Assembly (NCBI GenBank): GCA_032718475.1
Contig: JAUCBJ010001846.1
Coordinates: 310,001 to 374,000 of the forward strand
Length of the DNA stretch: 64,000 nucleotides
Origin: Nemertoderma westbladi
Taxonomy: Eukaryota > Animalia > Xenacoelomorpha
Direction: 5' to 3'
Each line of letters starts with the position of its first letter. Position 1 is the first letter of the stretch. The notes below the pieces were generated by a model. That model had not been told where the DNA came from. It saw nothing but the letters and a program-made list of their open reading frames with translations, and did no database searches. Positions 1 to 64,000 of the stretch are shown piece by piece. The position numbers were made by a program, and so were the translations under genes.

Positions 1-354
1 CCCCGTGAACCTTTACTATAGCTTTATACTGAACTTTGGTCATATTTGTGCAGGATAGGTGGGAGACTTTGAAGCTGGCACGTCAGTGCTAGTGGAGTCA
101 TCCTTGAGATACCACCCTGATATAGTTGAAGTTCTAACTTCGTTTCATGATCTGGGACAAGGACAGTGTATGGTGGGTAGTTTGACTGGGGCGGTCTCCT
201 CCTAAAAAGTAACGGAGGAGCACAAAGGTACTCTCAACACGGTCGGACATCGTGTAATGAGCGCAAAGGTAAAAGAGTGCTTAACTGCAAGACTGACAAG
301 TCGAGCAGGTACGAAAGTAGGTCTTAGTGATCCGGTGATTCTGTGTGGAAGGGT

Positions 355-392
<38 letters not shown>

Positions 393-454
393 AGTAATTC
401 CGCCCAAGAGCTCATATCGACGGCGGAGTTTGCTACCTCGATGTCGGGTCATCT

Positions 455-494
<40 letters not shown>

Positions 495-674
495 TCCATT
501 TAAAGAGGTACGTGACCTGGGTTTAGAACGTCGAGAGACAGTTCGGTCCCTATCTACCGTGGGCGTTGGAGACTTGAGGGAAGCTATCCTTAGTACGAGA
601 GGACCGGGATGGACGTTCCGCTGGTGTTCTGGTTGTCACGCCAGTGGCATTGCCAGGTAGCTATGAACGGATAA

Positions 675-705
<31 letters not shown>

Positions 706-845
706 TTTGCCCAAGATTAGGTCTCCCTGAACTTTTTAAAGTTCCTGAAGGTTTGTTGAAGACGACAACGTTGATAGGCTGGGTGTGGAAGCATAGTAAT
801 ATGTGAAGCTAACCAGTACTAATTTAACCGTGAGGCTTAATCATA
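1..845 (+). rRNA. rrl: 23S rRNA, 3' part (domains V-VI; starts at about E. coli 2063)
   Basis: P-loop GACTGGGGCGGTC, PTC GGGATAAC and CTCGATGTCGG, sarcin-ricin loop AGTACGAGAGGAC. 3' end approximate. Confidence 0.98.
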
Positions 846-877
846 TGACACCTAAGTGATTGTTTGTATTGTTATTT

Positions 878-991
878 TTCTGGCATTTATTGCGCGTGGG
901 AAACACATGAATCCATTCCGAACTCAATTGTTAAGACATGCAGCGCCGATGGTAGTACACTTTTGTGTGTGAGAGTAGGTCTTTGCCAGGC
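878..991 (+). rRNA. rrf: 5S rRNA
   Basis: CTGGCA/TGCCAG terminal helix, CCGAAC, GCCGATGGTAGT and GAGAGTAGG motifs; follows 23S. Confidence 0.95.
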
Positions 992-998
992 TCTTTTT

Positions 999-1055
999 TA
1001 AGGAAGTTGAAAAGGTTATATTTGATAGTCAAATAACTTTTTAACACTTTCCTTA
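999..1055. other. long imperfect hairpin in the rRNA operon trailer
   Basis: TAAGGAAGTTGAAAAGGTTATATTTGA pairs imperfectly with TCAAATAACTTTTTAACACTTTCCTTA. Confidence 0.6.
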
Positions 1056-1086
1056 TCTTTTTAAAGATTTTTTATATTGTTGATTG

Positions 1087-1121
1087 GCCTTCTTGAAATT
1101 TTTTTAAGAGGGCTTTTTTTT
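1087..1121 (+). terminator. rho-independent terminator of the rRNA operon
   Basis: GCCTTCTTGAAA...TTTTAAGAGGGC stem followed by a T8 tract. Confidence 0.7.
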
Positions 1122-1184
1122 GTATTTTTGACATCAATGATGACTGAATTTGAGGCGTATTCGCTTCCTTAAGTAGTCAACGTT

Positions 1185-3356
1185 CTATTTAATTCGACTT
1201 ACGCTTTCAACACCTTGAATGCTTTTGATTATTTTAATCGCCTTATTAAGATTTTCTCTCTTTTTGATGGTGATATCAAGTTTAATGACCTGATAATCTG
1301 ATTTTTCAGTATCTTTTTTTGTGTTGATGTTGCAAAGCTCTATTTTGCAGGTTTGCAGTGCTTTAAGTGTTTGGAAAATAATTTTGTTGACTGTTTTTTT
1401 TGTATACGCTTTGATGATCAAAGATGATTTAAATTGGTTAATTTGTATGTCTTCCCAATCAATAGGAAAAAAATTAAGTGGGCTGTATTTTTTATTTGAA
1501 ATATATTGTTGACAATTGCTTCTGTGAATAATAATGGTTTGGGCTTCGTTTATTTCAGCAACAATTTGGTCTTTTTCAATGGGGTAGCAACATTCACCAA
1601 GCGAAATAAAATTGTTTTGTATGTTGGGTCGCTTTATTTTTTGGATTTGTCGAATGATATTTTTCCATTTTGATTCTCTGTTGATTTGGTTATTTTGATT
1701 ATTGATAATTTTAATAACACTCAGTGGCATTATTTGCCCCAATGCAATCATTTTGTAAAACTCGTTAATGGTTTTGCATTTATTTTGCTTAAGGATGCTT
1801 TGTATAATTTTGTCACTTAAATCAGAAAATTTTTCTTTTTTGTATTTTTTAAGTAGGATATCAATAATTTTTTGACCGGATACCAGTATATTTTTTTGTT
1901 GGTTTAATTTTAAAGATTGCTTAATGTTAAGTTGTGCCTTACTGGTAACGGCATAGGCCAGCCAATTGGCTTTGGGGAAGGCATTGGGGTCTGTGATAAT
2001 TTCGATCGTTTGGCCATTTTTTAACGGTGTTGTGATCGGCTTTCTTTTATTATCAATCAATAGCCCAATGCATTGATTGCCAAGATCTGTGTGGATGGCG
2101 TAAGCAAAATCAATGCCGCTAGATCGCTTGGGTAATTCTATGATTTCACCTGTGGGTGTACAGATGTAAACCTTATCGTCTTCCTGATTCTCAAAATGTA
2201 TTTTAATGTGTTCTAAAAATTCTAACGAGTCTGAGGACTGCCTGTTGGCCTCAGCAATTTGGTGAATCCAGCTTTCTGTGATGTTTTTTTGATAAAATTG
2301 GTATTGTTGATGACCCCCTTCTTTATACAACCAATGTGCTGCCACCCCATAGGTTGCAATGGCATCCATCATTTCTGATCGAATTTGAATTTCAAGCATT
2401 AAGTGTCGTGGTGTAATAATGGTCGTATGAAGGCTTTGGTAGCCATTGTGTTTGGGCAGCGCAATATAATCTTTAAAGCGATGAGGTAAGGGCTTATAAA
2501 GTTGATGAATAATCCCTAATACAGCGTAACACGACTGCGTATTGTCTAGCACAATACATATGCCGTAAATATCGGTTATTTCTTTAAAGTGCTTGGTGTG
2601 CATTTTTTGATAAATGCTGTAAATGTTTTTTTGCCTTGAATAAAGCTTTACATGCATCAACCCTTCTTTTTCTAGCACACTGTGTATGTTTTTTTTAGTG
2701 GTATTTAATATGTCATGGGCTTTTGAAGCTAGTTGATCAATTTTTTTTTGAATAATAGCCACTCTAATTGGGTAAATTGTTATAAAACTTTTTTCAGATA
2801 ACTGCTCAAATATGTCTTCAAGGCCTAAACGCCTTGCAATGGGTGCATAAATTTCAAGCGTTTCTAAGCTGATTTCTTTTTGTTTTTGTCTGCGTAGGTG
2901 TTTAATGGTGCTGATATTATGCAAGCGGTCAGCCAACTTAATAAAGATGACACGATAATCATTGGTGATTGCTAAGAGCATTTTTCTAAAATTATGAGCT
3001 TGCTGGGAGCGTTTGTTTTCAAATTTAAAATTTTGAATCTTGCTCATGCCATAAACCAGATGCATAATCTCCTCACCAAAGTTTTTTAAAATTTCTGTTT
3101 CAGTGGTGTGCGTGTCTTCAATCACATCATGCAGTAGTGCAGCACTGATGGTGTGAAAATCCATCCCCCATTTGGCCAGCAAAATGGCAACTGATAAGGG
3201 GTGGATGATATAGTCTTCCCCTGAACGCCGCTTTTGGCTTTGATGGGCGCTAATCGCTTGAAGCAGCGCATGTTCAACCACAGTGTTTTGTGATTGAGTT
3301 AAATGTTTAGTCGCATCTGTTAGTTTATTTTTCAGTAGTTGGATAGAATCTTCCAT
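1185..3356 (-). CDS. spoT: bifunctional (p)ppGpp synthetase/hydrolase
   Basis: HD motif LLHDVIED, KLADRLHN, RFKD and EIQIR synthetase motifs, TGS domain (DFAYAIHT). Confidence 0.95.
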   Translation of the reverse strand: MEDSIQLLKNKLTDATKHLTQSQNTVVEHALLQAISAHQSQKRRSGEDYIIHPLSVAILLAKWGMDFHTISAALLHDVIEDTHTTETEILKNFGEEIMHLVYGMSKIQNFKFENKRSQQAHNFRKMLLAITNDYRVIFIKLADRLHNISTIKHLRRQKQKEISLETLEIYAPIARRLGLEDIFEQLSEKSFITIYPIRVAIIQKKIDQLASKAHDILNTTKKNIHSVLEKEGLMHVKLYSRQKNIYSIYQKMHTKHFKEITDIYGICIVLDNTQSCYAVLGIIHQLYKPLPHRFKDYIALPKHNGYQSLHTTIITPRHLMLEIQIRSEMMDAIATYGVAAHWLYKEGGHQQYQFYQKNITESWIHQIAEANRQSSDSLEFLEHIKIHFENQEDDKVYICTPTGEIIELPKRSSGIDFAYAIHTDLGNQCIGLLIDNKRKPITTPLKNGQTIEIITDPNAFPKANWLAYAVTSKAQLNIKQSLKLNQQKNILVSGQKIIDILLKKYKKEKFSDLSDKIIQSILKQNKCKTINEFYKMIALGQIMPLSVIKIINNQNNQINRESKWKNIIRQIQKIKRPNIQNNFISLGECCYPIEKDQIVAEINEAQTIIIHRSNCQQYISNKKYSPLNFFPIDWEDIQINQFKSSLIIKAYTKKTVNKIIFQTLKALQTCKIELCNINTKKDTEKSDYQVIKLDITIKKRENLNKAIKIIKSIQGVESVSRIK

Positions 3357-3401
3357 TAATCATTCATCAGTTGAGCCGATGGTTTCATATTCAAAAATAC
3401 A

Positions 3402-4568
3402 TTATAAATTGTTCATAATTTCTTCACCAAACTGACTAGTCGAAAGCAGTTTTCCGCCTTGTATTGACTCGAAAAAATCTTGGGTGACAGTTTTGTTTTG
3501 TAGGGTCGTTTTAACCCCATTTAACAAGCAGTCTGCCGCTTCGGGGTGCTTTAGGTGACGTAACATCATCTCGGCGGAGAGAATAATAGAGCAAGGGTTG
3601 GCAATGTTTTTCCCTGCAATGGTGGGGGCTGTGCCGTGGGTGGCTTCAAATATTGCACATTCATCTGACAGATTAGCCCCCGGTGCAATGCCAATACCAC
3701 CCACTTGGGCCGCTAGAGCGTCTGAAATATAATCACCATTAAGGTTCATAGTCACCACCACCTGATGGGCTTGGGGGTGAAGGACTATTTCTTGTAAAAA
3801 AGCATCGGCAATGCAGTCTTTAATCGTAATAGTGCCGTGTTCTACTTCAATTTCATACTGGTCATTCGAATTTAGGGCGGCATTAAATTTTTCTTCAGCC
3901 ACTTGGTAGGCCCACTGTTTAAATCCCCCTTCAGTGAATTTCATAATATTACCTTTATGTACAATGGTGAGGGTATTTTTTTGATGTAAAATAGCATATT
4001 CAATGGCGCGTTCCATGATTTTTTTGGAGGCAGGTTCAGATATTGGTTTGACACCGATGGCGCATTGGTCAATATTTTGAATATTGGTTACACCTAGCTC
4101 GCTATTTAAAAAATGAATGAGTTTTTTAGCCTCAGTCGAGCCCGCTTGCCATTCAATGCCGGTGTAAATGTCTTCCGAATTTTCTCGAAAAATGACCATA
4201 TCAACCTGATCGGGTTGCTTAACGGGGCTAGGCACCCCTGCAAAGTAGCTAACCGGGCGTACACACATAAACAACTGAAGTTGTTGGCGAAGGGCGACGT
4301 TTAATGAGCGAATACCCCCCCCAACCGGTGTGGCAAGCGGCCCCTTAATGGCCACGCCATGGGCTTTGATGGTGTCTAGGGTTTTTTGAGGTAAAAGTGT
4401 TCCATATTTTTGAAGGGCTGGCTCACCAATATCAATGGCTTGCCAACGTATTTTTAGGGTGTTGTTATAGGCTTTGGTGATAGCAGCATTCACAACATTG
4501 ATCATCACAGGCGTGATATCTTTTCCAATGCCATCGCCTGTCATAAAAGGGATTACAATTTCTTGCAT
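3402..4568 (-). CDS. icd: isocitrate dehydrogenase (homodimeric type)
   Basis: GDGIG, GGGIRSLN, RENSEDIY, VHKGNIMK, NLNGDYISD, EATHGTAP. Confidence 0.97.
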   Translation of the reverse strand: MQEIVIPFMTGDGIGKDITPVMINVVNAAITKAYNNTLKIRWQAIDIGEPALQKYGTLLPQKTLDTIKAHGVAIKGPLATPVGGGIRSLNVALRQQLQLFMCVRPVSYFAGVPSPVKQPDQVDMVIFRENSEDIYTGIEWQAGSTEAKKLIHFLNSELGVTNIQNIDQCAIGVKPISEPASKKIMERAIEYAILHQKNTLTIVHKGNIMKFTEGGFKQWAYQVAEEKFNAALNSNDQYEIEVEHGTITIKDCIADAFLQEIVLHPQAHQVVVTMNLNGDYISDALAAQVGGIGIAPGANLSDECAIFEATHGTAPTIAGKNIANPCSIILSAEMMLRHLKHPEAADCLLNGVKTTLQNKTVTQDFFESIQGGKLLSTSQFGEEIMNNL

Positions 4569-4583
4569 TAGTATGCTCCTTAA

Positions 4584-5387
4584 CTATTTTGATTGAATGT
4601 TTGAATTTTCAATGAGGGTGTCCAGCTTTAAACGTTGCTTTTTATTTAATTGCGATTGAATGGTTTTACAAAGTGATTGGGCTAACTGATAGGTAGATGC
4701 ACAAGCCCATATATAAGCTTTGCCAACATCCTTTTTAACCCCATCGCCTTTTAAATACATGATGGCTAAATTATATCGTGAGAGTGCATGCCCTTCAAAA
4801 CTAGCCTGCTCAAACCAATAGGCCGCTTTTTTTTTATTTTGCTCACCCAATCGCCCGTTTAAATAGACCTCTCCCAAGGTATGTAAAGCGGGTAGGTACT
4901 TTTTTTTTGCTGCCCTTTGTAGTAGTAATTGTGCTTTTTTTAAATTTTGATGAACAAATTGCCCCCTTTCTAACAAAAGCGAGAAATACACTTCTGCGAC
5001 TGGGTCGTTTTGTTTCACTAACTTTTTAAGCAACGAAATGCCTTTTTTTATATTTTGAAGTAGCGGGTGGTAAAAATACCAGTCAATTAATATTTGCTTG
5101 GCATAAGGGTTTTTTTGATTGCTTAGCAATTGAATTGATTGCGCATATTGCCCTAACTTTAAAAGCATTTTTGCCTGTAAAATCACCGCATTTATGTTTT
5201 CATGCTTGAGCGCTTCATCCAGTATTTTTTGAAATTTGTTTGGCAGAGGTTGGTAATCATTTTTTTCTAAAAAACTTTCAATCAAAACAAGTTGAGTATT
5301 GATATATTGCTTATTAGTAGAGTTAGTATGGGATAGGCAGGCCAGTAAACTTAAAAAAATGATCGTTAAATACTTTTGAACAGCCAC
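4584..5387 (-). CDS. Sel1-like repeat protein with N-terminal signal
   Basis: Repeats LGEVYLNG..KAAYWFEQAS and YNLAIMYLKGDGV..AYIW. Confidence 0.85.
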   Translation of the reverse strand: MAVQKYLTIIFLSLLACLSHTNSTNKQYINTQLVLIESFLEKNDYQPLPNKFQKILDEALKHENINAVILQAKMLLKLGQYAQSIQLLSNQKNPYAKQILIDWYFYHPLLQNIKKGISLLKKLVKQNDPVAEVYFSLLLERGQFVHQNLKKAQLLLQRAAKKKYLPALHTLGEVYLNGRLGEQNKKKAAYWFEQASFEGHALSRYNLAIMYLKGDGVKKDVGKAYIWACASTYQLAQSLCKTIQSQLNKKQRLKLDTLIENSNIQSK

Positions 5388-5420
5388 AATATAACCCCTT
5401 TGACTAGCGAAATTTTAAAA

Positions 5421-5458
5421 TGTTGTATTTTTGCCACACATGTTGCAAAAATACTTGC
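5421..5458. promoter_or_regulatory. inverted-repeat operator-like site in the divergent promoter region
   Basis: GTATTTTTGC (5425-5434) and GCAAAAATAC (5445-5454), next to a candidate TTGCAA-16-TAAAAT promoter. Confidence 0.5.
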
Positions 5459-5611
5459 AATTATTTTAAAAGTGATTAAAATAAATTCCTAAATCAAATA
5501 TTATATGTTTTGCATAAGCAGTGTAGTCATATAAATTGGTTGGGTTATTTTATGCAGTATGTGTGGAATAATTTTTAATAAAAAATGTATATCAAAATAA
5601 AAGGATAAACA

Positions 5612-6964
5612 ATGAAAAAATTATTGATGTCTACAGCGCTTATTGGGGCGTTGTTTGCTTCATCTGCGGTCGCGAAAGTGACCATCACAGGTGATGCTCG
5701 TTATCGTTACGCCAGTAACGGTTTATATGAAACCACTCAAGTAACAGGGGAGGCCTATCGTGCGCTTGCGTTTGCAACAACTAATACGCAAACGGCCACT
5801 GATCTGCTCACTGTCATGGGTATAACTGATTTATCCACTGCTAAGTCAGCTTTTTTGGAAAAGTTTGATCCTCGCTTTTATGATACTGCAGCGATTGCTG
5901 ACGTCGCGGCCTACAAAGCAGCGACCAGTGTTACTAGCTTAGCAGCAGCAGGCGCTTCAAGCGGTGAGTCTTCAGACAATCGTTTCCGTATTAATGTGAA
6001 TTTTGCCTCAGAAGATAAATCCATCAAGGGTCGCTTGCGCCTTCGCAGTGATGCTGGTTTTTTTGATACAAAGTCAAACTCAGGAAGACTACGTGTTGAC
6101 CAAGCCTATATCCAAGGTTCAGTACCCGGTGCAAAAGGCTTGAGTGTAAAAGTGGGTTCATTTAAACCATACTTAACACCAAATCATGTATTCACAGACT
6201 TAGTTGCCTTTACGGGTGTTGAGCTGGGTTACACCTCAGGCATGCTAAACGCCTTTTATCGCATGTATGAAAGTTCAGCTGTTGAAACAGAAACATCCGC
6301 TGCCTATAACTTAAACTATCAAAGTGATATTGGCATTAGTGGTTCATTTCAGGGCGTTACAGCCGGTGTTTATTTGGTATCAGACAATGACCAAACAGAT
6401 AAAAATGAAAAAGCCACCATCGCGTATGTAGACGGTGAGTACATGGGTGTTAATGTGGCGGGTGAATACTATGACGTAGATGGCACTGAAAGGGATGCTT
6501 GGTACGCTAGTGCTGGCATGAAGCACAATGAGTACGAGTTTGGTGCTTTTTACTTAGAGTTAGGTAAAGAAGCTTCAACAGGTAGCGACTTCAACCCCAT
6601 GGGTATTAGCATATTTGGTACTTCAGGTAGTTCGTATCTAACACCCATTACTAAGTTGAAAAACTTTGCCTCTTCAGTTGCAAGCAGCACTTTTTATTCA
6701 GCAACTGATCCAAGTGTTTATGGTGGTCAAATTAAGGGATCATTCAACGGCTTAGACCTTCAGTTAAGTTACGGTATTGCCGAGCTTAACCAGGATAAAA
6801 TACCGGTAAGAATTGGTGCTTTGGATACTAAACTCTCAGGGACTGACGATAGTTTCTATGACCTAGTGGTGGGTTATAAAATGGGGGCTTTAAAACTTCA
6901 AGCAAGCTATGGTTCATTCTTAGGTTTAACAACTTTTGGTGCTAATGTAGGCCTTAAATTCTAA
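5612..6964 (+). CDS. outer-membrane porin / major outer-membrane beta-barrel protein
   Basis: Signal peptide, TGDARYRY first strand, VDQAY motif, alternating beta-strand pattern, C-terminal Phe (VGLKF), AAGGA SD. Confidence 0.8.
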   Translation: MKKLLMSTALIGALFASSAVAKVTITGDARYRYASNGLYETTQVTGEAYRALAFATTNTQTATDLLTVMGITDLSTAKSAFLEKFDPRFYDTAAIADVAAYKAATSVTSLAAAGASSGESSDNRFRINVNFASEDKSIKGRLRLRSDAGFFDTKSNSGRLRVDQAYIQGSVPGAKGLSVKVGSFKPYLTPNHVFTDLVAFTGVELGYTSGMLNAFYRMYESSAVETETSAAYNLNYQSDIGISGSFQGVTAGVYLVSDNDQTDKNEKATIAYVDGEYMGVNVAGEYYDVDGTERDAWYASAGMKHNEYEFGAFYLELGKEASTGSDFNPMGISIFGTSGSSYLTPITKLKNFASSVASSTFYSATDPSVYGGQIKGSFNGLDLQLSYGIAELNQDKIPVRIGALDTKLSGTDDSFYDLVVGYKMGALKLQASYGSFLGLTTFGANVGLKF

Positions 6965-6990
6965 AGATTTGTTTTTTAGAATTTTTGATT

Positions 6991-7021
6991 AAAAAGGGGC
7001 ACTTTGGTGCCCCTTTTTTTT
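6991..7021 (+). terminator. rho-independent terminator (possibly bidirectional)
   Basis: AAAAAGGGGCAC-TTTG-GTGCCCCTTTTTTT. Confidence 0.9.
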
Positions 7022-7043
7022 AGGTATAATTTTTTAAAAAGTT

Positions 7044-8129
7044 ATGAGTCGTTGTGTTGTGGGTGTATCAGGGGGTGTGGACTCTTCAGTTACACTTTTT
7101 TTAATGAAACAAGCAGGCTTTAATGTAGAGGCTGTTTATATTAAGAATTGGCAAGACGATACAAATAATTGCCCTGCACTAGAGGATTGCGAATATGCCA
7201 TGCAGGTATGTGACCGGTTAGGGGTTAATTTTAATACCGTTGACATGACTAAGGCCTACAAGCAATATGTTTTTGAAGATTTTTTAATGGCGTATGCGTC
7301 TGGCCAAACACCCAATCCGGATGTCTTGTGCAATCGATCAATTAAGTTTGGCGCTTGTTTTGATTATTTGCACAAACAAACTAAAGATTCATTTTTATTT
7401 GCCACTGGGCATTACGCCGTTATTGAAAAAAAAGATGGCTTGTTTTTGTTGAAAAAAAGTGCGGATTTGTTGAAAGATCAAACCTATTTTTTGCATGGTT
7501 TAACACAAAAACAATTGAGTTTTTCACAGTTTCCTTTAGGGGGTATGCAAAAATATCAGGTGAGAGCCTTGGCTAAAAAACTTGATTTTTTAACCCATGA
7601 TCGAAAAGATAGCACTGGTATTTGTTTGGTTGGCAAGCGCCATATGGTGGATTTTTTATCTAATTATTTGCCCAGCCAAGTTGGCGATATTGTCACACCC
7701 AACGGTCAAATCATTGGTCATCATCCGGGGATTTGTTTTTTTACGATGGGTCAACGCAAGGGTTTAAAAGTAGGGGGGTTAAAGAATTTTGATCAAAGGC
7801 CGTGGTATGTCGCTGAAAAAGATGTCGCAACTAATCAATTGATTGTTGTTCAAGGATTTGATCATCCGCTGCTTTATCACAATGTTTTGGAGGTTGAAAA
7901 TATTCATTGGATTAGTGGGAAGCCCCCGCAAAAATTGGGACTGAAAGCGAAAATACGCTATCAGCAAAAAGAACAAGCGTGTGTGTTAGATAATCAAGGC
8001 GAAAAGTTACTTGTTTATTTTAAAATGCCTCAATGGGGTGTTAGTTTGGGGCAATTTATTGTATTTTATGATGGAGATATTTGCTTGGGTGGCGGGGTCA
8101 TTAACCGTCGCTTTAATCATATCCACTAA
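7044..8129 (+). CDS. mnmA: tRNA 2-thiouridylase
   Basis: SGGVDSS, TPNPDVLCN, ATGHYA, KDQTYFL, DSTGIC. Confidence 0.97.
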   Translation: MSRCVVGVSGGVDSSVTLFLMKQAGFNVEAVYIKNWQDDTNNCPALEDCEYAMQVCDRLGVNFNTVDMTKAYKQYVFEDFLMAYASGQTPNPDVLCNRSIKFGACFDYLHKQTKDSFLFATGHYAVIEKKDGLFLLKKSADLLKDQTYFLHGLTQKQLSFSQFPLGGMQKYQVRALAKKLDFLTHDRKDSTGICLVGKRHMVDFLSNYLPSQVGDIVTPNGQIIGHHPGICFFTMGQRKGLKVGGLKNFDQRPWYVAEKDVATNQLIVVQGFDHPLLYHNVLEVENIHWISGKPPQKLGLKAKIRYQQKEQACVLDNQGEKLLVYFKMPQWGVSLGQFIVFYDGDICLGGGVINRRFNHIH

Positions 8130-8169
8130 GCCAATATGAAAGAACAAATGTGTGATAAGTATTTTTTAA

Positions 8170-8601
8170 ATGAAAATTTTAGTCATCAATGGGCCTAATT
8201 TGAATTTATTAGGTCAAAGAGAACCCCATATTTATGGTAATCAATCCCTTAAGAATATTGAAGATGGTTTGTTCAAAAAATACCCGGCGATTGAATTTGA
8301 TTTTTTTCAATCATCGTCTGAATCCAAAATAGTTGATTATATCGCTAAGCAAAATGATGTCAAAATAAATGGTATTATCATTAATGCGGCATCTTTTACG
8401 CATACCTCTATTGCTATTCGAGATGCCCTATTAGGCGCAAACACCCCTTTTATTGAGGTGCATTTGAGCAATATTTATAAGCGTGAAAAATTTCGTCAGC
8501 ATTCCTATTTAAGTGATTGCGCCCTGGGTGTGATTGTGGGGTTTAAAGGCATGGTTTATTCGCTAGCTGTTGACGCTTTGCTTGATCATTTACAATCTTA
8601 A
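8170..8601 (+). CDS. aroQ: type II 3-dehydroquinate dehydratase
   Basis: NGPNLNLLGQREP, EVHLSN. Confidence 0.97.
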   Translation: MKILVINGPNLNLLGQREPHIYGNQSLKNIEDGLFKKYPAIEFDFFQSSSESKIVDYIAKQNDVKINGIIINAASFTHTSIAIRDALLGANTPFIEVHLSNIYKREKFRQHSYLSDCALGVIVGFKGMVYSLAVDALLDHLQS

Positions 8602-8621
8602 AAATTATTGAGGAATTTAAA

Positions 8622-9083
8622 ATGGATATTAAAAGAATCAAAAAAATTATTGATTTACTCAAAGTATCTGATATCGGCGAGATTGAACTTCATGAGGGTG
8701 GTGATTCGGTTCGAGTCAGTCGAATTTCTCAAAACGTAACACCCATAAGTCCCACCTTATTGAGCAAGGTAACCCCTACTCCAATACCTACAAGCAACAC
8801 GGGCAACCAGCTGCCTGCTAAAAGCGCTGAACCGGTTATTTCAGGGCATGTGGTGACCTCCCCCATGGTGGGGAAATTTTATCAATCGCCCAGCCCCGAT
8901 AAACCTGCTTATGTGAAGGGGGGCAGTGTCGTCAAAAAAGGCGATACCTTGTGCATTGTTGAGGCGATGAAAATGATGAACCCGATTGAATCGGAAGTTG
9001 ATGGTGTGGTGAAAACAATTTTTGCCCAAGATGGCGATGCGGTTGAATTTGGTCAAAACTTATTTGAGATTGAATTAAATTAA
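8622..9083 (+). CDS. accB: biotin carboxyl carrier protein
   Basis: EAMKM biotinylation motif, SPMVG. Confidence 0.97.
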
Positions 9084-9100
9084 TTGAAAGTAGAGCTATC

Positions 9101-10462
9101 ATGATAAAAGAGATTAAAAAAATCGTCATTGCCAATCGCGGGGAGATTGCGCTAAGGATACTGCGAGCTTGTCAAGAGCTAAGTATTAAAACCGTGGCTG
9201 TGCATTCTGAGGCTGACAGAAACCTAAAACATGTATTGTTAGCAGACGAGGCCATCTGCATAGGACCTGCTGATGTCTCAAAAAGCTATTTAAACGTTCC
9301 GATGATTATCAGCGCCGCTGATTTAGCAGGGGCCGATGCCATCCATCCGGGGTATGGTTTTTTATCTGAAAATGCAGACTTTGCCGAACAAGTTGAACAA
9401 AGTGGTTTTATTTTCATTGGGCCCACCTCCGAAGTGATTCGCTTGATGGGCGATAAAGTCTCTGCCATCAAACAAATGCAATTATCAGGGGTGCCTTGTG
9501 TGCCAGGGTCTGACGGTGAGCTGCCTAATGACGATATTAAATATTGTCAGCGTGTTGCCCAAAAAACAGGCTACCCTGTCATTATTAAAGCGGCTGGTGG
9601 AGGTGGGGGTCGTGGCATGCGCGTGATTGAATCAGCTGATGAGTTATCAAAAGGGCTTGCGTTAACACGTAACGAGGCCAAGCAATTTTTTGGCAATGAA
9701 GCCATTTATTTGGAAAAATATCTTAAAAAGCCCCGCCATGTTGAAATACAAGTTTTATCTGATAACCACGGCAATGCTGCTTATTTAGGGGATCGAGACT
9801 GTTCCATGCAGCGCCGACACCAAAAAGTGATAGAAGAAGCCCCTGCCTTTGGCATTGACGATGCTTCCAGAAAAAAAGTGGGTGAAGCCTGTGTGAAGGC
9901 TTGCATTAATATGGGGTATCGCGGCGCAGGTACGTTTGAGTTTTTATATCAAGACGGTGAATTTTACTTTATTGAAATGAACACGCGTGTTCAGGTGGAG
10001 CACCCCGTGACAGAAATGGTAACCGGTGTGGATATTGTCAAGGCTCAAATTGAAATTGCCATGAACAAACCTTTATCTATTAAGCAGTTAGCTGTCAAAA
10101 TTGGCGGCCATTCGATTGAGTGCCGAATTAATGCTGAGAATCCAGAAAACTTTTTGCCTTCTCCAGGGGTCATTAAAAAATGGCATGTGCCGGGGGGCTT
10201 AGGTGTTCGAATTGATTCACATGTTTATACAGGGTATGAAGTGTCCCCCCACTACGACTCCATGATTGGTAAGATTATTGTGCATGCTGATGATCGTTCG
10301 CAGTCCATCACAAGAATGCAGCGTGCTCTCAATGAATTTGCAGTGGAAGGCATTTTAACCAACAAGGCATTACATCAAAAAATACTAGCCGATCCTACCT
10401 TTTTAAAGGGGGATGATTTTACCATTCATCACTTGGAGCAGAATATTTTAAAGACAGATTAG
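9101..10462 (+). CDS. accC: biotin carboxylase
   Basis: [39 protein letters not shown]. Confidence 0.98.
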
Positions 10463-11160
10463 GTCTCAATTTTCTCACCATGAGCACTGGCGGTATTTTG
10501 ATCAAACTATCAATTGGTTTGAATACAATCAAGCCGTGAGTGGCTTGTTGCTTGTTTTTAGTGTTTTAAGCAAGGTGTTGGTGGGTATTATTGGATGTCG
10601 CTAATTAACCCATAGAATAGATTTGGCTTTAAAAGACGATCAGTTGAGAACTGATCAAAAAAGAACGATACAACAATCGGTTGTGGCGGATGTTAGTGCA
10701 TGGCTGTATTCCTAATCCTTGGTGCATTGACTGGACGCTGTTGGTTGAGTTTTTGCGTGCTGATTGGTTGTGTTTTGCTGTCAACAGCGGCGGTTATCTC
10801 TATCATAGTTGCTATTATAGCCTTCACGTGTCTTTCAAGTAAGCTCCAAGCTGATTTGTGAACTACTTTTTGTTTTGAAAGTGGTAGGCTGCTGGCGCTT
10901 TTTTGGGCTGTCAACAACAAACCATTTGTTTAAAAATATATGTGATTTATACATAACGGTGTGTTTGTTCTGACTGCAAATAGAATGATTAAGCGGTCAG
11001 CGTATTTTCTGTTAGGTTAGTAGTTTTTTTGCTTTCATATGATGGGCAAGTTGCTTTTTGATGCCATCTTTTTATCAAAGTAGCCAGTTGCTTTGTATTT
11101 GTTTGGGTAATCATGCCATCAATTGATCATTTAAGTTTGTTGTATCAACTTAATTGATGC

Positions 11161-12627
11161 TTAAGATTTTATGGAATTTAGGTATGCGATGCTCATTTTT
11201 TGCATTAATAGCTCAGAATCTAATGGCTTAGGCAAATAATCGTTCATACCAGAGAACTTCGCCTTTTGTTGTTTTTGCTTTGAAAACTCACTGCTTATTC
11301 CAATAACCGGTATGGTCTGATAAGCCTTAAATTGAGAAAAAACTTGACCTAAACGTAGTTGCTTGCATATCTCAAACCCATCTAATTCTGGTATTTCAAT
11401 ATCTGTTAATATTAAATCACAGGTGCATGTATCCAGTATTTTTAATCCGGCTTGTCCACTTTTAGTTGTTATTAGTTTAACGGTATAATTTTTTAATATA
11501 TCGCTGATCAATAAATGATTGATTGGGTCATCATCAATTAATAAAACAGTTTTACCCATTAATACAATTTTTGAGTCAGCATTGGGGATGGTGACGCGAA
11601 AACAACTCCCTTGATTTTCGACACTATCAACTGATATGTCACCACCCACTTCCTTTAAAGATTGTACAACCAAGTACAAACCCAAACCTGAGCCTTTCAC
11701 AGACGAGCTAACGCGATAAAACATGTCAAAAATGGATGCCAAATGTTTTTTTGCAATGCCTATTCCATTGTCTTTTACTTCAATCACGGCTTGTTTTGGC
11801 GAGCAAGTGACCCCAATTGTTACCTTGGGTTGATGGGTTGGGTCATAATTACCATAACGAATAGCATTGTGAATTAAATTTTGAATAATGGCCTTTAAGG
11901 CATTGGGTTGTGTCATAAAGGTTTCTGTTTGTTTAACGTCTACTTTAATACAGTTTTTCTGGTAGTTAGGAATATACATGATTGATTCAAGAATCAACTT
12001 AATTTCTGCTTTAAAATCAAATAAGACCATTTTAGTAGGTTGTGCAATCACTTTTTGAAAGGTAGTTAAATCATGCAAAATATCATGGGCGCGGTCTAAA
12101 CTTGACTTCATTTGTTTTGAATAGGTTTTAAAACTTTCTTGGTTCAAGTTATTTTCTGATTCAATCAACTCAATAATGCCTTTGATGGAAGCCAAAGGGC
12201 CGTTAATATCATGAGAAACACGATCAATAAATAAGTCTTTCTCTTGTGCTTTTTGATACGTAGCGTAAGCAGATTGAATGACTTTAATAAGGGCGTCTTT
12301 ATCCCAAGGTTTTGCGATATAGTAATACACACTGCCTTTATTAATGGCATCAATGATGCTATCAATATCGCTATAGGCGGTTATCAATATGCGTATCGCT
12401 TGGGGGTGAGTTTGTTGAACTTGAGATAAAAACTCAACGCCGCTAATCTGGGGCATTCGTTGATCAGATAACACCACATGAATCTCATGTTCATCAAGAA
12501 TTTTTCGAGCCGTTTTTAGATCAGTCGTGGTGTGAATATTAAAATGCTCACGAAAATTTGCTTTAAAAGACAATAAATTATGCGGCTCATCGTCAAAAAA
12601 CAACACGTTAGTTGATTTAGAAATCAT
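11161..12627 (-). CDS. cytoplasmic hybrid histidine kinase (REC-HisKA-HATPase-REC)
   Basis: DDE/SDQRMP receiver, SHDINGPL H-box, NAIRY, DNGIGI and GSGLGL boxes, second receiver (IDDD, TDIEIP, KP). Confidence 0.92.
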   Translation of the reverse strand: MISKSTNVLFFDDEPHNLLSFKANFREHFNIHTTTDLKTARKILDEHEIHVVLSDQRMPQISGVEFLSQVQQTHPQAIRILITAYSDIDSIIDAINKGSVYYYIAKPWDKDALIKVIQSAYATYQKAQEKDLFIDRVSHDINGPLASIKGIIELIESENNLNQESFKTYSKQMKSSLDRAHDILHDLTTFQKVIAQPTKMVLFDFKAEIKLILESIMYIPNYQKNCIKVDVKQTETFMTQPNALKAIIQNLIHNAIRYGNYDPTHQPKVTIGVTCSPKQAVIEVKDNGIGIAKKHLASIFDMFYRVSSSVKGSGLGLYLVVQSLKEVGGDISVDSVENQGSCFRVTIPNADSKIVLMGKTVLLIDDDPINHLLISDILKNYTVKLITTKSGQAGLKILDTCTCDLILTDIEIPELDGFEICKQLRLGQVFSQFKAYQTIPVIGISSEFSKQKQQKAKFSGMNDYLPKPLDSELLMQKMSIAYLNSIKS

Positions 12628-12651
12628 AAATTTTCATCAAGATGATTATCT

Positions 12652-13149
12652 TTAAGATAATATTTTTTGCCTTAGCATAAACTCAAGCTGATCATTGGTT
12701 TGTATTAAATTATTCTGTAGTGCTTGTTTTTCTTGTCTCAACCAATAAAGCTCATAAGCGGCTTTAATGGCAGCCAAAAGGTGGTCGTAATCCCAAGGCT
12801 TGGTGATGTAGCGATAAATCTCCCCCAGATTAATCGCATCAATCGCGGCGCTCATATCACTATAACCCGTTAATAAAATTCGACTTGGGTCAGGCAATAC
12901 CGTTTTTAATTGGTTAAAAAATTCAATGCCCGTCATTTTGGGCATGCGTTGGTCTGAAATCACCACCTCAATGTTATGTTTTTTAACCAGCTCAATCGCT
13001 AGGATGGGTTGTTCGGTGGTGGTAATGTCAAATTGATGACGAAAACTTGCTTTTAGCGCAATTAAATTATTGACTTCATCATCAATATATAAAACCCGAA
13101 TGCGATCAGTTTTTGGAACTAAATGTTGTTTGGTCTTGTCTTTACACAT
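12652..13149 (-). CDS. stand-alone receiver-domain response regulator with C-terminal coiled coil
   Basis: YIDDE, SDQRMP, LTGY, KPW; no HTH domain. Confidence 0.9.
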   Translation of the reverse strand: MCKDKTKQHLVPKTDRIRVLYIDDEVNNLIALKASFRHQFDITTTEQPILAIELVKKHNIEVVISDQRMPKMTGIEFFNQLKTVLPDPSRILLTGYSDMSAAIDAINLGEIYRYITKPWDYDHLLAAIKAAYELYWLRQEKQALQNNLIQTNDQLEFMLRQKILS

Positions 13150-13374
13150 GTTTTTTATTCCCTCTCCTGAGCGTATAATAAACCATTATGCTGGTATTTT
13201 TGCAAACTTAGATTATCGTTACAATAAGGTATGTCTCGTTTTTTAACTTTGAGATAATTATTTTTTCATGCTAATAGTTATTATTAGAATGAGCAACAAA
13301 ATAATTAGTTTACATGAAACCAAATTCACCTGATCAATGTATTGGTGACATTTAAAATTGTAGCGCTTTGATAT

Positions 13375-14085
13375 ATGTTTCATATTTATGTTTTTAGAGC
13401 CATCGATGACCCCGACCAATGCCAAGCGTTTGCAAAAGGTCATGCCGAGGTGTTAAAGAGTTATGGCATTAAAAAGCTCACCTCCACAGAGCATACGTGG
13501 ATGGCGGACACAAATGTTTATATCGTTGCCGTGAAAGATGTAGAATCTCAAGAAATGGTTGGGGGCGTCCGAATTCATTTAACGAACTTAAGTGCAAGGG
13601 TATCTCTGCCTGTAGAGCAAGCCTTGGGGTCATTGGACGATAAAGTGTCTGCCTTGATTGATGATTACCTTCGAACAACCGGTCAAAAGGTAAGCGAGCT
13701 GTGTGCACTGTGGAATGCTAGAAAAGTATGGGGCAAGGGGTTAGCGTTACTAGTGTGTCGGGCTTGTGTTGCAAGGTCTGGATTAGTGCTATTTAGTCAG
13801 TTAGGTGTTGGTTGTTCATTGGCTTTTTGTGCCCATTGGACAGTCCGAATGTTTAAGGACTTTGGTTATGTAGCTGAAGAGCGTGTTGGCAGCCAAGGTA
13901 TCTTTCCTTATCCCAAGCCTAATTTGTCAGCCACAATGATGATCACCTCTGATATTCACAATTTAAATAAGGCAACCCCAGACAATAGAGAAAGTATTTT
14001 CAACTTACGACAACACCCAGTTCAAAAAAAAATGGAGGTGTATAAAAACAAGTCCTTTAAAGTGTCTTACGACCTTGAATTATAA
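13375..14085 (+). CDS. hypothetical GNAT-fold protein, putative LuxI/FeeM-like acyltransferase
   Basis: 236 aa; VGGVRIH..LP and ELCALWN fall where LuxI/FeeM have R-L..LP and E-x-S/G-R. Assignment is by pattern only. Confidence 0.5.
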   Translation: MFHIYVFRAIDDPDQCQAFAKGHAEVLKSYGIKKLTSTEHTWMADTNVYIVAVKDVESQEMVGGVRIHLTNLSARVSLPVEQALGSLDDKVSALIDDYLRTTGQKVSELCALWNARKVWGKGLALLVCRACVARSGLVLFSQLGVGCSLAFCAHWTVRMFKDFGYVAEERVGSQGIFPYPKPNLSATMMITSDIHNLNKATPDNRESIFNLRQHPVQKKMEVYKNKSFKVSYDLEL

Positions 14086-16231
14086 AGGGGGCAGCTCATT
14101 GAGTTGGTTAAAATACTCACCCATCGCTTTTGCAATAAAGGGCTATTTATGGTTTTTGATCAGTACTGTTCAAATACTGCAAGCAAGCGCTTTTATCCCG
14201 CCCAATCCGATAGCACCCATCAGCCAAGGTGGTCAGTTTTGGGTGGCAGAAGATACAACAGGTGATTTAACCCTTAACCATATTAAACAACTAAGTAATT
14301 GGAAGCGTTGGGAAGGAAGCATACTAAATTTTGGCATGACCCAATCTACTTGGTGGGTTAAGTTTGCTATCAACAATGTAGCCCCCAACCACTACCTTCG
14401 CCTACAAGCCCCCTTAATTGATTACATTGATGTGTATTTTGTTAATAATCGGGGCATTGACCATCGCCAAAGTGGGGCAGCGTACCCATTTAGTCAGCGA
14501 GAAATATCTGCCCTTAATTATTTATTTAAAATCCCCCAAGGCCAGTCAACCGTTTATATACGTTTGTTAAGTAATTTTGCCCTGCAAGTGCCAATAGATA
14601 TGGCCAATTTAAGCGCTTTGAATAAAGAAAGTGCTAACGAGTATTGGTTATTAGGCTTGTATTTTGGGCTGATGCTGACCATGATTTTTTATAACCTATT
14701 TGTCTATACATCAGTGCGCGATAAGGTGTACCTTTTTTATATTCTATATATCATCTCTGTCACCGTACTGTATGCCAGTTTTCAAGGCATTACCTTTCAA
14801 TATTTATGGCCTAATACCCCGAATATTAATACCTTGGTGCCTACGTTTGCTGCAATGGCCGCAATCTTTATCACTTTATTTGGGTGGTATTTTATAGGTA
14901 TCAATAAAAAGCGCTTTGTAAAAACACATAAGCTATTTTTGTTATTGATTGTTATTTTTATTGCTTGTGGTATCGCCAATCTGTTGGGTGAGTATTATAT
15001 CAATGCCAATATCTCGCAGCTTCTTACAATGGTCATATCGTTTTCTTTATTATTTATCTGTGCAGTTGTGTACGGGCGTGGGGGTAAAAATGTACGGTTT
15101 TTCTTGTTGGCATGGTCTTTGTACTTAACATCGGTGATTATTTATATTCTTCAATTACAAGCCGTGATTGATTATAACAACTTTACCAATAATTCAGTGT
15201 TGTATGGCTCAGCAATCGGGGTGTTGTTGCTTTCTTTTGCCTTGGCAGATCGAATTAATTGGTTTAAAAAAGAAAAAGAAGCCTCACAACAACAAGCCTT
15301 ACAAGCCTTTGAAGAGAACGAGCGTATTGTTCGTGAACAAAATATTTACTTAGAAAGCCGTGTAACGGATAGAACCAAAAAATTGAATCAATCCAACCAA
15401 ACCTTACAACAAACCCTTGTTGAGCTTAAACAAACCCAATCTAAAATGGTGGAATCTGAAAAAATGATGTCCTTAGGCCAGCTAACCGCCGGCATTGCCC
15501 ATGAAATTAACAATCCCCTAACCTTTATTAAGGCTAACATTCACCCCTTAAAGCGAGATGTTTTAGCATTAAATGAACTGATCCGTCTTCACGAAAACAC
15601 CACCTATGACCAATGGCAAACAAATAAAAAGTCTATTGAAGCGTTTAAACAAACAATAGACTATGATCAGTTGCAAGCAGAAGTGGGTTTGTTACTGAGT
15701 GGAATAGAAGAGGGGGCAAACCGTACCGTTAAGATTGTTGAAAGCCTCAAATCGTTTTCTCGGTTGAATAATAATGATTTTCGAGACTATCGCTTAGCCG
15801 ATGGTATTGAATCAACACTAACTTTATTGAGTCACAAAATTCAAGAACATACCATTAGTATTACCAAAGATTATCAAAAAGATGTGGTGGTATCTTGCAT
15901 GCCGGATCGTATTAATCAAGTATTGATGAATATTTTAAGCAATGCCATTGATGCGCTTAAAGATAAAGAAGGCGAGCACACCATCAATATTGCTATCAAA
16001 GCTAAAAACAAGTGGGTCACTATTGAAATTGCTGACAACGGCGTTGGCATTGAAAAAACAATTATCAATAAACTGTGTGACCCTTTTTTTACCACAAAGC
16101 CTGTGGGCAGTGGAACGGGGCTGGGGCTTTCGATTACCTATGGCATTATTAAAGAACACAAAGGGGAGATTCATATAGACTCTATCCTCGGTGAAAAAAC
16201 AGTGGTAACCGTCAAATTACCAACAACCTAA
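14075..16231 (+). CDS. 7TM-DISM sensor histidine kinase
   Basis: DISMED2-like region (NFGMTQSTWWVKF, PFSQRE), 7TM (YNLFVY..YLFY), AGIAHEINNPL, NAIDA, PFFTTK, GTGLGL. Start codon uncertain. Confidence 0.92.
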   Translation: MNYKGGSSLSWLKYSPIAFAIKGYLWFLISTVQILQASAFIPPNPIAPISQGGQFWVAEDTTGDLTLNHIKQLSNWKRWEGSILNFGMTQSTWWVKFAINNVAPNHYLRLQAPLIDYIDVYFVNNRGIDHRQSGAAYPFSQREISALNYLFKIPQGQSTVYIRLLSNFALQVPIDMANLSALNKESANEYWLLGLYFGLMLTMIFYNLFVYTSVRDKVYLFYILYIISVTVLYASFQGITFQYLWPNTPNINTLVPTFAAMAAIFITLFGWYFIGINKKRFVKTHKLFLLLIVIFIACGIANLLGEYYINANISQLLTMVISFSLLFICAVVYGRGGKNVRFFLLAWSLYLTSVIIYILQLQAVIDYNNFTNNSVLYGSAIGVLLLSFALADRINWFKKEKEASQQQALQAFEENERIVREQNIYLESRVTDRTKKLNQSNQTLQQTLVELKQTQSKMVESEKMMSLGQLTAGIAHEINNPLTFIKANIHPLKRDVLALNELIRLHENTTYDQWQTNKKSIEAFKQTIDYDQLQAEVGLLLSGIEEGANRTVKIVESLKSFSRLNNNDFRDYRLADGIESTLTLLSHKIQEHTISITKDYQKDVVVSCMPDRINQVLMNILSNAIDALKDKEGEHTINIAIKAKNKWVTIEIADNGVGIEKTIINKLCDPFFTTKPVGSGTGLGLSITYGIIKEHKGEIHIDSILGEKTVVTVKLPTT

Positions 16232-16245
16232 TTGAAGGAGGTTTT

Positions 16246-17667
16246 GTGAAACAAAGTGATCTTATTGTTCAGGCAGAAACAAACATAACGGCGTTTCCCA
16301 AAAAAGATATCCGCTTCGTTCATCGGCCTAGGCATTTGGCTGAGCTTCAAACACTTGTGAAAGAACACCATCAAAATCGAACGCCAATGTATGTGGTAAG
16401 CACCGGTAAAAACTGGGGCTTGGGTTCCAAACAACCCGTTACCCACGAAAATTCTGTTGTGATTTTAGAGCGAATGAATGCAATTATTGAAGTTAATTCA
16501 AATGATCGCTACGCCATCATTGAACCAGGCGTTACCCAAAAACAACTATCAGATTATTTGCTCACCCATCACCCCCACCTTAAATTTCCTGTCACCGGCT
16601 CTGCTGAAAATACAAGCATCGTCGGCAACATGCTAGAGCGGGGGGCTGCCTTTGGGCATCGCAATAAATTACTGATCGGGCTGGAAGTAATGCTTGCGTC
16701 TGGCAAATTAGTGAGAACTGGCTTTTGGCATTATTTTAAAGAAAACAACCCCCTAGCTTTTCATTACCCTGCTGGGCATGGGCCTGACGTGAGAGGATTA
16801 TTTACCCAATCCAACCTTGGCATTACCACGAAGATGGTGATACGACTGCCAATTAAAAAAAATACAGTAGGCGTTGTGATGCATTTTACAGAAAATAATT
16901 TAGAGTCGACTACCAACACGCTACGAGACTTGGTTGAACACAATATCCTTGACGAAGGTGTACTCATTACCAACTTAAACGACCCAAGAACCACCCGCCA
17001 TCAAAATTATACCTATAGCAAGCAGTGGTTTGCTTGTGCTCATTTTTCGGGCGATGATGATTTCATCCAACTTAAAACGAAAAAAATTAAAAAAGCCCTA
17101 TCACCCTTAAGCGATTATTTAACCGTTTTATCCAATGATCCCGATGCAACAACCGAACACCCGTATCACGACATATTAAAAAAAGCCCTACAAGGCATTC
17201 CCACCAACTACAGCCTTCAAACCATGGCAGGTATCACCCACACAACCTTAAGTGATGACAAAATTGACTTAAACCCCAAGGTGGTCGGTTTAATTTCTTG
17301 TTTGCCAGCCGTTGCGTTTGACGGCAAACGTGTGCAGGAAGTCAAAACCTTGGTAGATCAGGTTTCTAAAAAACTGGATGTGAGAGCTTATCATAACTTT
17401 GCCTCAATTGATGAATTAACCCTTGAAGGATTTTATCGGGTTTATTTTGATCGAGAAGACAAAGCGGCTGTCAAACAAGCACATCTGTGGGGCCAAACAG
17501 TTCATAAAGCACTCAAAGAAAATGGGTTTTTCCCTTATCGAATTGATAACCAAAGCATGAAAATTTTTACCAATCATCATGATCCCTACTGGCAGCTAAT
17601 CGCCCAATTAAAAACCGCGCTTGACCCGCATCATATTATCTCACCTGAAAAATATAATGTGGTTTAA
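16246..17667 (+). CDS. FAD-dependent oxidoreductase, VAO/p-cresol methylhydroxylase family
   Basis: STGKNWGLGS, EPGVT, GNMLERG, GPDVRGLFTQSNLGITTKM, LDPHHIISP; GGAGG SD before GTG. Confidence 0.88.
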   Translation: MKQSDLIVQAETNITAFPKKDIRFVHRPRHLAELQTLVKEHHQNRTPMYVVSTGKNWGLGSKQPVTHENSVVILERMNAIIEVNSNDRYAIIEPGVTQKQLSDYLLTHHPHLKFPVTGSAENTSIVGNMLERGAAFGHRNKLLIGLEVMLASGKLVRTGFWHYFKENNPLAFHYPAGHGPDVRGLFTQSNLGITTKMVIRLPIKKNTVGVVMHFTENNLESTTNTLRDLVEHNILDEGVLITNLNDPRTTRHQNYTYSKQWFACAHFSGDDDFIQLKTKKIKKALSPLSDYLTVLSNDPDATTEHPYHDILKKALQGIPTNYSLQTMAGITHTTLSDDKIDLNPKVVGLISCLPAVAFDGKRVQEVKTLVDQVSKKLDVRAYHNFASIDELTLEGFYRVYFDREDKAAVKQAHLWGQTVHKALKENGFFPYRIDNQSMKIFTNHHDPYWQLIAQLKTALDPHHIISPEKYNVV

Positions 17668-17745
17668 ATTTAGCTTTGGGCTTCACATTAAAACCAACTT
17701 TTTCATAGCCAGCGTTTTTGCTTGCAATCGTTATATAATCTCATT

Positions 17746-18059
17746 ATGGAAGACAAATTCTTAATCGAACGACTAGACGCCAAATACCAAGAAGCCCAAG
17801 ACCGCTTCAAAGATGGTGAGCATACACACGAAGACTTAACCATTATGATGCTCTCAAGCACCAAACCAACCACATTACTCATTTAGAAATAGATATTGAT
17901 AGACGGTTTGATTTAATTGATAAACGGTTTGATCAGGTTGGGGAAGAAATGAAACGCTTGGATCAAAAAATCGACATCTTCGTCTGGAAAATGATCACCG
18001 CCATGTTTGCGATGTTCATCATATTTTCAGCCATTATTATTGGCTTTTTAAAATTCTGA
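17746..18059 (+). pseudogene. frameshifted coiled-coil protein with C-terminal membrane anchor (Bdr/DUF1640-like)
   Basis: MEDKFLIERLD...MML stops at 17886; the shifted frame from CTCTC (17851-55) reads KHQTNHITHLEIDIDRRFDLIDKRFDQV...AIIIGFLKF*. Confidence 0.7.
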
Positions 18060-18167
18060 CTTCAAAGTTATCTACCATCGGGCTAAAACAAGCCGTTAAA
18101 ATCAACTTAACGTTTCCAAGCGGTTTTGCCAAATCGCTAAATGCAACATTTAGATACAAAAGAAAAC

Positions 18168-18251
18168 TACCCGGAGCCGGACTCGAACCGGCACAGTATT
18201 ACTACCGAGGGATTTTAAGTCCCTTGTGTCTACCAATTCCACCACCCGGGC
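18168..18251 (-). tRNA. tRNA-Leu(TAA)
   Basis: Reverse complement GCCCGGG..GGGACTTAAAATCCC..long variable arm..GGTTCGAGTCC. Confidence 0.96.
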
Positions 18252-18377
18252 AGCCACAAACAGTATAGTGGATATTAAAAGTTAAAGAAATACCCTTCAA
18301 ATTTAGGCAACAAAATAGCAAACTTGTGTTGTATGATAATTTTTTTTACACCCAAGCGCGGCTTTCAATCAAAATAA

Positions 18378-19475
18378 ATGGCTGAAAAATCCACCACCCC
18401 TGAAACATTAATGAACACTTTTTTGCACAATTGGCATATCAAACAAAACGCCAAATTGGTTAATTTTTGCAATTTTTCAATGCCGCTTCATTACGGTTCT
18501 CAAATTAAAGAACATTTAACCGTACGCCAAAACGCTGGGCTATTTGATGTGTCACACATGCAAATAACAGACATCACTGGCAAAAAATCCCTTGATTTTT
18601 TAGCTTACCTACTGCCTACAGACACGCGCAAACTCACAATAGGCCACGGTTTTTACACCTGTTTAGTCAATGAAAAAGGCGGGGTGATAGACGATGTCAT
18701 CTTATACCAAACCGATTGGGGGTATCGGCTGGTAAGCAACAGTGGCTCTAAAAATGCTGTCAAAACACACCTTCAAACTTATTCCAAGCCCTTTGATATC
18801 ACACTGAATGTGCGTGATGATCTAGGTATCATTGCTTGCCAAGGGCCACACGCAGCCAAGTATGTAGCCAGATACATGGGGGATCAAATCCAACATCTCA
18901 AACCTTTTAAGTGCTGCCAAATAGGTGGGCTATTGGTCGCAAGAACCGGCTACACAGGCGGCGATGGCTTTGAAATAATGGGCAATTTTGAAAACCTAAC
19001 CCACCTATGGCAACAACTCATTAATGCGGGGGTCGAGTGTTGCGGCTTGGGTGCTCGCGATAGCTTACGACTAGAAGCTGGGCTTTTATTGGCAGGGCAG
19101 AATATGAACAATACCCACACCCCGTGGGAATGCAGGCTAGGGCGTTTGGTACATTTAGATGATCGCAACTTTTTAGGCCAAAACGCATTACAACAAACAA
19201 AACAACAGCCTGCCACACAACTTTATTACGCCACCACTCAAAAAAGAATACCGCGTTTAAGCGCAACAGTTCAAACCAATGCACGCAAACCAGTGGGGGT
19301 GGTCACCAGCAGCAGTTTCTCACCCATTCTAAAAAAACCCATTGCGATGCTTCGTCTAAAAACAGATGATTACAAAACAGTATTCGTCCAAATTGGTGAG
19401 CAACAAATAGCATTAACCGTGCATCCAAAACCTTGTTTTTATCAAGGCCAATATCATAAAACAACAAACAAGTGA
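18378..19475 (+). CDS. gcvT: glycine cleavage aminomethyltransferase
   Basis: GLFDVSHM, RTGYTG, GLGARDSLRLEAG; start may be 18411. Confidence 0.96.
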   Translation: MAEKSTTPETLMNTFLHNWHIKQNAKLVNFCNFSMPLHYGSQIKEHLTVRQNAGLFDVSHMQITDITGKKSLDFLAYLLPTDTRKLTIGHGFYTCLVNEKGGVIDDVILYQTDWGYRLVSNSGSKNAVKTHLQTYSKPFDITLNVRDDLGIIACQGPHAAKYVARYMGDQIQHLKPFKCCQIGGLLVARTGYTGGDGFEIMGNFENLTHLWQQLINAGVECCGLGARDSLRLEAGLLLAGQNMNNTHTPWECRLGRLVHLDDRNFLGQNALQQTKQQPATQLYYATTQKRIPRLSATVQTNARKPVGVVTSSSFSPILKKPIAMLRLKTDDYKTVFVQIGEQQIALTVHPKPCFYQGQYHKTTNK

Positions 19476-19482
19476 GGCAAAA

Positions 19483-19860
19483 ATGAGCAAAAAATACTAC
19501 ACCCAAAATCATGAATGGATTGAAAAAAAAGGCGACACATACCGCTGTGGTATCACTTTACATGCCACCGAACTGCTATCAGACCTTGTATATATCGAAC
19601 TACCCAAAGTGGGCGACACATTAACCCAAAACCAAGTGGCAGGGGTTTTAGAATCTGTTAAAACAGCCGCTGACCTGTACATGCCCATTGGGGGAGAAGT
19701 TGAGTCAATTAACCAAATGGCCATTGAAAAGCCTGAAATTATCAACGAGAGTCCAGAGGAAAACGGTTGGCTATTTGAAATAAAAGCGAACAACATTGAT
19801 GAGCTTGAAGCGCTCATGAATCAAGCCGATTATCAAACCCACATTCAAAACAATGCTTAA
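19483..19860 (+). CDS. gcvH: glycine cleavage H protein
   Basis: HEW, ESVKT lipoyl-lysine motif. Confidence 0.97.
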   Translation: MSKKYYTQNHEWIEKKGDTYRCGITLHATELLSDLVYIELPKVGDTLTQNQVAGVLESVKTAADLYMPIGGEVESINQMAIEKPEIINESPEENGWLFEIKANNIDELEALMNQADYQTHIQNNA

Positions 19861-22714
19861 AAACGATTTTTCCACCCGCCATTTGGGCAGCGATCAAAAA
19901 GCGATTGAGCAAATGCTTGAAACCCTCGGGCTTGATAACATTCAAGCCCTACTTGGGCAGGTGCTGCCAAACAATATTGCACAACAAGCCATCGACAGCC
20001 TACCCCTTGATGGCCTAACCGAACAAGATGCATTAGCCAAATTAAAAGACATTGCCTCAAAAAACAAAATACATCATTCCATGATCGGCATGGGCTATTA
20101 CAACACCCACCTGCCTGCTGTGATTGTTCGAACCATTTTAGAAAACCCTGGGTGGTACACCGCCTACAACCCTTATCAGGCTGAGATTTCCCAGGGCCGA
20201 TTGCAAATGCTTTTAGCATTTCAGCAACTCATTATCGACCTAACAGGCCTTCCCATTGCCAACGCCTCATTACTAGATGAGGCCACCGCAGCTTGCGAAG
20301 CCATGATGTTATGTGCTCGTCTAACTAAAAAAACAAACAAACAATTTTTTATAGACCACGGTGCCCACCCCCAAGTTATTGCGGTAATCAAAGGCCGTGC
20401 CAAGGTATTAGGTATTAAGCTTGTGATTGATCACGCCCAAAATTGGAACATACAAAAAACCTTTGGTGGCATTTTGTACTACCCCAATACTTTTGGTGAT
20501 GTGATCGATCACACCTCCCTTATTCAACAAGCCAAAAATCAACAAAACATCGTTGTAGTGGGAACCGATTTAATGGCTTTAATGCTTTTAAAATCACCTG
20601 CTCATCTAGGGGCTGATATCGCCTTTGGTAGTGCCCAGCGCTTTGGCATCCCCTTAGGGTTTGGCGGGCCGCATGCTGCATTTTTTGCTTGCTTACCAGA
20701 TTACAAGCGCTTAATACCAGGTCGAATTATTGGAATCTCCAAAGACAAGTCAGGCACACAAGCTTACCGTATGGCGCTGCAAACCCGTGAACAACATATC
20801 CGCCGTGATCGTGCCACCAGCAATATTTGTACTGCTCAAGCCCTGCTTGCCATTTTATCAGCCGCTTATGCCATCTATCATGGCCCTAGCCGACTTCAAA
20901 AAATCGCTCAAGCCATTCACAAACATACTCATTTTTTAGCCACTCAATTACTAAGCCTCGGGTACAAATTATTGAATGTTCATTATTTTGACACCTTATG
21001 TATTCAAACCGAGCGTGCCCAAGCCATCTATGCACAATGCTTATCCAAGCAAATTAACATTCGCTTTGTAAACACAAACACATTAGGTATTAGCTGTGAT
21101 GAAGCCACCACTCAATCCATACTAGCTAATTTAATCAGTATATTTAAGGCACATGCAGGTCATGTATCCAATCAAAAATTGGTTGGTTTGCCTGATTCGT
21201 TATTGCGAAAAGATGGCGTATTACAACATGGAATTTTTCATCACCACCAAACTGAAACTGAGTTTTTGCGTTTTATCACCCGCTTGCAATCCAAAGACTT
21301 TGCGCTGGATCACAGCATGATACCACTAGGTTCATGTACCATGAAGTTAAACGCCGCCACTCAGATGCAAGCCCTAAGCCTGCCAGAATTTGCAAACATT
21401 CACCCCTTTGCACCTGTTGACCAAACAACGGGGTATCGGGAACTTTTAGCCGAATTTGAAACCATGATGGGGGCTTGTACGGGGCTGCCCGCGGTTAGCT
21501 TACAGCCTAATTCAGGCGCGCAAGGTGAGTACACGGGGCTTTTAATGATTAAAGCCTATCTTAAAAGTTGCGCAAAGCAAGATCGAAATGTTTGCTTGAT
21601 CCCTGCATGCGCCCATGGTACTAATCCTGCCAGTGCCGTGATAAGTGGTATGCGCGTTGTAGTGGTTCAAACCGATGCAAGGGGTAATATTGACCTAGAT
21701 GATTTAAAGGCAAAACTAAACACCCACGTCCACCAGTTGGCGGCTTGTATGGTGACTTACCCCTCTACCCATGGGGTGTTTGAAACCAGCATTATTGAGC
21801 TTACCCGCCTTGTGCATGAAGCAGGCGGGCTTGTTTATTTAGACGGCGCTAACTTAAATGCCATGGTCGGGTGTGTGTTACCGAGTGCACTGGGTGTGGA
21901 TGTGATGCACATTAACTTGCATAAAACATTTTGTATCCCCCATGGGGGGGGTGGGCCTGGTATTGGGGTGGTAGCGGCCGCCCAACATTTAGCACCTTTT
22001 TTGCCTGCTAAACTTTTTTGTGATAAGGATTTTTCAACTATTGATGATACCAATAATTATCCTGTTTCAAGCGCGCCTTATGGTAGTGCACTTTTAATTG
22101 GGATTCCTTGGTTATATATTCAAATGATGGGGGCGGGGGGGCTTCGATCAGCCACCGAGCTTGCTCTTTTAAATGCCAATTATATGAAAGCAAGGTTATC
22201 AAAAAAATACCCCATTGTTTACACCAATGATCAAGGTTATATCGCCCATGAGTTTATCTTGGATATTAGACCCATTAAAGAACAAATGGGTATTAGCGAG
22301 CAAGACATCGCCAAACGTTTGATGGACTACGGTTTTCATGCCCCCACGGTGTCTTTCCCCGTTGTGGGGGGGCTGATGATCGAGCCTACTGAGAGTGAAT
22401 CCAAAGCACAGATTGATCAATTTTGTGAGGCCATGCTCTCTATTTTTGAGGAAATTGAGCAGGTCAAAAACGGGGTATGGGATCGGGTAGATAACCCGCT
22501 GAAAAATGCCCCTCATACTCAGCTAGATTGTACGGTTGATAAATGGATGCATCCTTACAGCCGAACACAAGCGGCTTTTCCTTTAACTTTACCTTTTTTG
22601 CGATTACACAAAAAATGGCCAGCGGTTGGGCGCATTGATGAAGTATTTGGCGATAGAAACCTAGTGTGTGGCTGTGGTGTGCCTGAGGATTATGTAAGCG
22701 ACAAACAGGCTTGA
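19853..22714 (+). CDS. gcvP: glycine dehydrogenase (decarboxylating)
   Basis: PYQAEISQGRL, ATSNICTAQ, HINLHKTF, EPTESE. Confidence 0.98.
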   Translation: MLKNDFSTRHLGSDQKAIEQMLETLGLDNIQALLGQVLPNNIAQQAIDSLPLDGLTEQDALAKLKDIASKNKIHHSMIGMGYYNTHLPAVIVRTILENPGWYTAYNPYQAEISQGRLQMLLAFQQLIIDLTGLPIANASLLDEATAACEAMMLCARLTKKTNKQFFIDHGAHPQVIAVIKGRAKVLGIKLVIDHAQNWNIQKTFGGILYYPNTFGDVIDHTSLIQQAKNQQNIVVVGTDLMALMLLKSPAHLGADIAFGSAQRFGIPLGFGGPHAAFFACLPDYKRLIPGRIIGISKDKSGTQAYRMALQTREQHIRRDRATSNICTAQALLAILSAAYAIYHGPSRLQKIAQAIHKHTHFLATQLLSLGYKLLNVHYFDTLCIQTERAQAIYAQCLSKQINIRFVNTNTLGISCDEATTQSILANLISIFKAHAGHVSNQKLVGLPDSLLRKDGVLQHGIFHHHQTETEFLRFITRLQSKDFALDHSMIPLGSCTMKLNAATQMQALSLPEFANIHPFAPVDQTTGYRELLAEFETMMGACTGLPAVSLQPNSGAQGEYTGLLMIKAYLKSCAKQDRNVCLIPACAHGTNPASAVISGMRVVVVQTDARGNIDLDDLKAKLNTHVHQLAACMVTYPSTHGVFETSIIELTRLVHEAGGLVYLDGANLNAMVGCVLPSALGVDVMHINLHKTFCIPHGGGGPGIGVVAAAQHLAPFLPAKLFCDKDFSTIDDTNNYPVSSAPYGSALLIGIPWLYIQMMGAGGLRSATELALLNANYMKARLSKKYPIVYTNDQGYIAHEFILDIRPIKEQMGISEQDIAKRLMDYGFHAPTVSFPVVGGLMIEPTESESKAQIDQFCEAMLSIFEEIEQVKNGVWDRVDNPLKNAPHTQLDCTVDKWMHPYSRTQAAFPLTLPFLRLHKKWPAVGRIDEVFGDRNLVCGCGVPEDYVSDKQA

Positions 22715-22786
22715 TAATGTATTCAGACTTGTTAGTATTAGCTTAATTTATTGAACGCTTTTAATCCAACAATATGGAATTGTTTA

Positions 22787-23068
22787 ATGCTTGATATCAA
22801 ACAATCACTTGTATCACTTAATCAATCACTAGTGGCTTGCTGGGTGGTTAAAAATAACGCCCTTCATAAACAATTTGAGCTACCTAACTTTACAGAAGCC
22901 ATGGGCTTGATGGTTAAAATTGGGTTGTTGGCTGAAAAAATGAACCACCATCCTGAAATGATCAATGTTTACAATAAATTAACCATCAATTTAAGCACCC
23001 ATGATACAAGTAGTATTTCTGAAAAAGATTTTCAACTTGCCACAAAAATTGAACAATTAATCAAATGA
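22787..23068 (+). CDS. phhB: pterin-4-alpha-carbinolamine dehydratase
   Basis: AEKMNHHPE and LSTHD motifs; ATG 22787 preferred as start. Confidence 0.92.
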   Translation: MLDIKQSLVSLNQSLVACWVVKNNALHKQFELPNFTEAMGLMVKIGLLAEKMNHHPEMINVYNKLTINLSTHDTSSISEKDFQLATKIEQLIK

Positions 23069-24012
23069 GCATTTTAGTCACAGGGTCAATTGCTTACGAT
23101 ACCTTACTACATTACGGCGAGGCTTTTAATCAACATTTATTACCTGAACATTTAAACAATTTAAGCGTGGCATTTGTGATCGATTCGATCGAAAAACGCT
23201 TTGGAGGTTGCGCAGGTAACATTGCCTTTCACGGCAAGCAACTTAAATTACCCATCATCCCCGTTGGAAGTGTGGGTAAAGATTTTGGTGATTATCACGA
23301 TTGGTTGGTTAAGTACCTTGTAAGTGTTGAGTATATCAAGGTATTTGATGATTGTTATACTGCCCAAGCCATTGTCTCGACCGATATTAAAAATAATCAA
23401 ATCACCTTTTTTTATCCAGGTGCTATGGCGCGCGCTGGGGAGTGTACATTTGATTGTTTTAGTGATTTAGAGGTGCGCTTGGGCTGTGTTTCACCCAACG
23501 ATAAAAAAGCGATGCTGTATTTTGCGGATCAATTTAGCACTCATCACATCCCCTTTGTATTTGATCCTGGTCAAGCCTTGCCTGTTTTAGAAAAAGCAGA
23601 ACTTATAACACTGGTGAATCAGGCAGACTATTTAATTTTGAACACCTATGAATCAGCGCTTTTGCTAGAGAAAATGAATACCACCGTTGAGGCATTATTG
23701 ATTAGTTTGAAAGCCTTGATCATCACTCAAGGGGCTAAAGGGGCTGATTTGTATGTCAATGGTGAGCCTGTCCAACATTTTGATGCCATCTCAATTGAAA
23801 ACGTGGTTGACCCAACAGGCTGCGGCGATGCCTTTCGTGCAGGGTTATTGTATGGTTTATATCACCAGTGTTCATGGGTGCACACCCTGCAATTGGCCAG
23901 TTTAATGGGGGGGTTAAATGCTTGTTATCACGGCACACAGTCCGATCAATTTAGTAGCACTGATATTCAAAACTATTTTGTGAAGCACTTTGGACATCAG
24001 CTTTTGAAATGA
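23065..24012 (+). CDS. PfkB-family carbohydrate kinase, adenosine/nucleoside kinase-like
   Basis: GSIAYD, FGGCAGNIA, FDPGQ, DPTGCGDAFRAG. Confidence 0.9.
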   Translation: MSILVTGSIAYDTLLHYGEAFNQHLLPEHLNNLSVAFVIDSIEKRFGGCAGNIAFHGKQLKLPIIPVGSVGKDFGDYHDWLVKYLVSVEYIKVFDDCYTAQAIVSTDIKNNQITFFYPGAMARAGECTFDCFSDLEVRLGCVSPNDKKAMLYFADQFSTHHIPFVFDPGQALPVLEKAELITLVNQADYLILNTYESALLLEKMNTTVEALLISLKALIITQGAKGADLYVNGEPVQHFDAISIENVVDPTGCGDAFRAGLLYGLYHQCSWVHTLQLASLMGGLNACYHGTQSDQFSSTDIQNYFVKHFGHQLLK

Positions 24013-24836
24013 AGCCAAAGGTTTATACTTCACCTGCTAAACTAAATTTGTTTTTACATATCACAGGTCAAACCAATACAGGTTATCATCAGCTACAAAC
24101 CATTTTTCAACTGCTTGACTGGCATGATGTTTTAACCATCACACCTAACGATAGCACACACTTTCATTTTGCAGTTCGTGGCGCTTATTCAAGTATTACC
24201 AACAATATTTTGCAAAAAGTATTGAATGTACTGAAGGCTCATTTAGGCAAATTATCTACACAAGCCTTTGATATGGTGTTAGAAAAAAATATTCCCTTTG
24301 GAACGGGTCTAGGGGGAGGTAGTTCAAACGCGGCCACTTTTTTAAAAGCGTTGAATAGTTTGTGGGGTTTGAATTTGAACACGCAACAGTTAATGGAAAT
24401 AGCCTTAAAAATTGGTTGTGATGTACCTTTATTTATATTGGAAAAAAATGCGTGGGCAGAAGGCTTGGGTGAGCAATTAACTCCATTTGAACTGCCCCAA
24501 TACTTATATTTGATTATTTGGCCTGATAAAGGGATTGCAACGAGTGAATTGTACAGCCACCCCAATTTGATACGCAATCATCATCGGTTTTTACCTGCTC
24601 AATGGGCATTGGAAGATGAAAGGTTTATAAACGATTTTACAGTGCTTGCCGTTGAGAAAGTACCCGAAATTCAAGCTATTATTCATTGGTTAGAAAATAA
24701 AAGTGGGGCAAGTCGGGTATTAATGAGTGGCTCAGGTTCGGCTGTTTTTGGGGTTTTTGAAAAGGTTAAGAAGGCCGAGTGTGCTTTTAAGGAAACCCCT
24801 TTTAAAAATGTGAAGTTAGTCAAAGGGATTACTTAG
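24009..24836 (+). CDS. ispE: 4-diphosphocytidyl-2C-methyl-D-erythritol kinase
   Basis: PAKLNLFL, GLGGGSSNAA, MSGSGS. Confidence 0.96.
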   Translation: MKPKVYTSPAKLNLFLHITGQTNTGYHQLQTIFQLLDWHDVLTITPNDSTHFHFAVRGAYSSITNNILQKVLNVLKAHLGKLSTQAFDMVLEKNIPFGTGLGGGSSNAATFLKALNSLWGLNLNTQQLMEIALKIGCDVPLFILEKNAWAEGLGEQLTPFELPQYLYLIIWPDKGIATSELYSHPNLIRNHHRFLPAQWALEDERFINDFTVLAVEKVPEIQAIIHWLENKSGASRVLMSGSGSAVFGVFEKVKKAECAFKETPFKNVKLVKGIT

Positions 24837-24850
24837 CTGTTTTTAACACA

Positions 24851-24878
24851 TTGACACTGAGCAATCTTTGGGTATGAT
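24851..24878 (+). promoter_or_regulatory. sigma70 promoter for tRNA-Gln-prs
   Basis: TTGACA-16-TATGAT. Confidence 0.7.
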
Positions 24879-24899
24879 AGTGCTGTGAATGTTCTAAAT

Positions 24900-24971
24900 T
24901 AGGCCGTCGCCAAGTGGTAAGGCAACGGGTTTTGATCCCGTCATTCGGAGGTTCGAATCCTCCCGGCCTAG
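24900..24971 (+). tRNA. tRNA-Gln(TTG)
   Basis: Cloverleaf with ACGGG-TTTTGAT-CCCGT anticodon arm; canonical ispE-prs position. Confidence 0.96.
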
Positions 24972-24989
24972 CTTTTCTAAACATGTTTT

Positions 24990-25931
24990 ATGATTATATT
25001 AACCGGTAATTCCAACCAACCCTTAGCACATTTGGTGGCTAAAAAGTTGGGTATAGAGACAGCGCAGTGCATTGTCAGCCGCTTTAGCGACGGTGAACCC
25101 ATTGCGGAGGTTAAAACCAATATTCGCGGTAAAAATGTGTTTATTTTGCAATCAATTTGCCCACCTAGCTCTTCAGAAGCTTTGATGGAATTGCTAGTGA
25201 TGATTGATGCGTGTAAGCGTTCTTCGGCAGAACAAATCACCGTTGTGGTGCCTTATTTTGGTTTTGCTAGGCAAGATAGACGCCCCCCTTTGTTGCGGGT
25301 TTCGATTACCTCAAAGTTGGTCGCCAATTTAATTCATACAGCGGGGGCGACGCATGTGGTTGCCATTGATTTACATGCTGAGCAGATTGAAGGTTTTTTT
25401 GATTGTCCTGTGGATAATATTTATGCATCACTCGTTTTAATTGCTGATATTTTAAGTCGTTATGAAAACTTGATTGTTGTATCACCCGATATTGGCGGGG
25501 TGGGACGTTCTCGGGCTGTTGCCAAGCGTTTAAACAATGCTCAGTTGGCCATTATTGATAAACGCAGGCCATCCCCTAATCATTCAGAGGTCATGAACAT
25601 TATTGGAGATGTGGAGGGTAAAATTTGTGTGATTGTTGATGATATTATCGACACCGCCGGTACCGTTTGCCAAGCAGCCAAGGCCTTGGCTGGAAATGGG
25701 GCGAAGGCGGTGGTCTCTTATGCAACGCATCCTATTTTTTCAGGCAAGGCCATTGATAATATTAATGCGTCTGCTTTAAGTGAGGTAGTGGTAACCGATA
25801 CCATTCCCTTAAGTGAGCAGGCAATAAGTTGTGGTAAAATACGCCAGCTTTCTGTTTCTCAATTATTGGCTGAGGTTTTAGCTTGTATTGATCAGAATCG
25901 ATCTATTCGGAATTTATATGATAATTTTTAG
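24990..25931 (+). CDS. prs: ribose-phosphate pyrophosphokinase
   Basis: FSDGE, ARQDRR, DLHAEQI, VDDIIDTAGT. Confidence 0.97.
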   Translation: MIILTGNSNQPLAHLVAKKLGIETAQCIVSRFSDGEPIAEVKTNIRGKNVFILQSICPPSSSEALMELLVMIDACKRSSAEQITVVVPYFGFARQDRRPPLLRVSITSKLVANLIHTAGATHVVAIDLHAEQIEGFFDCPVDNIYASLVLIADILSRYENLIVVSPDIGGVGRSRAVAKRLNNAQLAIIDKRRPSPNHSEVMNIIGDVEGKICVIVDDIIDTAGTVCQAAKALAGNGAKAVVSYATHPIFSGKAIDNINASALSEVVVTDTIPLSEQAISCGKIRQLSVSQLLAEVLACIDQNRSIRNLYDNF

Positions 25932-25939
25932 GTGTTGAT

Positions 25940-26590
25940 ATGTCTTATGTGTTGGAAGTAAGTCCCCGATCTGAGGTGGGTAAAAGTGCAAGTCGTTTGT
26001 TAAGAAGGGAAAAATCATTGGTGCCTGGTGTGGTTTATGGAGGCGATCAACCCTCACAACCTGTCAGTATTGGGCAGGCGCTACTGGATAAGGCCTTAAA
26101 GTCAGATGGATTTATCGGCCACATTGTTGAAATTAAGTTAGGGGATGATCGCCAAAAGGTGTTGGTCAAAGCGATTGACAGACATCCCTTCTTACCGAAA
26201 GTGCTAAGTATTGATTTTCAACGGGTAACAGCTGATAGAAAAATTAAAATGCGTGTACCCATTCGGATAAAAGGTAGTGAAAATTGTAAAGATTTAAAGC
26301 TAGGGGCTGTGCTTGCTATGTCGGTTGATTTTGCACTTATTTGTTGTTTACCTAAAAATTTACCTGCCTATTTGGAAGCTGATATCAGTGAGTTGACTGT
26401 GGGTTCTTCACTGTATTTGTCGGATATTAAGCCGCCTGAAGGGGTGGGGATATTTAATTTATTGCATGGCAATGTATCGTATAACCATTGTGTACTGCAA
26501 TTGATTAAACCCCGTAAAACAGTTGACAAAACGATGACAGATGATGAGCAGGATCAAGCAGCAGAAGCCTCAGAGGACGATTCAAAATAA
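25940..26590 (+). CDS. rplY: 50S ribosomal protein L25/Ctc
   Basis: GKSASRLLRR, VPGVVYG, IDFQR. Confidence 0.95.
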   Translation: MSYVLEVSPRSEVGKSASRLLRREKSLVPGVVYGGDQPSQPVSIGQALLDKALKSDGFIGHIVEIKLGDDRQKVLVKAIDRHPFLPKVLSIDFQRVTADRKIKMRVPIRIKGSENCKDLKLGAVLAMSVDFALICCLPKNLPAYLEADISELTVGSSLYLSDIKPPEGVGIFNLLHGNVSYNHCVLQLIKPRKTVDKTMTDDEQDQAAEASEDDSK

Positions 26591-26609
26591 GTAAAAAGGA
26601 TTAGAGATT

Positions 26610-27169
26610 GTGAAGTTATCTTTAGTAGTTGTTATTTCATTGTTACGTGTGTATCTCAACCAACACTTCAGCCAGTTGATAGAACAGGCTCAGCATATGT
26701 TAACTATAAAGGACTGATCGTGTTTAAACTCCCACAGGGGGAAAATTGGTACGAGTTAAGTAGTAGAAAGGGTACTGTTGCCTATGGTAAGAAACAACCA
26801 ACAAAAGATCATATATTTTTCACGTCACCTACAATAACGAACTTTACAACCAGATTTAATTCGCCTGAAGAATTTCTGAAGTTTGCCAAACAATCTAGGC
26901 TTGAAAGTATACCTAAGGATAGATTCAAAATATTAAAATACGAAGAAAAACTTGAGAAATCGCGTTCAGAATTTTGTACAAAATTCATGTTAAAAGCAGA
27001 AGAATATGGAAAAGGTATCATGGAATCACGCGGGTATACTTGTTTGCATCCACACTATCCTGATCTTGGCGTTACGATTCTATATTCTGAAAGAACAAAG
27101 GGTCCTCATGTAAATGACCAAACGCGCCAAGAAGGTGAGGATTTTATCAATTCATTCGAACTTAGATAG
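26610..27169 (+). pseudogene. hypothetical lipoprotein with a frameshift in its signal peptide
   Basis: GTG 26610 reads MKLSLVVVISLL; the -1 frame from 26648 reads CVSQPTLQ... and runs into ORF 26720-27169. Confidence 0.65.
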
Positions 27170-27228
27170 AAATAATAAGACACTTACCCAGACATATTCG
27201 TCGCGTACTGGCTGAATACGCGTTGGAT
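27170..27228 (+). other. degenerate integron attC-like 59-bp element
   Basis: Starts right after the stop codon with AAATAAT, has an imperfect inner repeat, and ends in GTTGGAT (GTTRRRY). Confidence 0.4.
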
Positions 27229-27304
27229 TTAAATTTTCATTCACTAAAAGATTAGCTATTTTTAGGTTCGTGTCAATCACTTTTTAATCATAGTCAGGCT
27301 ACCT

Positions 27305-27874
27305 ATGTTAGATATTCGCTTAATCGTAGGCCTAGGTAATGTTGGTCAGCAATATAAAGAAACCAGACATAATGCAGGTTTTTGGTTGCTTGATCAGCTT
27401 TCAAGCCAAGCATTTTTGTATCAACCTAAGTTTTTTTGTGAAAAATCATCTGTATTGCTGTGTGATAGAGAGCTTATCATGATCAAACCCGCTACCTTGA
27501 TGAATGAAAGTGGGCGATCAGTTAGTAAATTTGCAACTTATTATGATATTAAACCTCATCAGATATTGGTAGTGCATGATGAACTTGACGTACCTGTAGG
27601 TGAGTCTCGTTTTAAATATGGCGGCGGTTGCGGGGGTCATAAGGGGCTTTTAAGCATTGTGAGTCATTTGGGTGTTAGTACGTTTTATCGTCTGCGAATT
27701 GGCATTGGTCGACCCAAACATCAAGATGTATCTAGTTTTGTGCTGGGGAAACCTACCGCCGATGAGCGAGAATTAATTGAACAAACAATGACTTTTATTA
27801 CCGATCATATGGGTTTATTATTTAGCGCAGTTGAACGTTTCACACAAAAACTACATTCAAGGCGGATATCATGA
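27305..27874 (+). CDS. pth: peptidyl-tRNA hydrolase
   Basis: GLGN, TRHNAGF, MNESG, HDELD, RLRIGIG. Confidence 0.97.
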   Translation: MLDIRLIVGLGNVGQQYKETRHNAGFWLLDQLSSQAFLYQPKFFCEKSSVLLCDRELIMIKPATLMNESGRSVSKFATYYDIKPHQILVVHDELDVPVGESRFKYGGGCGGHKGLLSIVSHLGVSTFYRLRIGIGRPKHQDVSSFVLGKPTADERELIEQTMTFITDHMGLLFSAVERFTQKLHSRRIS

Positions 27875-28953
27875 CATTAAAATGCGGTATTGTGGGGTTG
27901 CCCAATGTAGGAAAATCCTCTTTATTTAACACCTTAACTCATTCTGACATTCCCTCTGAAAATTATCCATTTTGTACCATTGATCCCAATATAGGTGTGG
28001 TGGAGGTGCCTGACAAGCGCTTGGATACGCTTCAAAAAATCGTCAACGCACAGCGCGTGGTGCCGGCTATTGTTGAATTTGTGGATATTGCCGGTTTAGT
28101 GAAAGGGGCATCAAAAGGGGAGGGGTTAGGCAACCAGTTTTTACACCATATTCGTCAGGTTGATGCCATTATGCATGTTGTACGCTTCTTTGAAGATGAC
28201 GATGTTACCCATGTGGATGGCAGCGTAGACCCCATGAGGGATGTCCAAACCATTGAAGGGGAGCTAATTTTAGCTGATTTAGAGGTATTAATGCGAGGGT
28301 GTGATCGTGTGAAAAAACTTGCTCGTTCTGGGGATAAACAGGCCAAGCAACTATTGGATGTGATTGAAGCAGGAATTAGCTTGCTTGATCAAACCAAACC
28401 AATACAACAATTAGTCCATGAAGATATTGAACTACTGAGTGAATATAATTTATTAACCGCCAAGCCCGTTTTATATTTGATTAATATCGATGAAAAAACC
28501 TATCAACAAGACGAACCACTAAGTACATTACGGTCACTAAAATCGTTGGGTGAAAATTGTTTAACAATTTGCGCTCGATTAGAAGAAGAACTTTCCCAAT
28601 TGGATCAAGCAGATCAAACCCTGTTTTTAAGGGAAATGGGCTTATCTGAACCGGGTTTGGATCGAGTGATTCGTTATGTTTATAACATGCTAGGGTTGCA
28701 TACCTTTTTCACAGCTGGCCAAAAGGAAGTGCGTGCGTGGACCATTCAAAAAAATGACACCGCTGTTGATGCGGCCGGTAAAATTCACAGCGATTTCGCC
28801 AAAGGCTTTATTCGGGCTGAAACCGTGCATTATGAACAATTTGTTCAGCATAAGGGCTGGGTAGGTACACGCTCAGCAGGGGTGATGCAACCCAATGGGA
28901 AAGACTATATTGTTTGTGATGGGGATGTGATGAATTTTCTTTTTAATGTGTAG
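27871..28953 (+). CDS. ychF: ribosome-binding ATPase YchF
   Basis: [31 protein letters not shown]. Confidence 0.98.
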
Positions 28954-28980
28954 TTTTATGACCAATTATTGGAGGTTTGT

Positions 28981-30303
28981 ATGAAAAGAACTGTGTATTT
29001 TTTTCTAAGTTTATTAATTGTTGGGTTGCTGGCAGGATTTTTGATTTTAAACAACACCCAAACATCAAAGTCGCTTAATTTAAGTACGGTGACCTGCCCA
29101 AAGACACCGCTTGATCAGTTCGGCACAATTAGAAATACACCCCCTAGTTGTTTTGATTATTATGCATTCGCCCAAATGTGGTTGCCTGAATCTTGTATCG
29201 CAAAAAATAACAGCGGTTATGTCGCGCATCAACGTGAATGCCAAAAGCTACATCAAACATTTGATGACCAAATGAAGCCCCATGGTTTGTGGCAGAGTTT
29301 TTTCACAACAACTTCACGTGCAGCTTTTCCTGCTGATTGCATTGATGAAGCGTTCAATTTTGAACAATTACCTTTGCAGCTTAGACAATCACTGAATCGG
29401 TTGTTCTTGGCGCCTGTTAGGGGTTTAAAGGCACATGAATGGGAAAAACATGGTACCTGTGATGGGTCATCTCAAGTTGCCTATTTTCAAAAAATTATTG
29501 ATTACAATGAAAAATTTGCCCAAGCTGGCAAGTTGATTCGAGATGCAGTTGGCAGTACTTTGAAATATGAGCAAATTATTAATGCTTATGGGCGTGAAGG
29601 GCAGGTATATTTGGAGTGCCATCAATATGAGAATGGACAATACCTGAACCAAATATTTAGCCTTTGGAGCAAAGCAGGCGAACCCTTGGAGGTTGACTTG
29701 CATTTTCCTAGCGCTTGTCGCCCAGATAAGGCGATTCATATTCGACCAACTGCTGAGTTTGTGTCTGTTGATGATTGGAAAACACATTTTAGCGAAACAA
29801 GAGAACAACCCGTTGTTGTGGCGTTTGATATTGACGATACTGTGTTGTTCTCATCCCCTGGATTTTATTATTTAAATCAAGAGGGTGTCGGCTTTAGTTC
29901 ATCTAAATTTTGGAACCGAATGAATAATGGTTTAGATGAGTTTAGTTTGCCGAAAAAAATTGGGCAAACGCTTATTGATTTTCATCAAAGTCGGGGTGAT
30001 GCCATTTATTTTATTACAAGGCGTGGCAAATCATCTTTTGAGCAGGTGACTGACATCATTAAAAAGGTATTTAACATTCAAAAAATGAACACTGTTATTT
30101 TTACTGACTTAAAAACCAAAGTGTCTGATATTCAAGCCCTTGGCACTGACGTGTATTATGGTGATGCGGATTCAGATATGATTGAAGCTAAAAAGGCGGG
30201 TGCACAGGGGGTTAGAATAATGCGTGCGGTTAATTCAAATAATCCAGATGGCGCACATGATGGTGCATTTGGTGAGGTGGTGATTTTAGGCTCTGCTAAT
30301 TAA
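28981..30303 (+). CDS. RNase T2 - class B acid phosphatase (AphA) fusion with N-terminal signal/anchor
   Basis: T2 motifs FDYY..W..C, HGLW, HEWEKHGTC; AphA motifs FDIDDTVLFSSPGF, MNNGLDEFSLPK, YGDADSD, GAFGE; GGAGG SD. Confidence 0.9.
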   Translation: MKRTVYFFLSLLIVGLLAGFLILNNTQTSKSLNLSTVTCPKTPLDQFGTIRNTPPSCFDYYAFAQMWLPESCIAKNNSGYVAHQRECQKLHQTFDDQMKPHGLWQSFFTTTSRAAFPADCIDEAFNFEQLPLQLRQSLNRLFLAPVRGLKAHEWEKHGTCDGSSQVAYFQKIIDYNEKFAQAGKLIRDAVGSTLKYEQIINAYGREGQVYLECHQYENGQYLNQIFSLWSKAGEPLEVDLHFPSACRPDKAIHIRPTAEFVSVDDWKTHFSETREQPVVVAFDIDDTVLFSSPGFYYLNQEGVGFSSSKFWNRMNNGLDEFSLPKKIGQTLIDFHQSRGDAIYFITRRGKSSFEQVTDIIKKVFNIQKMNTVIFTDLKTKVSDIQALGTDVYYGDADSDMIEAKKAGAQGVRIMRAVNSNNPDGAHDGAFGEVVILGSAN

Positions 30304-30323
30304 GGCGCTTATCACTAAACCAT

Positions 30324-30869
30324 CTATACTAAGTTGACTCTGTTTTTAAACCAGCCGTAAACATATTTTTCATCTTTTTGTCGACGTTCTGCCAGCTCAA
30401 TGTAGAATGCGCCTTGCAGAGAATTGAGCATGTTCAATAAAAGATTTTCATTGTCTCTTTTTTGCATAAAAGCTATCAGTGCCTTTAATATTTTGGGACC
30501 AATATCGCCATCAACTTTAATGTCGCTGTAATATCGTTGGCGATTATTTAAAACATTTAAGCAGCGTTGTAAAAATTCCGCTGATCACCCAACCCCCATA
30601 TTAACCCCTGTGTCTACAAGCTCTTGTGCAATTTTGGGGGCAATTTGCTCAACTTCATCCAAGCTAAGGGCATCCCAATATTTATGCGCGTATATTTCAT
30701 AGGCGATTGATCGAGGTAAATCTTTCATTGAACCTGAAAAATCATGTCGACGCGCCATTGCAGCCGTAATACCATAATTGGTTTCCCCGCCTGAATCGTC
30801 TGGATCATTAACATAACCACCTTCTACTTTAATGATGTGATTAATAATTGTTTCTTTGAGAGATGACAT
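30324..30869 (-). pseudogene. glycoside hydrolase family 108 lysozyme with PG-binding domain, interrupted by an in-frame TGA
   Basis: EGGYVNDPDDSGGETNYGIT...NMGVG*SAEFLQRCLN...VDGDIGP...YGWFKNRV; same frame on both sides of TGA 30585-30587. Confidence 0.88.
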
Positions 30870-31025
30870 AATGATGCAAGAAAAGCTTTTTATAAATTAT
30901 AAAATTGTAGCACTTTGAGTGATTTTTGTCCGACAGAATACTAACATTTAACCTAAAATAGGCTCAGTATTGATTTGACAAATTTTTGATTTGTATTAAA
31001 AATTGGAACCTTACCAATTCTATTT

Positions 31026-31099
31026 GGCTATGTAGCTCAGCTGGTTAGAGCGCGGCATTCATAATGCTGAGGTCGGCAGTTCAAGTCTGCCCATAGCCA
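31026..31099 (+). tRNA. tRNA-Met(CAT), elongator type
   Basis: GGCTATG/CATAGCC acceptor stem (paired G1-C72), TTCATAA loop. Confidence 0.93.
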
Positions 31100-31127
31100 T
31101 TTGTTCGTTTTGACAGGGTTGTTTTTC

Positions 31128-31294
31128 ATGAAAGTTGCACTTTTACTGCTAGCTATTCTTGCTTTTGCTTTTTTGTGTTTTCAGACTTAAAAAGTGCAAT
31201 TCACGATGTAGCCGGGATTATTTTAATATTAGTTAGAGCTGTCTTACTATCGGGTACTAGTATTGTTAGGGCTATTGAAAATATAAAAAAGTGA
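31128..31294 (+). pseudogene. frameshifted small two-TM membrane protein remnant
   Basis: MKVALLLLAILAFAF, then the -1 frame across a T-run reads SDLKSAIHDVAGIILILVRAVLLSGTSIVRAIENIKK*. Confidence 0.4.
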
Positions 31295-31416
31295 GTTTGG
31301 AAATTGTTCAGACATGGAAAAATCTACAAGCCATGTTGTTTTTCAGGAGTTACATCAAAAAACACAACAATGTATGAGTCACACACTAGCAGTATTTATA
31401 GCAGTAAAACGGTTAG

Positions 31417-31572
31417 CTACTTAATTTTATATTCCTTATACTCACAATGCTTGCGAGCCACTGGGTCATATTTTTTAAATACCAATTTTTCGGTACCGGT
31501 TTTTTTATTTTTGGTAAAGGTATAAAAATGCCCTGTACCTTCTGAAGAAACCAATTTAATTTTTGTTCGCAT
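31417..31572 (-). CDS. rpmG: 50S ribosomal protein L33 (Zn-free type)
   Basis: Own translation [17 protein letters not shown]...[10 protein letters not shown]; missing from the ORF track. Confidence 0.96.
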
Positions 31573-31786
31573 AATTTTTCCCTAAAAATTCCTCAACGCC
31601 AACCCGACTAATCATGCGAATAGCTTTGGCAGATACCTTCAGTTTGATCCAGCGATTCTCACCTTCTAACCAAAACCTTTTATTTTGCAAATTAGGCAAA
31701 AAACGCCTTTTTGTTTTATTGTTTGCATGTGAAACATTATGCCCCTTTAAAGGGCGTTTGCCTGTGATTTGACATAAACGAGACAT
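31556..31786 (-). CDS. rpmB: 50S ribosomal protein L28
   Basis: [27 protein letters not shown]. Confidence 0.97.
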
Positions 31787-31966
31787 AAAATAAATTAGAT
31801 AGTTCAAAAATTTAGCCTACTTATCATAAAGTATTATGATTGTTTTTGACAAGTCCAATAGCGTGAATATTGACTAACAGGCTTTACTCAAGTAAGAAGG
31901 GTTACTAATTTAGTAAATTCATTATAGAATCCTTTTTAGGAAATACTATAATGAAAACATTATAAT

Positions 31967-32048
31967 GGAGAGATTCCCGAGCGGTCAAAGGGATCAGACT
32001 GTAAATCTGACGGCTACGCCTTCGCAGGTTCGAATCCTGCTCTCTCCA
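31967..32048 (+). tRNA. tRNA-Tyr(GTA)
   Basis: CTGTAAA loop, long variable arm. Confidence 0.96.
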
Positions 32049-32054
32049 GGAATT

Positions 32055-32125
32055 GCGGGTATCGTATAATGGTAATACATTAGCCTTCCAAGCTGATGAT
32101 GGGGGTTCGATTCCCCCTACCCGCT
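32055..32125 (+). tRNA. tRNA-Gly(TCC)
   Basis: GCGGGTA acceptor stem, CTTCCAA loop. Confidence 0.96.
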
Positions 32126-32130
32126 TTGAT

Positions 32131-32202
32131 GCTCACCTAGCTCAGCGGCAGAGCACTTCCTTGGTAAGGAAGAGGTCGCCGGTTCAAATCCGGTGGTGAG
32201 CT
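32131..32202 (+). tRNA. tRNA-Thr(GGT)
   Basis: TTGGTAA loop; directly upstream of tuf. Confidence 0.96.
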
Positions 32203-32232
32203 AAATGATTGATTGGAATTTAACGAGAGGTA

Positions 32233-33444
32233 AAAAACCATGTCAGAAACATTCATCCGAAACAAACCCCACATCAACGTCGGCACCATCGGACACGTTG
32301 ACCACGGCAAAACCACACTATCCGCGGCCATCAGCAAACACTACGGTGTCGGTGACAAAAAAGCCTTTGACCAAATCGACAATGCCCCCGAAGAAAAAGC
32401 CCGTGGTATAACCATTGCCACCTCACATATCGAATACGAATCAGACAACCGACACTACGCCCACGTCGACTGCCCAGGGCATGCCGACTACGTCAAAAAC
32501 ATGATCACAGGGGCTGCACAAATGGACGGTGCCATCCTCGTTGTCAGTGCCACCGACGGCGCTATGCCCCAAACCAGAGAACACATCCTCCTTGCCCGTG
32601 AAGTTGGCGTCAAACACATTGTTGCATTTATAAACAAAATAGACATGGTAGACGATGAAGAAATGATCGAACTCGTTGAAATGGAAATACGTGAACAACT
32701 CACAAACTACGGATTCTCCGGTGACGACATTACCCTAGTCAAAGGCTCAGCCCTCAAAGCCCTAGAAGGTGATGAGACAGAAATAGGCAAAGGCGCTATT
32801 GATCAACTGATACAAGCCCTAGATAATGACATCCCCAAACCCAAAAGAGAAATTGACAAACCCTTCTACCTGCACATTGAAGACGTATTCTCTATTCCAG
32901 GTCGAGGAACTGTCGTAACAGGCCGAATTGATAGAGGTATCATCAAAGTCGGTGAAGAAATTGACATCATCGGATTCACAGAAGATCAAAAACCCGCTCA
33001 TAAAACCACCTGTACAGGCGTCGAAATGTTTAAAAAACAACTTGACCAAGGCCAAGCCGGCGACAACGTCGGCATACTCCTTCGGGGCATTAAAAAAGAA
33101 GAAGTTCAGCGCGGCCAAGTCCTATGCAAACCCGGCACCATTACCCCCCATAAAAAATTCACAGCAGAAATATACGCCCTCACCAAAGAAGAAGGTGGCA
33201 GGCATACCCCCTTTTTCACCGGTTACAGGCCCCAATTCTACTTTGGAACCACCGATGTAACAGGCTCTGCAGAACTCACAAAGGATGTCAAAATGGTGAT
33301 GCCGGGTGACAATGCTTCAATCTCAGTTGAACTGGTTGCCAATGTTCCCATGGAGAACAACCAACGCTTTGCTATTCGCGAGGGTGGTAGAACTGTGGGT
33401 GCGGGTGTTGTGAAGGAGATTGTTGATTAGATGGAGGTTTTATG
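32233..33444 (+). repeat. about 1.2-kb direct repeat, copy 1 (tuf plus flanks); copy 2 at 47974-49185
   Basis: All translated frames match between copies; shared AAAAACC leader and 14-nt tail ATGGAGGTTTTATG. Confidence 0.9.
32240..33430 (+). CDS. tuf: elongation factor Tu (tufB position)
   Basis: [17 protein letters not shown]. Confidence 0.99.
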
Positions 33445-33448
33445 TTTT

Positions 33449-33521
33449 AGGTGAGTAGCTCAATTGGTAGAGCGTCGGTCTCCAAAACCGAAGGTTGGGG
33501 GTTCGATCCCCTCCTTGCCTG
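33449..33521 (+). tRNA. tRNA-Trp(CCA)
   Basis: CTCCAAA loop; tuf-secE position. Confidence 0.96.
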
Positions 33522-33594
33522 TTTTTATATTGACTCAATGTAAAATATGTGATAAAAGTTTCTACTTTAGAATTGTTCCGCAATCCTGTCTTTG

Positions 33595-33930
33595 ATGTTT
33601 GAAAAATTGAAGCTGCTTTTTGTCCTAGTGTTAGGAGCCCTAAGCGTATTGTCTTTTTACTGGTTATCAAACCCAATTTATAAGGTCTTGGCTTTGTCTT
33701 CAGGTTTATTGAGCGCTATCGTTCTATTTTTGTTAACAACAAGTCAGGGTCAGAAGTTTTTTGTATTTTTAAAGGAAGTAAAGGTTGAGTTATTAAAGGT
33801 CTTTTGGCCAGAAAAAAGTGAATTAGCTCGAGGCACAGTTAGTGTATTTTTTCTTGTCTTTTTGTTTTCTTTATTTTTATGGTTAGTGGATTTATTCTTT
33901 AGTTGGTTTATTGCCAAATTGTTAGTTTAG
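33595..33930 (+). CDS. secE: preprotein translocase SecE
   Basis: ELLKVFWP motif, three TM segments, synteny. Confidence 0.93.
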   Translation: MFEKLKLLFVLVLGALSVLSFYWLSNPIYKVLALSSGLLSAIVLFLLTTSQGQKFFVFLKEVKVELLKVFWPEKSELARGTVSVFFLVFLFSLFLWLVDLFFSWFIAKLLV

Positions 33931-33944
33931 CTAAAGGGGTTATT

Positions 33945-34481
33945 TTGTCAAAAAATTGGTACATTTTACGGGTTGTGTCAGGTTATGAAAACAGGGTGAA
34001 GCTGTTACTTGAAAAAAAGATTCAAAGCAGTGAGTCACCTGAGTTATTCGGTGATATTGTGGTGCCAACTGAATCTTTTGTAGAGATGCGTGGGGGTCAA
34101 AAACATGAAGCTGAAAGAAGTTTTTTCCCTGGTTACATGTTGATTAATATGCAGGTTGATGAATACACATGGCGTTTAATAAATAACACTAATCGTGTCA
34201 TTGGTTTTTTAGGTGGTAAATCAGGTCAGCCAGTGCCTTTAAAAGATTCAGAGGTCAACAACATTATGGGTCAAATGCAAGATGGTGCGGCTAGACCAAA
34301 ACCTAAAATTGCTTATCATGAAGGCGAAAAAGTGCGTATATTAGATGGTCCATTTGAAGAATTTGATGGAATCATTGAGCAAGTCGGTTATGAAAAGAGT
34401 CAATTGCGTGTTTCTATCTCTATATTTGGTAGGCCGACTTCTGTCGATTTAGATTTTTCTCAAGTTCAAAAGGAAGAGTAG
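33945..34481 (+). CDS. nusG: transcription factor NusG
   Basis: WY..SGYE, FFPGY, KOW GPF, IFGRPT; TTG start inferred. Confidence 0.96.
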
Positions 34482-34483
34482 TT

Positions 34484-34912
34484 ATGGCAGTCAAGCAAGT
34501 TAAAAGTGTGATTAAACTTCAAATTAATGCAGGCGAAGCCAACCCTGCTCCACCTGTTGGGCCAGCACTGAGTCAGCATGGTTTAAATATCATGGATTTT
34601 TGTAAAGCATTTAACGAAAGGACAGCCAGCCAGAAGGGAACTCCTTTACCTGTTGCAATTAACGTTTATAAAGACCGAACTTTTGATTTTGATGTCAAAC
34701 AACCCCCTGCTTCTTTTTTAATTAGAAAGGCATTGGGTATTCAAAAAGGTAGTGCTGTTTCAAACCTAACAAAGGTTGGTAAATTGACTGATGTTCAACT
34801 AGAAGAAATTGCAAAACTTAAAAGCCCTGATTTAAATGCGGTTGATTTGGAGGCTGCAAAAAAAGTAATTGCAGGTACAGCAAGAAGCATGGGTGTAGAA
34901 ACGGAGTTGTAA
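34484..34912 (+). CDS. rplK: 50S ribosomal protein L11
   Basis: [11 protein letters not shown]. Confidence 0.98.
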
Positions 34913-34914
34913 AA

Positions 34915-35613
34915 GTGGCTTATATTTCTAAAAAGAAAAAAATAATACTTGAAATGATTGATTCGACTAAATTGTACTTAGTTGATGATGCCATGGAATT
35001 GCTCAAAAAGGTACCACGAGCAAATTTTGTAGAATCAGTTGATATTGATGTTGCTTTGGGTATTGATACAAAAAAATCTGATCAAGTTGTTCGAGGTGCA
35101 GTGGTATTGCCCCATGGCACCGGTCGAAAGGTTGTAATAGCGGCATTTGTTGAGGATCAAATGGAACAAGTCGCAAAAGATGCGGGTGCTGATATTGTTG
35201 GATTAGATGTGTTGGTCGAAGAGATTAGTAAAACCCAAAAAGTTAGTTTTGATATTGCAATTGCACACCCGTCAGTGATGGGGAAATTGGGCAAGATTGC
35301 ACGTGTTTTAGGCTCAAAAGGTTTAATGCCTAATCCTAAAAATGGTACTCTATCGACTGATATTAAAACAGCGGTTGAAAATGTGAAGGCTGGTCAAGTT
35401 AACTATCGTGCTGATAAGTTTGGTATTGTTCATGCCTCAATTGGGCGTATTGATTTTGAAAATAATTGTTTAAAGGAAAACTTAGAATCTTTAGTGATTA
35501 GTTTGAAGAAATCCAAGCCCTCTACATCGAAAGGTATGTATTTAAAAAAATTGTCACTATCAGCAACGATGGGGGCCAGTATGAGGATAGATATTAATAG
35601 TTTAACAGTATAA
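34915..35613 (+). CDS. rplA: 50S ribosomal protein L1
   Basis: LPHGTG, GLMPNPK. Confidence 0.98.
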   Translation: MAYISKKKKIILEMIDSTKLYLVDDAMELLKKVPRANFVESVDIDVALGIDTKKSDQVVRGAVVLPHGTGRKVVIAAFVEDQMEQVAKDAGADIVGLDVLVEEISKTQKVSFDIAIAHPSVMGKLGKIARVLGSKGLMPNPKNGTLSTDIKTAVENVKAGQVNYRADKFGIVHASIGRIDFENNCLKENLESLVISLKKSKPSTSKGMYLKKLSLSATMGASMRIDINSLTV

Positions 35614-35629
35614 AGTTATTGCCTTTGCA

Positions 35630-35705
35630 TTCTCAGAGAAAATAGGTGTTCGATGATTAATTGAGCTTAATTTTGCCTGTTTAGAGAGCGGTTTTAATCA
35701 CTCTT
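35630..35705 (+). promoter_or_regulatory. L10 leader-like autoregulatory RNA
   Basis: ATAGG...CTTAAT...CCTGTTTAGA pattern in the rplA-rplJ spacer. Confidence 0.55.
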
Positions 35706-35741
35706 TTTGTGTATGTGAGGTAAATTGGAGGACAAATAATT

Positions 35742-36257
35742 GTGCTAGATTTAAAGAGAAAAAAAGAAATAGTTGCCGATACCGCTGATTGTTTTAATCG
35801 ATCAATTGCTGTGGTTGTTGCTGAGTATAAAGGGCTTAGCGTTTTACAAATGCAGCAGCTTAGAAGACTTGGCCAAGCATGCAATATTCAGTTTAAGGTC
35901 GTTAGGAATACATTGGCGAAAATAGCAACAAAGGGAACTATGTATGAAAATATTACCGATCAATTTAGTGATCAGGTTTTCTACGGGTTTTCTTATGAAT
36001 CGCCGGCTGCTTTGGGTCGTATTTTAAAAAAATACATCAAGGACAACGAGCAGATGAAGGTTCGGGTAATCTCTATTGAAGGCGAATTATTTACAGGTGA
36101 TCAACTAGGTGTTGTCGCTAATCTTCCAACATTTGACGAAGCGGTTGCTAAATTACTGGGTACTTTACAAGCGCCGCTAACAAAGTTTGCTCGAACTTTA
36201 AATGCTGTGCCACTTAAGTTGGTCCAAGTATTGATGGCAATTAGAGACAATAAATAA
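35742..36257 (+). CDS. rplJ: 50S ribosomal protein L10
   Basis: VVRNTL, LPTFDEA; synteny. Confidence 0.96.
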   Translation: MLDLKRKKEIVADTADCFNRSIAVVVAEYKGLSVLQMQQLRRLGQACNIQFKVVRNTLAKIATKGTMYENITDQFSDQVFYGFSYESPAALGRILKKYIKDNEQMKVRVISIEGELFTGDQLGVVANLPTFDEAVAKLLGTLQAPLTKFARTLNAVPLKLVQVLMAIRDNK

Positions 36258-36277
36258 AATAATCAAGGAGAGTGGTT

Positions 36278-36652
36278 ATGTCGATAAAAAAAGAAGATAT
36301 TGTAACGGCTATTGAGTCAATGCCCGTTAAAGAGGTTGTTGAATTAATCAGTGCATTAGAAGAAAAATTTGGGGTTAGTGCAGCCCAGATGATGGCAGCA
36401 CCTGCAGCCGCAGCCCCTAGCGGTGAGCAGGCTGAGGAGAAAACAGAGTTTAGTGTCATCCTCAAAAGTTTTGGTGAGAAAAAAGTGGCTGTCATTAAAG
36501 AGGTAAGAGCTATTACAGGTTTAGGTCTTAAAGAAGCAAAAGAGCTTGTTGAAGGGGACAGTTCAGTCGTGAAAGAAGGTATTAACAAAGAAGATGCAGA
36601 AAAGATTAAAAAGCAATTAGAAAATGCTGGTGCAACGGTTGAATTAAAATAA
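36278..36652 (+). CDS. rplL: 50S ribosomal protein L7/L12
   Basis: [17 protein letters not shown]. Confidence 0.98.
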
Positions 36653-36675
36653 TTTTTTTATTTAACAATATTTAC

Positions 36676-36704
36676 AGAGCCAAGTTTGTTCGCTTGGCTC
36701 TTTT
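36676..36704 (+). terminator. rplL-rpoB attenuator/terminator
   Basis: AGAGCCAAG-loop-CTTGGCTCT followed by T tract. Confidence 0.8.
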
Positions 36705-36735
36705 GGTTTTAATCAAAAATTAGGATTATTGTCGT

Positions 36736-39700
36736 ATGGGTTATTCATTTACTGAAAAAAAGCGTCTTCGTTATAACTTTAGAAAAGGTCCATTTAATTT
36801 TCCTATATCAAATCTTTTAGAATTACAATTAAGTCCCTATCATCAATTATTGCAGCGTGATGTTAAACCTGACCAACGACAAAACATTGGGTTGCAAGCT
36901 GTTTTTAATTCTGTTTTCCCCATGGTATCTAGCTCTGGGATGGCGGCTTTAGAATTTGTAAGTTATCAAATAAATGAGCCTGAATACAGTGTTAAAAGCT
37001 GTAAATTAAGGAGCTTAACTTACGCCATACCAATTAATGTTAAGTTACGTTTTGTTTTGTACCGAAAAAAATCTGGGTCAGAAAAATTAGTGATCCAGAA
37101 AGTTAAAGAACAAGAAGTATTTTTTGGTTCTATTCCAATGATGACCGATGACGGTGTATTTATTATTAATGGTACGGAACGTGTTGTGGTGTCTCAGTTA
37201 CATCGTGCACCTGGGGTTATTTTTACGCATGATAAAGGCCGAACCCATTCATCAGGTAAGTTGCTTTTCTCTGCGCGGGTAATTCCATATCGGGGCTCTT
37301 GGTTAGATTTTGAATTTGATCATCATGATGTTTTATATGCCCGAATTGACAGACGAAGAAAAATATTAGCCACTATTTTTTTAAAAGCAATGGGTATGGA
37401 TGCTGAGGAGATATTGTCCACCTTTTACCCGGTTTGTTCAGTGTCAATTGATGGTGAACAAGTAACACTTGATTCCTTATTAGTGGATGTATTTAATAGT
37501 GAATTGTTATCTGATGTAATAATCGAAGGAAAACAGTTTGCTAAAAAAGGTGACTGCATTAACGATTTATCACCTTTAAAGGATAAAAAAAATATTCAAT
37601 TATCAATTAATCATCTAGTTAATCAAGTGCTTTGTGTTGCAGTGGTTCATCCTAAAACAGGCGAAATATTGCTGCCAGCTAATCATGTCCTAAAGCTAGA
37701 AGACATTGTTGAGCTTAAAAAGAATAAAGTTAAGGAAATTCAGTTAATTAATGTTGATCGCAACAAGCACGGTAGTTACATTTCTGAAACATTGCGCGGT
37801 GAATCTATTCAATCAGAATCAGAAGCTCGTTTAGAAATTTATAAAGTGATACGCCCGGGGGAGCCCTCTTCTAAACAAACTGCTAATAGTTTGTTTGAGA
37901 ATTTCTTTTTTAATAACATCCGTTATGATCTATCGCCTGTTGGCCGCATGAAGATTAATCACCGTTTTGGTTCTAGTGAACAAAAAGGCCCTTTGTTTTT
38001 GGAAACGGATGACATCACCCAAGTGCTCAAGATTTTGATCAATATTCGTGATGGTTTAGATGAGGTTGACGACGTTGATGCACTAACCAATCGACGTATT
38101 CGATCAATTAATGAAATGGTTGAAAATCAGTGTCGAATTGCCTTGGCTCGTCTCGAAAAAACTATCAAAGATCGCTTAAGTATTGCAGCAGAAATAGAAA
38201 CACTCACCCCTAAGGATTTATTTCATGCAAGGCCCTTATCAAGTGCAATGCGGGATTTTTTTGGCTTAAGTCAGCTTTCTCAATTTATGGATCAAGTTAA
38301 CATTTTATCACGCTTGACACATAAGCGTCGAATATCTGCTTTAGGTCCGGGGGGTTTAACGCGCGAACGTGCAGGTTTTGAGGTTCGTGATGTTCATCCT
38401 TCACATTATGGACGCCTATGTCCTATTGAGACCCCAGAAGGCCCTAATATCGGTCTGATTAATACCATAGCGATTTATGCTAAAGTGAATCAATTTGGTT
38501 TTCTTGAAACACCTTATTATAAAGTTCAGGATGGTCGTATCTTAACCGATAAAGCATATTATCTATCCGCCATTAATGAGGGAAATCTTGTCATTGCACA
38601 AGCAGATGTTGAAATTGATAAAACGGGTTTAATACTTAATGATTCCGTGCTTTGTCGATATAAAAATGAGTTTATTGTCTTTAAACCTAAACAAGTTGAC
38701 TATATTGATGTATCTTCGCGTCAAATTGCATCTGTTGCAGCCTCTCTTATACCCTTTTTACCAAATGATGATGCCAACCGAGCCCTGATGGGCTCAAACA
38801 TGCAGCGACAAGCTGTTCCTACATTAATACCTGAAGCACCATTGGTGGGTACGGGTATGGAGTCAACTGTGATCGCCCATTCTTGCTCTGCCATTACTGC
38901 TAAAAATTCGGGTACTGTTGTTGATGTTGATGGGCTAAGTATTGTGATTTTACAAGATGAGGTTGTTGAGAAGATTGATTTTCTCAAAGGCGATGATCAA
39001 ACATTTTTAGATGTTTACGAGTTAGCAAAATATGAGCGTTCAAACCAAAGTACTTGTGTAAATCAAACCCCGCTCGTTAAAGTAGGGGATCGAGTTAGAA
39101 AGGGCGATGTCATCGCTGATGGCTCCTCCTTGGATAATGGTGAGCTTGCATTAGGCAAGAATTTGTTGGTCGCTTTTATGTCTTGGCATGGGTACAATTT
39201 TGAAGATTCCATTTTAATTTCTGAACGTCTTTATAAAGAGGATGTTTTAACCTCCATTCATATTGAAGAAATTACAGGATGTACAAGGGATACTCGTTTG
39301 GGACATGAGGAAATTACAGCGGATGTACCCGGTGTAAGTGAGGCAAGCCTATCAACACTTGATGCAACAGGTGTTGTTTATGTAGGTGCGCATGTTAAAA
39401 AAAGAGACATACTGATTGGTAAAGTAAGCCCTAAAGGAGATGACTTTGTTAGCCCAGAAGAGAAATTGCTTTATGCTATCTTTGGCGAGAAGGCTTCTAA
39501 TGTGAAAGATACATCTGTTTATGCAACCTATTCAGGATGCGTAACAGATGTTCAAATTTTTTCACACACCAAACTTAAAGAAGACACAGCAAGTGATAGA
39601 AATAAGGAACTTTACGGCGTTAATAAAACACTAACGTCTGAGTTTTTCTTTTACAAAAAGGAATTAATTAATCGTTTATATCAATCCTTAATGAAAGATG

Positions 39701-40806
39701 GTGTGGAGATTAAATCGGCCAGTCAATTTTCAAAGAAAGGTTTAACGAAGGATCAATTATTTCATATGTCTTTGGGTAATTTATCTCAAATTTCAACCAA
39801 TCGTAAGGCAGTTAATCAAATGATTCACCTTGTGATTGAATTACTAAAAAACAAAAAACAAAAAATAGATAAAATGAAAAGTGACTTTCAAAAGCGCTTG
39901 AAAACCTCTGATCAATTGCCTCCCGGTGTATTGAAAATGGTAAAGGTTTATATTGCCGTTAAGCGTAAAATTCAACCGGGCGATAAAATGTCAGGTCGCC
40001 ATGGTAATAAAGGGGTTGTTTCAAAAATTTGTCCTGTTGAAGATATGCCGCATTTAAAAGATGGTCAGCCTGTTGATATTGTTTTAAATCCACTGGGTGT
40101 CCCTTCAAGGATGAACGTCGGTCAAATTTTAGAAACCCATTTAGGTTGGGCCGCTAAAAAATTGGGTGAAGATATTCAAAAAATGCTTAATGAGAAAAAA
40201 AGCATCAAAGAACTTAAAACGTTTATTAGCCAAATTTATAACACCTCTAAACAACCCATTGATTGGAATGAATTTGATGATGATCAAGTGCTTGAATTGG
40301 CTAAAAATTTAAGCAATGGGGTGCCGATGGCCTCGCCTGTTTTTGATGGTGCTAAGGAGGAGGATATTAAAAAAATGATGCGTTTAGCTACATTGCCTGA
40401 AAGTGGCCAAATCAATTTATATGATGGACTAACGGGTGAGAAATTTGATCGTCCTGTAACAATTGGATACATTTATATGTTGAGATTAAATCATTTAATT
40501 GATGATAAAGTGCATGCAAGATCAACCGGCCCCTACAGCTTGGTGACTCAGCAACCCTTGGGAGGTAAAGCACAGTTGGGTGGCCAGCGTTTTGGAGAAA
40601 TGGAGGTGTGGGCACTAGAAGCGTATGGTGCAGCCCATATTCTGCAAGAGATTTTAACCGTTAAATCTGACGATAGCTATGGTCGATCCAAGGTTTATAA
40701 AAATATCATTGATGGTATTTATTTTACGCAACCTAGAATTCCTGAATCTTTCCGAGTATTGATGAAAGAGCTCAATGCATTGGGCTTAGATTTAATCTTG
40801 GAATAA
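36736..40806 (+). CDS. rpoB: RNA polymerase beta subunit
   Basis: GDKMSGRHGNKG, GQRFGEME, ETPEGPNIG. Confidence 0.99.
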   Translation: MGYSFTEKKRLRYNFRKGPFNFPISNLLELQLSPYHQLLQRDVKPDQRQNIGLQAVFNSVFPMVSSSGMAALEFVSYQINEPEYSVKSCKLRSLTYAIPINVKLRFVLYRKKSGSEKLVIQKVKEQEVFFGSIPMMTDDGVFIINGTERVVVSQLHRAPGVIFTHDKGRTHSSGKLLFSARVIPYRGSWLDFEFDHHDVLYARIDRRRKILATIFLKAMGMDAEEILSTFYPVCSVSIDGEQVTLDSLLVDVFNSELLSDVIIEGKQFAKKGDCINDLSPLKDKKNIQLSINHLVNQVLCVAVVHPKTGEILLPANHVLKLEDIVELKKNKVKEIQLINVDRNKHGSYISETLRGESIQSESEARLEIYKVIRPGEPSSKQTANSLFENFFFNNIRYDLSPVGRMKINHRFGSSEQKGPLFLETDDITQVLKILINIRDGLDEVDDVDALTNRRIRSINEMVENQCRIALARLEKTIKDRLSIAAEIETLTPKDLFHARPLSSAMRDFFGLSQLSQFMDQVNILSRLTHKRRISALGPGGLTRERAGFEVRDVHPSHYGRLCPIETPEGPNIGLINTIAIYAKVNQFGFLETPYYKVQDGRILTDKAYYLSAINEGNLVIAQADVEIDKTGLILNDSVLCRYKNEFIVFKPKQVDYIDVSSRQIASVAASLIPFLPNDDANRALMGSNMQRQAVPTLIPEAPLVGTGMESTVIAHSCSAITAKNSGTVVDVDGLSIVILQDEVVEKIDFLKGDDQTFLDVYELAKYERSNQSTCVNQTPLVKVGDRVRKGDVIADGSSLDNGELALGKNLLVAFMSWHGYNFEDSILISERLYKEDVLTSIHIEEITGCTRDTRLGHEEITADVPGVSEASLSTLDATGVVYVGAHVKKRDILIGKVSPKGDDFVSPEEKLLYAIFGEKASNVKDTSVYATYSGCVTDVQIFSHTKLKEDTASDRNKELYGVNKTLTSEFFFYKKELINRLYQSLMKDGVEIKSASQFSKKGLTKDQLFHMSLGNLSQISTNRKAVNQMIHLVIELLKNKKQKIDKMKSDFQKRLKTSDQLPPGVLKMVKVYIAVKRKIQPGDKMSGRHGNKGVVSKICPVEDMPHLKDGQPVDIVLNPLGVPSRMNVGQILETHLGWAAKKLGEDIQKMLNEKKSIKELKTFISQIYNTSKQPIDWNEFDDDQVLELAKNLSNGVPMASPVFDGAKEEDIKKMMRLATLPESGQINLYDGLTGEKFDRPVTIGYIYMLRLNHLIDDKVHARSTGPYSLVTQQPLGGKAQLGGQRFGEMEVWALEAYGAAHILQEILTVKSDDSYGRSKVYKNIIDGIYFTQPRIPESFRVLMKELNALGLDLILE

Positions 40807-40827
40807 ATAATCCTTACTGGAGGCACA

Positions 40828-43800
40828 GTGAAAGACATATTTAATTTTGTTAAACAAAAAGATGATTTTTCTTTTAAGAAAATCAGTATTAGTTTAATCT
40901 CGCCTGAAAAGATTCGCTCTTATTCTCACGGTGAAGTTAAAAAACCTGAAACAATTAATTATCGAACCCTCAAGCCTGAGCGCGATGGGTTATTTTGTGC
41001 AAAAATATTTGGCCCAATTAAGGATTGGGAGTGTTTATGTGGTAAATATAAGCGCTTAAAAAATAGAGGGATTATTTGTGAAAAATGTGGTGTTGAGGTC
41101 ACCTTATCGAAGGTCAGAAGAGAGCGGTTAGCTCATATAGAGTTAGTTGCGCCCGTTGCCCACATTTGGTTTCTTAAATTATTGCCATCTCGAATTGGTT
41201 TAGCACTAGATATTTCTTTAAAAGATTTAGAAGCCGTTATTTATTTTGAAGCATATCTGGTGACTGACCCAGGTTTAACAACGCTAGAGAAAGGTCAAAT
41301 ATTAGATCAAAAGACTTATCTTGAGTCATTGGACGAATATGGTGATGACTTTACTGCTAAGATGGGTGCTGAGGCGGTTGAAGAATTATTAAAGGGGCTT
41401 AGTTTACAAAAGGAGATTCATGCTATTGATGAGGAAATCTCTCAAACCAATGCTGAAATTCGCCTAAAAAAACTCTTTAAACGAAAGAATCTATTACAAT
41501 CGTTTTTGAAAAATAACTCACGCCCTGAATGGATGGTGTTGCGTGCATTACCGGTTTTGCCACCTGATCTTAGACCACTTGTACCTTTAGATGCAGGTCG
41601 TTTTGCAACAGCTGATTTGAATGATTTATATCGGGGGGTTCTAAATAGGAATAATCGTTTAGCTCGTTTGCTCAAAGAAGTTTGTCCACCTGAGATTATT
41701 ATTCACAACGAAAAACGTATGTTACAAGAAGCCGTCAATTCTTTAATTGATAATTCACGTAGTACGCGACCTGTTTTAGGCTCTAATAAGTTACAGTTGC
41801 GCTCATTGGCTGATATGTTAAAAGGTAAACAAGGTCGTTTTCGGCAAAACTTATTGGGTAAACGCGTCGATTATTCTGGGCGTTCTGTCATTATTGTGGG
41901 TCCAAAGTTAAAGCTGCATCAATGTGGACTTCCTAAGCAAATGGCACTGGAATTATTTAAGCCATTTGTCTTAAGTAAATTAAATAAAGATGAAGATATT
42001 GCAACCATTAAGGTCGCTAAAACAATGATTGATGATCAGGTGTCTGCGGTTTGGCCAGTCTTAGAAGTAGCTATCAAAGATTTATTAGTGCTTTTGAATC
42101 GTGCCCCTACTTTGCATCGGTTGGGTATTCAAGCATTTGAGCCTGTTTTAGTTGAGGGTAATGCAATTTGTTTACATCCATTGGTTTGTTCAGCCTTTAA
42201 CGCTGATTTTGATGGTGATCAAATGGCCGTACATGTGCCATTGTCGGTTCAAGCTCAGCTAGAGGCACGTGTTTTAATGTTGTCATCTAATAATATTTTA
42301 TCACCTGCTAGTGGTGAACCGGTTGTGATTCCAACGCAAGATATGGTATTGGGCCTTTATTATTTAACGAAAGAACGTCCAAATGCCCGTGGCGAGGGGG
42401 CTATGTTTTATTCCTCACAGGAAGCGAAGTTGGCTTATGAAGATGGACGAGTTGAGCTAGGAGCAAAAATTAAGGCTCGCATTGATGCAGTTTATGTTGG
42501 TGAGGGAGAAAGTCAGGTTGTTGAGACAACTTTGGGTCGTTTATTGTTAATTGATATTTTGCCTGAAGGTATTTTATTTGAATCAATCAATCAGGGGATG
42601 ACTAAAAAAACCATTTCCCAGTTAATTAATCAGGTGTATCGAAAATTAGGGGTTAAACAGACCGTTATCCTGGTTGATAAGCTCATGTATACTGGTTTTT
42701 ACTATTCTTCTCGGTCTGGTATTTCTTTATGTATTGACGACATGATTGTTCCGAAAGAAAAGGAAAGGATTATTCAAAAAGCTGAAGATGAGGTTAGCAC
42801 TGTTTACAGTCATTACAAGCAAGGTATGTTAACAGATCGTGAACGTTACAATCGTGTTATTGATATTTGGTCTCATGCCAATGATGAAGTAACAGCCAAA
42901 ATGATGGATGCCATTGCTTTTGATCAATTCAAGGGTAAAGATGGTAAGTTGATTCAATCGTCTTCTTTTAACTCGGTTTATATGATGATGGATTCTGGTG
43001 CAAGGGGTTCTCCAACACAAATGCGTCAATTATCAGGCATGCGCGGGCTTATGGCTAAGCCAGATGGTTCTATCATTGAAACACCTATCAAGGCAAATTT
43101 TAGAGAAGGCTTAAATGTTTTGCAGTATTTTATTTCGACCCATGGTGCTCGTAAAGGGTTGGCTGATACGGCCTTAAAAACAGCCAACTCAGGCTACTTG
43201 ACGCGTCGTTTAATTGATGTCGCGCAAGATTTAATTATTTCACAAGATGATTGTGGAACAACAAAGGGCCTACGATTTAGAAACATTATTGATGGCAGTG
43301 ATATTATTGAGACATTGGCTGATCAAGTATTGGGTCGTGTTGCCGCTGGAGATATTGTAGATTCAGTTAGTAATCAGATCATTGTTCCTGCAGGAGAACT
43401 CATTACAGAAGCCCATACTGCAAAATTTGACAAGCATGGTATTGATGAAATCATGGTGCGTTCTGTGATTACTTGTGAGTTAGATTATGGTTTGTGCGCT
43501 AAATGTTATGGTCGAGACCTAACAAGAGGCCGATTAGTCCACAAAGGTGAAGCGGTGGGCATTATTGCGGCTCAATCCATTGGTGAGCCGGGTACACAGC
43601 TAACCATGCGTACGTTTCATATTGGGGGTGCCGCGTCTCAATTAATTAGCTCAAACCAGATTGTGACCAATGTGGGTGGTAAAGCACAGTTTAAAAACGT
43701 GCGACTGATAAAAAACAGAAATAGTGAGGACATTGTTGTTTCTCGTTCTGGTTTAATGAATATTATTGATGATGTAGGTTGTGAGCGTGAAAGTTATCGC

Positions 43801-44910
43801 ATACCTTATGGTGCTACAACCTATGTTAAAGATGGACAAGCTATTGACTCAGGTCAGTTAATTGCCAACTGGGCATTGCATACACAGCCGATTATTTCTG
43901 AGGTTGAAGGTTATATAAAGTTTATTGATATTATAGAGGGTATCAGTGTTGATATTCGATCTGATGAAATGACAAACATTGAAATGGTTGAAATTAAGTC
44001 AATGAGTAATCGCCCTGCAGCAGGCCTTCCGCTTCGTCCACGCATTCAGTTGGTTGATCAAAAAGGTGAACCCATTCATTTTTCTGAAAATAAAACACCC
44101 GTTATTTATTTTTTACAAGAAAAAAGCATCATTAGATTGCGTGCAAACGATTTCATTCAAAAAGGCGATGTGGTCGCTAGCTTACCTAAATCATCATCTG
44201 TTAGTCGTGATATCACCGGTGGTTTGCCTCGTGTTGCTGATCTTTTTGAAGCCAGGAAACCAAAAGACCCTGCCATCCTTTCCCCCATGACAGGCAATAT
44301 GCATGTTGGTAAGGAAACTAGAAGCAAGTATCGGGTTGTTATTAAAAGTGCGAAGGGAGAAGAACAAGATATTATGATTCCCAAGTATTATCATTTAAGT
44401 ATTCTTGAAGGTGAGTTTGTTCAAAAAGGCGATATCATATCTGATGGTGAAATAGATCCACATGACCTGCTAGAAACACGGGGAATCGAAGAAACAGTCA
44501 AACACATTGTCAGTGAAGTTCAAAGTGTTTATCGTTTACAAGGTGTAAAAATTAACAATAAACATATTGAAGTGATTCTAAGTCGGATGTTAAGTAATGT
44601 TGAAATAATAGATTCAGGCGACACAGACTATACCAATGGTGAGCTTTTGAAGTTAATTATTGTTAAAAAGACTAATGAACAGCTGTTAAAGGACGGTAAA
44701 GCACCTATTAAATATAAGCATATTTTAATGAGTATCACGCAAGCCGCTCTTAAGAATGATTCTTTTATATCAGCAGCATCATTTCAGGATACAACCCGGG
44801 TGTTAACCGAATCATCTATTGTAGGTCGTTCGGATAATCTAAGGGGACTAAAAGAAAATGTCATCGTTGGTGGTCTAATACCTGCAGGAACAGGTTTTCG
44901 TGAATTATAA
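40828..44910 (+). CDS. rpoC: RNA polymerase beta' subunit
   Basis: NADFDGDQ, zinc ribbon, [13 protein letters not shown]. Confidence 0.99.
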
Positions 44911-44913
44911 AAC

Positions 44914-44942
44914 TTGACATGAATACATTTTTTATTTATAGT
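44914..44942 (+). promoter_or_regulatory. str operon sigma70 promoter
   Basis: TTGACA-17-TATAGT. Confidence 0.8.
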
Positions 44943-44982
44943 CTCACTTTTCAAAACTTTGGAAGATTCCATAATCATTAGG

Positions 44983-45357
44983 ATGGCAAGAGTTTCTCAA
45001 TTAGTAAAAAAGCCTAGAAAACCAAAGGTTCGTAAGGTTAATATTCCTGCCTTAGGCGGTTGTCCTCAAAAACGTGGTGTTTGTCAAAGGGTATATACAA
45101 CAGCCCCTAAAAAGCCCAACTCTGCTTTTAGAAAAGTCGCTCGGGTTCGGTTGACTAATGGTTATGAAATTACCTCATATATTGGCGGCGAAGGTCACAC
45201 ACTGCAAGAACATTCAGTTGTCATTATTCGTGGCGGTCGAGCTAAGGACCTTTCAGGTGTCAGAACTCATGTTGTTCGGGGTCAGTTAGATACAGGTAGC
45301 GTGAAGGATCGAAAACAAGGTCGTTCAAAGTATGGTACTAAAAGGTCAAAATCTTAA
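44983..45357 (+). CDS. rpsL: 30S ribosomal protein S12
   Basis: PKKPNSA, GGEGH; ATG 44983. Confidence 0.98.
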
Positions 45358-45378
45358 ACTTCAAGGGTTTGTTAAATT

Positions 45379-45849
45379 ATGTCAAGAAGAAAAGGAGTCA
45401 TTAAGCGAGAAATTTTACCTGACTATAAATATAAAAGTGAGAAAGTCTCAAAATTTATTAATGTCATTATGCAAAATGGTAAAAAGTCAGTTGCTGAAAA
45501 AATTGTTTATGATGCCTTAGAATTAATTAAAAAAGAGACTAAACAAGACCCATTGAAAGTTTTTTATGATGCCTTAGAGAATGTGACCCCTGCTGTTGAA
45601 GTGCGTTCTCGTCGAGTGGGTGGTTCCAACTATCAAGTACCTGCTGAGGTCAATCAGTATCGAGGCTTGCTACTTTCAATGCGCTGGGTGAAAGCATCTG
45701 CAAAGAAAAGAAAGGAAAAAAGTATGACCCAAGGGCTTTATAAAGAGTTGATGGATGCAAAAGATAAAAAAGGTGAGGCTGTTAAGAAACGAGATGAGGC
45801 TCATCGAGTGGCCGAATCTAACCGAGCATTTTCACACTATCGTTGGTAA
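45379..45849 (+). CDS. rpsG: 30S ribosomal protein S7
   Basis: SRRVGGSNYQVP. Confidence 0.98.
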   Translation: MSRRKGVIKREILPDYKYKSEKVSKFINVIMQNGKKSVAEKIVYDALELIKKETKQDPLKVFYDALENVTPAVEVRSRRVGGSNYQVPAEVNQYRGLLLSMRWVKASAKKRKEKSMTQGLYKELMDAKDKKGEAVKKRDEAHRVAESNRAFSHYRW

Positions 45850-45867
45850 ATTGATTAAATCCTCATC

Positions 45868-47961
45868 ATGTCTACGAAAAAAACAGATAAATCAAAATAT
45901 AGAAATATTGGCATTATGGCGCATATTGATGCCGGCAAAACCACGACCACTGAGCGTGTTTTGCTCTACACTGGCAAAAACTACAAAATTGGTGAAGTTC
46001 ATGACGGTGCTGCCACAATGGATTGGATGGAACAAGAGCAAGAGCGTGGCATTACCATTACCTCCGCTGCCACCACCTGTTTTTGGTCAGGCATGCGCAA
46101 AAATTATCCTGCTCATCAAATCAATATTATTGATACCCCTGGTCATGTTGACTTTACCATTGAGGTCGAGCGTTCACTTCGCGTACTAGATGGTGCAGTA
46201 GCTGTTTTTTGTGCAGTTGGTGGTGTTGAGCCCCAATCAGAAACCGTTTGGCGTCAAGCTAATAAGTACAATGTACCTCGCATTGTCTTTGTTAACAAAA
46301 TGGATCGATCAGACGCCAATTTTTATAAAGTGCTTGATCAAATTAAAAACAGACTTAAAACAAACCCTGTGGCTATACAGATGCCCATTGGGTCAGAAGA
46401 TAATTTTAAAGGCATTATTGATCTAGTGCTCATGAAAGCCATTTATTGGGATGAAAAAACATTAGGTGCCACCTTTGAAGAAAAATCAATCCCTGATGAT
46501 TTAGTTGAGAAAGCCCGCGAGTATCGGGAAAAACTACTTGAATCTGCCGCCGAAAGTGATGAGCAGATCATGGAAAAATACCTATCTGAAGGCGACTTAT
46601 CTGAAGGTGATCTTAAGCTTGCTATTCGCGCTCAGACATTATCAGGTACTCTTATACCCATTTTTTGCGGTAGTGCTTTTAAAAACAAAGGGGTTCAGGC
46701 AATGCTTGATGGTGTAATTGATTATCTCCCCTCACCAAAAGACTTGGGGGATATAACAGGTTCCTATGATGATCAGGAAATAACACTTAAAAAATCTGAT
46801 GATGAAAAATTCTCAGCTCTTGCCTTTAAAATTGCAACCGACCCTTACGTTGGTACATTAACATTCTTCCGTGTTTATTCAGGTAAAATTCAATCAGGGG
46901 AGAGCGTATTTAACTCAAGCAAAGACCAAAAAGAAAGAATTGGTCGAATACTCCAAATGCACGCTAATCAGCGAGAAGAAATTAAAGAAGTTAGCGCCGG
47001 TGATATTGCCGCTGCTGTTGGACTAAAAAACGTAACAACTGGTGATACATTGTGCGATATAAAGAATAAAATATTGCTTGAAAATATTGATTTTCCAGAA
47101 CCTGTTATCTCAATTGCAGTTGAACCAAAAACCAAAGCCGATCAAGAGAAAATGGGTAATGCACTTTCCAAACTAGCGCAGGAGGATCCATCATTTCGCG
47201 TTTCAATTAATCACGAGACTGGTCAAACCATTATTGCAGGTATGGGTGAATTACATCTTGATATTATCATTGATCGTATGAAGCGTGAATTTAGTGTCGA
47301 GGCAAGTATTGGTGCACCTCAAGTTGCTTACAGAGAGACCGTCAGAAAACCTGTCAAACAAGAAGCCAAATTTATCAAACAATCAGGTGGCCGCGGCCAA
47401 TATGGCCATGTTTGGTTAAAAATTGAGCCCCTTGAAAAAGGGTCTGGGTTTGAATTCATTAATGCCATTGTTGGCGGTGTTATACCAAAAGAATATATAC
47501 CGTCTGTTCAAAAAGGTGTTGAGGAACAGATGAATAATGGTATACTAGCTGGCTACCCGGTTGTTGATTGTAAAGTCACATTGTATGATGGTTCTTTTCA
47601 CGAAGTTGATTCTAGTGAAATTGCATTTAAGGTAGCTGGTTCAAATTGTTTTAAACAAGGTGCCCTAAAGGCGAATCCTGTATTGTTAGAGCCCATTATG
47701 AAAGTTGAAGTGATAACACCTGAAGAATACATGGGGGATGTTGTTGGTGATTTAAACCGAAGAAGAGGAATTATGCAAGGTATGGAGGACATTATCTTAG
47801 GCAAGCAAATAAACTCTGAGGTCCCTTTATCTGAGATGTTCGGTTATGCAACTAGTCTTCGTTCCTTAAGTCAAGGTCGAGCTAACTATTCAATGGAGTT
47901 TCTTAAATATTCAGAAACCCTGAGCAATATTACCGAAAAAATTATAGAAAAAAGTAATTAA
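45868..47961 (+). CDS. fusA: elongation factor G
   Basis: [21 protein letters not shown]. Confidence 0.99.
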
Positions 47962-47980
47962 AATTTATTGAGGAAAAACC

Positions 47981-49171
47981 ATGTCAGAAACATTCATCCG
48001 AAACAAACCCCACATCAACGTCGGCACCATCGGACACGTTGACCACGGCAAAACCACACTATCCGCGGCCATCAGCAAACACTACGGTGTCGGTGACAAA
48101 AAAGCCTTTGACCAAATCGACAATGCCCCCGAAGAAAAAGCCCGTGGTATAACCATTGCCACCTCACATATCGAATACGAATCAGACAACCGACACTACG
48201 CCCACGTCGACTGCCCAGGGCATGCCGACTACGTCAAAAACATGATCACAGGGGCTGCACAAATGGACGGTGCCATCCTCGTTGTCAGTGCCACCGACGG
48301 CGCTATGCCCCAAACCAGAGAACACATCCTCCTTGCCCGTGAAGTTGGCGTCAAACACATTGTTGCATTTATAAACAAAATAGACATGGTAGACGATGAA
48401 GAAATGATCGAACTCGTTGAAATGGAAATACGTGAACAACTCACAAACTACGGATTCTCCGGTGACGACATTACCCTAGTCAAAGGCTCAGCCCTCAAAG
48501 CCCTAGAAGGTGATGAGACAGAAATAGGCAAAGGCGCTATTGATCAACTGATACAAGCCCTAGATAATGACATCCCCAAACCCAAAAGAGAAATTGACAA
48601 ACCCTTCTACCTGCACATTGAAGACGTATTCTCTATTCCAGGTCGAGGAACTGTCGTAACAGGCCGAATTGATAGAGGTATCATCAAAGTCGGTGAAGAA
48701 ATTGACATCATCGGATTCACAGAAGATCAAAAACCCGCTCATAAAACCACCTGTACAGGCGTCGAAATGTTTAAAAAACAACTTGACCAAGGCCAAGCCG
48801 GCGACAACGTCGGCATACTCCTTCGGGGCATTAAAAAAGAAGAAGTTCAGCGCGGCCAAGTCCTATGCAAACCCGGCACCATTACCCCCCATAAAAAATT
48901 CACAGCAGAAATATACGCCCTCACCAAAGAAGAAGGTGGCAGGCATACCCCCTTTTTCACCGGTTACAGGCCCCAATTCTACTTTGGAACCACCGATGTA
49001 ACAGGCTCTGCAGAACTCACAAAGGATGTCAAAATGGTGATGCCGGGTGACAATGCTTCAATCTCAGTTGAACTGGTTGCCAATGTTCCCATGGAGAACA
49101 ACCAACGCTTTGCTATTCGCGAGGGTGGTAGAACTGTGGGTGCGGGTGTTGTGAAGGAGATTGTTGATTAG
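47981..49171 (+). CDS. tuf: elongation factor Tu (tufA position)
   Basis: Protein identical to 32240-33430. Confidence 0.99.
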
Positions 49172-49182
49172 ATGGAGGTTTT

Positions 49183-49494
49183 ATGAAAACTCAAAGGATG
49201 AGAATTAAATTGCGTGCTTTTGACTATAAGTTGATTGATTTTTCTGTTAAAGAAATTGTTGGAACTGCTAGAAAAACTGGTGTCAATATAAGGGGTCCAA
49301 TTCCCTTGCCAATAAAACGGCAGCGACATACCATTTTAGTATCCCCTCATGTTAATAAAGATGCTAGAGATCAGTACGAGATCAGAACATATTCTCGTAT
49401 AATTGATATTCTTGATCCAACAGATAAAACGGTTGATGCATTGATGAAGTTAAATATTTCTAGTGGTGTTGAAGTAAAGCTTGATTTAAAATAG
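49183..49494 (+). CDS. rpsJ: 30S ribosomal protein S10
   Basis: [19 protein letters not shown]. Confidence 0.98.
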
Positions 49495-49499
49495 TGGTT

Positions 49500-50126
49500 A
49501 TGTTTATAGGTTTAATTGGTAAAAAAATTTCGATGACTCGCATTTTTGATTCTGAAGGTAAAAGTATACCGGTTACTGTGCTTGAGATAGGCTCGAATTA
49601 CATTAGTCAAATTAAAACTAAATTAAAAGATAATTATAGTGCTGTTCAGTTGGCTTCTGGAAATCAAAAGCAAAGTCGTTTAACAAAGTCACAGATTGGT
49701 AATTTTGTAAAATCAAAGATTCAGCCAGCTAAATATCTTAAGGAGTTTCGCGTAAATAAAGATGTTGTTGATTTGTCTATTGGGCAAGAATTAACCTTAG
49801 CTAGCTTAGGTGATGAGCGCCTTGTAGATATTTGTGCTTATAGCAAGGGTAAAGGTTTTCAAGGGGGTATTAAAAGGCATAATTTTAATGGCCAGGATAG
49901 AAGTCATGGAAATTCGCTTTCTCATCGAGCGATTGGTTCAGTCGGTCAATGTCAGGATCCTGGTCGTGTTTTTAAAGGCAAGAAAATGCCGGGTCACATG
50001 GGTGTTGCTAAGGTGTCCCGCCGAGGCGTTCAAGTTGTCCAAAAAAGTGAGAAACTATTGTTTCTTAAAGGTTCTGTTCCTGGAGCAAAGGGCTCGCTAG
50101 TTATTCTAAAACCTTCAAAAGGATAA
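49500..50126 (+). CDS. rplC: 50S ribosomal protein L3
   Basis: KGKGFQG, PGRVFKGKKMPG. Confidence 0.98.
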   Translation: MFIGLIGKKISMTRIFDSEGKSIPVTVLEIGSNYISQIKTKLKDNYSAVQLASGNQKQSRLTKSQIGNFVKSKIQPAKYLKEFRVNKDVVDLSIGQELTLASLGDERLVDICAYSKGKGFQGGIKRHNFNGQDRSHGNSLSHRAIGSVGQCQDPGRVFKGKKMPGHMGVAKVSRRGVQVVQKSEKLLFLKGSVPGAKGSLVILKPSKG

Positions 50127-50128
50127 TT

Positions 50129-50737
50129 ATGAAAGTATCAGCCTTAGATCTTGTTAAGGATACATTATTCAGTGAAGGTCTAAATAAAGATATATTCTTA
50201 ACTGATTTTAATCATCAATTGGTTCATCAAATTGTAGTTTCTTACATGTCTAATAGTCGTGTCTTTTCTAAAGGTTGGAAAAATAGAAGTAATGTTACTG
50301 GCAGCAATAAAAAACCTTGGGCTCAGAAAGGGACAGGTCGAGCTAGAGCTGGTTCAAAAAAGAGTCCATTGTGGCGTAGCGGTGGTGTGACTTTTGCTTA
50401 TACAAGTCATAATTTTTCAAAGAAAGTGAATCGAAAAATGTATCAGAAAGGAATTTCATGTATTTTATCTGAATTAGTGAGGACTGGTAATCTGCTAGTT
50501 AGTAATGATGTTGAATTTTCTTCCCATAAAACTAAAGATTTATCAACTTTATTAAGTAGCCTTAATCTTCATAATATTTTAATTATTGTTAAGCAAATCA
50601 ACAAAAACTTGTTTTTAGCTGCTAGAAATTTACCAAATGTTTGTGTATCTGAATCAATAGACCCCGTTGCATTAATGAGTTATGATCAAGTTCTTTTTGA
50701 AAAAGAAGCACTTAAAAGCCTTACTTTGAAATTATAG
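50129..50737 (+). CDS. rplD: 50S ribosomal protein L4
   Basis: KPWAQKGTGRAR. Confidence 0.97.
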   Translation: MKVSALDLVKDTLFSEGLNKDIFLTDFNHQLVHQIVVSYMSNSRVFSKGWKNRSNVTGSNKKPWAQKGTGRARAGSKKSPLWRSGGVTFAYTSHNFSKKVNRKMYQKGISCILSELVRTGNLLVSNDVEFSSHKTKDLSTLLSSLNLHNILIIVKQINKNLFLAARNLPNVCVSESIDPVALMSYDQVLFEKEALKSLTLKL

Positions 50738-50740
50738 TTT

Positions 50741-51031
50741 ATGAAAGCCAGTTTACATTATCGATTAATCAAGAAAAATATTTTTTCTGAAAAAGCATCT
50801 TTATTGGCTCAAGATAATCAGTATATTTTTGAGGTATCTGCATCTGCAGACAAGCAGCAAATTAAAAATGCGGTTGAGTATGTATTTAACGTTAAGGTTG
50901 AACGAGTGAATGTTTTAAATTGTAAGGGAGAATTTACTTTCTTAAAAAGGGTGAAGGGCAAAAAGTCTGATACTAAAAAGGCTTATATCAAATTAAAAGA
51001 AGGTTATTCAATCAATATTGGAAACGGGTAG
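50741..51031 (+). CDS. rplW: 50S ribosomal protein L23
   Basis: SEKA, KKAYIKL; synteny. Confidence 0.96.
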   Translation: MKASLHYRLIKKNIFSEKASLLAQDNQYIFEVSASADKQQIKNAVEYVFNVKVERVNVLNCKGEFTFLKRVKGKKSDTKKAYIKLKEGYSINIGNG

Positions 51032-51043
51032 TTAAAAACGGAT

Positions 51044-51889
51044 ATGCATTCACTTATTATCAAAAAGAAACCAACATCTGCTGGTGTCAGGAGCACTGTT
51101 CAGGTTAAGCACCCTTTTTTATATAAAGGTAGTCCTTACAAGGCTTTATTAGAAAATAATAATAAATCAGGTGGTAGAAATAATGACGGTCGAATCACTG
51201 TTCGGCATGTTGGTGGTGGTCATAAACAGAAGTATAGGATAATTGATTTTAAGAGAAATAAGCTAGGTGTTTATGGTGTTGTTGAGCGTTTAGAGTATGA
51301 TCCTAACCGTACGGCTTTTATTGCTTTAATTGCTTACATCGATGGTGATAAACGTTATATTATTGCGCCGAAAGGATTAGAAATTGGACAAAAAATTATA
51401 TCAGATGAAAAAGTACCAATGGATATTGGGAATTGTATGCCAATAAAAAATATACCACTTGGTTCAACCATTCATTGTATTGAAATGAAGCCAAATAAAG
51501 GCTCTCAAATTTCTAGAAGTGCCGGATGTTTTGCTCAATTAGTTGCTAAAGAACAGTCTTATGCATCTTTAAAATTATCCTCTGGTGAGATTAGAAAAAT
51601 ATTTATTAATTGTCGAGCTGTCATTGGTGAAGTTAGTAATGCTGAAAATTACTTAAAAAAACTCGGTAAAGCAGGCGCAAAGCGCTGGAGAAATATTCGA
51701 CCCACTGTTCGAGGTGTAGCGATGAACCCAGTTGATCATCCGCATGGTGGTGGTGAAGGAAAAACTAGTGGGGGTCGACATCCTGTCAGTCCAACGGGCG
51801 TATTGGCAAAGGGTTTTAAGACGCGCAAGAAAAATAAAGCCTCTAATAAATTTATTGTTCGTCAAAGAAATTATAGTAGGAGAAAATAA
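51044..51889 (+). CDS. rplB: 50S ribosomal protein L2
   Basis: [19 protein letters not shown]. Confidence 0.99.
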
Positions 51890-51891
51890 AT

Positions 51892-52167
51892 ATGCCCCGC
51901 TCGCTTTATAAAGGGCCATTTGTGGATGCACATCTTTTTCATAAGGTGCGACTAACTAAATCTTCAAATAGTAAAAAACCAATTAAAACGTGGTCAAGAA
52001 GATCCACTATTTTACCTGATATGGTTGGGCTGACTTTTTCTGTACATAATGGTCGTCAGCATATTCCATTTTTAGTGACTGAAGATATGGTGGGTCATAA
52101 ATTGGGAGAGTTTTCACCTACACGTACCTTCAGGATGCATGCAGGTGATAGAAAAATTAAGAAATAG
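51892..52167 (+). CDS. rpsS: 30S ribosomal protein S19
   Basis: [17 protein letters not shown]. Confidence 0.98.
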
Positions 52168-52180
52168 TTAGAGAATAATA

Positions 52181-52513
52181 ATGTCTAAAGTATCATCACT
52201 TTATAAATATGCTAATTCCTCCCCTTATAAATTAAGATTAGTGGCTAATGTTATTAGGAATAAAAATGTATTAGAATCCCTTGATTATTTGAATTTTAGT
52301 CGTAAAAAGGCAGCAGAGTTGATCAAAAAAACATTAAAGTCTGCAATTGCCAATGCTGAAAATAACTTTGGTTTAGATGTTAGTCAGTTAAGCGTTAGAG
52401 AGGTTTTAATTGACAAGGGTTCAGTTGCAAAACGCTTCCGTACTCGCGCTAGGGGAAGGAGTGCAAAAATATTAAAGACAACTAGTCATATTAAAATTAC
52501 ATTAGGTAAATAA
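52181..52513 (+). CDS. rplV: 50S ribosomal protein L22
   Basis: SAIANAENN, RARGR. Confidence 0.97.
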   Translation: MSKVSSLYKYANSSPYKLRLVANVIRNKNVLESLDYLNFSRKKAAELIKKTLKSAIANAENNFGLDVSQLSVREVLIDKGSVAKRFRTRARGRSAKILKTTSHIKITLGK

Positions 52514-52514
52514 G

Positions 52515-53150
52515 ATGGGACAAAAGGTACACCCTTATGGAATGAGATTGGGCATTATTAGGCCTTGGATATCTCAATGGTATGCAGATAAAAAGAATTA
52601 TAGAAAATATCTAAATCAAGATATATTTATTAGGGATTTTTTACATGCTCAATTAAAGTATGTTCCGATTAGTAAGATTGAAATCGAGCGTTTGGCTGAT
52701 AAGGTCCGCATTGTTATTCATACGGCTAGGCCCGGCTTGATTATTGGTAAAAAGGGTGAAGAAATTGAAGCTTTAAAATTAAAAGCGAGTCGTCAAATTA
52801 AGCTAGATGTTAATTTGCTGATTGAACCGGTGCGTCGACCAGAAATAGATGCTAAAACCATCTGTGATAGCATTTGTCGTCAATTAGAAAGACGCATTGC
52901 TTATAAGCGTGCTATTAAAAGGGCTATTGCTAGTGCCATGCATGCAGGTATTTTAGGTATCAAAATTTCCGCATCAGGTCGATTAAATGGTGCTGAGATT
53001 GCTCGCTGTGAAATTTATAAAGAAGGCAGGGTCCCTCTTCATACATTAAGGGCTGATATTGACTATGGCTATGATAAATCTCTAACCAAATGTGGCCTTG
53101 TGGGTATAAAGGTTTGGGTGTTTAAAAGTGAAGTATTTAATAATAATTAG
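52515..53150 (+). CDS. rpsC: 30S ribosomal protein S3
   Basis: [19 protein letters not shown]. Confidence 0.98.
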
Positions 53151-53161
53151 GTAATATTTCT

Positions 53162-53575
53162 ATGTTACAGCCAAAAATTACAAAATATCAGAAGGTTCAA
53201 AAAAGCAGAAACCGAGGACTGGCTTGGTCAGGCAATAAAGTAAGTTTTGGTGAAAGTGGTTTACAATCTTTAGAAAATGGTCGAATTACTTCTCGTCAAA
53301 TTGAAGCTGTTCGTCGTGTTATAACAAGACATTTGCAGCGTACAGGGAAGGTTTGGATACGTATCTTTCCAGACAAGCCTATTACTAAAAAACCACTTGA
53401 AGTTAGGATGGGTAAAGGTAAAGGTAGCGTTGAGTATTGGGTTGCGCAAGTTAAGCCCGGTACTGTTTTATTTGAGATACAAAATAGTGATTCTAAGTTA
53501 ATTGAGGGTGCTTTTAAGTTGGCTGCTTCTAAGTTGCCAGTCAAAACTCAACAAATTCATCGAAAGTTTTTATAG
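53162..53575 (+). CDS. rplP: 50S ribosomal protein L16
   Basis: RMGKGKG. Confidence 0.98.
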
Positions 53576-53587
53576 GTTGTTTTCATT

Positions 53588-53833
53588 ATGGCTAAAGCAT
53601 TAAATAATCAATTGGGACAAAGTAGTATCAAAAAAAAGGCAACTTTTTTTAGTAAGGGTGATAGCAATTCTGCTTTGGTTATTGAGCAAGAATCGCTTCA
53701 GGCACTAGAGAAGGAGTATTTTTCCTTACGTATGTTATATGCTTCTAAGCAGTTAAAAGAAACACATAAGTTAAGGGATGTTAGAAGAAATATCGCTCGA
53801 CAGAAAACAAAAATGAGATTATTAAATGAATAA
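53588..53833 (+). CDS. rpmC: 50S ribosomal protein L29 (N-terminally extended)
   Basis: LRDVRRNIAR; synteny. Confidence 0.9.
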   Translation: MAKALNNQLGQSSIKKKATFFSKGDSNSALVIEQESLQALEKEYFSLRMLYASKQLKETHKLRDVRRNIARQKTKMRLLNE

Positions 53834-54080
53834 AGGGAATCCAAACAACAAAAGGGTTTTAAAGGGCATTGTTGTATCAGATGTTCGTGATAAAACAATT
53901 GCTGTTGAAATCATCACAAAAAAGAAACACCCATTATATGGTAAGTTTGTTAAGAAGAAACAGTGTTTTCATGTTCATGATGAGAAAAATGAAGCTCATA
54001 TTGCCAATATAGTAGAGTTTGTGGAACATAAACCATTTTCAAAAACTAAGTTTTGGTGTTTAAAAAAGATTATTAACTAA
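53826..54080 (+). CDS. rpsQ: 30S ribosomal protein S17
   Basis: HPLYGK, HVHDE, SKTK. Confidence 0.97.
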   Translation: MNKGNPNNKRVLKGIVVSDVRDKTIAVEIITKKKHPLYGKFVKKKQCFHVHDEKNEAHIANIVEFVEHKPFSKTKFWCLKKIIN

Positions 54081-54092
54081 TTATTCGAAATT

Positions 54093-54461
54093 ATGATACA
54101 AATGCAAACAGCACTTCATGTTGCTGATAACAGTGGTGCGAAAAAAATAGTCTGTATTAAAGTGCTAGGTGGTTCTGGGAGGCGTTATGCAGCTATTGGT
54201 GATGTCATAAAAGTGACTGTTAAGGAAGTTTCTTCTACTGCTAAAGTAAAGAAAGGTGAGGTATGTCGTGCGGTTGTTGTCCGAAGTAAGAAAGGTGTTA
54301 GGCGTCCAGACGGTTCCTTACTAAAATTTGATTATAACGCTGCTGTGCTTTTGGACTCAAAAGATGAGCCCTTAGCCACGCGTGTTTTTGGCCCTGTTGC
54401 AAGGGAGTTGAGAGCTAAAAAGTTTTTAAAAATAATATCTTTAGCACCAGAGGTGTTATAA
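54093..54461 (+). CDS. rplN: 50S ribosomal protein L14
   Basis: VADNSGA, SLAPEVL. Confidence 0.99.
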
Positions 54462-54489
54462 TCCCCACCTCGTTATATTAAAAGTCAAA

Positions 54490-54807
54490 GTGAGAAAAAT
54501 AAAAAAAGGTGATACAGTCATTGTTTTAACCGGCAATTCAAAGGGGCAGGTTGGCATAGTTCAGTCTATTCTATCTAATGGATCTATGGCCATTGTAGAA
54601 AATGTCAATGTCTATAAAAAAAATGTTAAATCGAACCCAAATAAAGGCATTGAGGGGGGTATTAGCGAGATCACAAAGTCTATTCATATTTCCAACATTG
54701 CTATTTTTAACGATGAAAAAAAGAAGGCAGATCGTGTAGGTGTTCGCTTTAATGAAAAAGGTCAAAAAGAACGTTATTTTAAATCTGATAAAAGGGTTGT
54801 TGCATAA
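54490..54807 (+). CDS. rplX: 50S ribosomal protein L24
   Basis: KKGDTV..G..KG, IHISN. Confidence 0.97.
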   Translation: MRKIKKGDTVIVLTGNSKGQVGIVQSILSNGSMAIVENVNVYKKNVKSNPNKGIEGGISEITKSIHISNIAIFNDEKKKADRVGVRFNEKGQKERYFKSDKRVVA

Positions 54808-55362
54808 ATGAAAGGGGATCGTACACCTGCATTACAAAAAGCTTATAAGGACTTGGTTGTACCAAAATTTTTAAATGAGTATGGCTATAAAAATGTCATG
54901 CTTGTGCCTAGATTATTGAAAATTACTATTAATATGGGTGTTGGATCTGCAGCTAGGGATAAAAAGGTACTGCAGCAAGCTGCAGTTGATCTTGAATTTT
55001 TATCATGTCAGAAACCTGTTATTTGTCATGCTAGGAAATCGGTTGCCAGTTTTAAAATTCGAGATGGCATGCCAATTGGCTGTAAAGTCACACTAAGAAG
55101 AAAGAATATGTATGAATTCCTTCATCGCTTGGTAAATGTTGCAATTCCTCGTTTTAGGGATTTTCGTGGATTAAGTAAAAATTCTTTTGATGGTAAGGGT
55201 AATTATAATATGGGTGTCAAAGAGCATACTGTATTCCCCGAAATTAATTATGAAAATATTAATATCAAGCAAGGTATGGATATATCCATTACCACAACTG
55301 CAACTAATGATGAAGAAGGGGCAAGATTGTTAGGTGCTTTCAATTTTCCATTTAAGGAGTAA
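54808..55362 (+). CDS. rplE: 50S ribosomal protein L5
   Basis: [21 protein letters not shown]. Confidence 0.98.
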
Positions 55363-55364
55363 GG

Positions 55365-55670
55365 ATGTCTCGTCAATCAGTTATTTATAGACAAATAAAA
55401 AGAGAACGTATTGTTGAAAGAATAGGTCATAAAAGAAAAGCAATCAAAAAGCAGATGCGTGATTCTAGTTTGAGTTTTGATCAAAAGATGGAGCTATCCT
55501 TTCAATTGCAAAAATTACCTAGGGATTCATCTTATGTCAGGTTGTGTAATCGCTGTGCTTTAACTGGTAGGCCTCGTGCTGTTTATCAAATGTTTGGTAT
55601 ATGTCGAAATAAACTGCGTGAAAAAGCCATGCTTGGTGAAGTTCCAGGTTTAACAAAGGCTAGCTGGTAA
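55365..55670 (+). CDS. rpsN: 30S ribosomal protein S14
   Basis: [18 protein letters not shown]. Confidence 0.97.
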
Positions 55671-55692
55671 AGAAAAAAAAGAGGTAACTAAT

Positions 55693-56079
55693 ATGAGTTT
55701 AAGTGACCCTGTTGCTGATATGTTGACAAGAATTAGAAATGGTCAACAAGCAAGCAAAAAAAGTGTACAAATTAAAGATTCAAAGTTTTGTCAGTCAATT
55801 TTACAAATTCTTGTGGAAGAAGGTTACATTTTGTCTTATGAATCAGCCAAAAACCAGATGGTAAATGTTGATTTAAAATATTATAAGTCGGCCTCTGTTA
55901 TTAGTAAAATTAAACGAATGAGTCGACCGGGTTTACGCCTCTATGTCGGTAAAGGTGATGCACCTAAGGTTTTTGGTGGCATGGGTATTTCTATTATTTC
56001 CACCTCTTGTGGTTTAATGACCGATAAGCAGGCTAGAAAAATAGGCCATGGTGGTGAATTAATTTGTACAGTATTTTAA
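55693..56079 (+). CDS. rpsH: 30S ribosomal protein S8
   Basis: DPVADMLTRIRN, SRPGLR. Confidence 0.98.
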   Translation: MSLSDPVADMLTRIRNGQQASKKSVQIKDSKFCQSILQILVEEGYILSYESAKNQMVNVDLKYYKSASVISKIKRMSRPGLRLYVGKGDAPKVFGGMGISIISTSCGLMTDKQARKIGHGGELICTVF

Positions 56080-56080
56080 A

Positions 56081-56617
56081 ATGTCTATTATTGCAAAAAA
56101 GCCAATTCCATTACCTAAAGGAACAACAGTTACTATTGATAAAAACAGACAGATAGTTGTTAAAGGTAAAAATGGCGAATTAAATTTTCAGTATTCTGAG
56201 CTTGTTGAGGTTGGGTTGGATAATGACTTATTAAGTGTAAATCCTATAAAAAATATTAGAAACAGCTCAATGTATGCAGGCACGACAAGAGCCTTGTTAA
56301 ACAATATGGTGGTAGGTGTATCTGAAGGTTTTGAAAAAAAATTAATTCTTGAAGGTGTTGGTTATCGTTCTGAGATAAAAGGGACTACGTTATTATTAAG
56401 TCTCGGCTACTCGCATGTCATTAAGTTTGAAATACCTAAAGATATTAAATTAACAGTCTCCACACCTACTGAAGTTACCGTTTGGGGGATTGACAAACAG
56501 CAGGTCGGTCAAGTAGCGTCCGATATCAGATCATACAGAAAGCCAGAACCTTATAAAGGGAAAGGCATTCGTTATCATAACGAGATCATCAAAAGAAAAG
56601 AAGCCAAGAAAAAATAA
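56081..56617 (+). CDS. rplF: 50S ribosomal protein L6
   Basis: GVGYR, PEPYKGKGIRY. Confidence 0.98.
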   Translation: MSIIAKKPIPLPKGTTVTIDKNRQIVVKGKNGELNFQYSELVEVGLDNDLLSVNPIKNIRNSSMYAGTTRALLNNMVVGVSEGFEKKLILEGVGYRSEIKGTTLLLSLGYSHVIKFEIPKDIKLTVSTPTEVTVWGIDKQQVGQVASDIRSYRKPEPYKGKGIRYHNEIIKRKEAKKK

Positions 56618-56629
56618 TCAATTATACTA

Positions 56630-57007
56630 ATGAAAAGCAAACATACTGAATGTTCAAGAACAAAGAGAAGATTAAAGCGGTTACGAAAGACGCGCTTAAA
56701 GATCGATCAATTATCTATTCATTGTTTATCTGTTTTTCGATCAGATAAGCATATATACGCTCAACTTATTTCACCGGATAGGCAGGTTGTTACCGCCTCT
56801 TCGACATTAAGTAAAACATTTCGGGATTCTCCAAGTAACAGTAAGTTATCTAATTTGGAAAAGGCAGCTTGGGTCGGTCAGGACATCGCAAAAAAAGCAA
56901 AGACAAAAAATATCACCCAAGTTGCATTTGATCGTTCTGGGTATAAGTATCATGGAAGAATTAAATGTCTTGCTGACTCAGCTCGTGAGGCAGGTCTTAA
57001 ATTTTAA
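56630..57007 (+). CDS. rplR: 50S ribosomal protein L18
   Basis: HIYAQ, FDRSGYKYHGR. Confidence 0.97.
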   Translation: MKSKHTECSRTKRRLKRLRKTRLKIDQLSIHCLSVFRSDKHIYAQLISPDRQVVTASSTLSKTFRDSPSNSKLSNLEKAAWVGQDIAKKAKTKNITQVAFDRSGYKYHGRIKCLADSAREAGLKF

Positions 57008-57023
57008 TAATTACTGAAGCAAT

Positions 57024-57524
57024 ATGAAGAAATTTCAACATTTTAATGAATCTGACTTAATTGAGAATTTAGTTAATATTCGTCGTGTCGTACGAGTTGT
57101 TAAGGGGGGTCGAATATTTTCTTTCTCAGCGCTGATGGTGGTAGGCGATGGGAAGGGGCGTGTCGGTTACGGTATTGGTAAATCAAGAGAGACAGCTCAG
57201 GCTATTCAAAAGGCAACAAACAAGGCAAAACTTAATATGGTAAAAGTACCCTTGTATAAAGATACAATTTGTTATGCATTACAGTCTGGTGGTACAACAA
57301 AAATTAATATGCGTCCTGCAAAAAAAGGTACAGGTTTAATTGCTGGTGGTGCTATGCGTGCTGTGTTTCAGGCAGTTGGCATTAAAAATATTTCTTCTAA
57401 ATGCTTGGGATCAAAAAATGCTATTAATGTCGTCAGAGATACAGTGGTTGCACTTTCATCAATGGTTAGCGTATATGAAGTCTCAAAGAAAAGAGGCAAG
57501 CCTGTTGCAGAAATTTTAGGCTAG
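57024..57524 (+). CDS. rpsE: 30S ribosomal protein S5
   Basis: VVKGGR, GTGLIAGG. Confidence 0.97.
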   Translation: MKKFQHFNESDLIENLVNIRRVVRVVKGGRIFSFSALMVVGDGKGRVGYGIGKSRETAQAIQKATNKAKLNMVKVPLYKDTICYALQSGGTTKINMRPAKKGTGLIAGGAMRAVFQAVGIKNISSKCLGSKNAINVVRDTVVALSSMVSVYEVSKKRGKPVAEILG

Positions 57525-57532
57525 GTGGTTAT

Positions 57533-57709
57533 ATGAAAACAGTAAGAGTTAAGTTAGTAAAAAGTTTAATTGGTGTTCCAAAGCCGCATAAATTGACAGT
57601 TAAAGGTCTTGGACTAAAACGCATCAATCATGTTGTAGTTTTAAAGTTCAGTCCTGCTATTTTAGGTATGATTAAAAAAGTCTATTACATGCTGGAGGTT
57701 CAGTTATGA
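57533..57709 (+). CDS. rpmD: 50S ribosomal protein L30
   Basis: Own translation MKTVRVKLVKSLIG...GLGLKRINH...GMIKKV; missing from the ORF track. Confidence 0.95.
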   Translation: MKTVRVKLVKSLIGVPKPHKLTVKGLGLKRINHVVVLKFSPAILGMIKKVYYMLEVQL

Positions 57710-58164
57710 AATTGAATCAATTTAGAGTGGATATATCGGCTAAATCAACGAGAAAACGAGTGGGTAGAGGCAATGGCTCCCAAGGTAAGACATGTGGAAG
57801 CGGTCATAAAGGGCAAAAATCTAGATCAGGCGGTCGTGTTCGTTTAGGTTTTGAAGGTGGTCAGAATCCTTTATATAAACGGTTGCCTAAAGTCGGTTTT
57901 CGTTCTCGGACCAGAAGTTTTTGGCAAGAGATATCATTGTCTGACCTAGATAGGTCATTAATTAAGTTGGGTAATGATCAAGAACTGACCATAAAAACAC
58001 TTGTTGATGCTGGTATTGTTAAGCAATCAACTAAAAAATTAAAGGTCATTGCGTCAGGTCAACTTACAAAAAAGATAAATCTAAAGGATATATTTGTTTC
58101 TGCAGGTGCTAAGTCTGCGATATTGTCAGTTGGTGGTAATGTTTTATTCACCGAAAAATCGTGA
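57706..58164 (+). CDS. rplO: 50S ribosomal protein L15
   Basis: RVGRG, GFEGGQ. Confidence 0.98.
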   Translation: MKLNQFRVDISAKSTRKRVGRGNGSQGKTCGSGHKGQKSRSGGRVRLGFEGGQNPLYKRLPKVGFRSRTRSFWQEISLSDLDRSLIKLGNDQELTIKTLVDAGIVKQSTKKLKVIASGQLTKKINLKDIFVSAGAKSAILSVGGNVLFTEKS

Positions 58165-59474
58165 AAAATGATTCATCTTTAAAAAATACTGGGCTTGATT
58201 TCACCGAGATACGTAATCGCTTGTTGTTTTTAATCGCAGCTTTAGTTATTTTTCGGTTCGGTTCTCATTTGCCGCTATCTTATATTAACGGGGCAGTTTT
58301 GGCTGATTTGTTTGCTCAGAACCAAGGCACAATTCTTAATTTATTTAATTTATTTTCAGGCGGCTCGCTTGAGCGGCTTTCTATATTTACTCTAGGGATT
58401 ATGCCCTATATATCAGCCTCAATTATTATGCAATTAATGATTGCGATTGCTCCAAGCCTAGATCAGTTGAGAAAAGAAGGTGAAGCAGGTCGTGTTAAAA
58501 TTAATCAGTACTCTCGGTATATGACTGTTGTTATCGCACTTATCCAGGCCTTCAGTATTTCTATTGTTTTAGAGGGGCAAGTGATCGGAGGCTATAATCT
58601 TGTTTTAGAGCCAGGATTAATGTTTCGTTTTGTAACAATCTCTACATTGGTTGGGGGTACTTTGTTTTTGATGTGGCTAGGTGAACAAATTACAGAACGC
58701 GGGATGGGTAATGGTATTTCTATGATTATATTTGCAGGTATTGTTTCAGGCTTGCCAAGTGCCATTGGTTCTACTATTAGCCTTAATCAAACAGGCGAAA
58801 TTGTCGGGTTATCAATGATCCTACTAATTTTTTTGGTTATTTTTATCACAGGGTTTGTGGTGTTTATGGAAAAAGCCCAGCGCCGAATAACCGTCAATTA
58901 TGTCAAAAGACAGCAAGGTAATCGCATGATGACTAATCAATCAAGTTATTTACCATTAAAAATTAATATGAGTGGTGTTATTCCCCCTATATTTGCTTCT
59001 AGCATTATTTTATTTCCAGCGACTTTAGCTAGCTGGTTTACCGCATCAAATCAGCAGCTAACATGGGTTGATATACTTGTGAATCAATTATCGCCCGGCA
59101 AACCTCTGTATGTCATAATTTTTGCCATATTAATTGCCTTTTTTGCGTTTTTTTATACGAGTATTATTTTTAATCCATCTGAAACTGCAAACAACTTAAA
59201 ACGTTCGGGCGCCTACTTATCCGGTATTCGTCCTGGCAAACAAACAGCCAACTATATTGATGGTGTTGTGAGTCGCTTGACAATGGTGGGTGTTATTTAT
59301 TTGACTTTGGTATCCTTGTTACCAGAGTTTTTAATTATTTATTGGAATGTCCCTTTTTATTTTGGTGGAACATCTTTATTGATTATTGTCTCTGTTGTGA
59401 TTGATTTAGTTTCTCAATTTCAATCTCATTTGATGTCTTCAAAGTATGAGCGTATCTTAAAAAGAAGTATTTAA
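58161..59474 (+). CDS. secY: preprotein translocase SecY
   Basis: LGIMPYISASII, GIRPG, FGGTSLLI. Confidence 0.99.
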   Translation: MKNDSSLKNTGLDFTEIRNRLLFLIAALVIFRFGSHLPLSYINGAVLADLFAQNQGTILNLFNLFSGGSLERLSIFTLGIMPYISASIIMQLMIAIAPSLDQLRKEGEAGRVKINQYSRYMTVVIALIQAFSISIVLEGQVIGGYNLVLEPGLMFRFVTISTLVGGTLFLMWLGEQITERGMGNGISMIIFAGIVSGLPSAIGSTISLNQTGEIVGLSMILLIFLVIFITGFVVFMEKAQRRITVNYVKRQQGNRMMTNQSSYLPLKINMSGVIPPIFASSIILFPATLASWFTASNQQLTWVDILVNQLSPGKPLYVIIFAILIAFFAFFYTSIIFNPSETANNLKRSGAYLSGIRPGKQTANYIDGVVSRLTMVGVIYLTLVSLLPEFLIIYWNVPFYFGGTSLLIIVSVVIDLVSQFQSHLMSSKYERILKRSI

Positions 59475-59497
59475 ATTAATAATAGTAATAGTTTGTT

Positions 59498-59611
59498 ATG
59501 AAGGTTTTAGTTTCTGTGAAAAAAATTTGTAAAGATTGTAAAGTTGTTAAGAGAAAGGGTGTGGTTAGAATTATATGCCCAAACCCTAAACATAAACAAA
59601 GACAAGGTTGA
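59498..59611 (+). CDS. rpmJ: 50S ribosomal protein L36 (Zn-binding)
   Basis: Own translation [15 protein letters not shown]...[11 protein letters not shown]. Confidence 0.97.
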
Positions 59612-59641
59612 TATATTCACTAATCTTAGTTAAGATTAGTG
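59608..59641 (+). promoter_or_regulatory. alpha-operon promoter overlapped by an 11-bp inverted repeat
   Basis: TTGATA-17-TAAGAT; CACTAATCTTA-GT-TAAGATTAGTG. Confidence 0.6.
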
Positions 59642-59672
59642 CTTTTCAAGTTGTGACACAATAAGGTAATAT

Positions 59673-60035
59673 ATGGTTAGAATTGCAGGTATCAACTTAC
59701 ATGATAAAAAACATATTCTCATTTCATTGCAAAGTATTTATGGCATTGGTTTTCATCGTGCTACGCAAATTTGCAAGAATGCATCAGTTGATGTCCAAAA
59801 GAAAGTATCTGACTTGAATGAATCAGAGGTTAATAAAATAAGATCGTCTATTAGTGAATTTAATTACACAATTGAAGGTGATTTAAGACGTGAAGTGAAT
59901 ACAAATATTAAACGTCTGATGGATATTGGTTCTTATAGAGGGATGCGTCATCGAAAAGGTTTGCCCGTACGAGGTCAAAATACTAAAACGAATGCAAGAA
60001 CACGCAAAGGCCCTAGAAGGCTTGTTAAAGGGTAA
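59673..60035 (+). CDS. rpsM: 30S ribosomal protein S13
   Basis: RIAGI, GLPVRGQ. Confidence 0.98.
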
Positions 60036-60059
60036 TCAATTTTTAAAGGTAGTAGTAGG

Positions 60060-60437
60060 ATGGCCAGAAAAACAAAAAATAAGGTTAATGTAGTTGAAGG
60101 CATTTTTCATATCAAATCGACCTTTAACAATACCCTTATTACAGTGACAGATTTAAAAGGCAACACCATCTATTCTTCTAGTGGAGGCAAGGGCGGTTTT
60201 AAAGGTTCAAGAAGAAGTACCCCTTTTGCTGCTCAAGTTGCTGCTCAAAATTGCACCAAGGTCGCTCAAGAAGAATATGGCATGAAAGAGGTTAGTGTAT
60301 ATGTGCAGGGTCCAGGGCCTGGTCGAGAATCAGCTATGCGTGCCATTGGTGGTTCTGAGCTAGTTGTCAGAGATATTTTAGATAAAACCCCGCTACCTCA
60401 TAATGGTTGTAGGCCACCCAAAAAGCGTAGAATATAA
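60060..60437 (+). CDS. rpsK: 30S ribosomal protein S11
   Basis: STPFAAQ, PHNGCRPPK. Confidence 0.98.
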   Translation: MARKTKNKVNVVEGIFHIKSTFNNTLITVTDLKGNTIYSSSGGKGGFKGSRRSTPFAAQVAAQNCTKVAQEEYGMKEVSVYVQGPGPGRESAMRAIGGSELVVRDILDKTPLPHNGCRPPKKRRI

Positions 60438-60449
60438 TTTTTTAATATT

Positions 60450-61076
60450 ATGGCAAGATATATTGGTTCAAAATGTAAAGTTTCAAGGCGTGAAGGTCAG
60501 GACCTTTCGCTCAAAAGTGGTGTAAGGTCTTTGGATACAAAGTGTAAGTTAGATCAACTTCCGGGTCATTTAGGTGCTTCGGCTAGAAGGCGAACACCTT
60601 CTGGTTATTGTGCTCAGCTTCGTGAAAAACAAAAAGTCAAAAGAATTTATGGTGTTTTAGAAAAGCAATTTGTTAATTATTATAAAAATTCTGTCAGGTC
60701 TAAAGAGCCTACAGGTGAACATTTGCTTTTGTCTTTGGAAAGAAGGTTAGATAATGTTGTGTATCGTATGGGTTTTGGTGTGACACGCGCAGAAGCTCGT
60801 CAACTAGTGAGCCATCGTTGTGTTTTAGTCAACGACAAGGTTGTTAATATTGCATCTTATCAGGTACACCCTGAAGATATTATATCAGTTCGAGATAAGG
60901 CAAAATCTCAACTGAGAATAAAGTTTGCGATTGAGCAGGCTAGAATAAGGGGAGTACCTGAGTGGATGCAGGTTGACTTTGACAATTTATCTGGTAAATT
61001 TAGCGCCTATCCTAAAAGAAGTGATCTACAGGCTGATATTAAAGAAAATTTAATTATTGAATTTTATTCAAAATAG
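60450..61076 (+). CDS. rpsD: 30S ribosomal protein S4
   Basis: [17 protein letters not shown]. Confidence 0.98.
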
Positions 61077-61086
61077 GTTTCAAAGA

Positions 61087-62034
61087 ATGACAAATATACC
61101 AAATTTATTAAAGCCCAAAATTACTAAAATAGATGTAAAAAACGATTTTTCTGCACAAGTGATTATCAAACCATTTGAGCGGGGCTTTGGTCACACAGTC
61201 GGTTGTGCTTTACGTCGTATATTACTTTCATTAATTCCTGGTGCAGCTGTTACGTCGGTAAGAATAGAAGGGATTGATCATGAATATTCTGCTTTTGAGG
61301 GCTTACAAGAGGATATTATTAATGTTTTATTAAACCTTAAGCAGCTTTCAGTTGCATTGCATGAAAACACCAAAGAAGTAGATTTGTTGATTGAAAAAAA
61401 AGTAGCTGGCGATATTTTGGCTAGTGATATTCAGCATGGCCATAATGTCACCATTGCCAATCCTAATCTTGTAATTGCTCATTTAACCAAGCCAGTTGAT
61501 TTTAAGATGACACTTAAAGTACGTGCAGGTTGTGGTTACATGACAGCCAATGATATACGGGAAGCCTATCCAGTGGAGGAAAAAGCACTACTGCTTGATA
61601 CCGCTTTTACACCTATCAGACGCGTGGGTTATGAGGTTGAAAATATTCGTGTAGGTGATCAAGCCAATTTAGATTGTTTGATATTTAATATTGAAACAAA
61701 TGGTTCTGTCGGCTTTTCAGAAGTAGTACAGTCTGCTTCTGCCATGTTAGTTGGGCAGCTTCAAACATTTGTAGATTTTGAGTTGTTAAATTTTGAAGAG
61801 GAAGAAGCCTCTGTGGTATCTAAAAAGGATCAGGCACAGAAATTGATGATTGATGATCTAGATCTAACGTCTAGGTCATTAAATTGTTTAAAATTTGAAG
61901 ATATATTAACGGTTGAAGAGCTATTAAAAAGAAGTGAGAAAGATTTATTAAATACTCCAAATTTAGGCAAAAAGTCGCTTAATGAAATTAAAGATGCTTT
62001 AGCGGCTAAAAACTTAGCTTTAGCGCCTCGGTAG
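61087..62034 (+). CDS. rpoA: RNA polymerase alpha subunit
   Basis: [18 protein letters not shown]; ATG 61087 preferred as start. Confidence 0.98.
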
Positions 62035-62061
62035 AAAAATAATTAACCTTTTTTAAGCAAA

Positions 62062-62484
62062 ATGCGTCATAGGAAGTCAGGCAGGAAGTTTAATCGAACC
62101 TCAGCTCATCGGAAATCAATGTTCCGCAATTTATCATTGCAATTGATCAATTATGAGAAAATTAAGACTACCTTGCCTAAGGCCAAAGAACTTAGGCGAC
62201 ACTTTGAGCCTTTAATCACCATTGCAAAAAACAACAACACGATTGCTGGTCGTCGTCATGTTTTTTCCTTTTTAAGGAATAATGATGCTGTGTTTAAATT
62301 GTTTAATGAATTGGCGCCTCGATCGGCTGATCGACCTGGAGGGTATCTGCGTGTTTTAAAAAGTGGGTTTCGTACAGGTGATGTAGCGCCTATGGCGTAT
62401 GTTTTGTTGACTGATCAAAAGCAAATTGTGGAGCCAGATGCCATTCAAGCTGAAATTAGCAATGAATCCGCTGCAGCCGCTTAA
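62062..62484 (+). CDS. rplQ: 50S ribosomal protein L17
   Basis: [13 protein letters not shown]. Confidence 0.98.
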
Positions 62485-62490
62485 AATGTA

Positions 62491-64000
62491 TTGAACTCAA
62501 TTTTCTCTCTCGTTCGCTCCATCAGTACATTTAGTTTATTAACCTTTTTTTCTAGAATATTAGGACTTATTCGAGACATTCTTTTTGCCCGTTATTTTGG
62601 CGCTTCTATCTACTTAGATATATTTGTTGTTGCCTTTAAAATCCCTAATTTTTTTCGGCGCATTTTTGCAGAAGGCATTATCTCTCAAGTATTTTTACCG
62701 CATTTTGCTGAACTTCAATCACAATCAACCGGTCAATTACAGCGTTTTGTAGATACCTTGCTTTTTTGGCAAATTGTAATTTTGCTCATATTTTTAGGTA
62801 GCTTCTTTTTATTTTATGATTACCTTGTTTATCTTTTAGCACCAGGTTTTGCAAATGATGGCATGAAAAAATCTCTATTGTTAGGGATGATGTATCTGAC
62901 CATGCCTTACTTATTTTTTACCTCACTCATGGCTTTATTTGGAGCACTACTAAATTTAAAGCGAAATTTTTTTGTGGTGGCAGCCGCCCCCGTTTTTTTA
63001 AATATCAGCTTTTTAATCGCGATCATCTGGGGCCGGGATTATTTTGATGTGCCTGAAAATATATTGGCACATGCCGTCTTTTGGGGTGGGGTTTGTCAAT
63101 TCATATTTATTTTAATACCCCTATATCGAAGCGGCTTTAGGTTGCAACTCATTTATCAACCCATTGGTGTTTTTTTTCGTTCATTCGCTCACCGTTTTTG
63201 GCCAGTGTTGCTTGCTCTTTCAGTAACCCAGCTTAATTTGTTTATTGATATATGGATGGCCTCATTTCTGCCCCCAGGCCGTATTTCTTGGTTATATTAC
63301 GCTGATCGACTATTTCAATTCCCCATTGGAGTGTTTTCCGTGGCACTGTCAACCGTAGTGTTATCGGAAATGTCTTTAAACGTTGGGCATGGTGCTTTGG
63401 ATAAAGCTAAGCAAAACCTATCCTTTGGCCTTGAATTGGGGTTTTTAATTGGTTTACCTGCCGCTGTGGGTTTATTTTTTTTATCAGAGCCAATTATTCA
63501 TGTGCTATTTTTCTCAAAAGGCAGCTTTGTAAAAAATGATGTATTGATGAGCGCTTACGCCTTAAGCGCTTATTCACTGGGGCTACTCCCTTGGATTTTA
63601 TCCAAACTTTTAATTAACGCCCTACATGTTCATCAAAAAGGCAAATGGGTCACAAAAGTTGCCTTATTAGGCTTGTTTACAAACATTATTTTTAATGCGA
63701 TTTTGATGCATTTTTTTGGGCATATTGGGCTTGCTTTGGCCACCAGCCTTTCTGGTATTTTACAAAGCGTGGTGTTTATTAAAATTGCTCTCAAGCATCG
63801 TTTGATGCCACCCTTTAGGTGGGCTGAGGGTTTTAAAATCATCCTATGCACCCTCATCATGTTAGGGATCATTGTCATGTTAAAAAATGTCACACTATCT
63901 GGCACTCAACACCAAATTATTCATTTACTATTTATTTTAATTACCCCTGCCATTTTCATATATATGTTAGGAGGCTATTTGCTGAAAATACAGTTAATTA
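62491..64000 (+). CDS. murJ: lipid II flippase MurJ (partial, runs off the window)
   Basis: Own translation SRILGLIRD...AFKIPNFFRRIFAEG...YYADRLFQFPIG; TTG start inferred. Confidence 0.93.
   Translation, partial: MNSIFSLVRSISTFSLLTFFSRILGLIRDILFARYFGASIYLDIFVVAFKIPNFFRRIFAEGIISQVFLPHFAELQSQSTGQLQRFVDTLLFWQIVILLIFLGSFFLFYDYLVYLLAPGFANDGMKKSLLLGMMYLTMPYLFFTSLMALFGALLNLKRNFFVVAAAPVFLNISFLIAIIWGRDYFDVPENILAHAVFWGGVCQFIFILIPLYRSGFRLQLIYQPIGVFFRSFAHRFWPVLLALSVTQLNLFIDIWMASFLPPGRISWLYYADRLFQFPIGVFSVALSTVVLSEMSLNVGHGALDKAKQNLSFGLELGFLIGLPAAVGLFFLSEPIIHVLFFSKGSFVKNDVLMSAYALSAYSLGLLPWILSKLLINALHVHQKGKWVTKVALLGLFTNIIFNAILMHFFGHIGLALATSLSGILQSVVFIKIALKHRLMPPFRWAEGFKIILCTLIMLGIIVMLKNVTLSGTQHQIIHLLFILITPAIFIYMLGGYLLKIQLI

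What the first reader, a model, noticed from the sequence alone, without database searches (positions are those of the whole stretch)
11161..17667. Candidate new signal-and-sense module: GNAT synthase, 7TM-DISM kinase, FeeG-like flavoenzyme and a divergent phosphorelay
Seen: a tight operon (11-nt overlap, then 14-nt gap) of a 236-aa unknown, a 7TM-DISM histidine kinase and a VAO/PCMH flavoprotein. It is transcribed divergently from a stand-alone REC protein and a REC-HK-REC kinase. Established: in the fee pathway, the GNAT-fold FeeM makes N-acyl-tyrosine and the VAO-family FeeG oxidatively decarboxylates it to an enamide. Synthase-plus-sensor-kinase pairing is the logic of CqsA/CqsS and LqsA/LqsS quorum sensing. 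Inference: the block makes an N-acyl amino acid or enamide autoinducer and senses it through the DISMED2 ectodomain, i.e. a non-LuxR quorum or host-signalling system.
Basis: partly seen in the sequence, partly recalled or inferred. Interest (0 to 1): 0.85.

Follow-up and report, generated by a model that had tools for sequence, protein, structure and literature searches.

The report
Mix-and-match lipid signal with seven-helix receptor
Five neighbouring genes join an enzyme predicted to hang a fatty chain on an amino acid, a flavin enzyme that likely trims the product and a seven-helix membrane receptor that likely detects it; relatives of this set recur in Bacteroidota with interchangeable finishing enzymes that the receptor's sensing half tracks, which points to a likely cell-to-cell signal family that my literature searches did not find described.

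Summary
The five ORFs are real and intact; the kinase more likely starts at 14099 (13-nt gap, not an 11-nt overlap). The 236-aa protein has a FeeM/LuxI-type GNAT fold (pLDDT 93; FeeM Z 18.1). By profile it is a distant homolog (E 4e-11) of the family at the trzA position in mycolata; TrzA N-acylates tryptophan. It marks a conserved module: 16 of 16 randomly sampled Bacteroidota copies sit beside a 7TM-DISM kinase and a REC-kinase. A variable slot holds a TrzS-family oxazolone synthase, a ThiF, an ICMT-like or SAM methyltransferase, or a VAO flavoprotein from several subclades. The receptor's sensor half follows the tailoring enzyme, not its own kinase half: three enzyme swaps came with sensor swaps, and Gln315 is in 18/18 flavoprotein-type sensors, 3/39 ThiF-type and 0/29 ICMT-type. 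The output domain can be kinase or phosphatase. Best reading (0.6): a self-made N-acyl aromatic amino acid derivative, here likely an enamide, sensed by the receptor. The type-specific residues lie mostly on the outer face of the 7TM bundle rather than in DISMED2. No chemistry, binding, expression or output gene is shown. Related sensors also occur without the enzymes.

The parts
11161..12627 (-). REC-HisKA-HATPase-REC hybrid kinase (488 aa); its first 350 aa correspond to the ~365-aa REC-kinase of the Bacteroidota module, the C-terminal REC is extra
   Evidence: Pfam; D55, T83, K106, H139, N/G boxes, D409, K467 present; 36% identity over 364 aa to the L085 REC-kinase
12652..13149 (-). Lone receiver protein (165 aa) with a conserved C-terminal helix ending N-x-[QK]-LEF-x-x-RQ-x-x-[LI]-S; no DNA-binding domain
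   Evidence: Pfam; D66, T94, K117; tail seen in the 15 orthologs printed, strict pattern in 33 of 87; present in 74 of 80 loci
13150..13374 (.). 225-bp AT-rich divergent intergenic region, presumed to hold both promoters
   Evidence: Sequence; promoter-like matches not above shuffles; no motif shared with L081
13375..14085 (+). FeeM/LuxI-fold GNAT, predicted amino-acid N-acyltransferase (236 aa); invariant G64 and E108, R66 in 116 of 129
   Evidence: AF2 pLDDT 92.6; Foldseek RpaI, FeeM, BjaI; VIA-align FeeM Z 18.1, LasI Z 16.4; hhalign to trzA-position family 97.2%, E 3.8e-11; conservation
14099..16231 (+). 7TM-DISM sensor histidine kinase: signal/hydrophobic N-terminus, DISMED2, seven helices, coiled coil, HisKA, HATPase (longest ORF starts 14075; residue numbers in this report count from 14075)
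   Evidence: Pfam; H476 and N/G/F boxes intact, seven hydrophobic segments 192-391; AF2 pLDDT 93.1; Foldseek RetS sensor domain 3jyb/2xbz, then 7TM proteins WLS and TMEM87A at poor rmsd
16246..17667 (+). VAO/PCMH-family flavoprotein (473 aa), predicted tailoring oxidase; keeps the C-terminal Tyr431-Arg432, has Leu59 in place of the N-terminal Tyr, invariant Arg398
   Evidence: Pfam; PDB matches and alignments; conservation in 55 close relatives
18167..18252 (-). tRNA-Leu(TAA) whose 3' end faces the block; possible old integration site
   Evidence: ARAGORN; no second copy of its 3' end (12-20 nt) in the window

Best explanation
The block likely makes a small fatty-acylated signal from an aromatic amino acid and likely senses it with its own seven-helix receptor kinase. 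[quoted passage not shown] Step 2 (family and repeated pairing shown, reaction inferred): the VAO-type flavoprotein oxidises the product, most likely by FeeG-type oxidative decarboxylation to an enamide (about 0.5), otherwise to a dehydro-amino acid (about 0.25) or another product. Step 3 (co-variation shown, binding inferred): the product leaves the cell or partitions into the membrane and binds the receptor, probably at the periplasmic face of the 7TM bundle under DISMED2. Step 4 (catalytic residues shown, wiring inferred by analogy with LvrA-LvrB): the sensor kinase phosphorylates the N-terminal receiver of the REC-kinase-REC protein, which switches on that second kinase; the lone REC and the C-terminal REC act as acceptors, sinks or outputs. 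The final target lies outside the block and is unknown. The block is the flavoprotein variant of a family centred on Bacteroidota and was likely acquired horizontally by this gammaproteobacterial lineage.
For: Fold: FeeM is the top VIA-align match (Z 18.1, rmsd 2.5, 177 aligned), LasI next (Z 16.4); Foldseek agrees. Homology: profile match to the mycolata family beside Rv1355c-family genes, 192 columns, E 3.8e-11; 48 of 50 of its members score E<1e-3 with the family HMM at PDB scale; in Nocardia locus L207 that gene lies directly upstream of the Rv1355c-family gene on the same strand, the trzAS order. The ThiF-nitroreductase neighbour tested (L001) passes the NCBIfam Rv1355c cut-off, 766 vs 476 bits; Rv1356c/Rv1355c are TrzA/TrzS, which make N-acyl-tryptophan and tryptazolone (PMC12856293). 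Slot contents in 80 loci: ICMT-like 32, ThiF 19, ThiF-nitroreductase 14, flavoprotein 1, none of these 14; all three enzyme types fit a substrate with a free carboxyl group (inference). Flavoproteins lie beside the family GNAT in 14 of 36 places (plus one fragment at a contig end) in three order-level samples, and in 7 of 7 loci of the window's own flavoprotein clade. They come from at least four VAO subclades, one of which pairs elsewhere with a true FeeM (L235, 100.9 bits). Receptor coupling: tailoring type changes 4 times on the sensor-half tree, 7 times on the kinase-half tree of the same 86 proteins and 5 times on the GNAT tree. L001, L002 and L038 keep a kinase half inside the ICMT clade (support 100) while the sensor half is outside it (AU p 0.010). 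14 of 18 flavoprotein-type sensors form one clade (97) that mixes kinase and SpoIIE outputs. Gln315 is in 18/18 flavoprotein-type, 2/2 SAM-type, 3/39 ThiF-type, 0/29 ICMT-type, 0/12 slot-less and 1/13 non-module sensors. A DISMED2 domain can bind a small aromatic amine (RetS-norepinephrine preprint, passages).
Against: No metabolite, binding, expression or density dependence is shown. The module has no DNA-binding regulator or HPt, so positive feedback cannot be inferred. Sensors of similar type occur without the enzymes: 8 of the 25 best matches in the random sample have no family GNAT in the genome search. Three loci with ample flanks (L056, L060, L062) have GNAT plus ThiF but no receptor, and L213 has GNAT plus flavoprotein with no receptor next to it. 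The co-variation could partly reflect linkage: tailoring gene and 5' half of the receptor are adjacent and can move as one cassette. The AU groups were chosen after seeing the first trees, and the converse test on the kinase half was not significant (p 0.13). Gln315 was picked after the fact from about 350 columns. Identity to FeeM and LasI is only 10-12%. The TrzA and FeeG sequences themselves were not available, so both links are indirect. The flavoprotein lacks one of the two phenol-binding tyrosines. Kleetz et al. found tryptazolones mostly inside cells, and de Rond et al. saw no phenotype on adding oxazolones.
Confidence: 0.6

Rival explanations
1. The enzymes make a membrane, surfactant, antibacterial or stress lipid, and the receptor is a co-located regulator that responds to an outside cue (glycan, ion, host amine) rather than to the product.
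For: DISMED2 matches the RetS sensor domain and carbohydrate-binding folds; RetS binds a host catecholamine (preprint passages). Oxazolones are induced by antibiotics and N-acyl tyrosines are antibacterial. Similar sensors occur without enzymes (8 of 25). Enzyme pairs occur without receptors.
Against: It does not predict that the sensor half changes when the tailoring enzyme changes while the kinase half stays, nor shared outer-face residues across flavoprotein-type sensors from different orders and output types. The receptor is in the same operon as the enzymes in 16 of 16 random loci.
Confidence: 0.2
2. The module senses and disposes of an incoming molecule: the receptor detects an external aromatic amine, amino acid or foreign acyl signal, and the enzymes acylate and oxidise it to end or convert the signal.
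For: Arylalkylamine N-acetyltransferases are among the fold matches. VAO/PCMH enzymes are mostly catabolic (established knowledge). Co-variation of sensor and enzyme would also follow from a shared substrate.
Against: The best structural and profile matches are synthases (FeeM, LasI, trzA-position family). The commonest partner in the random sample is the ThiF or ThiF-nitroreductase type (12 of 16), which spends ATP on biosynthesis (PMC12856293).
Confidence: 0.12
3. The GNAT acylates a protein of the relay, or is a non-catalytic partner of the receptor, and the flavoprotein is a passenger.
For: Protein N-acetyltransferases share the fold at Z 13-14; family members occur fused to TIR and LRR proteins.
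Against: A small-molecule tailoring gene is adjacent in 66 of 80 and 14 of 16 loci by HMM; one member is fused to ThiF; flavoproteins were recruited from several subclades; the GNAT stays with the receptor when the cytoplasmic output changes from kinase to phosphatase.
Confidence: 0.05

Closest known systems
TrzAS (Rv1356c-Rv1355c), TyzACB and OxzAB oxazolone pathways (PMC12856293, parts 1-4 of 7 read; PMC10404671 and bioRxiv 2020.06.11.147165, passages)
   Same: FeeM/LuxI-fold N-acyltransferase followed by a tailoring enzyme; many Bacteroidota copies of this module carry an Rv1355c-family ThiF-nitroreductase; the GNAT is a profile homolog of the trzA-position family. The authors note a possible signalling role and adjacent c-di-GMP genes, with the role unresolved.
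   Different: The window has a VAO flavoprotein instead of the ThiF-oxidase, so no oxazolone is expected here. A 7TM-DISM receptor and a two-kinase relay are attached; the passages read mention neither Bacteroidota modules nor such receptors (term counts; search).
FeeM/FeeG (and CndG, HyeB) N-acyl-tyrosine to enamide pathway (PMC11959600 and PMC8762209, passages; PDB 2g0b)
   Same: Top structural match is FeeM; partner is a VAO/PCMH-type flavoprotein with the C-terminal Tyr-Arg pair; a related flavoprotein subclade pairs with a true FeeM.
   Different: The window GNAT has no PF21926 match; no ACP or fatty-acid genes in the block; FeeG orthology untested; no receptor is described for these clusters in the passages read.
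N-acyl-cyclolysine (ACL) signalling of Bacteroidota (Linares-Otoya 2025; paper not held; known here from passages in PMC13419125 and PMC13080023)
   Same: Bacteroidota-centred, two enzymes make an acylated amino acid derivative that works as a density signal.
   Different: ACL is read by a LuxR-family transcription factor; this module has a membrane receptor and a phosphorelay and no transcription factor. Sequence relationship of the enzymes was not tested.
Synthase plus membrane-kinase quorum systems (CqsA/CqsS, LqsA/LqsS, LuxM/LuxN; recalled)
   Same: Adjacent synthase and membrane kinase feeding a relay.
   Different: Different synthase family from CqsA/LqsA, an added and swappable tailoring step, a 7TM-DISM receptor, no HPt or DNA-binding regulator in the block.
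RetS/LadS 7TM-DISMED2 kinases and the LvrA-LvrB-LvrC relay (PMC13269768, passages)
   Same: DISMED2-7TM sensor with the RetS fold; a REC-controlled kinase downstream of another kinase, as in LvrB.
   Different: RetS and LadS are not known to me to be paired with a ligand synthase; no LvrC-like anti-sigma output is in the block.

Membership tests
LuxI acyl-homoserine lactone synthases | GNAT fold of the LuxI type | tested here: met
   LasI Z 16.4, TofI 15.4, RpaI 14.9; Foldseek
LuxI acyl-homoserine lactone synthases | Sequence match to the autoinducer synthase Pfam family | tested here: not met
   Not among the 15 families matched by any of 129 members at E<=0.05; the N-terminal Arg/Phe/Trp signature of LuxI (recalled) reads His23/Leu27/Gly31 here
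LuxI acyl-homoserine lactone synthases | Adjacent LuxR receptor | tested here: not met
   No such ORF between accC and tRNA-Leu
FeeM N-acyl amino acid synthases (PF21926) | FeeM fold | tested here: met
   2g0b top match, Z 18.1, rmsd 2.5, 177 aligned, 10% identity
FeeM N-acyl amino acid synthases (PF21926) | Pfam match | tested here: not met
   Window protein no hit at E<=0.1; 6 of 129 relatives weak, best E 1.8e-5
TrzA/OxzA/TyzA amino-acid N-acyltransferases | Homology to the gene family at the trzA position | tested here: met
   hhalign 97.2%, E 3.8e-11, 17% consensus identity; 48 of 50 members; gene order in L207. TrzA itself was not retrieved; the family is identified by position and taxa
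TrzA/OxzA/TyzA amino-acid N-acyltransferases | Paired with a ThiF cyclase and flavin-dependent nitroreductase-fold oxidase | tested here: not met
   Absent from the window block; present in 14 of 80 and 7 of 16 relatives as a fusion, ThiF alone in 19 of 80 and 5 of 16
TrzA/OxzA/TyzA amino-acid N-acyltransferases | Acylates an aromatic amino acid with acyl-CoA | not testable with these tools
   Needs an assay
VAO/PCMH 4-phenol-oxidising flavoproteins | FAD_binding_4 domain and full-length similarity to PCMH/VAO/EUGO | tested here: met
   Pfam 70 bits; profile E 3.5e-56 to PCMH 1wve, both ends
VAO/PCMH 4-phenol-oxidising flavoproteins | C-terminal Tyr-Arg of the phenolate pocket (role recalled) | tested here: met
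   Y431, R432 in 55 of 55, aligned with PCMH 'VYR'
VAO/PCMH 4-phenol-oxidising flavoproteins | N-terminal Tyr of the phenolate pocket (role recalled) | tested here: not met
   Leu59 in the window; Leu, Gln or Ile in 52 of 55, against PCMH 'FGYGS'
VAO/PCMH 4-phenol-oxidising flavoproteins | Residue for covalent flavin attachment | tested here: inconclusive
   The HMM alignments did not cover that stretch
FeeG/CndG/HyeB oxidative decarboxylases | Orthology by sequence and the decarboxylation reaction | not testable with these tools
   No FeeG, CndG or HyeB sequence came from any call; CndG paper not held
7TMR-DISMED2 sensor histidine kinases | DISMED2 + seven helices + intact HisKA/HATPase | tested here: met
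   Pfam above cut-offs; residues and hydropathy; model and RetS match
Synthase plus membrane-kinase quorum systems | Conserved adjacency of synthase and receptor | tested here: met
   72 of 80 and 16 of 16
Synthase plus membrane-kinase quorum systems | Dedicated HPt or DNA-binding output in the locus | tested here: not met
   None in the window block; recurrent neighbours in 80 loci were receivers, thioredoxins, transporters and enzymes
Synthase plus membrane-kinase quorum systems | Secreted ligand, density-dependent response, autoinduction | not testable with these tools
   Needs culture work
ACL system | LuxR-family regulator next to the two enzymes | tested here: not met
   Feature from PMC13080023 passage; no such ORF in the block
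ACL system | Homology to the ACL enzymes | not tested
   Paper and sequences not available

The most novel reading that the evidence does not exclude
This is one member of a widespread, combinatorial cell-to-cell signalling family: one acyltransferase scaffold, an interchangeable finishing enzyme (oxazolone synthase, cyclase, two kinds of methyltransferase, VAO oxidase) that sets the chemical dialect, and a seven-helix receptor whose outer pocket is re-matched to each dialect and wired to either a kinase or a phosphatase. It would give oxazolones and enamides their first signalling role and 7TM-DISM receptors their first self-made ligands; the window shows the enamide dialect carried into a likely animal-associated gammaproteobacterium.
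Probability: 0.45. Interest if true: 0.9.

Novelty: new variant of a known kind. Interest (0 to 1): 0.78.

Why it matters
Two open questions meet here. The groups that found bacterial oxazolones state that their physiological role is unresolved and suspect signalling, and few ligands are known for 7TM-DISM receptors. This module puts a synthase, a finishing enzyme and a candidate receptor in one operon in about 4% of sampled Bacteroidota genomes (16 of 400), including cultured type strains, so matched ligand-receptor pairs can be tested directly. If true, it adds a second signalling language to Bacteroidota beside ACL, read by membrane receptors instead of transcription factors, and gives a natural series for studying how a seven-helix receptor changes ligand.

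Tried and rejected
No genome is held for the window, so host paralogs, an output regulator and synteny in relatives could not be checked. Word-based homolog search for the GNAT found 1 protein; the full HMMER search found 419 clusters. phmmer of the GNAT against PDB gave only chance hits; the profile gave weak GNAT hits. No GNAT relative in plasmids by tblastn. The DUF3347 hit (E 0.009, below cut-off) was rejected. AHL synthase rejected (no Pfam match, no LuxR). Recent tRNA-integrated island not supported: no repeat of the tRNA 3' end, no integrase ORF, GC 0.35-0.43 against 0.39 +/- 0.04 for 50 other ORFs, GC3 only about 1 SD high in four of five genes. Promoter scan below shuffles; no shared intergenic motif with L081. 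No RNA holder listed; the one DNA run may be the source. Flavoprotein search of five module-bearing genomes found none. The 236-aa gene upstream of the flavoprotein in L253 has no Pfam match, so it is not counted as FeeM. Earlier scan notes: nothing by sequence or words. Literature searches that found no description of this module: (Creative Commons PMC and bioRxiv only). The ACL paper, the CndG paper and the TrzAS supplement (with its taxon figure) could not be read and may bear on novelty. No complex prediction was run. Rows dropped: 13 of 99 loci lacked a full-length receptor and were left out of the trees; 12 slot-less loci were not counted as a state; only 80 of 483 genome loci and 80 of 513 metagenome loci were returned, best first, so those two sets are not random. 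An earlier count gave 17 of 36 for flavoprotein-GNAT adjacency; the recount is 14 of 36 plus one fragment.


Full report
Observation. On the minus strand are a REC-HisKA-HATPase-REC kinase (11161-12627) and a lone receiver (12652-13149); on the plus strand a 236-aa protein, a DISMED2-7TM-HisKA-HATPase kinase and an FAD_binding_4 protein. Phospho-acceptor aspartates, both H-box histidines and the ATP-binding boxes are present. The kinase probably starts at TTG 14099, 7 nt after a purine run, which gives 710 aa like its 708-709 aa orthologs; the overlap of 11 nt is then a gap of 13 nt. The block lies between accC and the 3' end of tRNA-Leu among housekeeping genes. The RNA polymerase beta subunit in the window scores highest with gammaproteobacterial chains (7f0r, recalled as Pseudomonas, then E. 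coli). Earlier scan notes describe other pieces of the same assembly as animal (unchecked), so the host may be an animal-associated gammaproteobacterium.

The 236-aa protein. It belongs to a family of 419 clusters at 50% identity with no Pfam model of its own; 37 of 129 members touch Acetyltransf_1 and 6 touch FeeM weakly. The AlphaFold model is confident (pLDDT 92.6). FeeM is the best structural match (Z 18.1), then LasI (16.4), a Pseudomonas acyltransferase (16.0), TofI and RpaI; Foldseek ranks RpaI, FeeM and BjaI first. Gly64 and Glu108 are invariant and Arg66 nearly so; these fall where LuxI enzymes keep a conserved Arg and Glu (recalled), while the LuxI N-terminal signature is absent. It is a LuxI/FeeM-fold acyltransferase but neither a LuxI nor a PF21926 member.

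Neighbourhood. A genome scan with a 14-sequence sub-alignment confirmed 483 loci and returned the best 80, nearly all titled Bacteroidota. A 7TM-DISM protein is adjacent in 72, a lone REC in 74 and a REC-kinase in 69; most misses are contig ends, but L056, L060 and L062 truly lack the receptor. To remove selection bias I sampled 400 Bacteroidota genomes: 16 have the gene, and all 16 have the 7TM-DISM kinase and the REC-kinase beside it, 9 the lone REC by a strict rule. One slot varies. In the 80 loci it holds an ICMT-like membrane methyltransferase (32), a ThiF protein (19), a ThiF-nitroreductase fusion (14), a VAO flavoprotein (1) or none of these (14, among them a SAM methyltransferase in L069). 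In the 16 random loci: fusion 7, ThiF 5, ICMT 2, SAM-type 1, none 1.

Link to known chemistry. The fusion tested (L001) passes the NCBIfam cut-off for the Rv1355c family. Kleetz et al. (PMC12856293; abstract, introduction, results, discussion and start of methods read; supplement unreadable) show that Rv1356c (TrzA) N-acylates tryptophan with short acyl-CoAs and Rv1355c (TrzS) cyclises and desaturates the product; acyl-tryptophan is mostly in the supernatant, the oxazolone mostly in cells; they call the physiological role a major unresolved question and note a possible signalling role. Grigg et al. (PMC10404671, passages) report FeeM and BjaI as the closest folds of the related TyzA. I could not fetch TrzA, so I took the gene beside an Rv1355c-family gene on a Rhodococcus plasmid, collected its family in mycolic-acid bacteria and compared profiles: 97.2% probability, E 3.8e-11 over 192 columns. 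48 of 50 members score E<1e-3 with the family HMM, median 29 bits, above the best PDB hit of that profile (18.5 bits). In Nocardia locus L207 the gene sits directly upstream of the Rv1355c-family gene on the same strand. In two other plasmid loci (L179, L208) the fusion has no such neighbour. The family is therefore a likely sister of TrzA.

The flavoprotein. It matches PCMH, VAO and eugenol oxidase at both ends. It keeps the C-terminal Tyr-Arg (55 of 55 close relatives), replaces the N-terminal Tyr by Leu, and has an invariant Arg398 at a position that corresponds to a pocket residue of VAO (recalled); an Arg there would suit a carboxylate (inference), but other module-linked subclades lack it. 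In its own clade 7 of 7 loci with context have the family GNAT adjacent (two cut by contig ends) and 6 have the receptor; L081 and L082 keep the window's order GNAT-kinase-flavoprotein at 53-72% identity. More distant metagenome relatives (77 of 80 returned) show no module. In three order-level samples, 14 of 36 flavoprotein places have the family GNAT within 1.5 kb: 2 of 9 in Chitinophagales, 3 of 3 in Flavobacteriales, 9 of 24 in Cytophagales, plus one fragment. These belong to at least four separate subclades, and the subclade of L218 also contains L252, whose neighbour is a true FeeM. FeeG, CndG and HyeB are described as flavin oxidases that decarboxylate N-acyl-tyrosine to enamides (PMC11959600, PMC8762209, passages); none of their sequences was available, so the reaction here is inferred. 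N-acyl-dehydrotyrosines are a known alternative product.

Is the receptor matched to the product? I split 86 full-length receptors into sensor half and cytoplasmic half. Tailoring type changes 4 times on the sensor tree, 7 on the cytoplasmic tree and 5 on the GNAT tree (13 loci without a full receptor dropped, 12 slot-less loci not counted). At matched cytoplasmic identity of 60-80%, the 7TM identity is 0.50-0.64 for same-type pairs and 0.39-0.40 for different-type pairs; below 55% there is little difference (pairs are not independent). Three Chitinophagaceae loci that changed enzyme (L001, L002 to the fusion; L038 to a flavoprotein) keep a cytoplasmic half inside the ICMT clade (support 100) while the sensor half lies outside; holding them together on the sensor tree is rejected (AU p 0.010), the converse test on the cytoplasmic half is not significant (p 0.13) (26 rows, groups chosen after the first trees). 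With more flavoprotein loci, 14 of 18 sensors form one clade (97) that includes the window, Bacteroidota kinases and Cytophagales receptors whose output is a SpoIIE phosphatase; the other four, from three orders, group with the two SAM-type sensors (91). Of 16 type-diagnostic columns 12 are in the 7TM region and 3 in DISMED2. Tyr233, Asn302, Tyr307, Gln315 and Asn373 fall at the periplasmic ends of helices 2, 4, 5 and 7 by hydropathy and the model. Gln315 is in 18 of 18 flavoprotein-type sensors, 2 of 2 SAM-type, 3 of 39 ThiF-type, 0 of 29 ICMT-type, 0 of 12 slot-less and 1 of 13 non-module sensors. The sensor model matches the RetS periplasmic domain, and more loosely the seven-helix proteins Wntless and TMEM87A (rmsd 12-16). 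Caveats: linkage can move the tailoring gene and the 5' half of the receptor together; the columns were picked after the fact; and the reverse search shows that 8 of the 25 best sensor matches in the random sample have no family GNAT.

Mechanism. The likeliest chain is acylation of an aromatic amino acid, oxidation to an enamide, detection at the outer face of the receptor, then transfer to the N-terminal receiver of the second kinase, as LvrA activates the REC-controlled kinase LvrB (PMC13269768, passages). The lone REC has a conserved helical tail and may be the acceptor or a modulator. Neither the window nor the recurrent neighbours supply a DNA-binding output, so the target is elsewhere. 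Only folds, residues, linkage and co-variation are shown; every chemical and signalling step is inferred.

Origin. The family is centred on Bacteroidota; the window, L081 and L082 form a long-branched clade whose receptor and flavoprotein are nearest to the Bacteroidota locus L085, while its GNAT is not. Horizontal acquisition is likely but no donor test was run, and there is no att repeat, integrase or odd composition, so it is not recent.

Novelty. Searches of the held literature found the enzymes' relatives and the ACL system but no account of this enzyme family joined to 7TM-DISM receptors. The ACL system uses a LuxR-family regulator (PMC13080023 and PMC13419125, passages; the original paper was not readable). 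Synthase-plus-kinase signalling is a known kind, so I file this as a new variant, with a new signal chemistry and receptor class. Confidence in the signal-and-sense reading 0.6; interest 0.78.

Noticed in passing
window 17749-18059 (+): A small gene-like stretch between the flavoprotein and tRNA-Leu is split over two frames; the second piece is a coiled-coil-like run ending in a hydrophobic tail. No significant Pfam match for either piece.
   Followed up: partly
window 10463-11160: About 700 bp without an ORF of 80 aa or more between accC and the hybrid kinase; may be decayed sequence.
   Followed up: no
window 28969-30303 (+): Fusion of a ribonuclease T2 domain and a HAD class IIIB acid phosphatase domain.
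   Followed up: no
window 5612-6964 (+): 450-aa protein with signal peptide and C-terminal Phe, porin-like by eye, no Pfam match.
   Followed up: no
P0071, P0050, P0093, P0010, L243:9776-11941: The GNAT family occurs fused to a TIR domain, to an LRR protein, to ThiF, and as double and triple tandem repeats.
   Followed up: partly
L243-L245, L247, L249-L251, L254, L255: Cytophagales versions where the receptor ends in a SpoIIE phosphatase (with or without GAF) and the REC proteins are absent (two tested by Pfam).
   Followed up: partly
L268, L270-L272: About 500-550 aa DISMED2-7TM proteins with only a short tail and no GNAT, divergent from an oxidoreductase-like gene; they score as high as module sensors.
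   Followed up: no
L223-L232, L091: A VAO subclade in Cytophagales that lies mostly downstream of a SAM methyltransferase-like gene (one tested by Pfam) instead of a GNAT.
   Followed up: partly
L087, L088: VAO-type flavoprotein directly downstream of a flavin-dependent halogenase-like gene.
   Followed up: no
L134, L135, L138: ICMT-like gene directly upstream of a VAO flavoprotein inside a long same-strand cluster with 1000-1300 aa ORFs.
   Followed up: no
L081:3470-4267 (-): The ortholog of the window's hybrid kinase keeps the receiver (52% identity) but has no recognisable kinase domain.
   Followed up: partly
L253:7460-8170: A 236-aa protein without Pfam match stands between a 7TM-DISM receptor of the flavoprotein-type clade and a VAO flavoprotein, in the place of the GNAT.
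   Followed up: partly
L007, L059, L060, L062: Records titled Methylophilus, Beijerinckiaceae or Chryseobacterium carry loci that group with other Bacteroidota lineages; titles may be wrong.
   Followed up: no

What the first reader, a model, noticed from the sequence alone, without database searches (positions are those of the whole stretch)
28981..30303. RNase T2 fused to an AphA class B phosphatase: single-protein RNA-to-nucleoside scavenger
Seen: one uninterrupted ORF with a hydrophobic N-terminus, both RNase T2 catalytic segments (HGLW at 29281, HEWEKHGTC near 29433) and a full AphA HAD domain (FDIDDT near 29824, YGDADSD). Established: T2 RNases release 3'-NMPs, and AphA dephosphorylates 3'- and 5'-nucleotides. 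Inference: an extracytoplasmic two-step enzyme that converts RNA to nucleosides plus phosphate, which the PfkB nucleoside kinase at 23065 could salvage. I do not know of this architecture being described.
Basis: partly seen in the sequence, partly recalled or inferred. Interest (0 to 1): 0.8.

Follow-up and report, generated by a model that had tools for sequence, protein, structure and literature searches.

The report
RNase–phosphatase fusion for RNA scavenging
One bacterial gene joins an RNA-cutting enzyme to a phosphate-removing enzyme, a rare pairing also seen in 14 other proteins; the product is likely exported and would break RNA down to nucleosides and phosphate, probably as a phosphorus source.

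Summary
The fusion is real. ORF 28981-30303 (440 aa) has a hydrophobic N-terminus, an RNase T2 domain and an AphA class B phosphatase domain, all catalytic residues intact. One contig spans the gene, and 14 other proteins share the layout, 11 of 15 with both motif sets; the junction is ungapped in 14 of 14 aligned. AlphaFold gives both folds (pLDDT 93.5, pTM 0.86). It is rare: 0 of 400 and 0 of 401 sampled genomes, 2 of 122 in one family. Likely action: RNA to 2',3'-cyclic NMP to 3'-NMP to nucleoside plus phosphate outside the cytoplasm. Phosphate scavenging is therefore favoured, but untested; ring opening may limit it. An S1/P1 nuclease-AphA fusion (one protein) shows the same logic. No description found in six paper searches; analogous systems are known. 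New variant, moderate interest.

The parts
28971..28975 (+). ribosome-binding site (GGAGG), 5 nt before the ATG
   Evidence: sequence
28981..30303 (+). RNase T2-AphA fusion gene, 440 aa (P0001)
28981..29052 (+). N-terminal basic then hydrophobic segment (residues 1-24): likely signal peptide or uncleaved membrane anchor; no lipobox cysteine
   Evidence: hydropathy scan, predicted helix 2-24; no signal-peptide predictor was available
29152..29745 (+). RNase T2 domain (about residues 58-255); CAS I His101 at 29281, CAS II His152, Glu153, Lys156, His157 from 29434; all 8 cysteines of the protein lie in residues 39-246
29731..29778 (+). domain junction (residues 251-266), no gaps in 14 of 14 aligned members; pLDDT 89-98 in blocks 241-270
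29749..30300 (+). AphA-type class B acid phosphatase (HAD IIIB) domain, residues 257-440; Asp283, Asp285, Thr346, Lys380, Asp395, Asp399

Best explanation
The gene encodes one protein with an RNase T2 domain and an AphA-type phosphatase domain that likely acts outside the cytoplasm and would turn RNA into nucleosides and free phosphate, probably to supply phosphorus. Shown: both domains, all catalytic residues, a conserved junction, a small family. Inferred steps: (1) the N-terminus exports or anchors it and the T2 cysteines pair; (2) His101 and His157 cleave RNA to 2',3'-cyclic nucleotides; (3) the same site opens the ring to 3'-NMP, probably slowly and base-dependently; (4) the Mg-dependent four-aspartate site removes the 3'-phosphate; (5) phosphate is imported, while nucleosides are a by-product or secondary nutrient. 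It is an accessory gene that has landed at different places in unrelated genomes. I put the two-step chemistry at about 0.8 and phosphate as the main gain at about 0.5.
For: Domains and sites. His101 and His157 align with the two positions that read Phe in the PDB RNase I mutant 9iot; Lys380 aligns with Lys154 of the Salmonella AphA mutants 1z88 and 2aut. 10 of 14 aligned members keep all 14 scored positions over 28-51% identity, plus P0333 by motif. Model pLDDT 93.5, pTM 0.86; AphA TM 0.81-0.83 and T2 TM up to 0.72 by target length. Hydrophobic N-terminus in 12 of 14. AphA prefers 3'- and 5'-NMP (PMC8475336, passages); RNase I yields 3'-NMP through cyclic intermediates (PMC8136782, passages); a T2 RNase plus a HAD phosphatase run this pathway as separate proteins in plant vacuoles (PMC12369478, abstract and passages). 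P0077 joins a different nuclease (S1/P1, E 3.5e-52) to AphA. Carriers G479 and G408: purF and pyrB present; no CNT, NupG, BMP, PnuC carrier or nucleoside phosphorylase over cut-off. G408 has PhoX about 1 kb from a second T2 gene; G479 has a PiT and a PhoU-like gene 6-8 kb away. Two copies are modelled as a dimer through the AphA domains: score 0.64, best of 3 controls 0.00, mark reached by 20 of 30 solved pairs and 1 of 23 solved singles, runs agree in 93% of contacts, pLDDT 90 or more; this may be memory of solved AphA oligomers.
Against: No activity, expression or localisation data. No Pho box above chance upstream in 4 of 4 regions (93-499 of 500 shuffles as good); G479 has no PhoB-like match at 1e-40 and no PhoX. 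AphA does not act on diesters, and T2 enzymes open cyclic nucleotides slowly or for some bases only (PMC8475336, PMC12369478); no carrier-specific CpdB-like helper was seen (one 632-aa PF02872 match, also in non-carriers). 4 of 14 members have damaged T2 sites (one also a dead phosphatase), so coupling is not obligatory. G479 has a nucleoside hydrolase and G408 a weak nucleobase-permease match. The physiological argument rests on two related genomes, not on the window's genome.
Confidence: 0.5

Rival explanations
1. Same chemistry, but the main gain is nucleosides or bases for salvage.
For: E. coli AphA and UshA are needed for growth on purine nucleotides (PMC8475336, passage). A PfkB orthologue is present in both carriers; G479 has a nucleoside hydrolase, G408 a 41-bit PF00860 match. 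The window organism is fast-evolving (RpoA at most 50% identical among the 120 best hits listed), as host-dependent bacteria often are (recalled).
Against: purF and pyrB present in 2 of 2 carriers; four nucleoside-carrier families and PF01048 not found in either; PfkB unlinked and shared with non-carriers.
Confidence: 0.2
2. The two domains are tethered but not coupled: a general periplasmic phosphatase with an optional RNase passenger.
For: P0042 and P0059 keep the phosphatase with only a T2 remnant; P0017 has His152 changed; P0022 has lost both sites. Stand-alone T2 proteins P0015 and P0027 fall among the fusions in the T2 trees. Both domains mostly occur alone.
Against: Product-substrate match of the two activities; ungapped junction in 14 of 14; most members keep both sites across deep divergence; a second nuclease family is fused to AphA.
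Confidence: 0.13
3. A host-directed ectoenzyme of symbionts: it destroys host or extracellular RNA and makes adenosine to damp host responses, as the Leishmania 3'-nucleotidase/nuclease does.
For: P0006 is named as from a mussel gill symbiont; the window organism looks like a fast-evolving lineage; precedent in PMC13232948 (abstract).
Against: G408 has photolyase genes within 5 kb of the fusion, which suggests a light-exposed life (inference); P0004 is from a Marinobacterium MAG, a genus recalled as free-living; 120 of 122 genomes of the family lack the gene.
Confidence: 0.1
4. The AphA domain works mainly as a phosphotransferase, moving phosphate from 3'-NMP to nucleoside acceptors, so RNA is converted into 5'-nucleotides.
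For: AphA transfers phosphate from 3'- or 5'-mononucleotides to nucleosides (PMC8475336, passage); tethering would raise local donor and acceptor levels (inference).
Against: Hydrolysis is expected to dominate in dilute surroundings; no nucleotide importer was looked for.
Confidence: 0.04

Closest known systems
E. coli / Salmonella AphA, class B acid phosphatase (TIGR01672, PF03767; PDB 2b82, 1z5g)
   Same: About 40% identity over the domain, four aspartates and the lysine kept, same fold; exported; dimer modelled through this domain.
   Different: AphA is a stand-alone tetramer of about 25 kDa chains (PMC10694654, passages); here the N-terminal part is replaced by a T2 domain and the score is under the equivalog cut-off.
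RNase T2 family: E. coli RNase I, plant S-like RNases (PF00445)
   Same: CAS I and CAS II histidines, cysteines, fold.
   Different: About 20% identity to solved members; belongs to a separate bacterial subgroup; carries a phosphatase in the same chain.
Arabidopsis vacuolar RNS2 + VSP3/PAP26; tomato RNase LE phosphate scavenging (PMC12369478)
   Same: T2 RNase followed by a HAD-superfamily phosphatase, giving nucleoside plus phosphate.
   Different: Separate proteins, eukaryotic, with an extra cyclic phosphodiesterase proposed.
Bacillus YhcR (PMC4714964, PMC12445088, PMC12020853 passages)
   Same: Surface nuclease that releases 3'-mononucleotides and is annotated with a nucleotidase C-terminal domain in the same chain.
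   Different: Unrelated nuclease and phosphatase folds (recalled); sortase-anchored in Gram-positives.
Leishmania 3'-nucleotidase/nuclease (S1/P1 class I; PMC13232948 abstract)
   Same: One exported protein with nuclease and 3'-nucleotidase activity.
   Different: Different family; serves a purine auxotroph, whereas the tested carriers here have purF and pyrB.
Vibrio cholerae Xds/Dns + CpdB/UshA/PhoX (PMC4714964 passages)
   Same: Extracellular nucleic acid used as a phosphate source by nuclease then nucleotidase.
   Different: Several genes, DNA substrate, metallophosphoesterase folds.

Membership tests
RNase T2 family | Profile match over the curated cut-off | tested here: met
   PF00445 62.9 bits against 26
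RNase T2 family | CAS I and CAS II with two catalytic histidines (PMC8136782) | tested here: met
   His101, His152, Glu153, Lys156, His157
RNase T2 family | T2 fold | tested here: met
   Foldseek E 1.4e-9, TM 0.72 to 1vd1, on a predicted model
RNase T2 family | Metal-independent RNA cleavage to 2',3'-cyclic then 3'-phosphate ends | not testable with these tools
   needs an assay
Class B acid phosphatase (HAD IIIB) | PF03767 over cut-off and DDDD motif (PMC8475336) | tested here: met
   53.4 bits against 27; Asp283, Asp285, Asp395, Asp399, Lys380
Class B acid phosphatase (HAD IIIB) | AphA fold | tested here: met
   Foldseek E 2.7e-19, TM 0.81, rmsd 1.6-2.3 to 2b82 and 1rmt
AphA equivalog (TIGR01672) | Whole-protein score over 195.8 bits | tested here: not met
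   165.6 bits, profile positions 45-236 of 237: AphA-like domain, not filed as AphA itself
AphA equivalog (TIGR01672) | Homotetramer | tested here: inconclusive
   Only two copies were modelled: 0.64 against best control 0.00, possibly from memory of solved AphA; four copies exceed the size limit
Exported enzyme | Signal peptide or membrane anchor | tested here: inconclusive
   Hydropathy only: 12 of 14 members hydrophobic at the N-terminus, lipobox-like cysteine in 2 of 14, none in P0001
Pho regulon member | Pho box upstream | tested here: not met
   Recalled E. coli consensus matched no better than shuffles in 4 of 4 regions; a crude test

The most novel reading that the evidence does not exclude
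A self-sufficient RNA-to-phosphate ectoenzyme: the rigid fusion couples the sites so that the phosphatase pulls the slow ring-opening step, letting one horizontally spread gene do what needs three proteins (RNase, cyclic phosphodiesterase, nucleotidase) in enterobacteria and plants; with the S1/P1-AphA fusion it marks a recurring class of single-gene nucleic-acid phosphate miners.
Probability: 0.25. Interest if true: 0.65.

Novelty: new variant of a known kind. Interest (0 to 1): 0.45.

Why it matters
The role of bacterial T2 RNases is still uncertain (PMC8136782, passage), and this fusion points directly at their downstream partner. It gives one purifiable protein in which coupling of RNA cleavage, ring opening and dephosphorylation can be measured, with natural half-dead variants as controls. 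If active it would show how some bacteria tap extracellular RNA as a phosphorus source with one gene, and could serve as a one-enzyme RNA-to-nucleoside reagent. Both domains and the pathway logic are known, so the surprise is moderate.

Tried and rejected
Misassembly or chance read-through: rejected (and the homologs). Common architecture: rejected; no record covering 80% of the query in 72,556 plasmid or 50,697 phage records, no Atlas cluster of the fusion among those listed (a blank there shows no novelty), none in 400 and 401 sampled genomes (one further genome unscored in 44). No RNA holder listed. Own genome not held; cluster look-up could not be made, so most members have no organism or neighbourhood. 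Promoter and terminator scan: no more sites than shuffles. Co-occurrence of separate AphA and T2 genes: 2 of 5 AphA genomes against 26 of 394 others, p 0.04, centre genome left out, confounded by kinship, not used. Single origin: AU tests do not reject one clade (AphA half p 0.274 on 48 of 168 rows; T2 half p 0.643 on 36 of 153 rows, with two stand-alone rows added after seeing a tree), but free trees do not recover it, so it is not shown. First fold with 6 rows was poor (pLDDT 64). Atlas search with P0077 gave no usable hit. Earlier findings: none. Paper searches for the fusion: searches gave 0 papers; others (6 listed; 2 listed; 15 of 16 listed) were seen as listings only and none names it; most subscription papers and InterPro/CDART were not searchable, and no supplements were read.

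Full report
Observation. The window holds one stop-free frame at 28981-30303 (440 aa, P0001) behind a GGAGG site, 27 bases after the ychF stop. Pfam finds RNase T2 at residues 58-227 (E 5.5e-17) and Acid_phosphat_B at 274-419 (E 3.2e-14), both over cut-off; TIGR01672 AphA scores 165.6 bits against a cut-off of 195.8. In the only run that holds the stretch, which may be its source, one contig of depth 21.9 covers the whole gene without differences.

Active sites. T2: His101, Trp104, His152, Glu153, Lys156, His157, Cys160; His101 and His157 align with the two Phe positions of the RNase I mutant chain 9iot, and two such histidines are required for cleavage (PMC8136782, passage). Phosphatase: Asp283, Asp285, Thr346, Arg348, Lys380, Asp395, Asp399; Lys380 aligns with the residue changed in the AphA Lys154 mutants; class B enzymes have two essential aspartate pairs (PMC8475336, passage). 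All 8 cysteines lie in the T2 half. With a 71-row alignment AlphaFold2 gives pLDDT 93.5 and pTM 0.86, the junction included; Foldseek returns AphA (TM 0.81-0.83) and T2 RNases (TM up to 0.72) and no chain with both (listed rows). Two copies of residues 36-440 were modelled as a dimer through the phosphatase domains, 0.64 against a best control of 0.00 (mark reached by 20 of 30 solved pairs, 1 of 23 singles; contacts agree 93%; pLDDT 90 or more); solved AphA oligomers exist (PMC10694654, passages), so this may be memory.

Family. One search gave 5 proteins with both Pfam domains among 10 hits (named: a Marinobacterium MAG; the Bathymodiolus thermophilus gill symbiont). One search listed the best 150 of 503 hits; of 31 that I scanned, 5 more had both domains (P0012, 13, 14, 16, 22), and P0017, P0042, P0059 had AphA plus a damaged or remnant T2 part. 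Genome G408 added P0333. That makes 15 distinct proteins including P0001. Of the 14 aligned, 10 keep all 14 scored positions, P0017 has His152 changed, P0022 has lost the second T2 histidine and two aspartates, and P0042 and P0059 have lost both T2 motifs but keep the phosphatase; P0333 has all four motifs. The 11 intact members are 28-51% identical to each other. Junction residues 251-266 align without a gap in 14 of 14, which favours one fusion event; trees neither recover nor reject one clade. 12 of 14 have a hydrophobic N-terminus and 2 a lipobox-like cysteine. One protein, P0077, joins an S1/P1 nuclease with its motifs to an AphA domain from another part of the tree; it is a single sequence.

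Range and context. The fusion was not found in 400 scored genomes drawn from the class of G001 (one unscored), where 29 had a T2 and 6 an AphA match alone, nor in 401 from the order of G002. In the family of G153, picked by 68% HolA identity to the symbiont locus L081, 2 of 122 genomes carry it, G479 and G408. The neighbourhoods share nothing: ychF and a broken lysozyme gene in the window, tyrS and DUF4145 in G479, a tripartite tricarboxylate transporter in G408. This is the pattern of an accessory, horizontally moved gene (inference). GC and third-position GC of the gene (0.39, 0.33) fall within those of 11 other window genes. The window organism is a gammaproteobacterium-like lineage whose RpoA is at most 50% identical to the 120 best hits listed (only 7999 candidates scored); its genome is not held.

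What the product is for. G479 and G408 both have purF and pyrB. Neither has a match over cut-off to CNT, NupG, BMP or PnuC carriers or to nucleoside phosphorylase, while the controls rang in 3, 4, 6, 4 and 14 of 14 named genomes. G479 has a nucleoside hydrolase and G408 a weak nucleobase-permease match. The PfkB orthologue is in both carriers and in both non-carriers tested of that family, unlinked. So auxotrophy is not needed and the PfkB link is coincidental; phosphate is the more likely gain. Positive evidence for that is thin: G408 has PhoX beside a second T2 gene and G479 a PiT gene nearby, but G479 lacks PhoX and a PhoB-like match, and no Pho box stands out.

Mechanism. Inferred: export; cleavage to 2',3'-cyclic NMP; ring opening at the T2 site; dephosphorylation of 3'-NMP. 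RNase I gives 3'-phosphates through cyclic intermediates (PMC8136782); AphA prefers 3'- and 5'-NMP but spares diesters (PMC8475336). The weak step is ring opening: Arabidopsis RNS2 opens cyclic AMP but not cyclic UMP, and tomato T2 enzymes do it slowly (PMC12369478, abstract and passages). The only PF02872 match in the carriers is a 632-aa frame also present in non-carriers (probably SoxB, recalled, not tested), so no helper phosphodiesterase was seen. Rivals: nucleoside salvage (0.2), uncoupled tether (0.13), host-directed ectoenzyme (0.1), phosphotransfer (0.04).

Comparison and novelty. It works like RNS2 plus VSP3 in plants, RNase I with AphA or CpdB in enterobacteria (the pairing is my inference), Bacillus YhcR (PMC4714964, PMC12445088, PMC12020853, passages) and the Leishmania 3'-nucleotidase/nuclease (PMC13232948, abstract). 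Its domains are members of PF00445 and PF03767; the protein is not AphA by the equivalog test. Six searches of open-access full text found no description of the fusion (listings only), and the two named members are called hypothetical proteins; architecture databases and subscription papers were out of reach. Verdict: real, rare, apparently undescribed arrangement of known parts with a clear and testable function: new variant of a known kind, interest 0.45.

Noticed in passing
window 28390-28949: The 3' half of ychF is a separate contig at about double depth (53.9 against 21.9-27.9) in run X1, and a 12.9-kb contig not in the window joins at 28390; the window has one copy. Suggests a repeat from an element inserted at ychF or a second strain, so the link between ychF and the fusion gene is not secure.
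   Followed up: partly
window 30324-30869 (-): Glycoside hydrolase 108 plus PG_binding_3 lysozyme gene with an in-frame TGA at 30585-30587; TGA is an ordinary stop in other window genes, so likely a pseudogene.
   Followed up: partly
P0077: S1/P1 nuclease fused to an AphA-like domain, 491 aa with a hydrophobic N-terminus: the same logic with another nuclease; family size unknown.
   Followed up: partly
window 61057-62034: RpoA is at most 50% identical to the best hits listed: a deep or fast-evolving gammaproteobacterium-like lineage without close relatives in the search.
   Followed up: partly
window 26720-27169 and 5612-6964: Two ORFs without a Pfam match: 149 aa inserted between rplY and pth, and 450 aa before mnmA.
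   Followed up: no
L178:18-2151 and L179:1402-3262: Stand-alone T2 genes next to other scavenging enzymes: an endonuclease I family gene in G414 and PhoX in G408.
   Followed up: no
P0065, P0087, P0130, L086: Proteins with two T2 domains in tandem.
   Followed up: no
P0117, P0120, P0121, P0140, P0141: AphA-like domains behind other N-terminal regions, one with a BsuPI domain, four without a Pfam match there.
   Followed up: no
L192:5219-6046: A stand-alone T2 of the same subgroup among transposase-like fragments in G835 (fragments judged by eye).
   Followed up: partly
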